A DNA stretch of 64,000 nucleotides from Candidatus Hydrogenedentota bacterium (GTDB lineage: Bacteria > Hydrogenedentota > Hydrogenedentia > Hydrogenedentales > SLHB01), in NCBI GenBank assembly GCA_029552745.1, contig JAKPDK010000070.1:325268-389267 (forward strand), read 5' to 3'. Shown here piece by piece: positions 1 to 64,000 of this stretch (positions are counted from its first letter, which is position 1; each line of letters starts with the position of its first letter). The position numbers and the translations under genes are program-made. Below the pieces are notes generated by a model that saw nothing but the letters and a program-made list of their open reading frames with translations, did no database searches and was not told the origin of the DNA.

Positions 1-354
<354 letters not shown>

Positions 355-432
355 GTCGTATGTATTATTGAAAGCCAACCGTTTGGAGGTTTTTTTGCGT
401 TCCACACGCTATAAATAGGGAGAGAAGTGGTT

Positions 433-1680
433 ATGAAGATTTTGGTGTTGAATACCGGATCATCATCCGTGAAATATCGGGTTTTCGAGTGTAACGGAGA
501 CACGGCAGAGGATCTGGCTCAGGGGCTTATTGAAAGAGTCGGCAGCAAAAAGGCGGATATTAAATGTGCCTGTTGTCTTGAGCATGAGAATGGTTGTGCC
601 GCCCAAATGATCGGTACGCCCGGAGAATTGGATATTCCCGATCATAAAGCCGCCATCAACGCGATTTGTCGTATCCTGTTAGATGAGCGTTGTGGAATTA
701 TCCAAGACCTTTCCGAGATTGCAGCTATCGGACATCGCGTTGTTCACGGCGGGGAAGATTTTTCGGAATCCACCCTAATCACCGACGATGTCATTTCGGC
801 GATTGAGCGGTGCTGTAAGTTGGCTCCATTGCACAATCCACCGGCTTTGCAGGGCATTCGGGCTTGTGCAGAGGTCTTTAAAAACGTTCCGCAGATAGCA
901 GTTTTCGATACCGCCTTTCATGCCACATTGCCGCCGAAAGCGTTTCGTTTTCCTCTGCCGGATTCTTTATATTCAGAACACGGGGTGCGCAAATATGGGT
1001 TTCATGGCACCTCACATCGGTTTGTGTCTGCCGAAGCTATTAAACTCTTGAATAAGCCAGTCTCTGATACCCGCGTAATTACGTGTCATCTAGGAAATGG
1101 TTCGAGCATTTCTGCCGTGAAAGGCGGCAAGTGCATTGAGACAAGCATGGGGCTAACTCCGTTGGGTGGGGTGATGATGGGGACGCGGCCTGGCGACCTC
1201 GATCCGTATTTACCCCTTTTCATGATTAAAGAACTGGGTATGTCGGTCGATGACGTCGATAAAACGCTCAACAAACAAAGTGGATTTTTAGGGGTATGTG
1301 GTTTTAACGATGTGCGCGACATCGAAAAACGGGCGAGTGAGGGAGACGCCAAGTGTCAACTCGCCTTGGATATGTTTGCTTATCGTATCTCGGCATTTGT
1401 GGGAAGCTACGCGATGATCATGGGTGGGTGCGATGCAATCGTTTTTACCGCAGGGATTGGTGAAAACAACGCACTCATGCGCAAGAGGATCCTCTCCAAT
1501 GCCGGCTATCTTGGCTGCCATCTTGACGAAGAACGAAATATGCGAAACGAGACCATTATCACGACCGATCAGTCTACCTGCAAAGCGTTCGTTATTCGAA
1601 CGAATGAGGAACTTCTCATTGCCAGAGACGCCGCGAAAGTTGTTCAGGAATTGGCGAAATCCCACACGGTACCTGCTTAA
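433..1680 (+). CDS. ackA: acetate kinase
   Basis: ORF 427..1680. Translation MKILVLNTGSSSVKYRVFE...HGTSH... is the acetate/propionate kinase family. The ATG at 433 is preceded by a GGGAGAGA RBS, and the GTG at 427 is the less likely start. Confidence 0.9.
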   Translation: MKILVLNTGSSSVKYRVFECNGDTAEDLAQGLIERVGSKKADIKCACCLEHENGCAAQMIGTPGELDIPDHKAAINAICRILLDERCGIIQDLSEIAAIGHRVVHGGEDFSESTLITDDVISAIERCCKLAPLHNPPALQGIRACAEVFKNVPQIAVFDTAFHATLPPKAFRFPLPDSLYSEHGVRKYGFHGTSHRFVSAEAIKLLNKPVSDTRVITCHLGNGSSISAVKGGKCIETSMGLTPLGGVMMGTRPGDLDPYLPLFMIKELGMSVDDVDKTLNKQSGFLGVCGFNDVRDIEKRASEGDAKCQLALDMFAYRISAFVGSYAMIMGGCDAIVFTAGIGENNALMRKRILSNAGYLGCHLDEERNMRNETIITTDQSTCKAFVIRTNEELLIARDAAKVVQELAKSHTVPA

Positions 1681-1697
1681 TGACGGATACGGCATGT

Positions 1698-3524
1698 CTA
1701 ATTTGCGGAAATAACGAACAGGGCTTCGTCAGCACACAAATTGGGCAATAGGCGAGTGGGGAGGGCGGAACCCTTGGGTCCCAACGGGATTTCCCGCCAA
1801 ATCCTTATGTTGTGATTGAGGCAGAATTCCCGGAAATCACAAATAGAGAGTACGTGGCGGTTCGGCGTATTGTACCAGGAATAAGGTAAGTTTCGCGTTA
1901 CGGGTGCTTTTCCCAGCAGGGTTTTCAGGCGTACCTTCCAAAAACCAAAGTTGGGAAAGCTGACAATACATCGTTTGCCTACGCGCAGCATTTCGTTCAG
2001 AACGAATTCAGGCCTTTCGATGACCTGAAGCGTCATACTGAGAATAACATAATCAAAACTCTGGTTGGGCAACGCAGAAAGTCCTTTATCAATATCAGCT
2101 TGGACGACTGAAACGCCACGCCGCACACACGAGACCACGTTACCTTGGAAAAGTTCCAGTCCCATGCCTTCCACATTTTTCTTTTCTTTCAAGATTTGAA
2201 GCAGGGCGCCATCAGCACATCCTATATCCAGAACGCGGCTACCTTCTTCGACAAGATCGGCAATCATTTCGTAATCGACACGATGACCTTCGTAAATGCT
2301 TTGGGGGCTCACCGGAGGTGGACCGTAATCCGCTTCGCTGTCTGCATCGTAAGGCGAAAAGTCCAACTTTCTCTCGGGCTCGGCTACGTGCTCCAGGAAC
2401 CCACTTATGAGTTTTTTCATGACGCTCTTTTCTAACAGGAATGCGTCGTGCCCATAATTGGATTCTATGTTGCAGTAAGTAACATCCTTTTTTTGTCTCA
2501 TAAGCGCATGAACGATGCTTTCCGACTGATAAGGAGGATATAACCAGTCGGACGTGTAGGAGAGAACCATTACTTTTGCCATGACGCGAGCCATTGCATT
2601 GTCAAGGGATCCATAAGGAGCAGCCAAATCGAAATAATCAATGGCTTTGGTGATATAAAGGTAGCTATTGGCATCGAACCGGTTGACAAACTGTTCCCCC
2701 TGATAGTCCAAGTAGGTTTCTACCGAAAACTCGCTTTCAAAATCATATCGGTAGTTTTGTGTATTACGCAGGGCACGCCCAAACTTAATGCGCATGGATT
2801 CGTCAGACAGGTAGGTGATGTGCGCCAACATTCTTGCGATGGACAGTCCGGTCGATGGGGGTGCCTTGTCGTAATAATCTCCGTGATGAAAGGCAGGATC
2901 GGCTTGGATGGCATGTCGGCCTACGGCATCAAAGGCAATGGCTTGCGGACTGAGCACCGGGGTTGTTGCAATGACGATTGCAGAGCGCACCATATCGGGA
3001 TAGCGGGTCATCCACTCGAGGGTTTGCATTCCCCCCATGGAACCGCCCGCAACACATAATAGTTTTTCGATACCAAGGTGGGCGATCAGTTGGCGCTGGG
3101 CGCGAACCATATCTCCAATGGTGATAATGGGGAAGGTGAGACCAAACGGCCGACCTGTTTCCGGATTGATGCTGCTAGGTCCTGTGGAACCCTTGCACCC
3201 TCCTATTACATTGGAGCAAATCACAAAATAGCGATTGGTGTCGAACCCTTTGTTGGGACCAATCATCATGTCCCACCAGCCGGGTTTTCTATCGGCGGGA
3301 CTGTGATAACCCGCGGCATGCGCATCACCGGACAACGCATGGACGATCAAGATAGCATTGGATTTATCTCGGTTGAGTTCCCCATACGTTTCATACGCGA
3401 GTGTTATGGGACCTAGCTTCCGTCCGCAATCAAGTTCCATCTCGTTTGGCGGATGGGCAAACGTGAAATATTGGGTTTGAACAATTCCTACAGAACCCTC
3501 TTCTTCTGATCGTCTTTTACTCAT
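1698..3524 (-). CDS. metX: homoserine O-acetyltransferase (MetX) fused to a C-terminal MetW-like methyltransferase-fold domain
   Basis: 608 aa. The N-terminal ~380 aa form an alpha/beta hydrolase with the MetX motifs ([27 protein letters not shown]). The C-terminal ~200 aa ([17 protein letters not shown]...[11 protein letters not shown]) match MetW. Confidence 0.85.
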
Positions 3525-3557
3525 GGGGCGCTTGTCATCCCGCTAAATTGCTTTTGC

Positions 3558-4760
3558 CTATGCACTTCGCCTTAGTGCTTGATCTAGGTCTTTGATGAGG
3601 TCCTGACAGTCTTCCACGCCGACCGCTAGACGTATCAGGGTATCGGTTATTCCCAGTGCGTATCGTTCTTTTCTTGTGCGATCGTAATAGGTCACGGTTG
3701 CGGGGTGGGTAATTAAAGTTTCCACTCCTCCTAAACTGGGACCTATGAAACACAGTCGAAGACTGTCTAAAAAACGCTTAGCCGTGTGAAGAGTTCCCTT
3801 GATTTCAAACGTTACAACACCTCCAAACCCCTCCATTTGTCGGACGGCGATTTCATGGTGGGGATGGCTTTCTAACCCCGGATAATAGACCCGTTTGATT
3901 CGTGGATGCTTCTCCAGGAACCTTGCGATTTCTAGGGCAGTCGAATTCTGACGTTCCACTCGCAGGGGAAACGTTTTCAACCCTCGTAACAACAGATAAC
4001 AACAATGGGGGTCAATGACTCCCCCTATTGCCTTGTGCAAGGTTCGAATGGTTTCAATTAGCTCCGTCCGCCCAAGAACGGCTCCGGCGAGCAGGTCGTT
4101 GTGGCCTGCAAGGTACTTGGTGCAACTGTGCAAGACTAGGTCAACCCCGAACTCAAGAGGCCGTTGGTTGTACGGAGTGGCAAAGGTCGAGTCGATAAGC
4201 GTTAATACTCCGTGTTTTTTGGCAATATATACTAGTCGTTCCAAATCAAAGATGTTAAGATACGGATTGGTCGGAGACTCAGAAAAAATAAACCGCGTCT
4301 TTGATGTAATTGCATCTTCTAACGCTTTGTAATCGCCAAAAGGAACAATAGTACAACCCACGCCAAACCGCTGCAGGTAGCTACTGCAAAACTCCAAGGT
4401 TTTCTTGTACGCATCGTCCGTGATGACAATATGATCCCCGCTTTGTACCAACGCCAGGATGGAGGTCGTGATCGCGCTCATGCCCGAACCGAACAAAGCA
4501 CAGTCTTCGGCGCCTTCCAAAGCTGCAAGCCGACGCGATGCCACTTGCTCTGTCGGATTTCCGTAGCGTCCGTACTCAAAACGCGCCTTACCATGTTTCG
4601 TATATTCCTCGATATCTTTCGAGTTTTGAAACACATATGTGGCGGTTTGGAATATAGGCGTCGTTATAGAATCAGCGTAACGCTGTCTACCTTCGCCTGC
4701 GTGAACACTTTTTGTGGCAAAACCAGTCTTGTCGCCTCGCTGAATTCGCTGATTTTTCAT
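3558..4760 (-). CDS. PLP-dependent Cys/Met-metabolism enzyme of the cystathionine gamma-synthase / beta-lyase / MetZ family
   Basis: 400 aa. Matches the trans-sulfuration PLP fold (GNPT, SGMAAI-like, HSCTKYLAGH with the PLP lysine). An ATG with a GGGAG RBS lies upstream. Confidence 0.75.
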   Translation of the reverse strand: MKNQRIQRGDKTGFATKSVHAGEGRQRYADSITTPIFQTATYVFQNSKDIEEYTKHGKARFEYGRYGNPTEQVASRRLAALEGAEDCALFGSGMSAITTSILALVQSGDHIVITDDAYKKTLEFCSSYLQRFGVGCTIVPFGDYKALEDAITSKTRFIFSESPTNPYLNIFDLERLVYIAKKHGVLTLIDSTFATPYNQRPLEFGVDLVLHSCTKYLAGHNDLLAGAVLGRTELIETIRTLHKAIGGVIDPHCCYLLLRGLKTFPLRVERQNSTALEIARFLEKHPRIKRVYYPGLESHPHHEIAVRQMEGFGGVVTFEIKGTLHTAKRFLDSLRLCFIGPSLGGVETLITHPATVTYYDRTRKERYALGITDTLIRLAVGVEDCQDLIKDLDQALRRSA

Positions 4761-4864
4761 TGCTACTCCCTGCTTGTTTCATACAGCTTTCTGCTACGGA
4801 ACACGTTGCTACTTTGGCAAAAGCACCAAATTATAGCAGGAAAGCAGCATATCCCACGATCATT

Positions 4865-6181
<1,317 letters not shown>

Positions 6182-6234
6182 TCAGCTTAAGGTTGTTAAT
6201 TTCAAACCAGTTTCGATGAATACATCCTACTTCG

Positions 6235-7161
6235 TTAATCTTGGTATAGAGGGGTTGAAAGGTACCTTTCCCCAGAGTCCGGAAGAATGACCACAATCGT
6301 CTTGTTCTCGTATTCCGGCCGCGCCGCTAGCCGTAAAGCTACTGCCGTAGCCGCTCCGCAACTAATACCGGAAATAATTCCCTCTTCACGCGTTAGTCGT
6401 CGGGCGGTCTCGAAGGCTTCCTCGTCAGTAACTGTTTCAACTTTATCCACTAAGGACATATCGAGCACGTCCGGTTTGAACCCGGCGCCGATCCCCTGGA
6501 TTTTGTGGGGGCCTGGCTTGCCGCCCGAAAGGACAGGAGATGAAGCCGGTTCCACAGCCACGCTCTCAATGCGCTTACCCTTTTCCTTTTTTATGTATCG
6601 TGATATCCCTGTTATGGTGCCTCCCGTGCCGACCCCGGCAACTAAGACATCAATAGTACCTTCTGTGTCATTCCAAATCTCAGGTCCTGTAGTTAGGAAA
6701 TGGATTTCAGGGTTTGCCGGATTTTTGAACTGTTGGGGTAAATAATAATCAGGATTTTCCGCTATGATTTCTTCTGCCCGACGGATGGCGCCGGGCATAC
6801 CTTCACTGCCCGGTGTCAAGATCAATTCCGCTCCAAACGCTTTCAACATCATTCTGCGTTCCATACTCATCGTTTCAGGCATGGTGAGGATGAGCCGATA
6901 TCCTCGCGCAGCGCAGACGTATGCCAAAGCAATGCCCGTATTGCCGGATGTGGGTTCGATAATCGTACCGCCTGGACGCAGCAACCCTTTTTTCTCCGCG
7001 TCCCAAATCATGTTTGCTCCTATACGGCATTTTACGGAATAGGCAGGGTTTCTGCCCTCGACCTTACCAAAAACCTTGGCTTTAAGTCCCGCACCCAATT
7101 TTCTCAGGTGAATTAGGGGTGTATTTCCTATGCTATAAGAGACGTCATTAAAAACACGCAT
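6235..7161 (-). CDS. cysK: cysteine synthase A (O-acetylserine sulfhydrylase)
   Basis: IGNTPLIHL...[19 protein letters not shown]...[10 protein letters not shown] are the CysK hallmark motifs. The ORF runs to 7164 (GTG). The ATG one codon in, preceded by a GGAGG RBS, is preferred. Confidence 0.9.
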
Positions 7162-7391
7162 CACTTCACTACCTCCAAGTTAATACCTCAAATGCCAGAG
7201 GCTTCTGCGCAAAAATGTAGCTGAGTTGATTAGAATACATCAAGCGGTTTTTGTGCACAACCTGAAAGGCCTTTCTAATGTATAGTATGTTAATCATTAT
7301 TATAAACATTATATTTCTTTAGTTTATTTCTGTCAACCTCGCCTAGCTTATGAGATATTTATGTTCAATTGACTGCCTCCAGTAAACTTGC

Positions 7392-8249
7392 ATGGTCAAC
7401 CCGTTTTCGGTCAAAATGGACTGCGTGACTGTTCAGCTTATATCCGTACTGTGGTCGATAGTTGTTGCGCCTGTTTTTTTGGACAACGGGCATATTCGAA
7501 TTGAGTTTAGCCCAGAAGATTTCCAGGTGGTTTTTGTTGGTATTCCAAACGGCAAAAACTTTCTGGAAGTTGTAAAACTGGAACGTGAGAAAACGGCTGA
7601 AGGTAACGAGCATAAAGAAGCGTTCAGTTCGGATCTGCTGCCCTATAAAGGTCTTGACCCGGTTCTGCGTTATGGTCCTGGCGTTGTGAAAGAGCTTTCG
7701 CGGGAACACGTTGTGGCCGAAAGTCCTTTGTCCACTATGTACGGTGTGCGTATAAGAAAGGAAATCCGGTTATATCCGGCGCAACCTAAAGCCAGTATGC
7801 GGGTTACTGTCTTGTCTGAGTCAGATGCCCCTATGGACTTGGCTATTCGCAATACCGCGCGATTACCTCAAGATTCCACGATACGGGTTGAAAAAAGAGG
7901 TGATTCGATGAAAGTATTGGCGGGAGCAGATAGTCTTGCGCCTTGGGTGGTGAACTCAGTCAGATATTGGCTCGTGCCTATTCCGCCGACGTCTCATGCG
8001 GATCAAGTGATTCTTGGCGCTGTCGCTGGAGAGGTGGAACTGGAGAATGAGACCGGGGTTTGGGTGCGTCGTATTTTGGATATGCCTCGCCAACCGGATA
8101 TGTTACCGCAACAGAATAGTTTTTTGTGTCTCCTTGATGAAAAGACATATACCTTTGCGAGTGTTCTTCAAAGTCCATGGTTTTCGTGTTCCAAATCAAA
8201 GCCGCTGGATTTCCGCGAAGTTTGGACGATAAAGAAGAGAGGCAAATAA
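7392..8249 (+). CDS. hypothetical protein with a possible N-terminal signal/TM segment
   Basis: 285-aa ORF with an ATG start. No motif I recognise. Long ORF without strong shadow alternatives. Confidence 0.5.
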   Translation: MVNPFSVKMDCVTVQLISVLWSIVVAPVFLDNGHIRIEFSPEDFQVVFVGIPNGKNFLEVVKLEREKTAEGNEHKEAFSSDLLPYKGLDPVLRYGPGVVKELSREHVVAESPLSTMYGVRIRKEIRLYPAQPKASMRVTVLSESDAPMDLAIRNTARLPQDSTIRVEKRGDSMKVLAGADSLAPWVVNSVRYWLVPIPPTSHADQVILGAVAGEVELENETGVWVRRILDMPRQPDMLPQQNSFLCLLDEKTYTFASVLQSPWFSCSKSKPLDFREVWTIKKRGK

Positions 8250-8255
8250 ACCGTG

Positions 8256-8870
8256 ATGTTTTTCAGTAATACCGGGAACTTGCCCGAGGTCTCAAGACGA
8301 ATAAGCCAATTCGGCGCTGTCCTGGGGAGCGTTTGGCATATTCGGAACTTCTTATTTCTTATTGGGATTGTTGTTTTCGTGGGTTGCAGCAGTTCCATTC
8401 ACGACGAAGTCTCTAGGGGTAACCTGGATAACGTGAAACGTATGCTTGCCCAGCATCCCGAATTACTCGAAGCGAAAAATAATATGGAGAAGACGCCGCT
8501 TTTCTACGCTGTAGCTCGCGGGCGTGAGGAGATTGTCGGATTTCTTTTATCGTTGGGTGCAAATCCTAATGCGCAGGACATTACTGGTCTGACACCCTTA
8601 CACGTTGCGGCATGGTGGGACAAGACCGAACAGGTGGATCAACTTCTTGCTGCTGGGGCGCAGTTGGAAGCGAAAGACGTGTTTGGTGATACGCCTTTAC
8701 ATGTCGCTGCGATTCAAGGACGTACCAAAATGGTGGCTTATCTGGTTGAAAAAGGTGCGGAAATTAATGCAAAAAACGCTGACGGCAAAACGCCGCTCGT
8801 CTTGGCACGTCAGTATCGCAAAGAAGAAACAGCGCAAAGGTTAGTGGAATTAGGCGCAAAGGAGCAGTAA
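8256..8870 (+). CDS. ankyrin-repeat lipoprotein
   Basis: N-terminal hydrophobic stretch ending in the lipobox-like FVGCSSS, followed by at least three ankyrin repeats (TPLHVAA, GANPNAQD, GAEINAKNADGKTPL). RBS GAGAGG. Confidence 0.8.
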   Translation: MFFSNTGNLPEVSRRISQFGAVLGSVWHIRNFLFLIGIVVFVGCSSSIHDEVSRGNLDNVKRMLAQHPELLEAKNNMEKTPLFYAVARGREEIVGFLLSLGANPNAQDITGLTPLHVAAWWDKTEQVDQLLAAGAQLEAKDVFGDTPLHVAAIQGRTKMVAYLVEKGAEINAKNADGKTPLVLARQYRKEETAQRLVELGAKEQ

Positions 8871-8895
8871 GCTGTCCAAGAACTCAAAAAGTGAA

Positions 8896-9390
8896 GTGAT
8901 CATTTACACCGATGGGGGGTGTGTGCCTAACCCAGGACTGGGCGGATGGGCAGCCATTTTGTGTTGCGGGGAACATGTCAAAGAAATTAGCGGTGGCCAA
9001 AAGGATACGACAAATAACCGCATGGAACTTACAGCCGCCGTCAATGCACTTTCGGCTCTGAAGCGGCCGTGTCGTGTTCGTGTTTTTACGGATTCCGAAT
9101 ATTTGCGAAGAGGTGTGACCGAATGGTTGCCGCTGTGGCAGGAACGAGGTTGGAAACGCAAAGGCGGTGAGTTAAAGAATATAGATTTATGGCAACAACT
9201 GACGCATTTGGTGCAGCGGCATGAGGTCCAGTGGAACTGGGTCCGGGGACACGCGGGAGATCCACTAAATGAGCGGTGTGATTTTTTGGTTAGGCAAGCT
9301 ATAGAAATGGAACGCGAGAAAGAGGAAATCTCGCCAGCAAAAATAGATAGTTCCGCAAAGCAATCGCGATCTAAGGATAATTCACCGTGA
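8896..9390 (+). CDS. rnhA: ribonuclease HI
   Basis: IIYTDGGC...NNRMEL...FTDSEYL...WVRGHAG..NE.CD gives the RNase H catalytic D/E/D/D pattern. GTG start. Confidence 0.85.
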   Translation: MIIYTDGGCVPNPGLGGWAAILCCGEHVKEISGGQKDTTNNRMELTAAVNALSALKRPCRVRVFTDSEYLRRGVTEWLPLWQERGWKRKGGELKNIDLWQQLTHLVQRHEVQWNWVRGHAGDPLNERCDFLVRQAIEMEREKEEISPAKIDSSAKQSRSKDNSP

Positions 9391-12197
9391 GACGATTTAA
9401 GAGTCTGTCGGCAGAACGTGCTTTTGGCAACGCCTATTCCAGAGAAATCCTCCTTTTTTATCTCATTCCTTTGATGATCGGGTTAAGCGGTATCTTTTTT
9501 TCTAGACAGTTCCAGACGGACTGGGTTCGCAGTTTGACCGTGTTGGTTTGCGTGGCCACTGCGGAGTTTGTCATAGGTAACTCGTTGGCGCGTTTACACT
9601 CGGCAAAAACCAAGCCAATTTTCTTTTTACTCGGGGCCATCATTCTCATTCTTGGAGGTGGGGTAGCGATTTGGGATTTGTCGATAGGTTACCAGTACGA
9701 GCGACTTCCGGATTCCTGGGAATGGTTTTACCAGAAGTTTTTTGGCCTTTCTAAGATTCTTGGTGCCCTGGGGCTTTTCGTTGGGCTTGTGGTCATGTTT
9801 TACATGGTCTTGAGACGAGAAGAAGAGGCGGAGCGTCTGGCGCGACATTTTACGGCTTTAACGGACCTGATGAGCGAAGGATTTGTTTTGGTGGCGCCTG
9901 ATGGCACAATCGCGCGGGTCAACAAAAATTTCTATACCATAACCGGATTGACTCCCGAAGATCTTCAGGGCGAATCCAACGACAGATGTGCGGAGAAACT
10001 GGGCTTAAAAACGTTGGTCAAAGATATAAAAAGTCGACTTGAAAAGGGCGTGGTGGAATACCAATTGACATGGACAAACCAAGGGAAAGAGCGACGTATC
10101 CTGGTAGCCGGAACGCCTGTGGTGGATGAACAAAACAATCTCGTAAGTCTTTTTGCCGCATTTCGAGACATAACAGAAATCTACGAAATGTCAGCCAAAC
10201 TGGAGCGTTATGCTTTTTCGCTGCAGCAGTTGGTGGAAGACCGTACCGGGAAATTGCGTTCGTCGGAGGAGCGTCTAAGAAATCTGCTCATCCACATGAG
10301 CGAGGGATTTGTTACGCTGAATAAGTCGGGCGAAATCGTTTTCGTGAATACTCGTTTTTGTGAAATGCTGAAATTGGGACGGGAAAGCCTGGTGGGCAAA
10401 CCCATCCTGAATTTTTTGGCGAACGGTGCGAGCACTGTCATTTACAGGTGGGTAGGCGAAGGCGGTACTCCGCATCATGCCCCTGTGCGCGAAGAATGGT
10501 CGTTGCGGTGCAGCGATGGTGGAGAAGTTGCGGTTGTAGCAGCTTTAGCACCGATCACGTGGGATGAGACCAGCCCTTCCCGCTATTCGGTGGTGATTAC
10601 CGACATTTCAGAGTTGAAAAGAATGCAGACGGAATTGGAACGTCGTGCCGCCGAACTCGATAGCGCCAACAAGGAGCTACGTAAGTTTGGACAGGCCAAA
10701 GATGCTTTCTTGACAGCGATAGGACATGAGTTGCGAACCCCATTAAGCACCATTATGGGCTATGTGGAGATGTTTCAGTCTGGGAGTCTTGGAAAACTGG
10801 AAAATGTTCAAGAGCGTGCGATTGCTGTGATTTCAAGAAACGCGGAACGACTCGGGTCGCTGGTTGAGGAAATTATTGAGTTCAGTCGTACCCAGGTTTT
10901 GGGAATTCATCTTGATTTAAGTTTATTCCAGTTAGAAGTGGCTCTGCGTGAATGTGCGAGGTCCTTCGAGCCGCAATTGGCGGCAAAACAAATGCGGTTG
11001 CAGTTCAATTTTCCCAACTTAGAAACAGGCGTATGGGCGGATAGGAAACGGCTGATTCAGGCAATAGGTGTATTCATTTCAAATGCGATTAAATTTAGTC
11101 CTAAAGGTACGGCGATCACGTTGTCGGTGGATGTAAGACCACCTAATGGCGTTGCTATTTCTGTTCAGGATCAGGGAATAGGGATAGATCCCGTCCACCA
11201 TAAACGTATCTTTGAGACCTTCTACCAGGTTGACCAGTCCCTCTCGCGTAGATATGAAGGTGCTGGTATTGGTCTTTCTGTTGCAAAGGCGATTGCCGAC
11301 GCACACGAAAGTTTCATAGAAGTTCAGAGTGCGTTGGGTAAAGGTTCGTGCTTTACGTGGGTATTGCCTCGAGCGCTTTTTTCGGCTGGCGTCAATCTTT
11401 CTGAAGAACAGAAACTGAGTGGTACAGAGGCCGTTTTGCTTCTTGATAACGGATTAGATAATGAGCGCCTTTTGTGGAAGAGTTTTGAACGAAGGGGTTA
11501 CACTGTCATTCATGCGGGTTCTTCTGCAGAAGCATTACGGTTGGCTTCGGAGAGGCAACCCGAACTGTTTGTCACGCATTGGAGAGGACAGGCGGGTGCT
11601 CTAAGTCTATTTGTTGAACGTCTTCTTTCTTTGCCGAATTCTCCCAACATGCCGGTCGTCGTGCTTTGTCATAAAGCCTGCGATGATGCCGAATTATCGA
11701 CATTTGTGAAACAGTCTATTATTCCCATACAAGTGCCTGAAACCGAGGCGGAAATTTTCCGTCGACTGAAAGAGATTCTTGAGAATGCTGACGATCTCGC
11801 CGTGGTTTTGCAGGAGAAAGCATTTGATCGCCAATCTAAATCAGTATTGGTGGTGGATGAAGACGCGGCTTTTCGGCGTTGGCTAGAAATCGGTTTGAGG
11901 AGGAAAGGCATTATTTGTCGTTTTTTGGAGAACGGGGAACCCATTTCAAAAGCTGTTGAGAAATACGCGATTGGCACCTTAGTGATTGACTGGGATTCCC
12001 CTCGCTGGTTAAAAAATAACGGCGCGGAGCTGGAGCAATTGTTGGCAATAACAGAACGCAACAGTGCCCCATCGATTGTACTGATGACGGCTACCCAAAA
12101 GACAATTTCGTCCATGGCGGGTACCTATCACATTCTTTTCAAACCGTTTCAGATAGATGACCTGGTGCACATTCTGGAGCAGCAGGTGCCATCCTAA
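9387..12197 (+). CDS. hybrid sensor histidine kinase (TM - PAS domains - HisKA - HATPase - two C-terminal receiver-like domains)
   Basis: N-terminal TM helices, PAS-like segments, the H-box AIGHELRTPL, and HATPase motifs (QDQGIGID, GAGIGLSV). The first receiver-like domain is degenerate with no phospho-Asp. The second is canonical (VLVVDED...LVIDWD...KPF). Its GTG start overlaps the rnhA stop as GTGA. Confidence 0.85.
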   Translation: MRRFKSLSAERAFGNAYSREILLFYLIPLMIGLSGIFFSRQFQTDWVRSLTVLVCVATAEFVIGNSLARLHSAKTKPIFFLLGAIILILGGGVAIWDLSIGYQYERLPDSWEWFYQKFFGLSKILGALGLFVGLVVMFYMVLRREEEAERLARHFTALTDLMSEGFVLVAPDGTIARVNKNFYTITGLTPEDLQGESNDRCAEKLGLKTLVKDIKSRLEKGVVEYQLTWTNQGKERRILVAGTPVVDEQNNLVSLFAAFRDITEIYEMSAKLERYAFSLQQLVEDRTGKLRSSEERLRNLLIHMSEGFVTLNKSGEIVFVNTRFCEMLKLGRESLVGKPILNFLANGASTVIYRWVGEGGTPHHAPVREEWSLRCSDGGEVAVVAALAPITWDETSPSRYSVVITDISELKRMQTELERRAAELDSANKELRKFGQAKDAFLTAIGHELRTPLSTIMGYVEMFQSGSLGKLENVQERAIAVISRNAERLGSLVEEIIEFSRTQVLGIHLDLSLFQLEVALRECARSFEPQLAAKQMRLQFNFPNLETGVWADRKRLIQAIGVFISNAIKFSPKGTAITLSVDVRPPNGVAISVQDQGIGIDPVHHKRIFETFYQVDQSLSRRYEGAGIGLSVAKAIADAHESFIEVQSALGKGSCFTWVLPRALFSAGVNLSEEQKLSGTEAVLLLDNGLDNERLLWKSFERRGYTVIHAGSSAEALRLASERQPELFVTHWRGQAGALSLFVERLLSLPNSPNMPVVVLCHKACDDAELSTFVKQSIIPIQVPETEAEIFRRLKEILENADDLAVVLQEKAFDRQSKSVLVVDEDAAFRRWLEIGLRRKGIICRFLENGEPISKAVEKYAIGTLVIDWDSPRWLKNNGAELEQLLAITERNSAPSIVLMTATQKTISSMAGTYHILFKPFQIDDLVHILEQQVPS

Positions 12198-12260
12198 TCT
12201 CGAGCGCCTTCGGTGTAGTTACTACTTTATGGTGTTTGGTAAAAAGAGGAGTAGGTTTTG

Positions 12261-13382
12261 ATGTTCTTTATTGGTGTTTTTACAACTTTATGGAGTGCTG
12301 TTACGCCGGTTTCGTCCCCAGACCTTCCCGTGAGTCTCATTTGTGTCGAGGCGGAGTCGGGATGGGTTTTGACTGAATCTAATGCGGATTTGCCGCGTCC
12401 GCCCGCCAGCATGATAAAGATGATGTTGATGTTGCTTGTAGCCGAGGGACTAGAGGCAAACGCTTGGACGCTAGAGACTCCCATAACGGTAACGGCGCAT
12501 GCAGCAGGTATTGGCGGTTCCCAGGTCTATTTGAAGGAAGGAGAGGTCTGGCCTCTGGACCACATGATGCGGGCGGTATGTGTTGCATCAGCTAATGATG
12601 CGGCTATGGCTGTTGCCGAAGCACTTTGGGGAAGTGAGTCCGCCTATTTGGAGGCTGCGAATCGCCGTGCAAAAGCGTTGGGATTGAGCGAAACCCGCAT
12701 CAATAGTGTTCATGGTTTGCCGCCGGATCCCGGTCAGGAGTTTGACAGGACGACTGCGCGGGACATGGCAACCTTGGCGCGTTGGTGTGTGAAAAAAACC
12801 ATCTTATTGGAGTGGGCTCGGCAGAAGGAACTGCAGTTCCGGCCTGGTGAAAGTGTCAAGTACAACACCAATAAACTCTTGTGGCGTATGGCTGAATGCG
12901 ACGGCCTAAAAACCGGCTATACACGGGCTGCTGGTTTTTGTGTCACGGCGACGGCGGTTCGGGACGGAGTGCGTTTGATTGGTGTGGTTATGGGTGAGAA
13001 GCAATTGCAAGAACGGTTCAACACGGGACAAGCTCTTCTCGAAGGGGTCTTTTCGGAACTTCGCCGTGTTCCTTATTTGACGAAAGGTCAGCCGGTAGGC
13101 CCGCAGATCCGGGTGGCTAATTCTCCTGTGGACCAGATTCTTTTAGTGAGTCGCGAGGACATCCATGTAGCCGTAAGGGAAAAAGACCGGTCTCGCTTAA
13201 CCTTGGTTGTACAATGTCCGGAAAGACTGCGCGCTCCCTTGTATCCCGGCGACGAGGTGGGTCTGGGCTTGGTGCAGATTGAAGGCTACACCTTGGCGAA
13301 AATTCCCCTTACAGTTTCTTCAGAAGTACCAGAAGGTGGGTGGCGTTGGAAACTTGCCAAGTCCGCCCTACGACACAACTAA
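12261..13382 (+). CDS. D-alanyl-D-alanine carboxypeptidase (peptidase S11, PBP5/6-like)
   Basis: Signal peptide, SxxK (PASMIK), SxN (SAND) and KTG (LKTGYT) motifs. AGAGGAG RBS. Confidence 0.8.
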   Translation: MFFIGVFTTLWSAVTPVSSPDLPVSLICVEAESGWVLTESNADLPRPPASMIKMMLMLLVAEGLEANAWTLETPITVTAHAAGIGGSQVYLKEGEVWPLDHMMRAVCVASANDAAMAVAEALWGSESAYLEAANRRAKALGLSETRINSVHGLPPDPGQEFDRTTARDMATLARWCVKKTILLEWARQKELQFRPGESVKYNTNKLLWRMAECDGLKTGYTRAAGFCVTATAVRDGVRLIGVVMGEKQLQERFNTGQALLEGVFSELRRVPYLTKGQPVGPQIRVANSPVDQILLVSREDIHVAVREKDRSRLTLVVQCPERLRAPLYPGDEVGLGLVQIEGYTLAKIPLTVSSEVPEGGWRWKLAKSALRHN

Positions 13383-13406
13383 GTATATCTGTACTGATAG
13401 GATGCG

Positions 13407-14069
13407 TCAGGTCTTGCCCTGTTGTGCGGCGGAAGACCTTAGGCGCATGATGGCCTCTTTGTATGATGGGTTATTGTAAATATAGGAACCCGCCACCAAA
13501 ACATTTGCACCGGCCTTAACGACCTCTGGGGCAGTTAGCGGGTCTATGCCGCCGTCAACCTCCAGGTCTCTTTCTCCCAACATGGAGCGAACGTAACTGA
13601 TTTTCCTTATCATTTCCGGAATAAACTTTTGTCCGCCAAAGCCCGGGTTCACGGTCATGATGAGGACCATGTCTACGTACTCCACCAAGAACTCGATTTC
13701 GTCTTGGGACGTTCCGGGATTTAAGACAATTCCAGCTTGGCAACCGAGGTCTTTGATCTTCATCAGCGTGCGATGAGGATGCAACGCTGCCTCAACATGA
13801 AACGTGATGATATCAGCACCGGCATTGGCGAAGTCTTCAACAAACTCATCGGGATTTGTAATCATAAGATGTACATCAAGAGGGACGCTCGCGTGTTCCC
13901 GCAAGCGGGCAACCACCGGCGGGCCGATGGTAATGTTCGGGGTAAAATGGCCATCCATCACGTCTACATGAATCCAATCGGCGCCGGCTTCTATGACGGC
14001 ACGAATTTCTTCTCCGAGTCGGCTAAAATCTGAAGACAAAATCGACGGAGCAATCTTAAGCTGGGGCAC
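13407..14069 (-). CDS. rpe: ribulose-phosphate 3-epimerase
   Basis: IAPSILSSDF...HVDVMDGHFTPNIT...HLM is the Rpe family. The ORF track extends to a TTG at 14126. An internal GTG preceded by GGAGGAG (start near 14069) gives a canonical length and only a small overlap with the upstream gene. Confidence 0.85.
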   Translation of the reverse strand: MPQLKIAPSILSSDFSRLGEEIRAVIEAGADWIHVDVMDGHFTPNITIGPPVVARLREHASVPLDVHLMITNPDEFVEDFANAGADIITFHVEAALHPHRTLMKIKDLGCQAGIVLNPGTSQDEIEFLVEYVDMVLIMTVNPGFGGQKFIPEMIRKISYVRSMLGERDLEVDGGIDPLTAPEVVKAGANVLVAGSYIYNNPSYKEAIMRLRSSAAQQGKT

Positions 14070-15228
14070 TGTTTTCTCCTCCTGAAACGTCAAAATCCCT
14101 GACGACGGGTTCTGCGTCGCCTTCAAAGAAAAATGATTTTGCTTTGTTTCCGTCTAAATAGATTTCAACGGTAACTTGTTCTTCGTAAAGCAAAGGTTGT
14201 GTGATACGTGTTCCTGCATCGTATTTTGGGGGTTGCCCATCCTCATAGTCTTCTAAACGAGGAAATAATTGAAACGGTATTCCGTCTTTACCGATGGCAA
14301 CGATTCTCACTTCCTTTCGAAATAGTCCCTGGGGAACTGTAAATACGACTGATGCTTCCCGCCAAGCACCGGGGATTTTATTGTCAGACCGTATACGGAA
14401 CTTGACCACCGTGCCTGGTGTCACGGGGGTGTTTGGAACGGGGTCCTGATCCAAAACTATATCGAGTGGTGCGTCTGCGCGGCGCACCAAGATGGGGCGT
14501 GGCTCCAAACCAAGTTCGGTTAGTGTCGTTGACGCATGGGTGTACGAGAGTCCGGTGATATTTGGCATGGCAAAATTGCGCGCCGTTCCTGAGCCTGAAC
14601 TTACGAGCAACGCGATATTGCTTCCCCGGGGTGCCCGTTTGCCCGGAGGGGGATCTTGGCCGATGACCATACCCGGTGGGGAAGCACTGGGGATCCGTGC
14701 CACTGGTAGTATCAGAGAAAACTGACTTGTGGTTGTTATACCTTGTTCTACCTCAGAAAGTGACTTTCCAATATAGCGAGGGACTTCCTCCAGATCGGGA
14801 CCAACACTTACCACCAAATCGACTCGTCTCCCCGTTCGAACCACTTTCCCTGCCGCGGGACGTTGGGCAATGACCGTATTAGCGGGTTCGGATGCCGAGA
14901 GTTTTTCTTCTGTTTTCCCCACTTGCAATCCCGAACGATAAATCTCCTCATAGGCGGAACTAAGCGGTTGGTTCACCACGTTCGGAATAGCGACATAATT
15001 CCCGCCTTGGACAGAGTGGAGAAAGACCAAGTAGCCCGCGGCTGCCATTGCTCCAAATAGAAGGGCTGTTGCGACAGTCCACTTTAAGGACCATCCGACA
15101 AAGCGGAAAAAAAACACAGTCAGATTTAGGATTGTTTCCGCAATCTTGTCCAGAAAAAGCCGTCCATATTGTCGCGATGGGGCAGTGTTTGATAAATCCC
15201 GGTTTTTTTTCGCCATTTGTTTAGCCAT
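14056..15228 (-). CDS. membrane protein with three PASTA domains and no kinase or transpeptidase domain
   Basis: N-terminal TM helix, then three repeats of the PASTA pattern (IPNVVNQPLSSA..., VPRYIGKSLSEVEQ..., MPNITGLSYTHASTTL...). The 5' end overlaps the rsmB 3' end by about 90-100 nt. Confidence 0.65.
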   Translation of the reverse strand: MAKQMAKKNRDLSNTAPSRQYGRLFLDKIAETILNLTVFFFRFVGWSLKWTVATALLFGAMAAAGYLVFLHSVQGGNYVAIPNVVNQPLSSAYEEIYRSGLQVGKTEEKLSASEPANTVIAQRPAAGKVVRTGRRVDLVVSVGPDLEEVPRYIGKSLSEVEQGITTTSQFSLILPVARIPSASPPGMVIGQDPPPGKRAPRGSNIALLVSSGSGTARNFAMPNITGLSYTHASTTLTELGLEPRPILVRRADAPLDIVLDQDPVPNTPVTPGTVVKFRIRSDNKIPGAWREASVVFTVPQGLFRKEVRIVAIGKDGIPFQLFPRLEDYEDGQPPKYDAGTRITQPLLYEEQVTVEIYLDGNKAKSFFFEGDAEPVVRDFDVSGGENSAPA

Positions 15229-16463
15229 TCCGGACCGTCTTCTGGTATAACTGACTCGGTAGCAATAATTCTGTCAATCACCTTTTCAGTTTCTGCGGGG
15301 GTAAACGTGCAGACTCCGTAAACAAGGACGCCGTCATTTTTGCAAAGCGATATAGCGGAACGCAAGAGTCTCTCCTGCATGGTGCTGCAGTTCTCCAGGT
15401 CTTCGTGTTGCAATCTCCACTTGATGTCTGGATGTCTTCGCAGGGTACCTAGTCCGCTGCAAGGGGCATCTACCAGGACGCGATCAAACGACTTCTCTTG
15501 AAAAGGCGGCGTTAAACCATTGGCGCAGACGACGTGAACTCCCTCGGCGTTAAGACGAAGGACGTTCTGGATGATTAATTTGGTTCTTCCAAAGTGGACG
15601 TCGGCAGCAATGATCCGGGCTTGTTTACCTGTCTTTTCGGCAAGGTGCGTTGTCTTTCCTCCGGGAGCCGCACAGATATCCAGTATGAGATCTTTTGATT
15701 TTGGTTCCAGAAGATGACAGCCCAGCATCGCAGCGGGATCTTGCATCATACAAAAGCCTTCTCGAAACCACTTTGAACGAATTGAAAGGCTGCCTTTCAG
15801 CAGGGTGACTTCTTCAGGTATGGGTGTTTCTTTTGACGCAGGGAAACCTTCATCTATCAAATTCTGGAGGAAATCTTTGGGTTCGATACGGCTTGTGTTT
15901 ACCCTTAACGTAGCCGGGGCAGGTTCTTCTAAGGCTTGACATAATTGTTTGGTTTCTTCGATACCCAACTGTGCTATCCACATTTCCAAGATCCATGTCG
16001 GAACAGAATAGCGAGTCCTTAAAAATTCTATTGGCTCATTCCGAGGATTTGGGAGTGGCACATTGTCCAAAGACTTTGGTAGTCGCCGTACGACAGCATT
16101 CACGAGACGTGCGGTGCCGGAATGGCCATATTTTTTTGCGAGCTCGACGCTTGTGTGGGTCAATGCCGGTGGCGTGACCTGATTACAAAACAAGGCTTGA
16201 AAGGCAGCCATCCGCAAAATAGCTAATATGGGACGAGGCAGATGTTCCAGCGGTTGCGTGACCAAGCGTTGGAGTATGTGGTCTACCAGCAGCCTATGTC
16301 TCACGGTTCCGCATACGAGTTGAGTGAAAAAACGTTTTCCTCGCTCGCTAAGTTGTTTCTTACTTAGCAAGGCATCACTTGCTAAATCAAGAAAAGCGCC
16401 GTGTTCGAACACACGAAGGAGGACTTGCACGGCAGCATCTCGGACGGGATCAACTTTTGGCAT
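15126..16463 (-). CDS. rsmB: 16S rRNA (cytosine967-C5)-methyltransferase
   Basis: NusB-like N-terminus followed by a SAM methyltransferase core (DICAAPGGKT...DAPCSGLGTLRRHPD). Confidence 0.85.
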   Translation of the reverse strand: MPKVDPVRDAAVQVLLRVFEHGAFLDLASDALLSKKQLSERGKRFFTQLVCGTVRHRLLVDHILQRLVTQPLEHLPRPILAILRMAAFQALFCNQVTPPALTHTSVELAKKYGHSGTARLVNAVVRRLPKSLDNVPLPNPRNEPIEFLRTRYSVPTWILEMWIAQLGIEETKQLCQALEEPAPATLRVNTSRIEPKDFLQNLIDEGFPASKETPIPEEVTLLKGSLSIRSKWFREGFCMMQDPAAMLGCHLLEPKSKDLILDICAAPGGKTTHLAEKTGKQARIIAADVHFGRTKLIIQNVLRLNAEGVHVVCANGLTPPFQEKSFDRVLVDAPCSGLGTLRRHPDIKWRLQHEDLENCSTMQERLLRSAISLCKNDGVLVYGVCTFTPAETEKVIDRIIATESVIPEDGPEWLNKWRKKTGIYQTLPHRDNMDGFFWTRLRKQS

Positions 16464-17396
16464 CTAGGTCGTTTCGAATTTAGAGCCCACGTCAATTTTC
16501 CTGCCACGTAAGAATTCCGCAGTAGTCATCCGACGTTTTCCGGGCATCTGGAGTTCGCGAATAGCAAGGGTACCTTCCCCGGTTGCAACGATAATAGCAT
16601 CTTTTGTGACTTCCGTGATGGTTCCCGGTTCTGCGGGGGCGGTACTCTGCAAGGGCTCTGTTTTGAAGATTCTCATGGTTTCTCCCCGATAGCTGGAAAA
16701 GGCAACAGGCCAAGGAATCGCGGCTCGTACGAGATTATGAATGGCTATCGCGGGCTTATTCCAGTGTATTAGGCCGTCGGATTTTTCGAAGAGTTTACAA
16801 TAGGTCGCCTGAGAGTCATCTTGCGGGGTAAATGAAGCCCGGCCTGTCTCCAATAACGTTATCGCTTCATTCAGTAAAGTGGCGCCAACTTGTGCTAGTC
16901 GATTTGTAAGGGAAAGCGACGTATCTTCAGGATAAATGGGAGCCTCTACTTGGAGCATGATAGGACCCGCATCCATTTCTAGCGTGACTTTCATAATCGT
17001 CACGCCTGTTTTTGTTTCTCCGTTCAGGATCGATGTCTGAATGGGTGAAGGACCTCTGTATTTGGGTAGCAGGCTAGGGTGAATGTTGAGAAACCCCATA
17101 CGGGGCACATCCAGGATGGGCTGTTTGAGAAGGCGGCCGTACGCCGCGACAACACATAAGTCGGGCGCGTGCGTTCTTAACCAGGCTTCGAACGTTCCAT
17201 CATTGAGTTTTTCTGGTTGACACACGGTCACGCCGTGTTGAATAGCCCACTCCTTCACAGGTGGCGGGACAGGTTTTCTGCCGCGTCCTTGTTCCTTGTC
17301 AGGTTGACAGACTACGGCCAGAAGGTTTGTGCGGCGGCGCAGGACTTCAAGCGCGGGAATACCTAGTTCTGGTGTACCGAAAAAGATAGTGCGCAT
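16464..17396 (-). CDS. fmt: methionyl-tRNA formyltransferase
   Basis: MRTIFFGTPE...NIHPSLLPKYRG (formyltransferase SLLP motif). The ATG at 17396 is preferred over the longer ORF running to 17435. Confidence 0.9.
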   Translation of the reverse strand: MRTIFFGTPELGIPALEVLRRRTNLLAVVCQPDKEQGRGRKPVPPPVKEWAIQHGVTVCQPEKLNDGTFEAWLRTHAPDLCVVAAYGRLLKQPILDVPRMGFLNIHPSLLPKYRGPSPIQTSILNGETKTGVTIMKVTLEMDAGPIMLQVEAPIYPEDTSLSLTNRLAQVGATLLNEAITLLETGRASFTPQDDSQATYCKLFEKSDGLIHWNKPAIAIHNLVRAAIPWPVAFSSYRGETMRIFKTEPLQSTAPAEPGTITEVTKDAIIVATGEGTLAIRELQMPGKRRMTTAEFLRGRKIDVGSKFETT

Positions 17397-17436
17397 TGTG
17401 TGTTTTGAAAAAGTAGAAGAATTTTTATCAGACAAA

Positions 17437-17775
17437 TTAAGTAGTCAGCCCAGGGATATCTAATCCCCCTGTAATCTCACGCATTTTGTTTTCCACTATT
17501 TCTTGGACTTTTCTCACTGCCTCATTGATGGCAGCTTTCACCAGGGTTTCTAAAGTTTCCGGGTCATTTTGGTCAATGATTTCGGGATCGATATGGATGG
17601 AGATCACTTCAAATCGTCCTGTCATGACTACGACGACCATGCCCCCGCCAGCGGATGCTTCAATGGTCAGTTCGCCCAGTTGTGTTTTAAGTTCTTCTAC
17701 TCGGGCTTTCAGGTCCATTGCCTGTTTCAGCATGCCCGTAAGATTGCCCAGATTTCCAAGACCTTTGGGTAGCAC
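17437..17775 (-). CDS. ybaB: nucleoid-associated protein YbaB/EbfC
   Basis: 112 aa. GNLGNLTGMLKQAMDLKARVEEL... is the YbaB family pattern. Confidence 0.85.
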   Translation of the reverse strand: MLPKGLGNLGNLTGMLKQAMDLKARVEELKTQLGELTIEASAGGGMVVVVMTGRFEVISIHIDPEIIDQNDPETLETLVKAAINEAVRKVQEIVENKMREITGGLDIPGLTT

Positions 17776-17972
17776 GTTTTAACACCTTTCGATTGGTTTC
17801 GTTCCTTTCTGCAAGTGATCATGATACACAATAAGTACTATAATAGGAAATTGAGAAGGGTCTCAGGACTGAGAATATCCTTTTCGGAGGAGATTAAGAA
17901 AATTCTAACGAAAATTTCATAAGATTTCGTGTAGAATCTCATTTGCCCAGTGAAAACGAGGGAGTCCATTAC

Positions 17973-18821
17973 ATGTCTGCAGAAATTCCCCTGACCACTG
18001 CACTTACGATAGGGACACCCAATTTATCAAGTGGTACGTTTGCCAAGTGGAACGAGGTAGACGTTGCTGTTTTTCCGGAGAAGACGAGGGGTATTTATGG
18101 GGTTGGTGTCGTTTCTTCCGACCGGGCGCTTGAAGAGGTTTTGCGTCTACGTTATGAAGTTTTTAATTTGGAGTTGGGGGAAGGACTACCAGAATCTTTT
18201 TTAACGGGGCTTGACCGAGATGAATTTGATGACCAAATGACCCATTTGGTCCTTTTGGATATGGCTACCTCTCGTATTGTGGGTACTTACCGGTTGCAGA
18301 CTGTCCAGCATGCACTAGCCGCAAAAGGGTTGTATTGTTCCAAAGAATTTGATCTGACGCCGCTTACTCCCTATTTCCCGCTGGCGGTTGAATCGGGCAG
18401 GGCGTGTATTGCGCGGGAACACCGCTGTTTTGCTGCTGTTCTAACCTTGTGGTTAGGTATCGGGGAGTTTATGAACTTTTATGGTCAGCGATATGTTTTT
18501 GGTTGCTGTTCTATAACAACTCGAGACCCTGACGACGGTTGGCGGGCGATGAAGACAATCATGGCGAAGCAATATTTGCATCGAGATCTCCGTCTGAAAG
18601 CTCAACAAGCCTATCGCTGCGGGGAGCCCGAACGGTTGTATGACCCGACCCTTGGGAATGCCATTTCTCTGCCGAAGCTTTTTCGTGTTTACATGGGCTT
18701 GGGAGCGAAAGTGGTTTCGGAGCCTGCAATAGATCGAGACTTCGGCACTGTGGATTTTCTTGTCATGTTGGATGGTTTTCAAGTTGCCCTTTCGGGTCTG
18801 GACGTACTTAAGAAGAGTTAA
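17973..18821 (+). CDS. olsB: OlsB-like GNAT-fold N-acyltransferase (aminolipid synthesis, first step)
   Basis: LRLRYEVFNLELGEG... resembles OlsB/Acetyltransf_5. It is immediately followed by a PlsC-like acyltransferase. ATG with a GAGGGAG RBS. Confidence 0.6.
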   Translation: MSAEIPLTTALTIGTPNLSSGTFAKWNEVDVAVFPEKTRGIYGVGVVSSDRALEEVLRLRYEVFNLELGEGLPESFLTGLDRDEFDDQMTHLVLLDMATSRIVGTYRLQTVQHALAAKGLYCSKEFDLTPLTPYFPLAVESGRACIAREHRCFAAVLTLWLGIGEFMNFYGQRYVFGCCSITTRDPDDGWRAMKTIMAKQYLHRDLRLKAQQAYRCGEPERLYDPTLGNAISLPKLFRVYMGLGAKVVSEPAIDRDFGTVDFLVMLDGFQVALSGLDVLKKS

Positions 18822-18822
18822 G

Positions 18823-19662
18823 ATGAGTGGTTTTAAGGGTGGGACCGTGACCACTTTGGCTGCTGATGGTGCTGTAAAAGCGGCGAAGTGGCATCCGATA
18901 TTGGCGGTATGCCGACTCGGTGCCGTGTGTGTTGTCACCCTCCTTTCTTATTGCGGGTTTTTATTACAGGCAAGGTTTGAGGTTCCAACCAAGAAATTGA
19001 CAGTCGCCAAGTGCTGGACACGTCGGTGGGCGAAAGCACTCGCCCGAATTTTGGGAATTCACATTGAAAGCAATGGCATTGCTGCGGCTAACGGCGTGCT
19101 CCTGGTTCCCAATCATTCGGGTTATGTGGATGATATTGCGTTGGCTTCTCTCGTGGAATGTTTCTTCGTTGGAAAGATCGAAGTCACTTCATGGCCGGTT
19201 ATCGGGCGGTTGTTCTGCTCGACTTATCAAATCTCAGTTAGTCGAGATGATTTCCTTGGCCTGGATGAAGCAGTGACGAAGGTTTCGGATCGTTTACGCG
19301 CAGGACACACCGTTTGTGTTTTTCCTGAGGGGACATCGACGGGTAACGATTGTATGTTACCCTTTCGTTCGCCGATGTTTGAAGCGGCTCTTCTCGCTGA
19401 GGCGCCGATTGTGCCAGTCGGTATTCGGTGGAGCGCTAGTGACCCAAGTATCCAAATCAGCGAGGATGTGGCTTATTGGAAGGATCATATCTTTGCGAAA
19501 CACGCCTGGCGGCTGCTTGGTTTGCGAGGGATTCACGTCAAAATCGTTTTTGGAGAGCCGCTGGACGGCAAAGGGAAGGATCGGAAAACACTCGCGCGGC
19601 TTGCCCAAGAACGCATTGCCAACATGACAGGACTTCCCGTAAGGCGCGGACCAGAATTGTAA
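18823..19662 (+). CDS. olsA: lysophospholipid (PlsC-family) acyltransferase, OlsA-like
   Basis: HX4D motif (NHSGYVDD) and FPEGT motif. The ATG lies 1 nt after the olsB stop. Confidence 0.7.
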   Translation: MSGFKGGTVTTLAADGAVKAAKWHPILAVCRLGAVCVVTLLSYCGFLLQARFEVPTKKLTVAKCWTRRWAKALARILGIHIESNGIAAANGVLLVPNHSGYVDDIALASLVECFFVGKIEVTSWPVIGRLFCSTYQISVSRDDFLGLDEAVTKVSDRLRAGHTVCVFPEGTSTGNDCMLPFRSPMFEAALLAEAPIVPVGIRWSASDPSIQISEDVAYWKDHIFAKHAWRLLGLRGIHVKIVFGEPLDGKGKDRKTLARLAQERIANMTGLPVRRGPEL

Positions 19663-19689
19663 TTACTTGCCTCCTGCCACACGTCTCCG

Positions 19690-22600
19690 TCAAGAAGAAG
19701 GGCTCTCATAAGGAGTTGCAACCGCGGCCTCTTGATTTTCCTCAGAACGAGTTAAACGTGCATGGGCAAGGTCTTCGATGATCACATAAACGGCGGGCAC
19801 AATAACCAAAGATATTAAGGTTGCAATCAAGATGCCGTAGCCGAGTGAAAGCGCCATTGGAATAAGGAATTTTGCTTGTCTTGACGTCTCAAATATCATA
19901 GGCGCCAACCCACCAAAGGTTGTCAATGTGGTTAACATGATTGGCCTGAAACGCTGGATTGCAGCTTCGTGGATGGCTTCCCGGTGATTGATTTTTCTCT
20001 CTTCTTGCAATCGGTTGGCAAAATCGATCATTACTAGAGAGGCATTTACTACCACCCCTGCTAACGCCACAATCCCAAAGATACTTGGTATCGATAGGTC
20101 ATATCCCATGAGTAAGTGACCAAGCAAGGCACCGACAATCCCGAAAGGAATGCTCAGCATCACCACAAGCGGCTGGGTGTAGCTGCGGAATGGGATAGCA
20201 AGTAGAGCATAGATTGCCAGCAATGCCAAAAGAAATGTGACTTTCAAACTTGCCATACTATCGCGGATTTGGGCTTGTTGTCCCTCAAAACTATAGCTTA
20301 AGCCCGGATGATTCTTGACAAACTGGGGTAAAACATTATCGGATAAGTCCGCAAGCACCTCATTTAACTTTCTTCTCGGGGTAATATCTGCGGTTACCTG
20401 AATGACCCGTCGCCCATTTCTTCGTTCAATCGTAGTATAAGCCCGATCACGCTGAAACATGGCGATTTCTCGAAATGGAACGAATGCCCCGGATGGGGTT
20501 CTGATAAGCAGATTTTCGATGGTGTGTTCGGAGGAACGTTCTGCTTTGGGGAGACGCACCATTACTTTTATTTCGTTTCTGCCTCGCTGCTGGCGGAGCA
20601 CTTCAGCCCCATAGAACGCATGGCGAAGTTGCCGTGCCACTTCCCGCGGTGTCAACCCCAAACTTCTGCCCTCAGGTTTCAACATAAAATTGATCTGGGG
20701 CTTGCCTGGACGGAACCCGTCATCTACATCAGACACGCCAGGGTAGGAAGCCAGAATTGCAGCAAGTTCTGGGCCGGCTTTCTCTAACATGCTCATGTCT
20801 CGGTGGCTCAACTCAACAGTTATGGGGCGAGCACCGCCGCCGGGTCCACCCGACTCCGAACTGAATCGTAGTGATTTTACTCCAGGTACTTCGCCTGTTT
20901 CGGCGCGCCAACGTTGAACAAATTCCTCTGTGCCCATGATTTTTTTTCGGATTTCAGGTTCGGGCAGCTGGACGCGCACTCTGCCCGCATGGCTTCCCCC
21001 TTGCCCAATATCAGCGATGATCCCTTGACAAAGCTCGGGGTGGCCTGATTGCTCGACAACTCGCAGCGCGGCTTCTTGAATCTTGTCAACAATAGCCCTG
21101 GTCTGCTGGACAGGGGCGCCATAGGGCAGTTCCACGCGAGCGTCAGCAAAATCGGATTCTACTATGGGGAATTGTTGAAATCCCATTCTGCCGCTCATGG
21201 CATAGGAGACGGATAGCGCGAGAGAAGCAAGAGCCAGTGCGATGCAGAGATATCGGTGACGAATCACCATCCATAGGAAGGGGCCGTATATATCGCGGAC
21301 CCAATGCATGAATTTTCGGCTGAACCATTGTTGCTTTTCATGCAACCAACGGTTGATGCCTTGGCGGCGGCGTTCTTTAGCATGTCCCAGCTGAGCGGGG
21401 AGGATGTAGAGGCATTGTACCAATGATATTAGAAAAACAACGGTAATCACTACGGGGATCATCCTGAAGATCTTGCCTAGGAACCCTGGGATAAAATAAA
21501 TGGGAACGAAGGAAGCGATGTTGGTTAAGATACTGTACGTGACTGCTGTACTCACCTCCTCCGAGGCATATCTGGCAGCTTCCAGTAATTTCATCCCTTT
21601 TTGGTGGTAATGATATACATTCTCTCCAACCACGATTCCCACATCGACCACCATGCCCAACGCCAGGATATAGGCAAATAAAGAAACCATGTTGATTGTG
21701 ACATCCGTAGCGGGCAGAAGAAGAAACGAACCCAAGAACGCTATTGGGATGCTGGTCATGACCCAAAATGCAAGACGTGCCTCCAAAAAAAGCCCCAAAA
21801 TGATGAGCACCAATAGGAGCCCTTCTGCGCCGTTCTTAAGCAAGAGCGTCAGACGTTGTTTATAAATATCAGATTGATCGTTGTAGACAGAGACCGATAC
21901 GCCCGAAGGCAGGGTGGTTTGGAATTCTTCGAGAATTTTTCTTGCAGCTCGGGAAACTTGGATCGGCGTTTCTTTGCCCACCCGAAATACATCCAGCAAA
22001 ACAGCTGGTTTGCCATTGTACAAGGAGTAACGGTCGGTTTCGGCAAAACTATCATTAATGGAGGCGATATCGTTTAGGAGTTGTTGTGTTCCCTTTGGTG
22101 TGTTTAATATGGGCAACTTAGCGAACTGTTCTCCGTAATCTCGTCGCTCTTTGGAGCGTACCAATACCTCGCCACTTTCGGTCTTCACTCCACCGGACGG
22201 GATGTCTTGAGAGGCAACCGCCAAGCGCGATGCGATTTCCCCTAACGTCAAATTATACTGTCGGAGGGCATTCTCTGGTACCTCGATACTAATTTCCAGG
22301 GGTGGAAGGCCCTCCACATCCACTTGGGTAATGTCAGGTGATTGTATCAACCAGTCCCGGAGCTGCTCAGCAAGCTGGTGAAGGCTGGTGTCAGGGAGGT
22401 CGCCGTAAATGACAGCAGTCAATACCTCGCGACGGCGTGTGTCAATGCGTACTTGGGGCTCTTCAGCGTCTTCGGGGAAAGTGACGATACGGTCCACTTC
22501 GCTTTTCACATCCTGTCCAAGTTGTTGAATGTCGACTCCGACGAGCGCTTCAACTGTGACGGCGCCTCCGCCTTCGCGTGCCATAGAGGTCACTTCGTGA

Positions 22601-22872
22601 ACGCCATCAACATTTTGAACTGCTTCTTCAATGGCAAGGAGGATGGAACTTTCCACTTCTTCCGGGCTTGCCCCAGGATAAGCGACGGTGACCGTAACCG
22701 TGTCGGGCACGATATCTGGAAAGACTTCCTGTTTCATGTTGAGAGCTGTTATCAAGCCCCCAGCAAGAAACGTTAACATCAAAAGATTTGCAGCGACCGG
22801 ATGCCCTGCCATCCATGCCACTGCACCTCTTCGGGGGGTGTTGTCTTGAGGGTCGGTACCCATTATGCTCAC
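19690..22872 (-). CDS. efflux RND transporter permease (AcrB/HAE1-like)
   Basis: 1060 aa with 12-TM RND architecture and large periplasmic loops. Confidence 0.9.
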   Translation of the reverse strand: MSIMGTDPQDNTPRRGAVAWMAGHPVAANLLMLTFLAGGLITALNMKQEVFPDIVPDTVTVTVAYPGASPEEVESSILLAIEEAVQNVDGVHEVTSMAREGGGAVTVEALVGVDIQQLGQDVKSEVDRIVTFPEDAEEPQVRIDTRRREVLTAVIYGDLPDTSLHQLAEQLRDWLIQSPDITQVDVEGLPPLEISIEVPENALRQYNLTLGEIASRLAVASQDIPSGGVKTESGEVLVRSKERRDYGEQFAKLPILNTPKGTQQLLNDIASINDSFAETDRYSLYNGKPAVLLDVFRVGKETPIQVSRAARKILEEFQTTLPSGVSVSVYNDQSDIYKQRLTLLLKNGAEGLLLVLIILGLFLEARLAFWVMTSIPIAFLGSFLLLPATDVTINMVSLFAYILALGMVVDVGIVVGENVYHYHQKGMKLLEAARYASEEVSTAVTYSILTNIASFVPIYFIPGFLGKIFRMIPVVITVVFLISLVQCLYILPAQLGHAKERRRQGINRWLHEKQQWFSRKFMHWVRDIYGPFLWMVIRHRYLCIALALASLALSVSYAMSGRMGFQQFPIVESDFADARVELPYGAPVQQTRAIVDKIQEAALRVVEQSGHPELCQGIIADIGQGGSHAGRVRVQLPEPEIRKKIMGTEEFVQRWRAETGEVPGVKSLRFSSESGGPGGGARPITVELSHRDMSMLEKAGPELAAILASYPGVSDVDDGFRPGKPQINFMLKPEGRSLGLTPREVARQLRHAFYGAEVLRQQRGRNEIKVMVRLPKAERSSEHTIENLLIRTPSGAFVPFREIAMFQRDRAYTTIERRNGRRVIQVTADITPRRKLNEVLADLSDNVLPQFVKNHPGLSYSFEGQQAQIRDSMASLKVTFLLALLAIYALLAIPFRSYTQPLVVMLSIPFGIVGALLGHLLMGYDLSIPSIFGIVALAGVVVNASLVMIDFANRLQEERKINHREAIHEAAIQRFRPIMLTTLTTFGGLAPMIFETSRQAKFLIPMALSLGYGILIATLISLVIVPAVYVIIEDLAHARLTRSEENQEAAVATPYESPSS

Positions 22873-22873
22873 C

Positions 22874-24142
22874 TCATCGTTGTTGGCGCGTCGTGGTGGT
22901 GTCGGATGGGGAGTTTTCCCGGACTCTCAGCGGCATACCCTGTACGGGAGCAATGAGACTGCTGGTCACCACTTTGTCATTGTCGCGAAGTCCATCGGAG
23001 ACCAAAACAAAGTCTGGGCTGCTCCAAACAATGGATAAGGAGCGAATATCTAATGTGCTGTCCTCAGACATAACCCAGACTTTGTTTCCCTCTCGTACTG
23101 CCGATCTCTGAAGTTTCACCACGTTAGGAACCTCTTGTCCCAAAAGTTCTACTCGAACATAAGATTTAAGAATCAACGGATGTTGATTCTCGTTGGTGTT
23201 AAGTTCGAGAGGGTCCTGAACCTCAACTAACACGCGTGCCATTCTGCCTTCATCAAGGTCCGGCAAGAGCCGAATGATTTCACCCATTCGGAAGACGTCA
23301 GAGCCCCATGCCGCCGGATAATAAATCCTTGCCGGAGAACCTTTTTTGTTCTTCGCATCGGGGATCTGTAGCCATTTAAGTTCATCTACAGGAACAGATG
23401 TATCAACCCAAAACGTGTCTGTTCCAACGGCAGTTGCCAAAGCCGTACCCGGAGAGACATAGCTGCCTAAGTCCGCGCTCCTTGTCTGGATAACACAGTT
23501 GAAAGGAGCTTTGAGGACCGTGCGCTCCAAATCTAACTGGGCTTTTTCCAGTGCCGCTTGGGCAGCATCCACACTAGCCTTTGCGGACGCCAGTTGGGGT
23601 TTTCTTAGCATAAGCTCCTCGTCTTCAGTGTCGCCTGACTTTCCCACCAGTTCATATTCTTTCTGAGCGACGGCTTGCTGCCCCATTTCGAGTTTTAGGG
23701 TTGCTTCTGCTCGGGCAAGGTTACTCTGCTGTTGGCGCAAGGCAAGTTGGTAATCTGCCTCTTCAATTCGCAATATTTCTTCGTTCTCTTGGAAAAAGCC
23801 TCCCGGCATGAAATGCGGGGACACCGCTACCACTCTACCCGGTACCAGAACGGCAAGGCGTATTTCGCGTGACGGCGTGACAGTGCCCATCGCTTGGACA
23901 GCGATTTGTTCTGTTCCCATATGGACTGGGGTGACCTCGACCAAGGTGGCTTCCACTTCGGAAGGTCTTCGTTGAGTCTTGGGTGGATTGGCGAGCCAGT
24001 AGTAGCTTAGTGCAATGCTTGCGGACAATATGACCAGTCCTACGACGGTCCTAAGAAGCCAGCCTAGTCCCCGTCGCAGTCGGTTGCCCGGATTTGTTTG
24101 CGTAACGGTGCTTTTTGTACTTTCACTGTCTAGTGTTTTCAT
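22874..24142 (-). CDS. efflux RND transporter periplasmic adaptor (membrane fusion protein)
   Basis: N-terminal TM, coiled-coil and HlyD-like barrel segments. Adjacent to the RND pump. Confidence 0.85.
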   Translation of the reverse strand: MKTLDSESTKSTVTQTNPGNRLRRGLGWLLRTVVGLVILSASIALSYYWLANPPKTQRRPSEVEATLVEVTPVHMGTEQIAVQAMGTVTPSREIRLAVLVPGRVVAVSPHFMPGGFFQENEEILRIEEADYQLALRQQQSNLARAEATLKLEMGQQAVAQKEYELVGKSGDTEDEELMLRKPQLASAKASVDAAQAALEKAQLDLERTVLKAPFNCVIQTRSADLGSYVSPGTALATAVGTDTFWVDTSVPVDELKWLQIPDAKNKKGSPARIYYPAAWGSDVFRMGEIIRLLPDLDEGRMARVLVEVQDPLELNTNENQHPLILKSYVRVELLGQEVPNVVKLQRSAVREGNKVWVMSEDSTLDIRSLSIVWSSPDFVLVSDGLRDNDKVVTSSLIAPVQGMPLRVRENSPSDTTTTRQQR

Positions 24143-24148
24143 ATAGAC

Positions 24149-25861
24149 CTAATCGTTTCCTTTGACGGTTTCGGAAGACGAAGATTGCCGTTGGTTATCG
24201 CCCGGGTTGTCTTTTTTGGATTCATTCTGTGAGATCATACTTAAGTCATCCATCATCCAGGTTCCACCTAGCGCCAAGGCAAGGCGAACGCGGATATTTA
24301 AATACGCCAAGTTTGCCTGTACTTGCTTTCTCTCTAGGCTTTGGAGTTGCGTCAGCGCAGAAATCACGGGGAGATAGTCGTTTAGCCCTTTTCGGTAGCG
24401 TTCAAAAGCCTGGGCATGTGCCGTTCTCGCAGCCGCCAGTTCGCGTTGGAGAGATTCTAAGTATTCCCGCTGTTTTCGCTCCTGAACCAGGGCGCTTTCT
24501 ACTTCTTTTATTGCTGTCAGTACGGTTTGTTCGTAAGCGGCAAGCCGTTCTTTTGCCACAGCTCGCGTGCGGAATACTTCCGCTTTTCTTCTACCGGCAT
24601 CGAAAATTGGGTTAGTGAGGCTCGCCGCCAAGGTGGCTAGCCAATTGTTCAAGATCAATTCTGTTGTATCGGCTCCATACGAGGCCGATGCGGTTAGTCG
24701 TATACTGGGAAGTCGGTCTGCTCGGGCAGCGCTCACTCTCCAATCGGCGGCTTGAAGTTGTAGTCCTCTTGCCCGTACGTCAGGCCTTTTTGCCAGTAAC
24801 TCGGCAGGCAGTCCTACGTCAGGCATCGGGCCTGCCTCGGGGAAGCCGTCTTGTGCTATCTTCAGGTCGGTAGTCGGTTGTCGTCCCAATAATACGGCGA
24901 GGTCTTGTTCCGCTGTTTTAAGATTTGCTTCCAAGCCCGGGATTAGCGATTCTGTTTGTGCAACAGCTTGCCGCTGTTGTAGGACATCGAGCGCCGTTGC
25001 CCTGCCTTTTTGAAAACGTAGCTCGATAAGATCAAGAGTTGTCTTGTTTAACTCCAGCTGCCGACGAACCAAATTTAATTCCTGACGTAATGCCAAAACG
25101 CCCAACCATTGAGATACTACTTGCCCAGACAAAGTGAGCATAGCCGCATAGGTGTCCTCTTGGGCGGCGGCATAATCTAGGCTTGCTGCACGGTTTTGCG
25201 CTCGAACTCGTCCCCATAAATCTGCCTCGTAACTACTTGCCAAGCCGAAGCGATAGGTGTGAGTGATCAGAGTGCTTTCTGCGGAAGGTGGAGCTTCCGT
25301 CAAGGTTTGCAAGGCATTGAGACTTGACTGCGCCGAGCGCAACGAGTTTGCGGCAGCTTGGAGAGGGTCCTGTGTCTCAATGGGAGAGAGGTTTTTTATT
25401 AACGTATTCAGGGCATCAACTTTCTTAGAGGCATCTTGCCACGGCGGGATATCTACTCCGGTGTCGATGTGGCGACGTGTTGCAGAGAAATCTCCGGTTA
25501 GATTCAATGTAGGGAATAAGCCCGATCGCGCTTGACGGGCTAACATTTCAGACTGTTCCAATCGTGCCAGAATTTGCTTTAAAGTTAAGTTTCCGCTTAT
25601 GGCACTCGTTACCAATTCGTCAAGCTCAGGGGAATGGAATTGTTTCCACCATTTGTCAGGTTGTGGCGTGGAAGGTTCATAGAAAGAGAAAGATTCGGGA
25701 AGAAGTGCCTGGTTCAACTGCCTCTTGGGCGGAGGAAAGGAGCTACAAGACGTCAGCCAGACCGCAGAAACGAATATAATGATAATGAGCGTCCACGCCG
25801 GCATCTTTTCTGGAACCTTTTTTCTTCGTGGAGCTGCCGCTCGTGCATTAATGCGCATCAT
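24149..25861 (-). CDS. efflux outer membrane factor lipoprotein (NodT/TolC family)
   Basis: Lipoprotein signal (LTSCSS) and duplicated OEP coiled-coil/barrel repeats. Confidence 0.85.
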   Translation of the reverse strand: MMRINARAAAPRRKKVPEKMPAWTLIIIIFVSAVWLTSCSSFPPPKRQLNQALLPESFSFYEPSTPQPDKWWKQFHSPELDELVTSAISGNLTLKQILARLEQSEMLARQARSGLFPTLNLTGDFSATRRHIDTGVDIPPWQDASKKVDALNTLIKNLSPIETQDPLQAAANSLRSAQSSLNALQTLTEAPPSAESTLITHTYRFGLASSYEADLWGRVRAQNRAASLDYAAAQEDTYAAMLTLSGQVVSQWLGVLALRQELNLVRRQLELNKTTLDLIELRFQKGRATALDVLQQRQAVAQTESLIPGLEANLKTAEQDLAVLLGRQPTTDLKIAQDGFPEAGPMPDVGLPAELLAKRPDVRARGLQLQAADWRVSAARADRLPSIRLTASASYGADTTELILNNWLATLAASLTNPIFDAGRRKAEVFRTRAVAKERLAAYEQTVLTAIKEVESALVQERKQREYLESLQRELAAARTAHAQAFERYRKGLNDYLPVISALTQLQSLERKQVQANLAYLNIRVRLALALGGTWMMDDLSMISQNESKKDNPGDNQRQSSSSETVKGND

Positions 25862-26546
25862 GCGGATCTCCTGTCAAGGGTTCTTGGAGCCTTGTCCCCG
25901 TTGTCTCTGACTCTAGGCGACGACGTATTTCGGCTATCCCGGCGAGGGAGAATTGAACAATATGCTGAGTAAGGCGTTCCGTGTCCTTTTCGTCAAATTT
26001 CCAGAGGGCATGTTTTCTTTTTTTCCAGGGCGGTCCCTGCGCCATAAAGCATTGAGATATAAGGCTCATTTCGCAGAGTTCGACATACTCGTTTGTCGCC
26101 TTGGGTCCGAGCAGTTCCTGAATGACGGAGCGGGTGTATGTCCTCATTTTTTGCATCCACGAGGCAATCGCGTGGTCTAGGATACCTGTGGGATTCATGA
26201 TTTCTCGCATTCGAATTCTATGGAAGTTGCTTAACTCTCCGCGGTCGGCTTTTCTCAAAAGAAGAGAGCGGACATTTCCTTCGAGGCGTACATCAGCGGG
26301 GGCATTGAGCGGCACTCCCCCATCTATCGGATAGAGTTCGTCCATTTGGGTGGCGAGGTAATCCCATGTAGCGGCATAGAGGGCTTCTTTCGAGCCAAAA
26401 TGGTAGTTAATTGCGGCGGTATTTACATGCGCAAGGCGGCAAATTTCCTCGTGTGTGGCTCCGCGGTAACCTTTTTCGCCGAACACGACACAGGCCGCTT
26501 GGAGGATTTTCTGCCGGGTATTTTCGCCGTCTTTTCGGATACGCAT
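25848..26546 (-). CDS. TetR/AcrR family transcriptional regulator
   Basis: N-terminal TetR HTH (TRQKILQAACVVFGEKGYRGATHEEICRLAHVNTAAINYHFGSKEAL). Confidence 0.85.
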   Translation of the reverse strand: MRIRKDGENTRQKILQAACVVFGEKGYRGATHEEICRLAHVNTAAINYHFGSKEALYAATWDYLATQMDELYPIDGGVPLNAPADVRLEGNVRSLLLRKADRGELSNFHRIRMREIMNPTGILDHAIASWMQKMRTYTRSVIQELLGPKATNEYVELCEMSLISQCFMAQGPPWKKRKHALWKFDEKDTERLTQHIVQFSLAGIAEIRRRLESETTGTRLQEPLTGDPHDAH

Positions 26547-26565
26547 GGGAAAAATTTAATTAGAT

Positions 26566-26588
26566 AGTTCAACTAAGTACTTCAACTA
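26566..26588. promoter_or_regulatory. direct repeat AGTTCAACTA / ACTTCAACTA just upstream of the TetR gene, a candidate operator
   Basis: Two 10-nt near-identical direct repeats 1 nt apart, about 20-40 nt upstream of the TetR start codon. Confidence 0.25.
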
Positions 26589-26749
26589 TAACATTTGTTT
26601 TTAATCGTGTCAATCTTTTTTTCGAGAAGCCGCGATTCTATGGAGCAAATTGACAATATCCCTTGTAGTGTATCAAGATTCTTTTCGATCTGTTGGCCTA
26701 GGTAGTCGGCGAAATACGCGCCTCTCCACAAGAGAAAAACGGTTGTTAT

Positions 26750-28243
26750 ATGAATATACGGTATTTGTTAAAGGTACTTGGTTACTTTTCATGGGCGACC
26801 GCCCCTTTGATGTTGCCGGCTTTGATAGTCTCCTTTTACTACAAGGAAGGCCAAGCGGCATTGGCGCTCCTCTTTTCCGCCGTTGTTTCTATTCTTGTGG
26901 GGAGTTTTCTCTATCGAATGGGGCGAGGTGCTCCAAATCGTTTTTACCAGCGTGAAACACTGGGCGTTGTGGCGCTTGCATGGATACTTGTGGCGGGCTT
27001 GGGCGCACTGCCGTTTATTTTTTCGGGGGTTCTGGGTCCCGTAGACGCCTACTTTGAATGTATGTCGGGATTTACAACTACGGGGTCCAGCGTTTTCGGA
27101 TTGAGCCATTTTCAGCATACACCAAAGGCGATCATGTTTTGGCGGGCATTTACCCACTGGGTAGGGGGTATGGGAATTATTGTGTTGTTTCTTGCCGTGC
27201 TCCCTTATCTTGGCGTTGGTGGGAAACAGCTCTTTAAGTCAGAATCGCCGGGTCCCGATCCCCGTGAACTTACTCCCCGCATACGTGACACGGCAGCAAT
27301 CTTATACACCATATATCTAGGCCTCACGATTTTGGAAATAGCCGCGTTGATGTTCGCCGGAATGAATTGGTTTGATGCAACATGCCATACATTTGCGACA
27401 TTGTCCGGTGGAGGTTTCTCGACTCGTTTTAACAGTGTAGGAGAGTTTAAGAGTCCCGTTATTGATGTCATAGTAATTTTCTTTATGATTTGCGGCGCCA
27501 CCAATTTTGCTCTCTATTACAGTATGCTCAAAGGAAACTGGAAGGCGCTATTCATGGATACGGAGTGGCGCGCTTATATTTTTATCCTGTTAACAGCTAC
27601 GCTCTTGGTGACTCTAAACTTATGTGGTTGGTTTGGGGCAGGGGTAGTGAGAGCAGATGGACCTGTCAAAACATACGATAATCCGTTGGAAGCTTTGAGG
27701 TATGCTGGTTTCCAAGTTGCGTCGATGATGACAACAACAGGCTTTACCACGGATGATTTTGATCGTTGGCCTGATCTCTCCAGAGAGTTGCTGATTACAG
27801 TCATGTTTATAGGAGGCTGTGCCGGTTCTACGAGTGGGGGGATTAAGGTTATCCGGATTATGATGTTATTGAAGATGGTTTACTGGCGTTTGGAGAAATC
27901 TTTCCGTACTCGTACTGTAAGAGTGTTACGTATAGCTGGGGAGCCGGTTGAAGAGGGCGTTCAACAGAACGTTTATGGCTTTGTTGTCTTGTATTTGGGT
28001 TGGGCGATATTGGGTACCTTTGTTATGACCGCTTTAGGATTGCCCCTCCTTTCAGCTTTTACTTCAGTGGCTGCTACACTCAACACCACGGGTCCTGGGC
28101 TCGAAAAAGTAGGCGCATCGATGAACTTTGCGGAGATACCCGCCCTTGGCAAGCTATTTCTTTCTTTATCGATGGTGCTTGGCCGCTTGGAGTTGTTTAG
28201 CGTGTTAGTCCTTTTCGTGCCTGGATTTTGGAAAAAGGAGTAG
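26750..28243 (+). CDS. trkH: TrkH/KtrB family K+ uptake transporter subunit
   Basis: 497 aa with repeated M-P-M segments and glycine selectivity-filter-like motifs (GFTTTG, TTTGF). Confidence 0.85.
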   Translation: MNIRYLLKVLGYFSWATAPLMLPALIVSFYYKEGQAALALLFSAVVSILVGSFLYRMGRGAPNRFYQRETLGVVALAWILVAGLGALPFIFSGVLGPVDAYFECMSGFTTTGSSVFGLSHFQHTPKAIMFWRAFTHWVGGMGIIVLFLAVLPYLGVGGKQLFKSESPGPDPRELTPRIRDTAAILYTIYLGLTILEIAALMFAGMNWFDATCHTFATLSGGGFSTRFNSVGEFKSPVIDVIVIFFMICGATNFALYYSMLKGNWKALFMDTEWRAYIFILLTATLLVTLNLCGWFGAGVVRADGPVKTYDNPLEALRYAGFQVASMMTTTGFTTDDFDRWPDLSRELLITVMFIGGCAGSTSGGIKVIRIMMLLKMVYWRLEKSFRTRTVRVLRIAGEPVEEGVQQNVYGFVVLYLGWAILGTFVMTALGLPLLSAFTSVAATLNTTGPGLEKVGASMNFAEIPALGKLFLSLSMVLGRLELFSVLVLFVPGFWKKE

Positions 28244-28260
28244 TTTTCCAATTCCCGGGG

Positions 28261-29253
28261 TCATACTTGTCGTTTCCCTGTCTCGATCTCGTTGACCAGA
28301 GTTCTCAACGTTGTCAACGCCGTTTCGGGGAATCGCCATTCTTGAATCTTTGGTTCCGTCAACAGGTTTTTCAACTGGGGCAAGACAAGCATTTCTGCGG
28401 CTTGCTCGCTGGTTAACGACCGGGCAACAAAGCTTTCTTCGGTAAAGTTTTCAAAAAAACTTTTCAGGCCACGGCGAGCATCTCCTCCGACAGCTCCGAA
28501 ATCTTGGCCGTAGATGTGCATCGCAAAACTATAATCCGCATAGCTTCCAACACGGACGTTTTTTCCGGCTTTTTCCGCGATTTTTTCCGCGATAACACTT
28601 TGAAGGAAGGTGATAGCAATAACGTTGTCGGGCCAGGCTTTATAGAGGTCTCTCGAGCGCCACACCGTATTCATATTGAGTACCCAGTTGCCTTGGTGAT
28701 CTTCGGGACAACGTAATTGAATTTCCCGCAGGCAAGGGACATCTTCCTTCAAAAAGACGTCAATATCTGGGACCGCGGTAGTGGCAACTGCACGCCGGGT
28801 GTAGGGTGTTTTGGAAATGCGGTCAATCGCGCGTGCCACTTGATCAACGGTGCTGCCGTCCCATGCTGGGTGGCTGAAAAGGCGTTGGTGATACGTGTAG
28901 GGCCATTCTTTTGCAGAGAGTTCCCCGTGCACCGCTTCGCGGAGTTTTTCTATGGGGACAACCATGTGATCTTTGACCCCCATGATTTCGGCGATGTAAG
29001 TGCCGATTTCACAAAAGGAGATGGGCGGATACCGGGGTTGGGAAAAGGGGTCTTTGACTTCAATGAGCACTCGGGCATCGCGGCTGGGCGGATCGATATA
29101 TTTTCCGGATTCGTCTTTTCTGTCATATTCGGTTCGCATCGGAAAACCCTGTTCCCAAACCGCCTTCATTGCACGGAAGTAAGCTTGAGGGATGTTTTCA
29201 GCTACAACGTGCAGCGTTGGGAGCCTGCCTTCTGAAAAGTCTTTTGTGTCCAT
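28261..29253 (-). CDS. thymidylate synthase (ThyA) family protein, divergent
   Basis: Fold landmarks align to ThyA: TPYTRRAVATTAVP (the DSRRI region), the catalytic-Cys PC in DVPCLREIQL, VWRSRDLYKAWPDN (the QRSCD..G.PFN region), and HIYG (the HLY region). At 330 aa it is longer than ThyA and has a divergent N-terminus. Confidence 0.6.
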   Translation of the reverse strand: MDTKDFSEGRLPTLHVVAENIPQAYFRAMKAVWEQGFPMRTEYDRKDESGKYIDPPSRDARVLIEVKDPFSQPRYPPISFCEIGTYIAEIMGVKDHMVVPIEKLREAVHGELSAKEWPYTYHQRLFSHPAWDGSTVDQVARAIDRISKTPYTRRAVATTAVPDIDVFLKEDVPCLREIQLRCPEDHQGNWVLNMNTVWRSRDLYKAWPDNVIAITFLQSVIAEKIAEKAGKNVRVGSYADYSFAMHIYGQDFGAVGGDARRGLKSFFENFTEESFVARSLTSEQAAEMLVLPQLKNLLTEPKIQEWRFPETALTTLRTLVNEIETGKRQV

Positions 29254-29286
29254 ATATGCAACCTCCCGGCGTTCTGACGTGATAGG

Positions 29287-29922
29287 TTAGAATCGAGAAC
29301 TGGACTTGCGTGAGTCCGTTGCCGGTATAACGTTGCGGTTCTTGGCGTACGCCTCCAACCGTTCCCGAAGAAGTTTGCGTCCTCGGTAGAGCCTAGACAT
29401 GACGGTACCGATGGGACATTTCATTACATCGGCGATTTCTTTGTAGGACATGTCTTCCATATCCGCCATGATAACGGCGAGGCGAAAGTCATCGGGCAGC
29501 GATTCCAAAGCGGCTCGGACTTCGTCATCGAGAAGTTCCATGAGATTCTTTGTTGTACGTTCCACGGGGTCATATCCGACCCGAGGGTCGGGGGATGTGT
29601 CAGCGGCGGGTTCCGTACCAGTCAATTCGACAAAAGTGGGGCGACGCGCTTTGCGCCGGTATTCGTTAATAAAGGTGTTGCGAAGTATCGTCAGCAGCCA
29701 TGCTTTGATGTACGTACCTTCCTCAAACTTATCATGAAATCGCAGGGCTTTAACAATCGTGTTCTGTGTGAGATCCTGGGCGTCTACGGTATTCCGCGTA
29801 AGACGTAATGCAACCCCGTAGAGCATATCGAGGTGACTGAGAACGAGTTTTTCAAACTCTTCGGACCGCTCAATAGGCTCTCCGTCCGGTGGGGCTATTT
29901 TTTTCTTCCCATCGTGTGTCAC
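29287..29922 (-). CDS. ECF (group IV) RNA polymerase sigma factor
   Basis: Sigma-70 region 2 (DAQDLTQNTIVKALRFHDKF...WLLTILRNTFINEYRR) and region 4 (DDFRLAVIMADMEDMSYKEIADVM). Confidence 0.85.
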   Translation of the reverse strand: MTHDGKKKIAPPDGEPIERSEEFEKLVLSHLDMLYGVALRLTRNTVDAQDLTQNTIVKALRFHDKFEEGTYIKAWLLTILRNTFINEYRRKARRPTFVELTGTEPAADTSPDPRVGYDPVERTTKNLMELLDDEVRAALESLPDDFRLAVIMADMEDMSYKEIADVMKCPIGTVMSRLYRGRKLLRERLEAYAKNRNVIPATDSRKSSSRF

Positions 29923-30409
29923 AGAAAAATGAAACTCCTATCTATCCGCAAAGTTCTTTACTTCGGCGACCACACACTTCACCCCCGAAACGCGCCTACC
30001 GTCACATCCCTTAGGCAGCGAATTTGTCTAACTTTGGACATGTCTCTGCTATAGAGGTTGCCTGTCCTTTGATAGCAGATATTATCCTAATCAATATAGG
30101 TTTGCTTATTCAAACCAAGAAAGATTCTTCTGGAAGTATTGCGCTTGTGGACTCTCACTATTTGTGGTCGTTGGATAAGAAAAAAATACGGAAACGGTGA
30201 GAAGTGGTTCAGAACCACAGGGAACCAAACGGTTTGTATGGGAGTGTCACGTTCAACTGACTCTATGAGTCCACCTCCCAAAGTGCCTTGAATCACCCAA
30301 TTGTCTTGTCCAAACTTGTGATTTCTCCCTTGACGAAAAGAATTGACCTTTTCGAAGGTAATTGCGTATGCTTTCGCCGCTGTTTTTCTAGAACTGAAGG
30401 TGGTTTATC

Positions 30410-31405
30410 ATGGCTTACGAAGCTGTTGCATTTGCTCGGGCTGGACTTGTTGGAAATCCGTCCGATGGTTATTTCGGAAAAACGATTAGCTTCATTGTTC
30501 GCGATTTTTGTGCGAAAGTGAGCATGTATGAGGCCGACCAAATCGAGATTCTCCCGAGTATAAGAGACCGTTCTACTTACGATTCGATAAGGGATCTGGT
30601 AAACGATGTCAAAGCCTACGGTTATTACGGTGGGATACGCCTTATGAAAGCCGCAATTCGGCGATTTGTTGATTATTGTGATGCGCAAGGCATTCGTTTA
30701 CCGGACCGAAATTTCAGCATCCGCTACCGTTCTACCATTCCGCGGCATGTGGGACTAGCAGGGTCCAGTGCGTTGGTTACAGCCGCGATTCGTTGTTTGA
30801 TGGAGTTCTACGAGGTTGAAATTCCTAAGCCGTTGCTTCCTAATCTAATTCTAAGCGTGGAAGCTCAGGAGCTGGGCATTGCCGCGGGCTTGCAGGACAG
30901 GGTTATTCAAGTCTATGAAGGCTGCGTGTATATGGATTTTGACAGGGAGTTACTGGAAAGCCGCGGCTACGGATACTACGAGCCGTTGGACCCCGGCCTT
31001 CTTCCGAATCTTTATATCGCCTATCGAACAGATTTCAGTGAGGGTTCTGAGGTTTTCCATAATCGGATACGGGAGCGGTGGCTTAACAACGACCCGCAGG
31101 TCATTGATGCGATGCGCGAATTTGCTGGATATGCGGAACAAGTGCGCACGCTTCTTCTCGCAGGAAAAGGCACTGAAATAGGGGTCTGGCTTAACAAGAA
31201 CTTTGACTTGCGCCGTTCTTTATACAATCTTAACCCTGCCGATGTGGATATGGTAGAAACTGCTCGTAGCGTGGGGGCATCAGCGAAATTTGCTGGTTCT
31301 GGAGGGGCGATTGTCGGGACCTATGATGATGAGGAGATGTATCGCCGTCTTCAGGAAGTATTTGCAGGCAAACCTGTGGTTGTTCTGAAACCAACTATCC
31401 AATGA
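30410..31405 (+). CDS. GHMP-family sugar kinase, glucuronokinase-like
   Basis: N-terminal ARAGLVGNPSDGY and the GHMP phosphate-binding motif PRHVGLAGSSALVTAA. Confidence 0.7.
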   Translation: MAYEAVAFARAGLVGNPSDGYFGKTISFIVRDFCAKVSMYEADQIEILPSIRDRSTYDSIRDLVNDVKAYGYYGGIRLMKAAIRRFVDYCDAQGIRLPDRNFSIRYRSTIPRHVGLAGSSALVTAAIRCLMEFYEVEIPKPLLPNLILSVEAQELGIAAGLQDRVIQVYEGCVYMDFDRELLESRGYGYYEPLDPGLLPNLYIAYRTDFSEGSEVFHNRIRERWLNNDPQVIDAMREFAGYAEQVRTLLLAGKGTEIGVWLNKNFDLRRSLYNLNPADVDMVETARSVGASAKFAGSGGAIVGTYDDEEMYRRLQEVFAGKPVVVLKPTIQ

Positions 31406-31445
31406 CGGAAGTCGATGTCGAATTGTGAGTATTTGCGGCGAGGGG

Positions 31446-32261
31446 TTATACAAATCTGCGCATGTATTCTAAACTTTTCACTGCAATTGCTTCCGGACCT
31501 GGCTCAAACTTGAACACCTCTACAGAAACATATCCGTCATAATTGATTTCTTTTAGTGCTTGAAAAATCGGGGCAAAATCTACATCACCCCAACCGGGGC
31601 CGTTCAAGTTTGAGTCGTTAGCGTGATAGTGGCGCATATACGGGGCATATTTACGAATAAGTTCAGGACGAGTCTCTTTCTCGGGGGTCATGGCTTTGGT
31701 GTCGAGCATCATTTGGAAGTTAGGGTGGCCGACGGCTTTGACCAGTTCCAATGTTTCCGCGGCGGAGGTACAAAAGTTTGTTTCCAAAGACGTTAAAGGC
31801 TCCATGCAAATCGTTACATTATAGTCTTGGCAAGCTGGCATGGCATAGCGAAACGTCTCTACGGCGTAATCAAAAGCTTGTTGATAAGACAGGTTCTCGT
31901 CCACCATTCTCTGTTTTGGTGAACCAAATATGATGAGACGTCCACCTGTATCAGCGCAAAATCTAACCAGTTCGACGAGATAATCTGCGGTGCGTTTACG
32001 AACGGCCTGGTCTGGGCTATTTATGTGCATACCATCGGGTCCTACCAAAACCCAATGAATGCCGATAATTTCCAGCCCGACTTCTTCGGCTTTTTTACGG
32101 ATTTGTTCACGGACTTGGTTTGGTATCTCGGTTACATACTGTGCCAAGGTGAAAGGGGCAATCTCTAGTCCGTGGTAACCGACCTTTTTTACATATTCGA
32201 TGGTGCGATTGATGTCATTCCAATCCTTGAAGATCTCTGAGCAAATTCCAAATTTAATCAT
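31446..32261 (-). CDS. sugar phosphate isomerase/epimerase (xylose-isomerase-like TIM barrel)
   Basis: 271 aa. GYHGLEIAP...LEIIGIH...LIIFGSP is the AP-endonuclease-2/TIM-barrel family pattern. Confidence 0.8.
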   Translation of the reverse strand: MIKFGICSEIFKDWNDINRTIEYVKKVGYHGLEIAPFTLAQYVTEIPNQVREQIRKKAEEVGLEIIGIHWVLVGPDGMHINSPDQAVRKRTADYLVELVRFCADTGGRLIIFGSPKQRMVDENLSYQQAFDYAVETFRYAMPACQDYNVTICMEPLTSLETNFCTSAAETLELVKAVGHPNFQMMLDTKAMTPEKETRPELIRKYAPYMRHYHANDSNLNGPGWGDVDFAPIFQALKEINYDGYVSVEVFKFEPGPEAIAVKSLEYMRRFV

Positions 32262-33633
32262 GAGTCACATTGCCTCTTTTTCTGTTTTCAGGTTTCGCCG
32301 TTTTAGGCGCGGCCTCGTCAGGATTGTAAACATACACCTGATTGCCGCCGGCTCGTTTGGCATCGTACATGACCGCGTCAGTAAATTGGATAAACGAGCG
32401 CAACGAATACCCTTCGCGATATGACATAAGACCAATGCTTAACGTCAGATTGTCAAAATGGTGCGCCTCAAAGCCTTTCCGTATGCGTTCTGCGATGACC
32501 TTTGCCTGTTCCTCATCTGCCTCGGGCAATATTACGGTAAATTCATCGCCACCGTAACGAAACGCGATATCAACCGAATTTCGTGTGCTTTCTCGTACGA
32601 CGCGCGCCAGCGTTTTCAATACACGGTCCCCCTCCAGATGGCCACGAGAGTCGTTATAGGACTTGAAATTGTCTACATCAAATAAGAGCAGGGACAGGGG
32701 ATGTCCTTGACGTTTGGCGCGTTCGATTTCTGCTTGTAGCCGGTCGTAAAAGTAGCCCTGGTTGTACAGTCCGGTAAGGCTATCCTTTATGGACATTTCC
32801 TTGAGTTCTTGCTCCAGTTTTTTCTGCTCCGTAATGTCTTTGCAAATGGCGAGCGTCGCCACAATCTTGTTGTCTGCGTCTGGCACATGGGAAACGGACA
32901 TGCTCACCGGTACAGTGGAACCATCAGCGCGTACTAGTTCTGACTCATAATTTTGCAGGGCTCTGCCTTGATGAAGCACCCGTTCGATGTAGTTCAACTC
33001 GTTTAAGCCAGCGGCAAACAAGTTCTCCGCTGGCATTCCTACCATTTCTTCTTGCTTGTAACCCAACATGCGTAACGCACCCATGTTGGCGTAATTAATC
33101 TTGCCATCCAAATCGATGGTGATAATGGCATCCACCGTACTGTTCAGTAAGTTTTCGAGGTATTTTTTTGTGGCTTGCAATTCGCTGTTGACACGTTCCA
33201 AATTACGCGTTGCCTCTTCAACGCGTTTTGCCAGGTTTTGCTGATACTCGCGGTTTTCGATAATAAGACGCCGTTTTTCGAAGGCGCGAGAAACTGAAAG
33301 CGAAATTTCGCTTAGGTTGAATGGTTTGAGCACGTAATCATCAGCGCCGACGCGCATGGCTTGGACGGCATTGCCGATTTCCATCAGTGCGGTGACAACC
33401 ACAACAGCGAGGTCTGGGTCAATTTCCTTCGCGAGACGGACGACTTCGATCCCCGACATTTTCGGCATGCGCAAATCGGTGAGGAGAAGGGCGTGTTTTT
33501 GTTCTTTGAGAATCTCTAGGGCATCAAAAGGGGAAGTCGTTAAGGTGCATTGGTACCCCTTCGACGTAAGGTAGTTCCCCAAAAGTTCAACAATACTTTC
33601 TTCGTCGTCGAGTATAAGAATGCGTTCTTCCAA
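32254..33633 (-). CDS. response regulator diguanylate cyclase (receiver - PAS - GGDEF)
   Basis: ILILDDEES...LLLTDLRMPKMSG receiver domain, a PAS segment, and an intact GGDEF motif (RYGGDEFTVIL). Confidence 0.9.
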   Translation of the reverse strand: MEERILILDDEESIVELLGNYLTSKGYQCTLTTSPFDALEILKEQKHALLLTDLRMPKMSGIEVVRLAKEIDPDLAVVVVTALMEIGNAVQAMRVGADDYVLKPFNLSEISLSVSRAFEKRRLIIENREYQQNLAKRVEEATRNLERVNSELQATKKYLENLLNSTVDAIITIDLDGKINYANMGALRMLGYKQEEMVGMPAENLFAAGLNELNYIERVLHQGRALQNYESELVRADGSTVPVSMSVSHVPDADNKIVATLAICKDITEQKKLEQELKEMSIKDSLTGLYNQGYFYDRLQAEIERAKRQGHPLSLLLFDVDNFKSYNDSRGHLEGDRVLKTLARVVRESTRNSVDIAFRYGGDEFTVILPEADEEQAKVIAERIRKGFEAHHFDNLTLSIGLMSYREGYSLRSFIQFTDAVMYDAKRAGGNQVYVYNPDEAAPKTAKPENRKRGNVTHD

Positions 33634-33693
33634 AATGCCCCCGTCTTTATGCGTGGTTTCCGATCAGGTAAAAATATTGGGTTAATTAAGGAT

Positions 33694-33927
33694 TTACAAC
33701 CATTTAATTACAGCAAATGTGACAAAGAAAGCCCCGATTCCTAAAGCTTTTTGCCATCCTTTTGGCGAACGAGGATCCGTGCCTCCTTTTCCTGAGAAAA
33801 GTCCCTCAATCCCTTTTTTTTGCAGATAGTCGCTTTCTTGCGCGTGACAATCCTCGGCCAACCACAACATGAGAAGGCAGCAAAACGAAAGGAGCAATAC
33901 CGTTGCCATGATCTTTTGTCTAGTCAT
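33694..33927 (-). CDS. small membrane-anchored protein (signal peptide plus C-terminal TM), hypothetical
   Basis: The ORF track gives 129 aa to 34083. The internal ATG at 33927 is preceded by AGAAAGG and starts a signal-peptide-like MTRQKIMATVLLLSFCCLLMLWLA. Confidence 0.4.
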   Translation of the reverse strand: MTRQKIMATVLLLSFCCLLMLWLAEDCHAQESDYLQKKGIEGLFSGKGGTDPRSPKGWQKALGIGAFFVTFAVIKWL

Positions 33928-34145
33928 TGCACTCGCCTTTCTTAACGCCTTTTTCAGTGAGCACTCGCAATCCGCCTCGTCTATAGTATTGTACTTTCCA
34001 AAGTGAGAAAATTGCAAGCGGTTCTTTTCATTGCTTTTTGTGGCAGCTTCAGCAAAATCGAAGAAACGCCAAACTTCATTCATGAGAGTATGTGATTCAA
34101 TCCTACGAAGAAATTGGAGGTCGATTCAAGAAGACCAACACTTGT

Positions 34146-34174
34146 TTGACTTGTGAGTGCATACTTGATAAACT
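34146..34174 (+). promoter_or_regulatory. sigma70-like promoter candidate (TTGACT-N17-TAAACT)
   Basis: -35 TTGACT at 34146-34151, a 17-nt spacer, and -10 TAAACT at 34169-34174. It lies 14 nt upstream of the ATG at 34188. Confidence 0.3.
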
Positions 34175-34187
34175 GTGATAAAAGGGG

Positions 34188-34397
34188 ATGGAGTTCCCCG
34201 GAATTGCCGAGTGGCTGATAACTCCTGTTGCGTGGGTTCACGTGACAGGAGTTTTGTTTTTATCTAATTCCTGGCTTTTGTATAGGACGTCGAGTTCGTC
34301 TGGTCTTTCCGTCAGAGGACGGTTTGAACTGTACCTGATTTTGTCAGCCCGCGACGGTAGAACGGGAGTAAGTCAACGTGTCGCAGGAACCTTTTGA
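34188..34397 (+). other. leader region with a short ORF (69 codons in the ORF track) containing an intrinsic terminator; candidate attenuator
   Basis: The ATG at 34188 has an AAAGGGG RBS. The terminator hairpin sits within codons 12-22. The ORF end overlaps the GTG start of the next gene. Confidence 0.35.
34222..34264 (+). terminator. Rho-independent terminator
   Basis: Stem CTCCTGT-TG-CGTG(GGTT)CACG-TG-ACAGGAG followed by TTTTGTTTTTATC. The upstream GGAGTT (34190-34195) can pair instead with AACTCC (34220-34225), giving a competing anti-terminator. Confidence 0.6.
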
Positions 34398-34863
34398 AAA
34401 TCATCCGAAGGAAGTCATTGAAAACCACAGAAGAGTAATTTCTATCACCTTGGCGCTTTTGGATGAACGTCTCTGCAATATTGAGGCGTGGATATTAGGT
34501 CGAGAAGAAAAGGGTGTCCTATACAAAGAGGAAAACAAACTTACAGGGGAGCAACGGGAGGAGATCCGAAATGAAATCAACGCCATTCGAAACATCTTGG
34601 AGGAATTGAAAAGCACCCTGGATTTATTTCCACGAACCGTGGATTCGACCACTACTATTCGGGGAGCCTGTTACGCCGTCATGGAACCCCTATGCGAATT
34701 GGACCCAAAGCACCTAGCAGGGTATGGCAGACCGAGTGATTTTATGTTGTCCTATTTTGAACCGCGGCGCACAGAGATGTTGGCGCATATCGAGAAAGTG
34801 CTGCAGGCTGTAAGCCGTGGAAATGTTTCGGAAAAAGGGGGCAAACATGAGCCGAGAACGTGA
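34378..34863 (+). CDS. hypothetical protein (predicted all-helical)
   Basis: 161-aa ORF with a GTG start after GGGAG. Its 3' end overlaps the next gene's start by 17 nt. Confidence 0.5.
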   Translation: MSQEPFENHPKEVIENHRRVISITLALLDERLCNIEAWILGREEKGVLYKEENKLTGEQREEIRNEINAIRNILEELKSTLDLFPRTVDSTTTIRGACYAVMEPLCELDPKHLAGYGRPSDFMLSYFEPRRTEMLAHIEKVLQAVSRGNVSEKGGKHEPRT

Positions 34864-35527
34864 GAAACACATTCCCTACTATGTCGTTCTTGATGCTTTG
34901 AAACAATCTCAGGGTTGTTTCTTGTGTAGTCTTGAGGCTCAATCGTTGGACAACTATTTCGAGACCCTGCTGTATGAGCACGTTAATGACCCCGATGTCC
35001 GAAAAAATCTAAAGATTTCCGCTGGGTACTGCAATCGTCACGCAAGTCGCCTGGTGAAGCAAGGGGACAGTTTCGGGACATCGATTCTTTATTCTGACCA
35101 TGTAGAAAGATTCTTGGACGAAATAGAAAACTTAATAGTCTCCAGGAGGCGAAGCGAGAAAACCAAACGGGAGATTTGGTGTAACCATGTCGGTTGTCCG
35201 GCGTGTAGTTTTCAGTTCGAGACCCGCCGCCGACACATTGAGGTGTTCACGGAGTGGTTCGATGAAAGCGAGATGCTCGATGCGTTTCACAAAGGCACTG
35301 GAATGTGTATTCCTCACTTTTTTGACGCGTATTTTTCCCTTACAAAAAAAGAAAAACGGGAGCAACTATGTTCGATTGTCAGAAAGAAATACGAAGAACT
35401 TCGGGATGATTTACGAGAGTTGCAGAGAAAAAACAACTGGCGCTTTTCGAGGGAACCCGTGGGAAAAGAGCGAGACTCTTGGAAAAGGGCCGTTGATTTT
35501 GTTGCCGGTGGCGAAGGCCTTTTCTAA
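34847..35527 (+). CDS. Cys-rich hypothetical protein with a duplicated CxxC...CxxH motif (putative metal-binding)
   Basis: The ATG at 34847 has a GGGGG RBS. Motifs: CFLC...(33 aa)...CNRH, then CPAC...(20 aa)...CIPH. Confidence 0.55.
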   Translation: MSREREKHIPYYVVLDALKQSQGCFLCSLEAQSLDNYFETLLYEHVNDPDVRKNLKISAGYCNRHASRLVKQGDSFGTSILYSDHVERFLDEIENLIVSRRRSEKTKREIWCNHVGCPACSFQFETRRRHIEVFTEWFDESEMLDAFHKGTGMCIPHFFDAYFSLTKKEKREQLCSIVRKKYEELRDDLRELQRKNNWRFSREPVGKERDSWKRAVDFVAGGEGLF

Positions 35528-35673
35528 CTCATATTTATGAGCGCCGCCGCGCTTCACCACCCTTTGTCCGTCTTAAAACGGTCTTGGTAAGACTCGACTT
35601 TGATTCCATCCACTCTTTCATAAGCAGGCTGAACGATTCCCAAAAAGGAAAAACCTATAAGGAGACTACTGTA

Positions 35674-36915
35674 ATGGAACAAGCATTTGCTATTGCTGCG
35701 TTATGGCTGGGACTTGCCGTTTTGGCTACCTCATTATCAAATCATCTACGCGTTTCCGTAGCCCTCATGGAGATCTGTGTTGGGGTGGTTGCGGGCGCTG
35801 TTGCAGAACGGTTTTGGGGCGCAGACAGCTTGGGAAACAATCTACCTTGGTTACGTTTTCTCGCGAGTACTGCCGCGGTGGTTTTGACTTTTCTCGCAGG
35901 GGCTGAATTGGAACCGAGTGTACTGCGCACCAAATGGAAGGAAGTCCTGATAGTTGGTTTTATAGGTTTTTTGGCTCCCTTCTTGGGATGTTCAGCGCTT
36001 GCCTATTACGTTCTGGGTTGGACGGGGCGAGCAAGTCTGCTGGCGGGTGTTGCACTTTCAACGACATCCATGGCTGTGGTCTATGCGGTGATGCTGGAAA
36101 CAGGACTAAACGTGACAGATTACGGGAAGGGAATTCTGGGGGCATGTTTCGTGAACGATTTGGGGACGGTTGTGGCTTTGGGATTACTTTTTGCTCCGTT
36201 TACGTATCGCACGGTGATATTTCTTGTTGTCCTTTGTTTATCGTTGGTCTTTTTACCCGTGATCACAAGACGTCTGATTGGGCTTTATGCCTATCGAACC
36301 GCTGCGGTTCGCACGAAATGGGTGTTGGCGGTATTGTTTGCTTTAGGGGCGTTAGCGATTTGGAGCGGCAGTGAGGCGGTACTGCCGGCATATTTGATCG
36401 GTATGGTTTTAGCTGGGGTCGCTGGAGAGGACCATCACTGGGTACGACGTTTGCGCACCTTAACTATTGGACTTCTCACTCCCTTTTACTTTATACGAGC
36501 CGGGGCGTTGGTCTCGCTGCCCGCATTGATCACGGCTCCTTTGGTGGGTCTGTTATTATTCGGAGGAAAAGTTGCAACCAAGATTTTTGGCCTTTATCCC
36601 GTGATCGGCGTTTTTCAGAAAGAGAAGAATGCCCGTTGGTATTATACGCTGCTTATGTCGACGGGATTGACCTTCGGAACAATCTCCGCTTTGTATGGTT
36701 TCACCAATGGTATTGTGGACAGGGAACAATACTCTTTACTCGTTGCGGTGGTGATTGGTAGTGCGGTTATTCCGACGCTTATTGCCAACTTCGTCTTTTT
36801 ACCGAAGCACTTGATTCCGTGCACGCCTATCGCTGATGATGAACTCGCGCAGCTGGAAAAAGAATCCTGGGACGAAACTGCAAACGGCGAGGAACCTGGC
36901 ATACAAGAAGAGTGA
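35674..36915 (+). CDS. cation:proton antiporter (CPA1/CPA2-type Na+/H+ exchanger family)
   Basis: About 12 TM segments in a Na_H_Exchanger-like arrangement. The ATG at 35674 has an AGGAGA RBS. The ORF track begins earlier at 35584. Confidence 0.8.
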   Translation: MEQAFAIAALWLGLAVLATSLSNHLRVSVALMEICVGVVAGAVAERFWGADSLGNNLPWLRFLASTAAVVLTFLAGAELEPSVLRTKWKEVLIVGFIGFLAPFLGCSALAYYVLGWTGRASLLAGVALSTTSMAVVYAVMLETGLNVTDYGKGILGACFVNDLGTVVALGLLFAPFTYRTVIFLVVLCLSLVFLPVITRRLIGLYAYRTAAVRTKWVLAVLFALGALAIWSGSEAVLPAYLIGMVLAGVAGEDHHWVRRLRTLTIGLLTPFYFIRAGALVSLPALITAPLVGLLLFGGKVATKIFGLYPVIGVFQKEKNARWYYTLLMSTGLTFGTISALYGFTNGIVDREQYSLLVAVVIGSAVIPTLIANFVFLPKHLIPCTPIADDELAQLEKESWDETANGEEPGIQEE

Positions 36916-37156
36916 CCCCAAGTTGCATAGTCTTGAACTCGCGAAGAGCAAAGAGGGCTTAGATCATGCTAGCGCCGCCATTGTATGTGAGAATTTTGGC
37001 ATGGGTGTGTCGTGTGTGCCCGGTGTGTATTGTCCGAAGGAGGTTTCCCGCCTCGAGTTTCGCCAAAACTGTCAAGAAATTTGAGCAGTCTTGTCCTTTT
37101 TGTCGGGCATACGAAATCACACAGCTTTCACGGTCAAAACAACAATTGTCTTAACC

Positions 37157-38209
37157 TTAAACGCGAGTCTCCCATCGGCGTAAGCCCATTCGGGAGAGGT
37201 AAGTTGGGATGACTTGGAACGCGGGATTCAGTTGATTCAGCTCACGGACAAAGCGGCGTTTCTTTTCTCCTTCAGGTCCAAACAGCAAGGTCAGCGAGCC
37301 ACCTTTACCTCCTGCCCCGTTGACTTTCCAGCCAATTGCCCCATGGTGTCTTGCCAGGTCGATTACTTGGTCGGCTTCTTCGCTTACTAGGTGCGGATGC
37401 AATGACCGTTGTCCCTCCGTATTCTCGACCATGCAACGAGCAAATGCATCAAAATCTCCGGCATATAGCGCATTCTTGCCCGCGATTGCTGCTCTTCTCA
37501 ATGGCTCGAGCGCGGCTTCCTTATCGCGTTCATCTTTTTCCAAGCTTTGAATTACCTGTTTGTGGATATCACTAGACGAATGGGTGTGCCCCAGGAAAAC
37601 CAGAGCGAGTCGTCTTTCCAGCTCCCACCAGTCGCTATTGGGAAGATGCAGTTGAGAGACAGTGGCGTACGGATACTGAAACATTTCAATAAAACAGATG
37701 CCGCCGTAAGCGGAGCAAAGTTGGTCTTGAATACCGCATTGCAACCCCAACTTTTCGGTCTCCACTCGATGCGCCAACATTGCCACCTCGTGGGGTGTAC
37801 GGTGTCCAGGTGTCAGGGCATCAAGGGCTCCAAGCAAAGCGACCGCGACAGCGGCGGAAGTGCCGGTGGAACAACCCGCTGGTGCCGCGCAATATAGATT
37901 CACTTCAAAACACATGTTCGCTGGAATGCCCATAATATCAATCGAGGCTTCTAACAAGGGATGTTTGTCATAGTGGGTAGTCGGAGGACAAATCTCGTAG
38001 CGGTCGCCAAAGTTTTCAGCATTGATGATGATCCTGTTATTTCGTTCTTTATTCTCCGTCACGTAGACTTGGACTTCCGCGTAAGGGTACACGCCGATGT
38101 TTAGCACTGCACCTCGCCCCGCAAACCATGTATCGCTCCAGCCACCCAGGTCACAGATACGAATCGGCGCCACCGCGTTGATAATACGTCGAACATTTTC
38201 TTCGGCCAT
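37157..38209 (-). CDS. GHMP-family sugar kinase, fucokinase/heptose-kinase-like
   Basis: APIRICDLGGWSDT at the N-terminus and the GHMP motif AAPAGCSTGTSAAVAVAL. The ATG at 38209 is preferred over 38251. Confidence 0.7.
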   Translation of the reverse strand: MAEENVRRIINAVAPIRICDLGGWSDTWFAGRGAVLNIGVYPYAEVQVYVTENKERNNRIIINAENFGDRYEICPPTTHYDKHPLLEASIDIMGIPANMCFEVNLYCAAPAGCSTGTSAAVAVALLGALDALTPGHRTPHEVAMLAHRVETEKLGLQCGIQDQLCSAYGGICFIEMFQYPYATVSQLHLPNSDWWELERRLALVFLGHTHSSSDIHKQVIQSLEKDERDKEAALEPLRRAAIAGKNALYAGDFDAFARCMVENTEGQRSLHPHLVSEEADQVIDLARHHGAIGWKVNGAGGKGGSLTLLFGPEGEKKRRFVRELNQLNPAFQVIPTYLSRMGLRRWETRV

Positions 38210-38372
38210 CAGAAGCGAGCCTTTCCAGCGTTTGAAAAATGAACAGCCCAAACGATTCTTTTGTATATGTTAAACCTTTTGGATTAGATTATTGAAATTC
38301 AGAACAGAAGTGTCGCAGGCGGCCTTGAAGAATGTTTGTTTTCTTAGGCCAATTTTACAAAAAGGGGAGTAT

Positions 38373-39752
38373 ATGGGAAAGAATCGCGTGGAACAACAAA
38401 AAGCCTTGCAGGGAAGCCTTCGAGCGGTCACCCGTACAGAACGTCGAGGGAAACCGAAGATAGGCAAAGAAGAGTTTCTGTCGGTTGCCCAGCGGTTTGG
38501 TCTCTCGAAACGCGCTTTGTCGCAGGTCAGCAAGATTTTAGATGGAGAGGACTGGGGCGCAGGTCCGTTTCTGGCAAATTATTATTCCAATCTCAAAGAG
38601 ACCAAGGTGCAGGAGTTTGAACGTGTTGCTCGCACCATGTTCCAGGTAAAGTATGCGTTGGGACTAAGTTCTGGGACAGCTGCGCTACACTGTGCCATGG
38701 TAGGTGCCGGTGTAGGTCCGGGGACAGAAGTGATCTGTTCGGCGATAGGTTTTTTTGCTACAGCGGCAGCGGTTGTTGCGGCAAAAGGTATTCCCGTCTT
38801 TTGTGATGTTGACGAATCGCTACATATGGATCCCCAAAAAATCGAGTCACTTATCTCGGACCGTACGGTTGCCATTGCCCCTACCCACGTAATGGGTGGC
38901 GTATGTGATATGGGACCTATTATGAGCATTGCGAGGAAGCATAATCTTAAGGTCATAGAAGACTGTGCCCAGTCTTGCGGTGCGACCTATAAAGGTAAAT
39001 ACGTGGGCACAATTGGAGACGTCGGCTGTTTTAGTATCAGCGCTTATAAGATTGTTGGTGGCGGAGAGGGCGGACTTCTCCTTACTAATGACCAGCGCAT
39101 TTGGGAGCGTGCCGCAAACACGGCGGAGTGTGGGGGGCTGTGGCGGCCAGACCGGTTTGCGCCTCCGCGTTACGAAGATGAGCTGTTTTGTGGGACGAAC
39201 TATCGCATGTCCGAATTGGAAGCGGCAGTGGACGTGCCGCAATTGCGCAAAATGCCGGCAACCGTGAACCGGTTCCGAAATGTGAGGAATCGCATTTTAT
39301 CACGTCTGAAATCCTACCGGGGTGTGACGCCACAAAAGTCAAACGATAAACAAGGGGAGATTGGCTACTTGGTTCGATTTTTCCCGGAGAGCTACGAGTT
39401 GGGAGAACGAATCGTGCGGAGTCTTAGAGAGCGTGAGATCCCCGCAGGCATGCGCGGACCAAACGCTCCTCCCGATTGGCATATCTATCACTGGATGTTT
39501 CCCATCACGCTGCAAGCCTATGCGGGCGGAGCAAATTGTCCATTTTATTGCCCCTTGTATAAGGAACGCGGCGGAAACATTAAGTACAAGAAAGGGGACT
39601 GTCCTGTTGCCGACGACTTGTTTGACCGTGTGATAAACATTAGCCTCAATCAGTGGTTGACCGCTTCGGACTGTCGCGAGTTTGCGAAAAGGATCAACGA
39701 CGCGCTCGCGGAGCATTGTCCGGCAGATCCGACTGCCCCTTCTTGGTTCTAA
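38373..39752 (+). CDS. DegT/DnrJ/EryC1/StrS-family PLP-dependent sugar aminotransferase (or dehydratase)
   Basis: GLSSGTAALHCAM, the PLP lysine in FSISAYKIVGGGEGGLLLTND. The ATG at 38373 has an AAAGGGGAG RBS. About 60-80 aa longer than typical members. Confidence 0.8.
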   Translation: MGKNRVEQQKALQGSLRAVTRTERRGKPKIGKEEFLSVAQRFGLSKRALSQVSKILDGEDWGAGPFLANYYSNLKETKVQEFERVARTMFQVKYALGLSSGTAALHCAMVGAGVGPGTEVICSAIGFFATAAAVVAAKGIPVFCDVDESLHMDPQKIESLISDRTVAIAPTHVMGGVCDMGPIMSIARKHNLKVIEDCAQSCGATYKGKYVGTIGDVGCFSISAYKIVGGGEGGLLLTNDQRIWERAANTAECGGLWRPDRFAPPRYEDELFCGTNYRMSELEAAVDVPQLRKMPATVNRFRNVRNRILSRLKSYRGVTPQKSNDKQGEIGYLVRFFPESYELGERIVRSLREREIPAGMRGPNAPPDWHIYHWMFPITLQAYAGGANCPFYCPLYKERGGNIKYKKGDCPVADDLFDRVINISLNQWLTASDCREFAKRINDALAEHCPADPTAPSWF

Positions 39753-39771
39753 TTTTCAGGATCTTTGAGAA

Positions 39772-40986
39772 TTAGGCGTTTTTTTCAGACAGCTGACTTT
39801 CGGGCGGTTTGAAAAAGATCAAGAAGGCCACCGCACAGAGGGCTGTCAACACACAGGGTACTAGGAAAAGCTGGGACCACTGGGTGATTTCCGTACCATC
39901 GGGCTGTTTGATGGTGAAATAATTCTTGATGACCATGTAAAACATGGTACCTAAGTAATTTCCTATTCCGAGAGTTACGAGCGTAAGAAGACTTTGTGCG
40001 CTCGCACGGCTCGTAGAGGTGGCGACGTTATCTACATAGATCTGAGAGGCAACAAAGAAGAAGGTATATCCTAGACCATGAAACGCCAACGAGGCGATGA
40101 CGAGCCACAACGGCTTTTGTAAGGCGAACACGAGATAACGCAGCGGCCACGCGATCACGCCGAGGGCGAGTGTCGCGCGCAATCCCACTTTCTTTAGGAA
40201 TATGGGCAGTAGTAAAGCCATGGTAATGATTTCTGCTATTTGAGCTACTGTCATTACGGATGGGACGTTTTGTTTGGAAACGCCTATTTCCTCCAAGAAT
40301 ACGGATGTGGGAAGATAATAAAACTGTAGTTCCGTGGTCACAATGAAAGCGATGCTCAAGAAAATGGCGAAGTTCTTGTCTTTGAGCAATCCCAGGGCTT
40401 CGAGGAACGCGAATGGATTTTCCGCTTCTTTTTTGGGGGGAGTGTGAGGCAAGAAGAAGCAAAAGACGCCTAATAAGAGAGAGCATCCCCCGGCGAGATA
40501 AAACAAGTCACCTAAGACATCTGGTTCGACGATTCGGCGCCAAAATGTCAAAATCCAACCGACGGCGATCCATCCTAGCGTTCCCCAGACCCGAATTCGA
40601 CCGAAATCCCGCGAAACGTCTTTCAAGTTCTGAAAACAGATCGAATTTGTAAGCGCCAAGGTTGGGGCATACAAAAGGCAGTAAATCGCCATATAAGTCA
40701 TCATCGGTGTGAAGTTACGTTCTCTTCCCATTAGTAACAGAATGATACCACCGCACAAATGAGCAATGGCGAGAAAATACTGAGTGGGGAAATAACGGTC
40801 GGCGATTTGTCCGCCAATGAAAGGCGCCACAATGCACGCCAGCCACAATGCGCTGAAGAGCCAAGAGCTTTGCGTGTCGCTAAAGCCTATCTCCTTGAAA
40901 AAGGCATAACCCACGACGCACCATCCGCCCCAGATGGCGTATTGGAGAAACATCATTATACTTAGTCGGGTTCTCAAGAACTTCAT
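39772..40986 (-). CDS. MFS transporter, nucleoside:H+ symporter (NupG/XapB-like)
   Basis: N-terminal LQYAIWGGW...ADRYF and IRVWGTLGW patterns mirror NupG. 12 TM segments. Confidence 0.7.
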   Translation of the reverse strand: MKFLRTRLSIMMFLQYAIWGGWCVVGYAFFKEIGFSDTQSSWLFSALWLACIVAPFIGGQIADRYFPTQYFLAIAHLCGGIILLLMGRERNFTPMMTYMAIYCLLYAPTLALTNSICFQNLKDVSRDFGRIRVWGTLGWIAVGWILTFWRRIVEPDVLGDLFYLAGGCSLLLGVFCFFLPHTPPKKEAENPFAFLEALGLLKDKNFAIFLSIAFIVTTELQFYYLPTSVFLEEIGVSKQNVPSVMTVAQIAEIITMALLLPIFLKKVGLRATLALGVIAWPLRYLVFALQKPLWLVIASLAFHGLGYTFFFVASQIYVDNVATSTSRASAQSLLTLVTLGIGNYLGTMFYMVIKNYFTIKQPDGTEITQWSQLFLVPCVLTALCAVAFLIFFKPPESQLSEKNA

Positions 40987-41094
40987 ACTACATTCTCCTT
41001 CTGATTTCGCTTAACGTGTGTCATTCATCCTACGCAAACAGTAGGCTTGCGTCAAAAGGCATTGCCGAAGAGTCACATAAAGTCTTTGTAACCG

Positions 41095-44000
41095 TCATTT
41101 CCACCAGATGACTTCTATGGGTTGTCCCTTTTCGTCTTTAATGTCCAGGGCAAACTGAAATTCGCCGGGGACCTTGGATACTTTTACCAAAAGAGCGTTT
41201 CGCCCCGGGCGTATGGTGATGGGTTTTTGCAACGGTTTGAGTTGTTTGTGCGGCAGATGGCAGGTCTCCTTCACCTCAAGGATATTATTGAGCCAAACTT
41301 TCGTGGAGTCTTGGATTTTCAGATGGAGCACCGCCTGGATTTTCGTTCTTTCTGGGCTGGAAAATTCTGTATAAGCGTAGCCGACGCCGCGGTCGAAACG
41401 CGGATAATATTCAAAAACGGGGGTGAACGCTTGTTGCAAATTTACGAGGTGATCTTCTTGTGCCAGCGAGTACCAGCGGCGCCATCCAATTGGTTTATAC
41501 CATCCCGTGTAAGTAGCGGAAAAATCGATTTCGGTTTCAGGCGGATAGGATGTGTCATGTCCCGATTCTCCCCAATTGGCAAACATGCCGCAAACCATCC
41601 ACCTTCGTACATTTGTCTGCTGCTCTTGTTTTAGCCATCTCAACACAGATGCATTTGGAACCACCTGTCCTTCAGAAGGAACAGCCCGCCGTGAAAAATG
41701 ATTCAACAGATTCACCAGCAACCGCGCGGCAACGGGGTCGGTTTTCAGATATTCAAAGACCCTTAAGTGCGTGAAGACGAGGCGTCCACTGCCGTATCGC
41801 CTTACCAAAATATCGCTGCCCCACCACGGGGCGTCCTGAATCATATAGTGTCCCGGCGCCATGGGATTGGTGTCGAATGTTCCACAGATATCTTCATCGC
41901 TTTTTTCGAGGAAAGTTCTCGCCGGTATCACGTTTCGATATGGTTGACGCATGAGACAACGATTCGGGAGTCCCTCAAAAACAGGATGGGTTTTTACGTA
42001 GTGGTACATCCCTAGAAAGGCGCCCACTGCATCCTTGCTGGTTGCCTTTATTTCAGCATCGACTTTCTCTGCGAGTTCGTTCCAATCCGCTGGAGGCTCA
42101 AAGAAAATTGCTACGGCACCATCGTGTACTTTTGCAAAGAGGTCAGCCATGGATTCTGCCGGATAGGCACGGACGGTATTGCTTAACGGTGGAACAACAA
42201 GAATGCCCGCATCATGAGCCTCATGGGGGGCAAGGTTACGAAAAGATTCAGACCACTCCTTATAGGGATCAATCAATGTGACGGGTTTTCCAAAAGGCTC
42301 GGGAGGTTGGCACACAAAGAACTCACGCGAGTCGGAGGCAAGGTTTTTTCTGCCCTTAAGTAATTGGACATTCAACGTGTGAACGCCTGGTGCTCCCGAG
42401 GCTGATACGCTACCCGACCAGATAACACGCCCGTTTTTGGGATTTTGCACGCGGCGCTTCTTTTTCCAGAGTACTTGGCCGGTTGGTCCTACTACTTGAA
42501 GAGAGAGTTCACAGGGACCCATTAAAGCAACATCACTGATGAGATTGACGGAAACATGGGTTTCTTGACGAGGGGCGAGGTTTGTTTCTTCACATTGAAT
42601 TAGAAGGCGAATCGGGGTCTGTACTTGTGCCATGGTCGAGAATGCCGGTTTCGGTCTTCGCCAATGGTCAAGCACGCCCGCACCGACTTCGTGGCCCGCA
42701 TCGCAGAGCTGCGTATAACAGTAGCCCGCGAGTTTGGTGTTACTTCGGCATGCATCTATCTGGAAACGAATGGCATCGCATTGCACTTCTTGGCAAGCTG
42801 CTGCGAACGCGCTGAAACTTCCAAAAACTCGGTCTAATTCTCTTTCTCGAAAGCCTTCCATCATGGACTCGAGTTTTGCTTTAAGGAACCGGGCATCTTT
42901 GGCTTTGTTTTTGTGTTCCTTGTATAGTTTGATGACCTCCGGGAGGTCCTCGATACCCCCAAAACCGAATTCGGAAAGAAAATAAAGATTGTTCGGATCT
43001 CCGTTGTATTTATAGTAATTCTCGATTTCGGTATCAACGGGTGCCCGTTGATAAATGTGAAGGTCTTCGTATTGTTCGAGGGTATTTTTGTACGGACGAA
43101 TCAAACGCGAAGGTTCGCGAGTAGCATTCATGCCTCCAGAATCATCAATGATTATTCGCGTAGGGTCGAGGCTTCGTGCAAGGTGGCATAGATCGTCCTT
43201 GATGGTTTGAGCGCCTCCGTTTACCACATATCCTGCATTTCCGGACTCGTTCAATATTCCCCAAATGACCACGGATGGATGGTTGCGATCTCGTAGAATC
43301 ATCTCACGCACTTCCCGTTCGCAACGTTCTCGCATATACGGGGAGGTTTGGATCCAGCCGATAGGTGGCTCCTCATAGACCATGAGGCCGATTTCATCAC
43401 AAAGATCGAGAGTTATCTTTGGAGCCGTTTTTATGTGAAGCCGAATCAGGTTAAACCCTGCTTTTTTCGCGGCTTCAATTTCTTGGCGTGCCATCTCCGG
43501 TGATATTGGGCTTGCGAGGGATAGGGGATAATCAGGCTGATGTAAAACACCCTTGACAAAAACAGGGCGATTATTCAGGTAAAAGCGGTTTTCTTTTACC
43601 GTGAATTCCCTCATACCAAACCGAACTTCCACATGATCTACAACTTCCTCGTTTTGCAAAGCGGAGCATTTCAAATAGTACAAGGTGGGGTTTTCGGGTG
43701 ACCAGAACTCACAATCAGGGAAAGGCAACGTCAGCTTACCTGGTTTGCCGTGCATGGATTGGGGCGTTCCTGCAATTTCGAGTCTTATGTCAACAGGACT
43801 ACTTGTGTCGACAAGGACATTGATCTTTTTCCGATGAATGTCAGGTTGAACAAACACATCTTGAATATGGGCGTCGTTTTTGCCCACAAGGCGCACGTCT
43901 CCCCAAAGTCCGGCAAAGGTGAAGTATCCGTGTTCTTTTGCGCAGGGGATCTGTTTAGGGATAAAGTGCTTATATCCTTGCGGTGCGTGTGGGTCGACGA

Positions 44001-44361
44001 TGCGGACGGCTAAAAGATTCTTGCCAATGTGGAGGGCGTGTGTCGCAGGGAGCGTGAAGGGGGTATAACCGCCCTCATGTTCCCCGAGTCGCTTGCCGTT
44101 TAACCATACCTCAGCATAGTAATCCGCTGCGTCAAACTGAATATCCCAAACATATCCTTCCTTTTCTGAAAAAAACTCAAACTCCTTGAAATACCATCCC
44201 ACACCGTCATAATCCGGGACCCAAATATCCCATACGCTGGGGACTTGAACGGACACTCCCTCCGGAAGACATTCTCCGGTTTGCCAATTTTTTGAGAGGC
44301 CTATATCGTCAGGGTCAAGCACCAGTTGCCAAGTGCCGTTTAAGGACAATATCGAACGCAC
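41095..44361 (-). CDS. glycoside hydrolase family 2 protein (beta-galactosidase/beta-mannosidase-like), 1088 aa
   Basis: GH2 sugar-binding N-terminal domain (NGTWQL...WYFKEF) and TIM-barrel catalytic region (NLIRLH..., WGILNESG). Confidence 0.85.
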   Translation of the reverse strand: MRSILSLNGTWQLVLDPDDIGLSKNWQTGECLPEGVSVQVPSVWDIWVPDYDGVGWYFKEFEFFSEKEGYVWDIQFDAADYYAEVWLNGKRLGEHEGGYTPFTLPATHALHIGKNLLAVRIVDPHAPQGYKHFIPKQIPCAKEHGYFTFAGLWGDVRLVGKNDAHIQDVFVQPDIHRKKINVLVDTSSPVDIRLEIAGTPQSMHGKPGKLTLPFPDCEFWSPENPTLYYLKCSALQNEEVVDHVEVRFGMREFTVKENRFYLNNRPVFVKGVLHQPDYPLSLASPISPEMARQEIEAAKKAGFNLIRLHIKTAPKITLDLCDEIGLMVYEEPPIGWIQTSPYMRERCEREVREMILRDRNHPSVVIWGILNESGNAGYVVNGGAQTIKDDLCHLARSLDPTRIIIDDSGGMNATREPSRLIRPYKNTLEQYEDLHIYQRAPVDTEIENYYKYNGDPNNLYFLSEFGFGGIEDLPEVIKLYKEHKNKAKDARFLKAKLESMMEGFRERELDRVFGSFSAFAAACQEVQCDAIRFQIDACRSNTKLAGYCYTQLCDAGHEVGAGVLDHWRRPKPAFSTMAQVQTPIRLLIQCEETNLAPRQETHVSVNLISDVALMGPCELSLQVVGPTGQVLWKKKRRVQNPKNGRVIWSGSVSASGAPGVHTLNVQLLKGRKNLASDSREFFVCQPPEPFGKPVTLIDPYKEWSESFRNLAPHEAHDAGILVVPPLSNTVRAYPAESMADLFAKVHDGAVAIFFEPPADWNELAEKVDAEIKATSKDAVGAFLGMYHYVKTHPVFEGLPNRCLMRQPYRNVIPARTFLEKSDEDICGTFDTNPMAPGHYMIQDAPWWGSDILVRRYGSGRLVFTHLRVFEYLKTDPVAARLLVNLLNHFSRRAVPSEGQVVPNASVLRWLKQEQQTNVRRWMVCGMFANWGESGHDTSYPPETEIDFSATYTGWYKPIGWRRWYSLAQEDHLVNLQQAFTPVFEYYPRFDRGVGYAYTEFSSPERTKIQAVLHLKIQDSTKVWLNNILEVKETCHLPHKQLKPLQKPITIRPGRNALLVKVSKVPGEFQFALDIKDEKGQPIEVIWWK

Positions 44362-44539
44362 AAAATCACCTTTCTAGTCATTCCTCACTGCACTTCTTCG
44401 ATGAGAGCTTAGAAGCGTCTGTTATTTCTGCATTGTGCACCACTGAAAGTTTACACAACCTGTTCACTAAATGGAATTTGGCAATCTCGTCAAGTGCAGA
44501 ATTATAATGGCGTAAACAAACGAATCGGAGAAACGGCCT

Positions 44540-45889
44540 ATGCGAAAACTTAAAGGATCGTATTTTTCGAGGATGCCGCAGAGAATAGGTAGGCGAGATT
44601 TTTTGAAGCGCACCACTCTCCTGAGTGTCAGCGCTTTTGGTATGGGAGGTTTGATTACTCGGTCTGCTTCAGCGCTAACAAAAGGTCGGGGGGCAAACGA
44701 TCGGTTGCTTCTTGGTTGCATTGGGACCGGCAGTATGGGCACTGGTAACTTGCGGGATTTTCTGCGCTTCGAACAGGTTCGAGTGGTGGCGGTTTGCGAC
44801 GTAGATAAAGTGCATCGTGAGAATGCCCAGAATCTCGTGAACGGGTATTACGAGGACAAGGATTGTAGGGGTTACAACGATTTTCGGGAAATGTTAGAAA
44901 AAGAAGACCTCGACCTTGTGTCAATTGCGTTGCCAGATCACTGGCATGCGATTCCAGCCATTTTGGCTGCTCAAAAAGGCCTCGACATTTACGCAGAAAA
45001 GCCTTTGGCGCTCACCATACCTCAGGGCAGGGCTATGGTCGATGCCGTCAACCGTCATGGAGTAATTTGGCAGACGGGTAGTTGGCAACGGTCACAGAAT
45101 AACTTCCTCAAAGCCAGTGAACTAGTCCGGAATGGACGAATCGGGATGATTACCCGGGTAGAGGTTGGATTGCCGACGGGACCTCGTTGTGAGCCCCAAC
45201 CTGTAATGCCCGTTCCAGAGGGATTCGACTACGATATGTGGTTAGGTCCTGCGCCGTTTGAGCCTTACACGGAGAAAAGATGTCATTGGAATTTCCGATG
45301 GATACTGGACTATTCCGGGGGACAACTGACCGATTGGGCTGCTCACCACTGTGACATTGCCAACTGGGGAATGGGTACGGAATATACAGGACCGGTCGAG
45401 GTTATCCCCTTGTTTGCGGACTTCCCTCGGGACGGGCTATGGAACGCCGCCGTTGATTATCATTTTGAATGCAAGTATCTGCCGGGAGCAAGCCCGGTTG
45501 CTCCCAAGGGGTTTGTCATGTCGGTTTCGAACAAGCATAGGGGAGGAGTTACGTTCTTTGGTGATGAAGGGCGGATATGGGTGGATCGGGGTGGTTTTGA
45601 GACAGTTCCGGCTTCTCTGAAAGACTCGGAGATTCTTGATAGCGAAATACATCTATACAAAAGCGAGGATCACAAAGGAAACTTTCTGGACTGTGTCCGC
45701 ACGCGCCAAGAGACTATCACGCCAATTGAGCCAGCACACCGCGCAATCACTATTGCCCATTTAGGAAACATCGCCATGCAATTGGGAAGGCCGGTACGTT
45801 GGGATCCACAGACTGAAAACATTTTGGACGACAGCGAAGCACAGCGGAAGCTCGATCGTTCCATGCGTGCTCCGTGGCGTCTTTATTAG
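44540..45889 (+). CDS. Gfo/Idh/MocA-family oxidoreductase with a twin-arginine (Tat) signal
   Basis: RRDFLKRTTLLSVSAFG Tat motif, then a Rossmann GxGxxG segment (LGCIGTGSMG) and the Gfo/Idh/MocA C-terminal domain. Confidence 0.85.
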   Translation: MRKLKGSYFSRMPQRIGRRDFLKRTTLLSVSAFGMGGLITRSASALTKGRGANDRLLLGCIGTGSMGTGNLRDFLRFEQVRVVAVCDVDKVHRENAQNLVNGYYEDKDCRGYNDFREMLEKEDLDLVSIALPDHWHAIPAILAAQKGLDIYAEKPLALTIPQGRAMVDAVNRHGVIWQTGSWQRSQNNFLKASELVRNGRIGMITRVEVGLPTGPRCEPQPVMPVPEGFDYDMWLGPAPFEPYTEKRCHWNFRWILDYSGGQLTDWAAHHCDIANWGMGTEYTGPVEVIPLFADFPRDGLWNAAVDYHFECKYLPGASPVAPKGFVMSVSNKHRGGVTFFGDEGRIWVDRGGFETVPASLKDSEILDSEIHLYKSEDHKGNFLDCVRTRQETITPIEPAHRAITIAHLGNIAMQLGRPVRWDPQTENILDDSEAQRKLDRSMRAPWRLY

Positions 45890-45910
45890 AAGGGGAAAGG
45901 AGTAATTCTC

Positions 45911-46903
45911 ATGCCGAAAACAGCTGGGTTTTCCATGTTAGTTTTTATCATCGGCGGAATTCTATGTGCTTATTCCTTTGCAGCAGCTGAGACTATTTCA
46001 CCCGATTTGTCTTGTATTGAAAAAATACGGCAGTGCAAATTTGGCGAAACCCGCGAACCATTCACCGCAGTCGAAGATCTTGTGCGAGACTCTCTGAAAG
46101 ACAAAGAGAGGAAGGCTTTCGTCGCTTCCAAGCTAGCGGAACTTTTAGTTTCTGACTCCAGCCCGGAATGCAAATTGTTTGTCTGTAGACAATTGGCTGT
46201 GATCGGTGGAGTTCCGGAAGTGCCGGCGCTCTCAAGTTTGCTGAAAGAGCCAAATACAGCGGACATGGCGCGATATGCCTTGGAGCGAATTCCTGGCAAA
46301 GAAGTGGATATTGCCCTATTGAAGGAAATGGAAACTGCCTCAGGCGATGTCCAATTAGGGATTGTCCATTCACTTGGCAATAGAAAATCTGCGATTGCTG
46401 TCTCTAGTTTAAGACGGTTGGCCGAAAAAGGGGATGACAACCAGAAAGCCGCAGCGGTCAGCGCACTGGGAACTATCGGGAACTCTGCGGCGGCCAGAGC
46501 CTTAAGCGCTCTTGAAAGACGGTGTTCCGCTGAACAGAGAGAGCCAATTTATCGCGCGCAACTGCGATGTGCAGACAACCTAGCGGCAGAGAGAAAAACA
46601 CGGGCGGCCTTGAACCTTTACCGGCGCATTTTCCGAGAAACGAGCCTTGCACCCACCAAGGCAATGGCATTCTGTGGCATGGCGCGATTGTCGTCTTATC
46701 CTCGAAATGTAAAACTGATTCTCCAAGCGCTAGATTCTGAAGACCCCTACTTGATTACGTCAGGGCGTCGCGTCGTGCACGAACTGAGTGGCAAGAAGGA
46801 ACTCAGTAGGCTTGCCAATGAACTGCCTAAACTGCACGGGCAAGGGCGGGAGTGTCTAAAAAGCGCACTTTTAGCAAAAGGTATTTCCGTAACTTCAGAG
46901 TGA
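45911..46903 (+). CDS. secreted HEAT-repeat (PBS-lyase-like) protein
   Basis: Signal peptide plus repeated ~30-aa helical units with the AAxALGxIG pattern. Confidence 0.65.
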   Translation: MPKTAGFSMLVFIIGGILCAYSFAAAETISPDLSCIEKIRQCKFGETREPFTAVEDLVRDSLKDKERKAFVASKLAELLVSDSSPECKLFVCRQLAVIGGVPEVPALSSLLKEPNTADMARYALERIPGKEVDIALLKEMETASGDVQLGIVHSLGNRKSAIAVSSLRRLAEKGDDNQKAAAVSALGTIGNSAAARALSALERRCSAEQREPIYRAQLRCADNLAAERKTRAALNLYRRIFRETSLAPTKAMAFCGMARLSSYPRNVKLILQALDSEDPYLITSGRRVVHELSGKKELSRLANELPKLHGQGRECLKSALLAKGISVTSE

Positions 46904-46939
46904 TCCTGTTGCTTTTCCACTGTCGCAAAGTAGATTTTT

Positions 46940-47806
46940 TCAGGAGTAGGTTTTGTCGATGACTTCCTGTAAGAACCTTACGGCTTTGCGAATGTCTTTC
47001 GCTTGTTGGGGTCCGCTGATTTCTCTTTCAATAATGACATCCCCCAAAAAGCGTAGTTTTTTGAGTTTTGCAAATAAAGCTACCCAATCGACCTTACCTT
47101 TTCCTATGGGCGCTTCTTTTGCCAGTTCGGGACGGCCACTGGTGGGATAGAACCCATCCTTAGCATGAAGGTTTTTCACATATTTGCCAAATACGTCCAA
47201 CGAATCTACGGGATTTGCCTTGCCGTAAAGAATGCAGTTTGCTGTATCTAGGTTGATTCCTAGATTATTCAAGCCAATGTCTTCAATAGTCCGGAGCAAC
47301 GTTATGGGCGTCTCCTGGCCGGTTTCGAACCAAAAGTCCACGCCCACATTGAGACAAGTTTCGGCAATTTTTCGTAATGCCTCAATGGTGGGCGCGTAGA
47401 GCCTGTCAGAAGGTGTCTCGGGGATGAAACCCGCGTGGGTGATAATGGCGGGAGCCCCGACCATCGCGGCAAATTCTGCCGCACGTTGAAGTTCTTTAAC
47501 GCGTGTCTTGCGGTATTTGGGAGGAACCAGCCCTAACGTGGTTGGACCTTCCAAAAAGTTCCACACCTTTGGGCCGCTGTATCCCGCCCAAACGGCGGCT
47601 ATCCGGACACCAGAATCGCACGAGAGCTGTTTAATTTCTTCTGCACGCTTTTTTGTCCAGACGTTGGGGTCCCAGTTGCATAAGTGGCACGTGAAGAGTC
47701 CGAACTGTGCAACATGGGTAAACGGGTCGTTATCGGCGGTAAGCGAGGTGATAACACCCAGTTCCGGTTTTCGTATTCGCTTGTTCTCCTGTCCCATAGT
47801 AAACAT
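46940..47806 (-). CDS. sugar phosphate isomerase/epimerase (xylose-isomerase-like TIM barrel)
   Basis: GINLDTANCILYG...NLHAKDG is the family pattern. Confidence 0.8.
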   Translation of the reverse strand: MFTMGQENKRIRKPELGVITSLTADNDPFTHVAQFGLFTCHLCNWDPNVWTKKRAEEIKQLSCDSGVRIAAVWAGYSGPKVWNFLEGPTTLGLVPPKYRKTRVKELQRAAEFAAMVGAPAIITHAGFIPETPSDRLYAPTIEALRKIAETCLNVGVDFWFETGQETPITLLRTIEDIGLNNLGINLDTANCILYGKANPVDSLDVFGKYVKNLHAKDGFYPTSGRPELAKEAPIGKGKVDWVALFAKLKKLRFLGDVIIEREISGPQQAKDIRKAVRFLQEVIDKTYS

Positions 47807-47815
47807 TTACTCCTG

Positions 47816-49018
47816 TTACTCTTGGGCAACCTGTTCCATATGTTTTTCCCAATTGTCCTTGTAACTATAAAAGTTCATCCCGTTTGCCGTATTGGAAAAC
47901 ATAAGTCGTACTGTTTCCGGTAGTAACGGGTCTTCCAAATATAGAACAGGAAAGATATCGCGATTCTTGCCAACAAGAGATCTTGCTAAAATGACCTCGC
48001 GGGCTGCTGCTTCGGGAGGTATGCCATTTGCTCGGAGCGCCGATATGGTGCGGTCAGTCACAGGTCCCGTCATGCGAGTCCAAGACAGCATGATACTCGT
48101 CACAATGGACTCGATGCTTGTTCCTATAACACCGAGTTCATCGGGGATTGCTGTTATCTCCCATGTGAGGCAGCCCTCTCCAGGTCTATACGGCAATTTT
48201 CGGAAAAGGATTGGACAGAATACGTCCACAAAATCACTCCAATCAACATACGACTGACCGACAAGCGGAGCTAAAGAAGGGGTGTACGCATAGACGCCGA
48301 CTCGAAGACCCGCATGATGGACAATGTCAGCCAATGAACGAACGTGTTCTGTGATGCAATCTCTTCTAAACCGCAACCACTCCAAAAGACCTGGATGATC
48401 CATGAGCCATTCCACAATTCCTGCGGGTCCTTTGAACCACATTAACCCTCTACGTTCTCTTATCTGCTTTTTGCTCTTAAGGAGCTGGTAGATGAAACGG
48501 ACATCTTTACGTATTTGATTGAAATCATATCCCAGTTCTTTTGCTTTGTTTTCGCAATGTTCATCAAAGCATGTGAGAAAACCATTAAGCCCTGCGACAG
48601 GCGGAATGAAACGGCACCGGTCAAGAATGATTCCTTTGATTCCCGGAACCCCTGCGAGTTTTCTGACCTCGTCCCGGTTGCGTTCCGCGAGAATAGGGTT
48701 ATTCGGGCAGCCGCCGCCCAGCCATACCTGTTTTCTTCCCGTCACGTCCATGCACATTGTAGACTGCTCGTCCGCGATGTCGTTGACACGGAAACACGAA
48801 GAGAGAAGCCATATTTCAATTCCAGAAGGTCTTATTTTTTCAACGAGCCTCGGGTCAGACAGAACGACACCGGAAAAACCTTTGTTTTTTAGTTTTTCGA
48901 CAGTTTCACTGGTATTTTTCTCATCAATACCATGTATCCAAAAGCAAGGAGCATGGCTCTTGGGGCTTTTTTCACGTAATTGTCTAAAAGATTGCGGTAA
49001 CGATTTAGATTTAGTCAC
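47816..49018 (-). CDS. hypothetical protein, possibly a TIM-barrel glycosidase-like fold
   Basis: 400-aa ORF with a GTG start. No confidently recognised motif. Confidence 0.45.
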   Translation of the reverse strand: MTKSKSLPQSFRQLREKSPKSHAPCFWIHGIDEKNTSETVEKLKNKGFSGVVLSDPRLVEKIRPSGIEIWLLSSCFRVNDIADEQSTMCMDVTGRKQVWLGGGCPNNPILAERNRDEVRKLAGVPGIKGIILDRCRFIPPVAGLNGFLTCFDEHCENKAKELGYDFNQIRKDVRFIYQLLKSKKQIRERRGLMWFKGPAGIVEWLMDHPGLLEWLRFRRDCITEHVRSLADIVHHAGLRVGVYAYTPSLAPLVGQSYVDWSDFVDVFCPILFRKLPYRPGEGCLTWEITAIPDELGVIGTSIESIVTSIMLSWTRMTGPVTDRTISALRANGIPPEAAAREVILARSLVGKNRDIFPVLYLEDPLLPETVRLMFSNTANGMNFYSYKDNWEKHMEQVAQE

Positions 49019-49137
49019 TTAGAACAATTCCCTTCAGCACCAAGGCAAGTATATATCAATCGGTACCGTCTGATGTCAATGACCTATATTCGTCCAGTAC
49101 CTCTGGCACTTTTTGTTATGTTGCTTGAGGAATGTAA

Positions 49138-49510
49138 GCAGGATTTGCCATGAAGGTTGTTGAAGAAAGACACCGACGCGTGGCACGCCGAAATCCGTTT
49201 TAACCACTTAAAAACTTTTTTGACTACTGGAATCTTTCGTTTTTCCGTAGGGCGTCCTATTGCGCCATTGCCCGAACCCTGTGCTCGCGAGGATTGCCGT
49301 CAGAAACGACGGGACAATTCCCTCGGGTATCAGGAGAGAAATCCGGAAGCGGGATAGGGCGCAACGCGTTGCTCCCCCTACAAAAGCAGAGGGGATTGCT
49401 CCGTCGCTTCAGTGCTTCGTCCCTCGCAAGGCCATCCGGCTGTATGAGCCCAGGTCTATCTCCTCGATGTACTGCCAAATGTTTGTGAACCCATGCATGT
49501 CCATGATTGC
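49138..49510 (+). repeat. copy 1 of a ~375-bp paralogous non-coding element (partner at 61760..62140)
   Basis: Shared blocks with copy 2 include GATTT(G/C)CCATGAAGGT, TTGAnT-N17-TTCCGTA, CGTCCTATTGC (11/11), a 34-nt block TGCCGTCAG..ACGA.G.G.CAAT.CCCTC.GG (about 26/34), GGGGATT(C)GCTCC, TCTCGATG.A.TGCC, and AAA.GTTTG.GAAC.CA.GCA. Indels are not multiples of 3. Confidence 0.6.
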
Positions 49511-49588
49511 TTTTTCTGTTGATTTTAAAACGGCTCTGGCTTCGAAAAGGTATCTTCGCGATAGCCTTTTTGTGTTCCAAAATATTTC

Positions 49589-49618
49589 TTGACAAGATCG
49601 CTTTTTTTGTGCAAACTA
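49589..49618 (+). promoter_or_regulatory. sigma70-like promoter candidate (TTGACA-N17-CAAACT with an upstream TG)
   Basis: A perfect -35 hexamer, 17-nt spacer, and a weak -10. It lies about 45 nt upstream of the terminator hairpin and about 105 nt upstream of the first V-ATPase gene. Confidence 0.3.
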
Positions 49619-49638
49619 TTTTTGTTAAAAGTACTTCG

Positions 49639-49666
49639 CGAAGGGTAAAGCCCTTCGTTTTTGTTG
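49639..49666 (+). terminator. Rho-independent terminator immediately upstream of the V-ATPase operon
   Basis: CGAAGGG-TAAAG-CCCTTCG hairpin (7 bp) followed by TTTTTGTTG. About 40 nt before the ATG at 49699. Confidence 0.55.
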
Positions 49667-49698
49667 CCGAGAAAAGTTCTGTCGCACTAAAAAGGGAC

Positions 49699-50016
49699 AT
49701 GGGCATGAAGACGCTTGTCGATACCATCTTGTCGTTGGAATCAGAGGCGGACTCTCGATTGGCGGCGGCCCGCACCGAAGCAAAACAAATAGAGGATAAC
49801 GCCAAAGCCGAAGTCGAAAAGATCAAGAAACAGATTGCTAGCGAGACAGACCAAAGAGTCGCTCAGTTCCGTGAGAAAGCGGAACAAGAGTTTCAAAAGA
49901 CGGCGTCTCAAATTGAAGAAGAACACAAAAGTGCCTTGCAAGAAATCGAGCAAGTCCCTGCCGACAAAGTGGCTTCCTTGGCAGATTACGTAGTTCAATG
50001 CTTCCAAGATTGGTGA
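49699..50016 (+). CDS. atpG: V/A-type ATPase small peripheral-stalk subunit (G/H-like)
   Basis: 105-aa charged helical protein (EAKQIEDNAKAEVEKIKKQIASE...) in the first operon position, as in the Thermus atpG-I-L-E-C-F-A-B-D operon. AAAAGGGA RBS. Confidence 0.6.
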   Translation: MGMKTLVDTILSLESEADSRLAAARTEAKQIEDNAKAEVEKIKKQIASETDQRVAQFREKAEQEFQKTASQIEEEHKSALQEIEQVPADKVASLADYVVQCFQDW

Positions 50017-50022
50017 TAAGTC

Positions 50023-52113
50023 ATGGCAATTGACTTACTTAAGAAAGTAACGTTTGTGTGTCCGGGCAGTTCTCCCCGACGCGTAATACGAACGCTTTTC
50101 AATCTTGGCGTAGTGGAAGTCGTGGATGCCGCAGAGAAATTTGAAGTGGAGTCCGAAGCGTTAAAGCACCCCGAAGTAACTACAGAAGAAGCCGACGACA
50201 AGTTGCGGCAGATTGACCTGATTCTCTCGCTTCTTGATACCTTAGCGCCTGAAAAACAGGGTTTTTTTGAAGGTCTTACGCCTTTGCCGCTTGTTGTGGA
50301 ACCCGGCGAAGTTGACAAAACCGTCAAAGAGTTTGACCTCGAACATCATTACAGTATTGCCAGCAAACTGGACGACACGTACCGCCGTACCGAGCGTCTC
50401 CTCGCCGAAATCCATACTCGTCTGGAGGAGCTGTATCCTTTTGAGGATCTACCCTTCTCAATTGCTGATTTCTCCAAGACGAAGAGGACGGTACTACTGA
50501 TTGGATATCTTCCGTTAGAGAAACTCCACCGGTTGAATGAATCAGAAGAGCCATGGGATCGAGTGGCATGGGAAATCGTTTTGCCGGGTGCCCTGATGCG
50601 GAAAGATGCCAGTCCGGAGAAAATACGAGAAGCTGAAGAGCTTGCCGCGAAGGGAAAACAGAATCGCGTTCGCGTTGTGTTTGCGTTCCTCAAAGAAGAT
50701 GAGACGACCGTTCGAAAGGCGCTCAGTGAATTGGGCTTCGAGGAAATGATTCTTCCTGTTTTGCCCGGGAAAGTGCGTGACCAGATTCGGGCCCTTAAGG
50801 GCGATTTGGCAGAGTATGAGGGGCGTTTACAGGAGGTCAGGAAACAGGTTGAGTCGATGAAACATCTGCGGCGGCCGCTAACTATTTTGAAAGCGGTTTG
50901 GCTCAGTAACCGAAATCGGCGGTTGGCTTCGGCAAAGAGTCTCCACGGCAAATGGACGCATGTTCTCTGCGGCTATGTCAGAGAACGGGATATTCCCCTT
51001 CTGGAGAAAACGATAAAGCACGAGTATCCCGAGGCTCTGCTAATTTTTGAGGATCCCAGTCCGGACGAGGACGTGCCGGTAAGCCTTTCCGCGCCCCGGT
51101 GGATTCGCCCGATAGGCTTGTTGGTCGAGATGTTTGGTTTGCCACCCTACGGTGGTTTCGATCCGTCTCCGTTTTTGCTGTTCAATTTCTATGTCTTTTT
51201 CGGGATATGTTTTAGTGATGTTGGCTATGGTCTGATGCTCATCGCGACTAGCGCCTACCTCATGTCGAAAACAAAAGACTATGAAGGGGTGAATCTTTTT
51301 GCACGGATACTGTTTCTTGCGGGATGCAGTACGGTAGTGTTTGGTGCTTTATTGGGTTCCTGGTTTGGGGATTTGTATAAGCCAGAGTTTTTGGGTGAAG
51401 GTAATCTGCTTCTAAAGCTCCAGCAGCGGTTTGCCATCCTTGATCCCATGGGAAAACCAGTGGAAGCGTTGGCGATTGCTTTGCTGATTGGGATGGCGAA
51501 TCAGTTCTACGGCATAATCCTAAAAGCGTATTCCTCTCTGCGCAAAGGGGATGTCGCCGGTGCTGTATTCGATGGGTTGTTTTGGCTCATCACGCTCCCT
51601 GGCTTGGTCATTATGGCGACGAAACTTTTCATGGATACGCCCCCCAATATTTTCCGTATTGGCATGTGGCTGTTTTTTGCCGGTGCGGTGGGACTTGTCC
51701 TTACGCAAGGACGGGACGTCAAAAACCCGATAGGCCGCATTCTGACGGGAATTGTGAGTCTATACGGTATTGTAGGTAGTTACGGCTGTACGGCATTTGT
51801 GGGGGACACGTTGTCCTATGGCCGATTGTTGGCGTTGGGTTTGACCACGTCCATAGTGGCTCAAACGTTCAATATGATGGCGGGTATGGTAAAGAATGTG
51901 CCTCATGTAGGTTGGCTTTTCTTCATCCTAATATTAGTTGTAGGTCATGTGTTTAATTTTTTGATAAGCCTATTGGGAGCGTTTGTGCATTCAATGCGTC
52001 TGATTTTTGTGGAATTCTTCGGGCGGTTTTACGAAGGGGGAGCAAGACCCTTCCAGCCGCTTGGTTTTGATTCGCCTTTGTGTATTCAGAAAAAGTCAGC
52101 CGGGTCGCATTAG
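50023..52113 (+). CDS. atpI: V/A-type ATPase subunit I (a-subunit homologue)
   Basis: 696 aa with a hydrophilic N-terminal half and a multi-TM C-terminal half containing the conserved Arg-bearing helix. Confidence 0.9.
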   Translation: MAIDLLKKVTFVCPGSSPRRVIRTLFNLGVVEVVDAAEKFEVESEALKHPEVTTEEADDKLRQIDLILSLLDTLAPEKQGFFEGLTPLPLVVEPGEVDKTVKEFDLEHHYSIASKLDDTYRRTERLLAEIHTRLEELYPFEDLPFSIADFSKTKRTVLLIGYLPLEKLHRLNESEEPWDRVAWEIVLPGALMRKDASPEKIREAEELAAKGKQNRVRVVFAFLKEDETTVRKALSELGFEEMILPVLPGKVRDQIRALKGDLAEYEGRLQEVRKQVESMKHLRRPLTILKAVWLSNRNRRLASAKSLHGKWTHVLCGYVRERDIPLLEKTIKHEYPEALLIFEDPSPDEDVPVSLSAPRWIRPIGLLVEMFGLPPYGGFDPSPFLLFNFYVFFGICFSDVGYGLMLIATSAYLMSKTKDYEGVNLFARILFLAGCSTVVFGALLGSWFGDLYKPEFLGEGNLLLKLQQRFAILDPMGKPVEALAIALLIGMANQFYGIILKAYSSLRKGDVAGAVFDGLFWLITLPGLVIMATKLFMDTPPNIFRIGMWLFFAGAVGLVLTQGRDVKNPIGRILTGIVSLYGIVGSYGCTAFVGDTLSYGRLLALGLTTSIVAQTFNMMAGMVKNVPHVGWLFFILILVVGHVFNFLISLLGAFVHSMRLIFVEFFGRFYEGGARPFQPLGFDSPLCIQKKSAGSH

Positions 52114-52171
52114 GCGGTTCGGCAAACCGATTCTAGTGTCAGTTGAACGATAAGATACGGAGGGGAAAAGG

Positions 52172-52702
52172 ATGTTTGGTGGATTAGAGATGGTAGAACT
52201 AGGCCGCGGTTTGGCGTATGGCGGAGCAGGCATTGCGTTCGGTTTAGCTGGGTGCGGTTCGGCCTGGGGCATTGCTATTGCTTCTCATCAAGCCGGCGGA
52301 GTGCTCAGGGAAAAACCTGACCTCTTTGGGCGTATGTTGATTTTCATTGGTTTGCCGGGAACCCAGGGTTTCTATGGGTTCATCATGGCTTTCCTGTTGA
52401 TGGCTCAGACGGGACTTATCCGTGGAGAACAAATCAATGTAGCGCCAGGAACCGGGCTTGCTCTCTTTTTCGTGGGCTTAGGCTTCGGTTTGGCACAGTT
52501 GGTGTCTGCCATTAAGCAGGGCGAAGCTTCGGCTGCGGCCATTGCCCTAGTGGCGCGCCGCCCGGAAGCGATGGGCCGGGCAATTCTGTTCCCTGCATTT
52601 GTGGAAACCTACGCAGTTGTCGCTCTTCTCGCCGCGATCTTGTTACTGAATTTCTTAACGAAGCCGGCCATTCTCGAATACGTCACCCAGTTGGCAAAAT
52701 AA
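52172..52702 (+). CDS. atpK: V/A-type ATPase proteolipid subunit K (c-subunit, duplicated hairpin, 4 TM)
   Basis: 176 aa, glycine-rich TM helices. TM2 has LPGTQGFY, TM3 has AIKQGE, TM4 has the carboxylate VETYAV. Confidence 0.9.
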   Translation: MFGGLEMVELGRGLAYGGAGIAFGLAGCGSAWGIAIASHQAGGVLREKPDLFGRMLIFIGLPGTQGFYGFIMAFLLMAQTGLIRGEQINVAPGTGLALFFVGLGFGLAQLVSAIKQGEASAAAIALVARRPEAMGRAILFPAFVETYAVVALLAAILLLNFLTKPAILEYVTQLAK

Positions 52703-52723
52703 GGTAGCATAAAGGAGCCTACT

Positions 52724-53317
52724 GTGACTGGCATCGAAAAAATTCGCAGTGCCGTGTTGGCTTCAGCTGAGAACGAGGCCTCACGCATTCTACAAACGGC
52801 CAAGAAACATGCAGAAGAAATTATAAAAGCAGGTAGGGAAGCTGCAGCACGCGAGGCAGAACATGACTACCGCATGCGTACACGTGCCATAGAAGAGGAA
52901 TATGCCCGGAAAATTATCCAGCTGCGCGGCGTTGCCAACAAAGAGATTCTGGAAAAAAAGAACAAACAGATTCAGGCGGTATTCCAAGCAGCAAGAGAGA
53001 AAATACTGAAATGGCCTAGGGATAAATATGCTCAATTAATGGCTCGTTTTTTAGAGAAAACAACGCAGGGCGTGCAGGGTGTCGTTCGCGTTCACGCGGA
53101 AGACAAAGAGCTTTTTTCCGAGATAGTTCGCCAAATCAACTCATCCCGTGGCGTCCAGGAACAACTGGCACTAGACGAGAGCGAGTTTTTGCCCGAAAAG
53201 GGCGGATTTGTCTTTATCGCCTCCGATTATGAGGTTGATGCGCGTTTGGACACAATTCTGGCAGATTTGGAGCGGCAGCTGACACCTGAATTGGCGGTTA
53301 AACTGTTTGAGGAATAA
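52724..53317 (+). CDS. atpE: V/A-type ATPase subunit E
   Basis: 197 aa, a long charged N-terminal helix plus a C-terminal globular part. GTG start with an AAAGGAG RBS. Confidence 0.8.
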   Translation: MTGIEKIRSAVLASAENEASRILQTAKKHAEEIIKAGREAAAREAEHDYRMRTRAIEEEYARKIIQLRGVANKEILEKKNKQIQAVFQAAREKILKWPRDKYAQLMARFLEKTTQGVQGVVRVHAEDKELFSEIVRQINSSRGVQEQLALDESEFLPEKGGFVFIASDYEVDARLDTILADLERQLTPELAVKLFEE

Positions 53318-53330
53318 CGAGTAGATCAGC

Positions 53331-54311
53331 GTGGTACCAAGAATAAGACAGAATTCTAAATGGGGATTTGTGTGCGGGCGGATTAGTGTCCTTGAGGCGC
53401 GCCTCGTCTCGATGGATTTTTACGCTACCCTGCTTGCTCAAGAGCATTTGGACGACTTGATTCCCCATCTTCAAGATACGTTTCTGCGTGAGTATTTGGG
53501 GCCGGGTTCGCCCTGGGAGGATTTTAGTGCCCTTACGGATCGGTGTTTTTTCGAATTAGCTCATTCCTTGCGGGAAGATTGTCCTGACCCGACGCCAGTA
53601 GACTTGTTTCTCTTAAACGGAGACTACATGAATTTGAAAAACGCCTTGGTCGGGTTTACGTCTTTTCCGTTTCGAACGACGTGGTTGAGTTCCGAAAAAC
53701 TTGCGGCTATCGCCGGCGGAGATAATAACCTGTTGCCCGAGATTGTCCAGGAAGCCGGCGTTGCTTTGTTGCGGGAGTCAATGGATGCTACCGCTCTTGA
53801 TGCCGCCTTGGACGGCGCGTATTTGCGACATTTGTTGAGGCTTGCTCGAGAGTTTGGTAACCCTACCATTGAAGAATGTGTGAGGGAACGTGTGTTGTCA
53901 AGAGCGGTAGGGGTTGTCTGGCGTGCGGTGCGGCTCCAAGCTGGGTTACGAAATCATCAGCAGTATTTTCTACCTCTGGAAGATTTCACTCCTGTCGTGA
54001 CGGACCTGATGGCGTCTGCCGATGTTCGTGCTTGGACGGGGATCTTAAGTGGGCCTGTCGGAGATTTGTTCGAGAAAGCTCTTGAATTCCCAGAGGACGA
54101 GCAAGTGTCTCAATTTGAGCTAATGTGCGCCAATCGGTTGACCTGTTCCGCGAGGGACGGCGTTTATCAGACGGCGGGCCCCGAGCGTGTTTTTTCCTTT
54201 TTGGTAGCGTTGTATGCTGAAATGCAAAATGTGAAACTGGTAGTGTGCGGGCGCTTGAATCGGGTTGACCTGGATCTTTTGCGGCGTAGATTGAGAGTGT
54301 GCTATGGCTAA
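53331..54311 (+). CDS. atpC: V/A-type ATPase subunit C (d-subunit homologue)
   Basis: 326 aa. The N-terminal FVCGRISVLEARLVS..FYATLL pattern matches the NtpC/AtpC N-terminus. Confidence 0.8.
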   Translation: MVPRIRQNSKWGFVCGRISVLEARLVSMDFYATLLAQEHLDDLIPHLQDTFLREYLGPGSPWEDFSALTDRCFFELAHSLREDCPDPTPVDLFLLNGDYMNLKNALVGFTSFPFRTTWLSSEKLAAIAGGDNNLLPEIVQEAGVALLRESMDATALDAALDGAYLRHLLRLAREFGNPTIEECVRERVLSRAVGVVWRAVRLQAGLRNHQQYFLPLEDFTPVVTDLMASADVRAWTGILSGPVGDLFEKALEFPEDEQVSQFELMCANRLTCSARDGVYQTAGPERVFSFLVALYAEMQNVKLVVCGRLNRVDLDLLRRRLRVCYG

Positions 54312-54624
54312 AGCGTACGCGGTAGGTGAGCGGCAACTTATTTTGGGTTTTAAAGGTGTAGGCTTTGAGATTATTCCCGTTGACGAGCCGTCAAAACTAC
54401 CCGCGGAGTTGCAGCGGTTGGCCCGCGAGAAGGACGTCGCATTGGTATTACTGACGGAGAGTATTGTGAAAGGCGTTAGTGAGGCGCTGCATGAGTTCCG
54501 CGAACGAAGTACTGCCGTTGTTACGATCATTCCGACGCATGAAGGTTCGCGGCATGTAAGCTTCGAAGAAACGCGTCGAATGGTTGAGCGTTCTCTTGGT
54601 GTTGATATTTTAGGCAAAGACTAA
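54304..54624 (+). CDS. atpF: V/A-type ATPase subunit F
   Basis: 106 aa. ILGFKGVGFEI...VALVLLTE matches subunit F. Overlaps the atpC stop by 8 nt. Confidence 0.8.
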   Translation: MAKAYAVGERQLILGFKGVGFEIIPVDEPSKLPAELQRLAREKDVALVLLTESIVKGVSEALHEFRERSTAVVTIIPTHEGSRHVSFEETRRMVERSLGVDILGKD

Positions 54625-54644
54625 TAAAGACGGGGACAAGTGGC

Positions 54645-56405
54645 ATGAACGAAACGCACGGCGAAGTGGTGAAAGTGTCCGGACCGCTCGTGGTAGCGCG
54701 CGGGTTAACCGGCGCAAGAATGTATGAAATGGTGCGTGTCGGCGAGGCACGTTTGTTCGGTGAAATCATCGAGATTCGCGGCGACGATTACTCCATCCAA
54801 GTATACGAGGAGACGGAAGGAATCGGCCCCGGGCAATCTGTTTGGAGGACCGGCGAAGCTCTCAGTGTGGAACTCGGTCCTGGCTTGATACGGTCTATTT
54901 ATGACGGCGTGCAACGTCCGCTTGATGCACTGGCGAGGGATTTCGGGGATTTTATTGTGCGGGGTGCGGAACGCCCCGCGCTGGATAGAAGTGTAGAGTG
55001 GACGTTTACGCCCGTAGCAAAAGTTGGGGACAAGGTTCAACCGGGAGATGTGCTCGGCACCATTCAGGAAAGTAAATTAGTGGAGCATCGGATTCTTGTT
55101 CCTCCCAATCGCTCGGGAATTATAAAAAAGATTGCCCCGGTTAAGGGAAATGTAGACACGGAAATAGCCGTTCTCGAAACCGCTTCGGGTTTGGTATCTT
55201 TAACCATGGTGCAACGCTGGCCTGTCCGCTTGCCGCGTCCTGTAAAAAGGAAATTCCCTCCTACGGAGTGTTTGGTTACGGGTCAACGCGTCATCGACAT
55301 GTTTTTCCCCATCACCAAGGGAGGTACGGCTTGTGTTCCCGGCCCGTTTGGAAGTGGCAAAACTGTCGTACAACATCAGCTGGCGAAATGGGCAGACGCG
55401 CAAATCATTGTGTATGTAGGATGTGGCGAGCGTGGTAACGAGATGACGGACGTGTTGATGGAGTTTCCGCACTTAAAAGACCCATCTTCCGGAGAACCTC
55501 TCATGGAACGCACCGTATTGGTTGCGAATACATCAAACATGCCGGTTGCGGCGCGGGAAGCCAGTGTGTTTACGGGCATCGCTATCGCGGAGTATTTTAG
55601 AGATATGGGCTATTCAGTCGCCTTGATGGCTGACTCCACTAGTCGGTGGGCAGAGGCGATGCGCGAAATATCTGGGCGACTGGAAGAAATGCCCGGCGAA
55701 GAAGGTTATCCTGCCTATCTCGGTTCGCGGATTGCCAGCTTTTATGAACGTGCGGGCAATGTGCAATGTCTGGGGTCCGATGACCGCCGGGGCTCGCTCT
55801 CTCTTATCGGGGCTGTTTCCCCGCCAGGCGGGGACCTTTCCGAACCGGTTGTTCAGGCAACGCTTCGTGTGGTGAAAGTATTCTGGGGGCTGGACGACAA
55901 ACTGGCGTTCGCGCGGCATTTCCCCGCAATTAGTTGGCTCAATTCATATTCCCTGTACCAAACGGTTGTAGATGAAGAAGAGAACAGCAAGATAGGTCCA
56001 ACTTGGTCTGCGAAACGCAAGCAAGCCATGGCTATTCTGCAGCGTGAGGCAGAACTTGAGGAACTAGTTCGTCTTGTGGGAATTGATGCGTTAGCGGCAG
56101 ATGACAGGTTGCTACTGCAGGCCGCCAAGATGGTGAGAGAAGACTTTCTTCATCAGAACGCATTTGACGAACGGGATACTTATACCTCCTTAAAGAAACA
56201 GTTCCGGCTTCTCGCTGTGATTTTGCATTATTATGCGGAGGCTAAGTCCGCTCTGGCGAACGGTGCTTCGCTGACGGACTTGATTACTTTGCCTGTTTTG
56301 GAGGAGATTTCCCGCGCTAAATTGATTCCCGAGGATGAGTTATCCAAGTTCGACGAACTCGAGAAACGCATTTCGGAGTCGGTAAAAGCCTTGGTTCAAG
56401 TTTGA
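54645..56405 (+). CDS. atpA: V/A-type ATPase catalytic subunit A
   Basis: 586 aa. P-loop GPFGSGKT, the non-homologous insert region, and [14 protein letters not shown]. Confidence 0.95.
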
Positions 56406-56418
56406 ATGAGGTGAAAAA

Positions 56419-57813
56419 ATGACCACAGTTACTAGAGAGTACCGGACAGTTCGCCAAATTATCGGGCCTTTGATGTTAGTCGAAGGGGTTGAAGGCATTA
56501 CCTACGGCGAGCTCACTGATATAAAACTGAGTGATGGTTCCATGCGTCGTGGCCGCGTGTTGGAAGTCAGCGGCGACAAAGCCATGGTACAAGTCTTTGA
56601 GGGTACAAGTGGTCTATCGCCCCAAGATGTCCGAGTGAAATTTTTGGGGAAGGGTATTGAACTAGGGGTTTCGACAGATATGTTGGGGCGCGTTTTCGAT
56701 GGATTCGGACGTCCCGTTGACGGGGGACCCCCTATTATCCCAGAAAAATGGCTCAATGTGAATGGGAATCCGTTGAATCCTTACGCACGAGATTATCCGA
56801 ATGAGTTTATCCAGACCGGTATCTCAACAATCGATTTGCTAAATACCCTTGTTCGTGGTCAAAAGCTTCCCATTTTCTCTGGCTCAGGGCTGCCTCATTC
56901 TCGGCTTGCGGCTCAAATTGCTCGCCAGGCAACCGTTCTAAAGACTGGAGAAAAGTTTGCAGTCGTTTTTGCAGCAATGGGAATTACATTTGAGGAAGCA
57001 GAATTCTTTATCGCGGATTTCCGACGCACAGGTGCTATTGAGCGCTCTGTTCTGTTTCGGAATTTGGCAGACGACCCACCCATCGAACGGATTGCTGTTC
57101 CACGAATGGCTTTGACTACAGCAGAGTATCTTGCCTACGAAAAGGATATGCATGTTCTTGTCATTTTGACTGACTTGACCAACTATTGCGAGGCTCTCAG
57201 CGAGATCTCCGCGGCGCGTAAAGAAGTTCCCGGGCGGCGCGGCTATCCTGGTTATTTGTATACGGACTTGTCGACGCTTTATGAAAGGGCAGGGCGCATA
57301 AAAGGCAAGACCGGCTCTATTACCCAGATACCGGTTTTGACGATGCCGGAAGATGACAAGACCCATCCCATACCTGATTTGACGGGTTACATCACGGAAG
57401 GCCAGATTATTCTTCACCGGGGACTTCATGCTCAAGGGATTTATCCGCCAGTAGATGTGTTGCCTTCTCTGTCACGCCTCAAAGATAAGGGAATCGGGGC
57501 AGGAAAGACGCGAGAAGATCATGCCGATGTCATGAATCAATTGTATTCGGCATATGCTCGTGGCAAGAACGCTAAGGAGCTTGCCGTGGTTCTGGGCGAA
57601 TCGGCGTTGAGTGACGTAGATTTGTTATTTGTCAAGTTTGCGGATGCGTTCGAAGATCGGTTTGTGCGGCAGGGTGAAGATGAAAACCGCAGCATAGAAG
57701 ACAGTCTTCGTATAGGTTGGGATTTGTTGGCTATGTTGCCCAGAAACGAGTTGAAACGAGTCCGCGATGCGTGGATCGAGAAGTATTATCCGAAACAATC
57801 TGCGACGGCTTAA
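56419..57813 (+). CDS. atpB: V/A-type ATPase subunit B
   Basis: 464 aa. Typical B subunit ([26 protein letters not shown], no canonical P-loop). Confidence 0.95.
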
Positions 57814-57852
57814 GTTTAAGATAGGACATACGTCAGTTAAGGGAAGACTTGT

Positions 57853-58479
57853 ATGCGTTTGGCCGTAAACCCAACTCGAATGGAGTTACTGCGACTTCGC
57901 CGTCGCTTGGTTGTAGCGCAGCGAGGGCATAAACTCTTGAAAGATAAACTAGACGGGCTTATGAAAGAGTTTATGCAGGTGGCCAAAGAGTACAAGACGG
58001 CCAGGCTCGCTGTTGACGATGAATTACCTTATGTACTCAAGCTCTTTGTGCTAGCGGAAATCACTTCTACGCGGCTGATTACCGAAAACGCTTTGGAAAA
58101 TACGCGTCAGGATTTGGATCTGGTTCCGGGGCGCCGTCGTTTGATGGGAGTCATAGTCCCCCAGTTTGAGATCAATTTTGGCAAATCGTCGGGTGGTTAT
58201 TCGTTTGTGCACACCTCTCCCGAGTTAGACCAGGCTATTGTCCGTTTGAAAGAATTTTTGCCCAAGCTGTTGAAAATGGCGGAACTTGAAGAAATCGTTC
58301 GGCGTTTGAGTCGGGAAATTGAGAAAACGCGGCGACGGGTGAATGCGTTGGAGCATACGTTTATACCGAGAATGGTAGAAACCATAAAATTTATTACGAG
58401 CAAGTTGGACGAGATGGAACGCTCGAACACAAGCCGTCTGATGAAGATTAAAGCCCAGCGGATGTCGGAGAGTATCTGA
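57853..58479 (+). CDS. atpD: V/A-type ATPase subunit D (central stalk)
   Basis: 208 aa. RMELLRLRRRLVVAQRGHKLLKDK is the characteristic N-terminus. Confidence 0.9.
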   Translation: MRLAVNPTRMELLRLRRRLVVAQRGHKLLKDKLDGLMKEFMQVAKEYKTARLAVDDELPYVLKLFVLAEITSTRLITENALENTRQDLDLVPGRRRLMGVIVPQFEINFGKSSGGYSFVHTSPELDQAIVRLKEFLPKLLKMAELEEIVRRLSREIEKTRRRVNALEHTFIPRMVETIKFITSKLDEMERSNTSRLMKIKAQRMSESI

Positions 58480-58492
58480 ATATCTGGGTCAG

Positions 58493-59368
58493 TTACCCTT
58501 TGAGCCCGGAAAGGGCTATCCCGCCTATTAGGTAACGTTGCGCCAGGCATGTTAGGGCTATCAACGGGAAACTAGCAATTACTGACCCTGCAAAAACGCT
58601 ATTCCAGTAAATCCATGCCTCGTTTCGGAAGCTAGCCAAGCCTACCGTAATTGGGTACAAATCCCAGTCGGTTAGAACTACCAATGGCCACAAAAAGTCA
58701 GACCATGCACCGATAAAAATAAACAGACCCAGCGTCACCAACGCCGGACGTGCCAAGGGCAGAATGATACGCCAGTAAACGCCGAATCGCGTACATCCAT
58801 CGATACGTGCGGCATCTTCAATGTCTGTAGGAATGTTCAAAAAGAACTGGCGAAGCATGAATATTCCGAAGGCACCCGCGAATCCTGGCAACATCACCCC
58901 CAGACGTGTATCGGCAAGTCCTATTTTGACAATAATCAAATAGGTCGGTACCAGAGTAACCGCCCCTGGCAAAATGATGGTAGCCAGTAACAAACTGAAC
59001 AAGAGATTTTTCCCTCTGAAGGTTAAACGCGCGAACGCAAATGCTGCCAAGGAGTCCAAGAAGAGTTGAGCAAGCGTTGTTGCCGATGCATAGAGGACAC
59101 TGTTCCCTAAATAGATACTGATACGTCCTAAGGTGAGCGCGCGAAGATACGCTTCAAAGCTTACGGGTCGAGGCAATAATCGGTAGGGGTGCAGCGTGAA
59201 ATCTTCCACCGTTTTCAGAGAGCTGATTAAAAGCCAAACGTATGGGGCGGCCATCGCCACCGCGCCAAGTAGAATGACAACTCCCATGAGGAAGTTCGCC
59301 ACCTTGCGTACCGCTTGGTGCGCAGAAATTAAGTTTGTTTCTTTCACGGTGAATAATTGTTTTTCCAT
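58493..59368 (-). CDS. carbohydrate ABC transporter permease (MalG-like)
   Basis: 291 aa, 6 TM, with the EAA-like motif region (DIEDAARIDGCTRFGVYWRIILPLARPAL). Confidence 0.85.
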   Translation of the reverse strand: MEKQLFTVKETNLISAHQAVRKVANFLMGVVILLGAVAMAAPYVWLLISSLKTVEDFTLHPYRLLPRPVSFEAYLRALTLGRISIYLGNSVLYASATTLAQLFLDSLAAFAFARLTFRGKNLLFSLLLATIILPGAVTLVPTYLIIVKIGLADTRLGVMLPGFAGAFGIFMLRQFFLNIPTDIEDAARIDGCTRFGVYWRIILPLARPALVTLGLFIFIGAWSDFLWPLVVLTDWDLYPITVGLASFRNEAWIYWNSVFAGSVIASFPLIALTCLAQRYLIGGIALSGLKG

Positions 59369-60286
59369 TTAGTCGTAAAGTTTGGTAGAGCGTACAAGAC
59401 GCATCTGTAGAACAACGAAAAATGCAATAATGGCAAACAACACCCAAGCCATGGCAGCTGCATATCCCATCCTACCTACGAATTGGAAAGCGTTCCGAAA
59501 GATTTGTGCTTGGACAACTTCCGTAGCGTTTTGTGGACCGCCGTTTGTCATGATATAGACTTGCGTGAACACTTGGTATGAGCCGATGATCAGCATCACC
59601 ATGACAAAGACCAGGGTATTTCGTAGAAGCGGTATCGTAATGTACAGGAATCTCCGCAAGGGTCCCGCACCGTCGATGAGGGCGGCCTCGTAATACATTT
59701 TGGGTATGTCGCTCAAACCTGCCATAAACACGATCATGTAATAACCCACCGATTGCCACGCGCTGACGACCACAATAGCAGGCATGGCGGAATGTGGATT
59801 TTGCAGCCAGTTTGGGCCAGATATCCCTATAGTAGCGAGTATTTGATTCACCGCACCATCGTCTCGGAGTAACCATACCCAAAGAAGCGATACCACAACG
59901 CCTGGAGTGATGGAAGGAATAAAATAGATAACTTTTATGACAGGACTGCCTCGTCCCGCTCGGTCTGCCAATAATGCAAGAATTAAGGCTCCCAAAAGTA
60001 TTGATGGTACAGCCATCAGAGCGTAGTAGGAGGTATTGAGTAAAGAAAGGAGAAAGACCTCATCGTGCAAGAGTTCTCGGTAATTCTCGAGTCCAACAAA
60101 AGGGCAACGTTTGGCGAGTACGTCGTAGTTGTGCAAACTGATCCAAAGGGAGTAAGCAATGGCGATGCAAGAGAACGTGCCTATCAATAATAAACTGGGA
60201 CCTACAAAGATGTAGGCTGACAAATTGCTAGATAGTTGGCAAAAAAACGAGGTGGATTTTCTATGAGCCGAACCATTTCCGGTCAT
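59369..60286 (-). CDS. carbohydrate ABC transporter permease (MalF-like)
   Basis: 305 aa, 6 TM, with an EAA motif (YEAALIDGAGPLRRFLYITIPLL). The stop abuts the next permease. Confidence 0.85.
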   Translation of the reverse strand: MTGNGSAHRKSTSFFCQLSSNLSAYIFVGPSLLLIGTFSCIAIAYSLWISLHNYDVLAKRCPFVGLENYRELLHDEVFLLSLLNTSYYALMAVPSILLGALILALLADRAGRGSPVIKVIYFIPSITPGVVVSLLWVWLLRDDGAVNQILATIGISGPNWLQNPHSAMPAIVVVSAWQSVGYYMIVFMAGLSDIPKMYYEAALIDGAGPLRRFLYITIPLLRNTLVFVMVMLIIGSYQVFTQVYIMTNGGPQNATEVVQAQIFRNAFQFVGRMGYAAAMAWVLFAIIAFFVVLQMRLVRSTKLYD

Positions 60287-61629
60287 TTATATGCTCTTTC
60301 CAATTCGGCATAATACCGTGTCAGGATGGCATCTACTTTCTTTTGGGCTTCTGAAAGGGCATCTTCTGGAGTGAGGTTGTTTAACATGACCCCTTGACAG
60401 AGCGGCTGCAAAATGCTTTCCATTTCCGTAAAACGAACTACGGGAAATAGCCCGCCACTTTCTGTGATTTTGGGGATCTCGTCAAGAAAAGGATTTTCTT
60501 TGACTCTATTTTTCCAATCTTGTGTCTCGTACAACGCTGCCAGGGGAGAGTTGCGATTCAACGTGCGGAGTTTCCACACGGCGTTTTCCAGCCCGCAGTA
60601 GTAAGTGATAAATTTCCACGCTTGCTCGGGATTTGCGGCACTCTTGGGAATGCAAAAAAGGTTTGTCCACGTCATTCCACCTCGTCCGCTTCCGTGGGGA
60701 CCTTGTGGAAAGGACATCATCCCAAATCGCATCTGAGGAGATTGATCCCGAATGACGTTTGCCGACCATGTTCCTCCAATGATCATGGCGGCTTTGCCTT
60801 GCAAGAATAACTGAAAATCTTGGCGTTCTGCCGTAATCGGAAAAGAAACTTGGTCCCGATGCTGAAGGTCTTGCAAGAAATGCATGGCTTCCAGCAAAGG
60901 TACATCGTTAAAAGCACTCTTACGAAAGTCGTCGGAATAGAATTTCCCACCATCTGAATACATCCACGGCAAATAGGCGTAGATGTCGAAACCTGATACG
61001 ATGAAACCCGCTTGTATTACGTTGCCGTCTTTGTCCCTTTTGGTGAGGCGAATGGCGGCCCGCCGAAAATCTTCCCAATTTGAAAACGCATCAGGGGCGG
61101 TGGGAATGCCGGCTTCCTCAAATAGGTCTATGTTATAAAGGATGCAAGAAGCGTCATGTTCTATAGGGATCCCGTAAACATATTCTCCGTCTCTTCCATA
61201 GCGCAATGCGGCCGGTAGCCAAACCGAGTCGGCCATCTCGGGTGTTTTTTCAATGAAGGGGCGCAAGTCCATCAGCACGCCCCTTTCATAAAGGTCGTTT
61301 GCCCAGATAATGGAGGCGTGCAAACAGTCCGGCGGCCTTTTAGCGGCAATACTTGCCATAATCTTCTGAATATACTGAGGTCCGAACGGGATATGCTGAA
61401 ATCGCAGATCTATATTGGGATTCTGTTGCTCAAAGGTTACTTCTACACCTCGGAAGTATTCCTTTGTACTTTCTCCTTCGACGGGACTCCACCAGTCCCA
61501 GACGCGGAGGACATTCTTGTTTGTATCGAAATGGCATCCAACGAGAAAAATAAGAAGGGATATTAAACATCTGTGGATGGAATGAGTATGAGCACGTAAT
61601 CTGGCAGAGCAGTATTCATCCTTTGGCAT
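60283..61629 (-). CDS. ABC transporter substrate-binding lipoprotein (family 1 extracellular solute-binding protein)
   Basis: Lipoprotein signal (LLIFLVGCHFD) plus an SBP_bac_1-like fold. The ORF track runs to 61641 and the start is ambiguous (61629 or 61641). Confidence 0.8.
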   Translation of the reverse strand: MPKDEYCSARLRAHTHSIHRCLISLLIFLVGCHFDTNKNVLRVWDWWSPVEGESTKEYFRGVEVTFEQQNPNIDLRFQHIPFGPQYIQKIMASIAAKRPPDCLHASIIWANDLYERGVLMDLRPFIEKTPEMADSVWLPAALRYGRDGEYVYGIPIEHDASCILYNIDLFEEAGIPTAPDAFSNWEDFRRAAIRLTKRDKDGNVIQAGFIVSGFDIYAYLPWMYSDGGKFYSDDFRKSAFNDVPLLEAMHFLQDLQHRDQVSFPITAERQDFQLFLQGKAAMIIGGTWSANVIRDQSPQMRFGMMSFPQGPHGSGRGGMTWTNLFCIPKSAANPEQAWKFITYYCGLENAVWKLRTLNRNSPLAALYETQDWKNRVKENPFLDEIPKITESGGLFPVVRFTEMESILQPLCQGVMLNNLTPEDALSEAQKKVDAILTRYYAELERAYK

Positions 61630-61759
61630 GGAATGCACCATTGTTTGTTGCGCGTGCCTTGGGAAAACAGATTATACGTTTTCTTTGGAGTTTGAACAAA
61701 GTGTTTTATAATTCCAATACGTTTGGCGCTTTTTGGTACGTTCGGTTAAGAAGTTGAAG

Positions 61760-62140
61760 AGAAGATTTCCCATGAAGGTCATTAAGGGAAAGGCATGGAC
61801 GGATGGCATCCCCGAAGTACGTTTGAGCCATTTACGAGCCCCTTTGAGTAGTCGGGATTGCTCGTTTTCCGTACTACGTCCTATTGCACTGTGGCCCCCT
61901 GACTTTACGAGGAGTGCCGTCAGGCACGATGTGGCAATCCCCTCAGGAAGTTGGGGAGGTCTCTGTCTTTATGAGGTGCCCTCTTATGCTGCGCTGTTGG
62001 TGAGGTTGCTTGGTCGCTCGGGGATTCGCTCCTCGCAATGACAACCGGGCGTATCAGCTTAGTCTTCCTTCTCGATGCAGTGCCAAAGGTTTGCGAACTC
62101 AGGCAATACTTGCGGAGAGCTACGTGGGCATGATAGTGTA
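61760..62140 (+). repeat. copy 2 of the ~375-bp paralogous non-coding element (partner at 49138..49510)
   Basis: Same conserved blocks in the same order and orientation as copy 1. It occupies most of the 560-bp intergenic region upstream of recO. The 102-codon ORF 61733..62041 overlapping it is not conserved in copy 1. Confidence 0.6.
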
Positions 62141-62202
62141 ATACTGTCCGGTCGCCCGCCACTTCGAAGGAGTTTCCCAAATTTCTTGGCCGGGAGACAC
62201 AT

Positions 62203-62916
62203 GTGTCGCAAGAACGTTCAGAAGCCATCGTATTGCGCGGCGTGGATTTCAGCGAGACCAGCCGTATTGTGACATTTTTTTCCCCTCTGAGGGGGCGATT
62301 TTCCTGTATGGCGGCTGGTGCAAGGCGGCCGAAGAGCCCGTTGGGTTCCATATTGGATATCTTCAATCGCGTCGAGATCGTATACTATTGGAAGGAAAAC
62401 CGGGAGGTACAGCGCTTGGCGGAAGCGCAACTCTTGGACAGTTATCCCGGGATAAAGTCTAACGTCCGAAAATCGGTGTTTGCTGCCTTTCCGCTGGAAT
62501 TGGTTTATCATGTCGTCCAACAGAATGAACCGTCCGGGCTGTTATATGAAGTCTTTGTTCGAGGTATGGAGGAAATGAACGATTGGCAAGGGGATCCGCA
62601 AGCCCCCTGTGTATGGCAAGTAATGAGAATCCTCTCAGTAACAGGCTTTGCGCCCAACTTGACGTGTGCTGATAGCTCGGTAGGCTTCTCTTTCGAGCAG
62701 GGGGCGACAAATGATCCGTCGGTTTGGGATAAGATAATTTCGCCGGAGGTTCTTGCTGATTTGCGCATTCTCGCACAGGAGTCGGACCATTGTCCTGGAC
62801 TATCCGATGCACCTGCTGTTTTTGATCTTTTACGCGAGTTTGTTGCAAGACAGGTGGGAAAAGAATTTCGCAGTTTGAGGGTTATCGACCAGGTATTGAA
62901 GACAACAAAAGAATGA
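62203..62916 (+). CDS. recO: DNA repair protein RecO
   Basis: 237 aa. [27 protein letters not shown]... is the RecO N-terminal OB-fold pattern. GTG start with a GGGAGA RBS. Confidence 0.85.
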
Positions 62917-64000
62917 GCAGCTCACGAGAACACATAAGGAATTTTTGCATTATTGCCCACGTAGATCACGGCAAGTCTACACTTGCTGACAGGATTCTGG
63001 AATTGACAGGGGCTGTGGACCCGCGCAATCTTAAAGAACAGACGCTCGATACCATGGATATCGAGCGGGAACGCGGAATTACCATAAAAGCGGTCGCGGT
63101 TCGACTAACTTACAAGGCGCAAGATGGCCAGACGTATGTCCTGAACCTCATTGACACTCCAGGACACGTCGATTTTTCGTACGAGGTGTCACGAAGTTTG
63201 GCGGCTTGTGAAGGCGCCGTTTTGCTTGTGGATGCCGCACAAGGTGTGGAAGCGCAAACTCTTGCGCATTTTTATCGAGCATTGGAACAGAATCTTGAGA
63301 TCATACCCGTCATAAACAAGATAGACTTACCCAGTGCTGATATTGATTCGTGTCGTCGCCAAATAACCGAGGTGCTTGGTCTGGAAGGAGACGAGGCTAT
63401 TCTTGCGAGCGCCAAAGAGGGTACGGGCACACGGGAGGTGCTCGAGGCGGTAGTCAAAAGGATACCGTCTCCCAAGGGCGATCCGGATGCCCCTTTGCGC
63501 GCCCTTATATTTGATGCGGTATATGATTCTTACCGCGGGGTGATTGTTTACATCCGAATTGTCGACGGGAGAGCAACCAAAGGACAAGAGATTGTGTTCA
63601 TGTCCAGCGGGGATCGGTATGACATTGTGGAACTTGGGGTGTTTCGTCCCGCTCCGGATCCCATGGAATCGCTGGAAACGGGAGAAGTTGGTTATCTCAT
63701 CTGCAATATCAAAACCCTACGTAGCGTGAAAATTGGGGATACGGTGACCGATGTGGCTTCTCCTGCAAAGGATCCTCTGCCGGGGTATGAGCAGATTAAA
63801 CCGGTGGTTTTTTGCGGACTTTACCCGGCGGCGGCAAGTGACTATGAAGAACTCCGCAATGCCCTGGAAAAACTGCAATTGAACGACGCCTCTTTTGTAT
63901 TTCAAGCGGACAATTCCGACGCGTTGGGTTTTGGGTTCCGACTGGGATTTCTCGGCTTGTTACATATGGAGATTATCCAAGAACGCTTAGAAAGGGAGTT
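62913..64000 (+). CDS. lepA: elongation factor 4 (LepA), N-terminal part; the gene continues beyond the window
   Basis: [20 protein letters not shown]...DTPGHVDF... are the GTPase G1-G3 motifs of LepA. The ATG overlaps the recO TGA as ATGA. Confidence 0.9.

Follow-up and report, generated by a model that had tools for sequence, protein, structure and literature searches.

What kind of RNA leader precedes an operon for a helical hypothetical protein, a Cys/His protein and a cation:proton antiporter, and to which signal does it respond? The question is raised by a 64,000-nucleotide stretch of DNA (the window) from Candidatus Hydrogenedentota, to our knowledge a phylum represented only by genomes assembled without cultures. 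An earlier note, made from the letters alone, had described here a promoter, a short open reading frame (ORF) and an intrinsic terminator faced by a competing pairing, and had proposed attenuation governed by translation or by a ligand, perhaps a cation. The analysis presented here indicates, with high confidence, that positions 34146–34261 comprise a promoter followed by a fluoride riboswitch with an intrinsic-terminator expression platform, operating as a transcriptional ON switch. The features of the locus are collected in Table 1.

Table 1. Positions of the leader elements and downstream genes, numbered from the first nucleotide of the window
Feature	Positions	Strand	Details
Sigma-70-type promoter	34146–34174	+	TTGACT 34146–34151, 17-nt spacer, TG-extended TAAACT 34169–34174
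Fluoride riboswitch aptamer (crcB motif, RF01734)	34175–34234	+	Covariance-model match
Helix P1	34184–34187 (GGGG) with 34196–34199 (CCCC)	+	Consensus alignment
69-codon ORF	34188–34397	+	ATG 34188; overlaps GTG 34378; judged spurious
Pseudoknot	34190–34195 (GGAGUU) with 34220–34225 (AACUCC)	+	Consensus alignment
Helix P3	34206–34208 (GCC) with 34213–34215 (GGC)	+	Consensus alignment
Intrinsic terminator (expression platform)	34220–34261	+	5′ arm 34220–34234, loop 34235–34238, 3′ arm 34239–34253, U-tract to 34261
Shine-Dalgarno GGGAG (34364–34368) and GTG start (34378) of first regulated gene	34364–34380	+	Read directly
F161, 161-aa uncharacterised helical-bundle family	34378–34863	+	No Pfam model
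DUF6062 protein, 226 aa	34847–35527	+	PF19538
Cation:proton antiporter, Na_H_Exchanger fold, 413 aa	35674–36915	+	PF00999; start ATG 35674

The leader belongs to the fluoride riboswitch class

The leader, in which the earlier note had recognised no known riboswitch class, gave the sole Rfam hit across the 64 kb at gathering thresholds. Positions 34175–34234 of the plus strand matched RF01734, the crcB motif or fluoride riboswitch, over the full length of the model (positions 1–64 of 64), with 46.3 bits (gathering score 34) and an E-value of 1.2e-9 for the whole window. Some relatives score higher (55–58 bits), and the linker between P1 and P3 reads AAUUGCC in the window against AACCGCC in the consensus. 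Related leaders upstream of homologous operons also exceeded the Rfam threshold (L001 and L002, 38.2 bits; L003, 55.0 bits; L005, 57.7 bits); these loci were retrieved through the downstream proteins, and the comparative set consists of metagenome contigs. Class match, helices, pseudoknot and the overlap of terminator and aptamer are all present in the window and are conserved in related loci, and the leader carries, as far as sequence can tell, every defining feature of RF01734. The class was described in 2010–2012, and the leader is an ordinary member of this already-known class of regulator, detectable with the public Rfam model. By analogy with the class, the ligand of the aptamer would be the fluoride anion rather than a cation.

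Folding and covariation of the aptamer

Folding, which the earlier note had put forward as a check, recovered P1, P3 and the terminator together in the minimum-free-energy structure. The 96 nt from 34175 to 34270 gave −40.2 kcal/mol, compared with −23.2 ± 3.2 kcal/mol for dinucleotide shuffles (z = −5.3), and 0/200 shuffles did as well. The complementarity of GGAGTT to AACTCC, which the same note had picked out, is indeed present and is the aptamer pseudoknot.

Covariation was assessed in an alignment of nine aptamers lying beside these gene families (the window, L001, L003, L005, L007, L011, two from L012, and L014). Across P1, the pseudoknot and P3, standard pairs occupied 96.6% of cells, compared with 35–66% when the partners were slid by 1–3 columns. 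Compensatory changes were found in 6/13 pairs, and the observed values were reached by 0/500 column shuffles. P1 was 97% paired with two covarying pairs, and P3 89% paired with three. The pseudoknot was paired in all nine aptamers, with one pair alternating between U-A and C-G; the window's A at 34220, a G in the consensus, belongs to this switching pair. The unpaired core segments GAUGG (in the P1 loop) and CUGAU (ahead of the pseudoknot strand) are both present in the window, and their columns are invariant among the related aptamers. A terminator scan also returned a minus-strand hairpin at 34184–34199, GGGGAACTCCATCCCC followed by TTTTATCACA, which simply mirrors P1, and no gene on that strand ends at this position.

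Promoter and predicted transcription start

The TTGACT-N17-TAAACT promoter proposed in the earlier note is present, and it recurs in three related leaders. In a consensus scan it had 9/12 matches, with TG ahead of the −10 hexamer, in a region where promoter-like sites are not enriched (9 found, 10.6 expected). The leaders of L001, L003 and L005 have these hexamers too, likewise 17 nt apart and equally far from the aptamer and P1, with differing spacer sequences. The pattern in the four related leaders is a −35 of TTGAC type and, beyond a 17-nt spacer, a TAnnCT −10, with the aptamer starting approximately 9 nt later. Transcription is predicted to start at about 34181–34183, 1–3 nt ahead of helix P1.

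The terminator shares part of its 5′ arm with the pseudoknot

The intrinsic terminator and the pairing that competes with its 5′ arm, both described in the earlier note, lie where that note had placed them. The stem at 34220–34253 is followed directly on its 3′ side by TTGTTTTTAT, and, at 15 pairs (7 G-C), exceeds in length every other terminator-like stem found in the scanned 10 kb. What had been read as a 'tg/tg internal loop' is in fact a U-G and a G-U wobble pair, so that the stem is continuous. The 5′ arm opens with six bases (34220–34225) that are also the 3′ strand of the pseudoknot, and the two folds are therefore mutually exclusive. An equivalent aptamer-overlapping terminator is found in L001, L003 and L005, and the 5′ arm begins AACUCC in four related leaders. 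Comparison of orthologous leaders, in which loss of the hairpin would have counted against attenuation, thus finds it kept in relatives.

In the mechanism that we propose, when fluoride is absent the AACUCC tail would be free, and the 15-bp terminator hairpin would form during transcription; RNA polymerase would then stop at the U-tract near 34261, releasing an RNA of approximately 80 nt. When fluoride is present, the aptamer would capture the ion by way of a cluster of Mg2+ ions, as fluoride is bound in the published crystal structures of the class. Bound fluoride would lock AACUCC (34220–34225) into the pseudoknot with GGAGUU (34190–34195), withholding 6/15 bases of the terminator 5′ arm, so that the terminator could not nucleate. 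Read-through would allow transcription of three genes, coding for F161 (helical, 161 aa), the Cys/His protein of family DUF6062 and the cation:proton antiporter. The direction of regulation is predicted here from the riboswitch class. Terminators commonly overlap the crcB motif, such that ligand binding inhibits the terminator and raises expression, making an ON switch (PMC2864571), and one account of transcriptional fluoride riboswitches describes them as consisting of a pseudoknotted aptamer and, after it, a platform formed by an intrinsic terminator (PMC11077080). The match to the fluoride class and the overlap with the terminator together support the ligand-controlled version of the attenuation that had been suggested for the downstream operon.

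The terminated product might be considered a gene in its own right. Promoter and strong terminator bound a stable, structured RNA of approximately 80 nt, and other classes offer known cases of terminated riboswitch transcripts that act in trans, so that a stand-alone small RNA could be imagined to act in trans, besides or instead of in cis. We consider this very unlikely: there is no sign of a trans target, the element in relatives always lies directly 5′ of a co-oriented operon, and in some relatives, L014 among them, the aptamer reaches right to the start codon, so that a separate small-RNA terminator would not fit.

The short ORF is a by-product of the aptamer

More improbable still is attenuation by a leader peptide, in which ribosomes translating the 69-codon ORF from ATG 34188 would choose between anti-terminator and terminator. 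The ORF does exist, overlapping the GTG at 34378 as the earlier note had described (34188–34397), and it spans the terminator; its first four codons are moreover conserved in relatives. Its standing as a coding feature did not survive comparison. In L001, an orthologous leader whose downstream protein is 86% identical to that of the window, the frame opened by the aptamer ATG is 15 codons long, and in L005 it is 4 codons, while in L003 the frame happens to continue, in phase, into the gene that follows. The codons common to the window and its relatives are the first four alone (MEFP/A), and these are conserved aptamer bases. The G-rich sequence proposed as a ribosome-binding site fares no better as part of a translation start: GGGG (34184–34187) abuts the ATG with nothing between them and serves as the 5′ arm of P1, and the ATG itself falls within the invariant GAUGG, so that both are conserved nucleotides of the aptamer. 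The predicted transcription start lies merely 6–8 nt or so upstream of the ATG, which would leave a leader of about that length, and the ORF had no Pfam or NCBIfam match.

Because it is not conserved, has no spacer between the Shine-Dalgarno-like sequence and the ATG, begins so close to the transcription start and matches no Pfam or NCBIfam family, the ORF is not taken as a coding feature; we judge it a chance by-product, neither gene nor leader peptide. The comparison of orthologous leaders that favours the hairpin counts against conservation of the ORF, and the leader-peptide reading was rejected on the differing lengths of the frame (69 codons in the window, 15 in L001, 4 in L005).

The regulated genes

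Around the Shine-Dalgarno sequence of the first regulated gene, L001 has kept the block CGGTAGAACGGGAGTAAGTCRACGTG, and the remainder of the 113-nt spacer diverges. The first gene encodes a protein with no Pfam or NCBIfam family, here named F161, for which an exhaustive HMMER search recovered 282 cluster representatives at E ≤ 1e-3. Its AlphaFold model, based on a 51-sequence alignment, is a confident helical bundle (pLDDT 91.3); Foldseek gave no significant neighbour for it, the top hits being ferritins at E 0.66, and the best profile match among PDB sequences was Dps (E 0.028).

The second protein matched PF19538 with 94.5 bits (cut-off 27) over profile positions 10–239 of 243. Its start is taken as ATG 34847, not GTG 34817, since homologues and the NCBI record (226 aa) agree on the former. 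In a seven-sequence alignment, C24, C27, C62, H65, C117, C120, C154 and H157 were invariant, and these residues form an internal duplication of CxxC...(~35 aa)...CxxH (C24/C27/C62/H65 and C117/C120/C154/H157), a pattern that suggests two metal sites. The predicted model, of moderate confidence (pLDDT 68.8), had no structural match.

The 146-nt gap between the DUF6062 and antiporter genes (35528–35673) is non-coding and of the same length in L001, and no terminator-like site was reported in it. The antiporter scored 108.2 bits against PF00999 (gathering threshold 26.2) and 92 bits, below the 238 cut-off, against the NCBIfam CPA2 subfamily model. A 413-aa orthologue was found, and the window antiporter and its riboswitch-controlled counterpart in L014 share 46% identity. 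The most typical cargo of the class is missing from the operon, with no fluoride exporter gene found within the ORFs scanned: a profile search of the 64-kb window gave no homologue of CrcB, and CLC was not found in a partial Pfam survey of 30 large ORFs reaching up to approximately 52 kb of the window. The association of fluoride riboswitches with antiporters is already known. According to one account, Na+/H+ antiporters are next in frequency, among the classes of riboswitch-associated gene, after fluoride exporters, and they help restore pH when influx of HF acidifies the cytoplasm (PMC11139923).

The antiporter as last gene of the operon is also what lends some appeal to a riboswitch sensing a cation such as Na+, Li+ or Mg2+, as the earlier note had supposed, a reading no more credible than the leader peptide, given that the RF01734 match implies fluoride, that all signature nucleotides of the fluoride class are present, that relatives carry the same aptamer ahead of CrcB fluoride channels and enolase, and that a permissive Rfam scan of 33900–34600 (E ≤ 10), after which the candidate was rejected, returned zero matches to cation-riboswitch models, the hits being Fluoride and a noise-level mir-155.

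Several other features of the window were recorded. Upstream of the leader on the minus strand, a 129-aa ORF (33694–34083) is probably a gene of just 77–81 aa (roughly 33694–33927), the product of which has an apparent N-terminal hydrophobic segment and a C-terminal hydrophobic tail, has no Pfam match, and is kept at the same position in L001 and L003. Further away lie an RND efflux operon (19690–26546, minus strand: a TetR/CecR-type regulator, an outer-membrane factor, a membrane-fusion protein and an AcrB-type pump), a TrkH-type cation transporter (26750–28243, plus strand), a 330-aa protein with a weak partial match to thymidylate synthase (28261–29253, minus strand; E 2e-10, residues 119–253), which may be a divergent relative, and, from approximately 50023 onward, a gene for V-type ATPase subunit I, probably the first of a V-ATPase operon.

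F161 and DUF6062 recur in fluoride-riboswitch neighbourhoods

Homologues of the regulated genes adjoin CrcB, DUF190, enolase, MutS-like and Usp genes, together with further RF01734 hits. The arrangements include CrcB-DUF190-DUF6062 (L007 and L008), Enolase-CrcB-DUF190/CBS-MFS-...-DUF6062-F161 (L010), riboswitch-CrcB-DUF190-F161 (L011), riboswitch-F161-...-MFS-dynamin-like GTPase-MutS-like (L012) and riboswitch-antiporter-Usp-F161 (L014).

A metagenome scan seeded with DUF6062 alone yielded 44 loci (234 kb), among which some six pairs are near-identical, so that the effective numbers are somewhat lower than the counts given here. Aptamers were sought in these loci with an nhmmer profile and a regular expression, followed by an Rfam check; the profile and expression replaced a custom covariance model because MAFFT had misaligned P3. 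At least one fluoride aptamer was present in 24/44 loci, with 30 aptamers in total, and the aptamer lay upstream on the same strand in 19/44 loci, or in 13/21 of those with more than 1.5 kb of upstream sequence. The Rfam check of 14 loci gave 17 hits above threshold, in 12 of them. A homologous antiporter was found in 22/44 loci, F161 in 13, DUF190 in 8 and CrcB in 6. Overall, F161 and DUF6062 were neighbours in 16 loci; both gene orders occurred, and the genes often overlapped. No relatives of DUF6062 were found in GTDB representative genomes, and a literature search by name found no mention of it.

Dozens of metagenome loci thus place F161 and DUF6062 beside fluoride riboswitches, CrcB, DUF190 and enolase, a recurrence that is modestly new. 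Their adjacency in either order, with frequent overlap, suggests a joint function for the two proteins. Instead of travelling as passengers, they may have a direct part in fluoride tolerance, for example in protecting metals or cofactors or in controlling the antiporter. We put forward, tentatively and as a possibility more open to doubt than the assignment of the leader, that F161, DUF6062 and a particular antiporter lineage form an undescribed, recurrent fluoride-response module, the soluble pair of which may act directly in tolerance.

Some of the related loci are unusual in their own right. In L003 (2167–7080) and L004, the riboswitch cargo comprises a dynamin-like GTPase, enolase, a 155-aa F161 homologue and DUF6062. 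The flanks of these loci are as in the window (response-regulator/GGDEF, small membrane protein, GHMP kinase, DegT aminotransferase, MFS and GH2), and their antiporter is a 121-aa C-terminal remnant, 72% identical to the C-terminus of the window antiporter. L012 has back-to-back fluoride riboswitches in divergent transcription (4694–4768, minus strand; 4844–4910, plus strand), one facing a 905-aa protein with enolase domains and the other an F161 homologue, behind which come MFS, dynamin-like and MutS-like genes. On some contigs, multiple fluoride aptamers and multiple DUF6062 paralogues occur inside 10 kb: there are three aptamers in L032 and three DUF6062 paralogues in L007. L036 has aptamers at 2450–2521 (minus strand) and 4861–4926 (plus strand), with sites matched by the regular expression alone near 3362–3437 and 9095–9173. 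A variant core in this locus (GGAGAUGAGGCUCGUCC...), ahead of two DUF6062 copies, matched the regular expression and was absent from the nhmmer and Rfam results.

For annotation, the leader is corrected to one with neither leader peptide nor cation sensor, and with predicted fluoride-induced expression. For the leader itself little changes, as it is a routine member of its class, and the two uncharacterised families of the operon are the sole point of moderate interest. Their neighbourhoods give a concrete functional lead for both, arising in a Candidatus Hydrogenedentota metagenome-assembled genome and in dozens of metagenome loci.

Comparison with known systems

Amino-acid leader-peptide attenuators of the trp and his type share with the window a promoter-proximal terminator and a competing upstream pairing. 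However, the window lacks a conserved leader ORF, a usable ribosome-binding site and regulatory codons, and its competing pairing is an aptamer pseudoknot rather than a hairpin under the control of ribosomes. The Na+ and Li+ riboswitch candidates (the DUF1646 and nhaA-I motifs) sit upstream of cation transporters, and the window leader resembles them in its position upstream of a cation:proton antiporter; unlike them, it fits the fluoride model, and neither motif was matched at E ≤ 10.

From the crcB leader of Bacillus cereus, a transcriptional fluoride riboswitch, the window leader shows no difference in kind. The differences are minor: P3 has 3 bp with a GAGU loop, the closing pair of the pseudoknot is U-A and not C-G (at the covarying position), and the operon carries two uncharacterised proteins and no fluoride exporter. 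The two leaders have in common a match along the whole covariance model, P1, P3, a pseudoknot that joins the loop of P1 to the 3′ tail, GAUGG and CUGAU as conserved segments, and an intrinsic terminator with a 5′ arm that overlaps the pseudoknot's 3′ strand. The window leader is also like other members of the class in its placement, in the 5′ untranslated region of a gene class, the Na+/H+ antiporters, that one account lists among those associated with fluoride riboswitches (PMC11139923).
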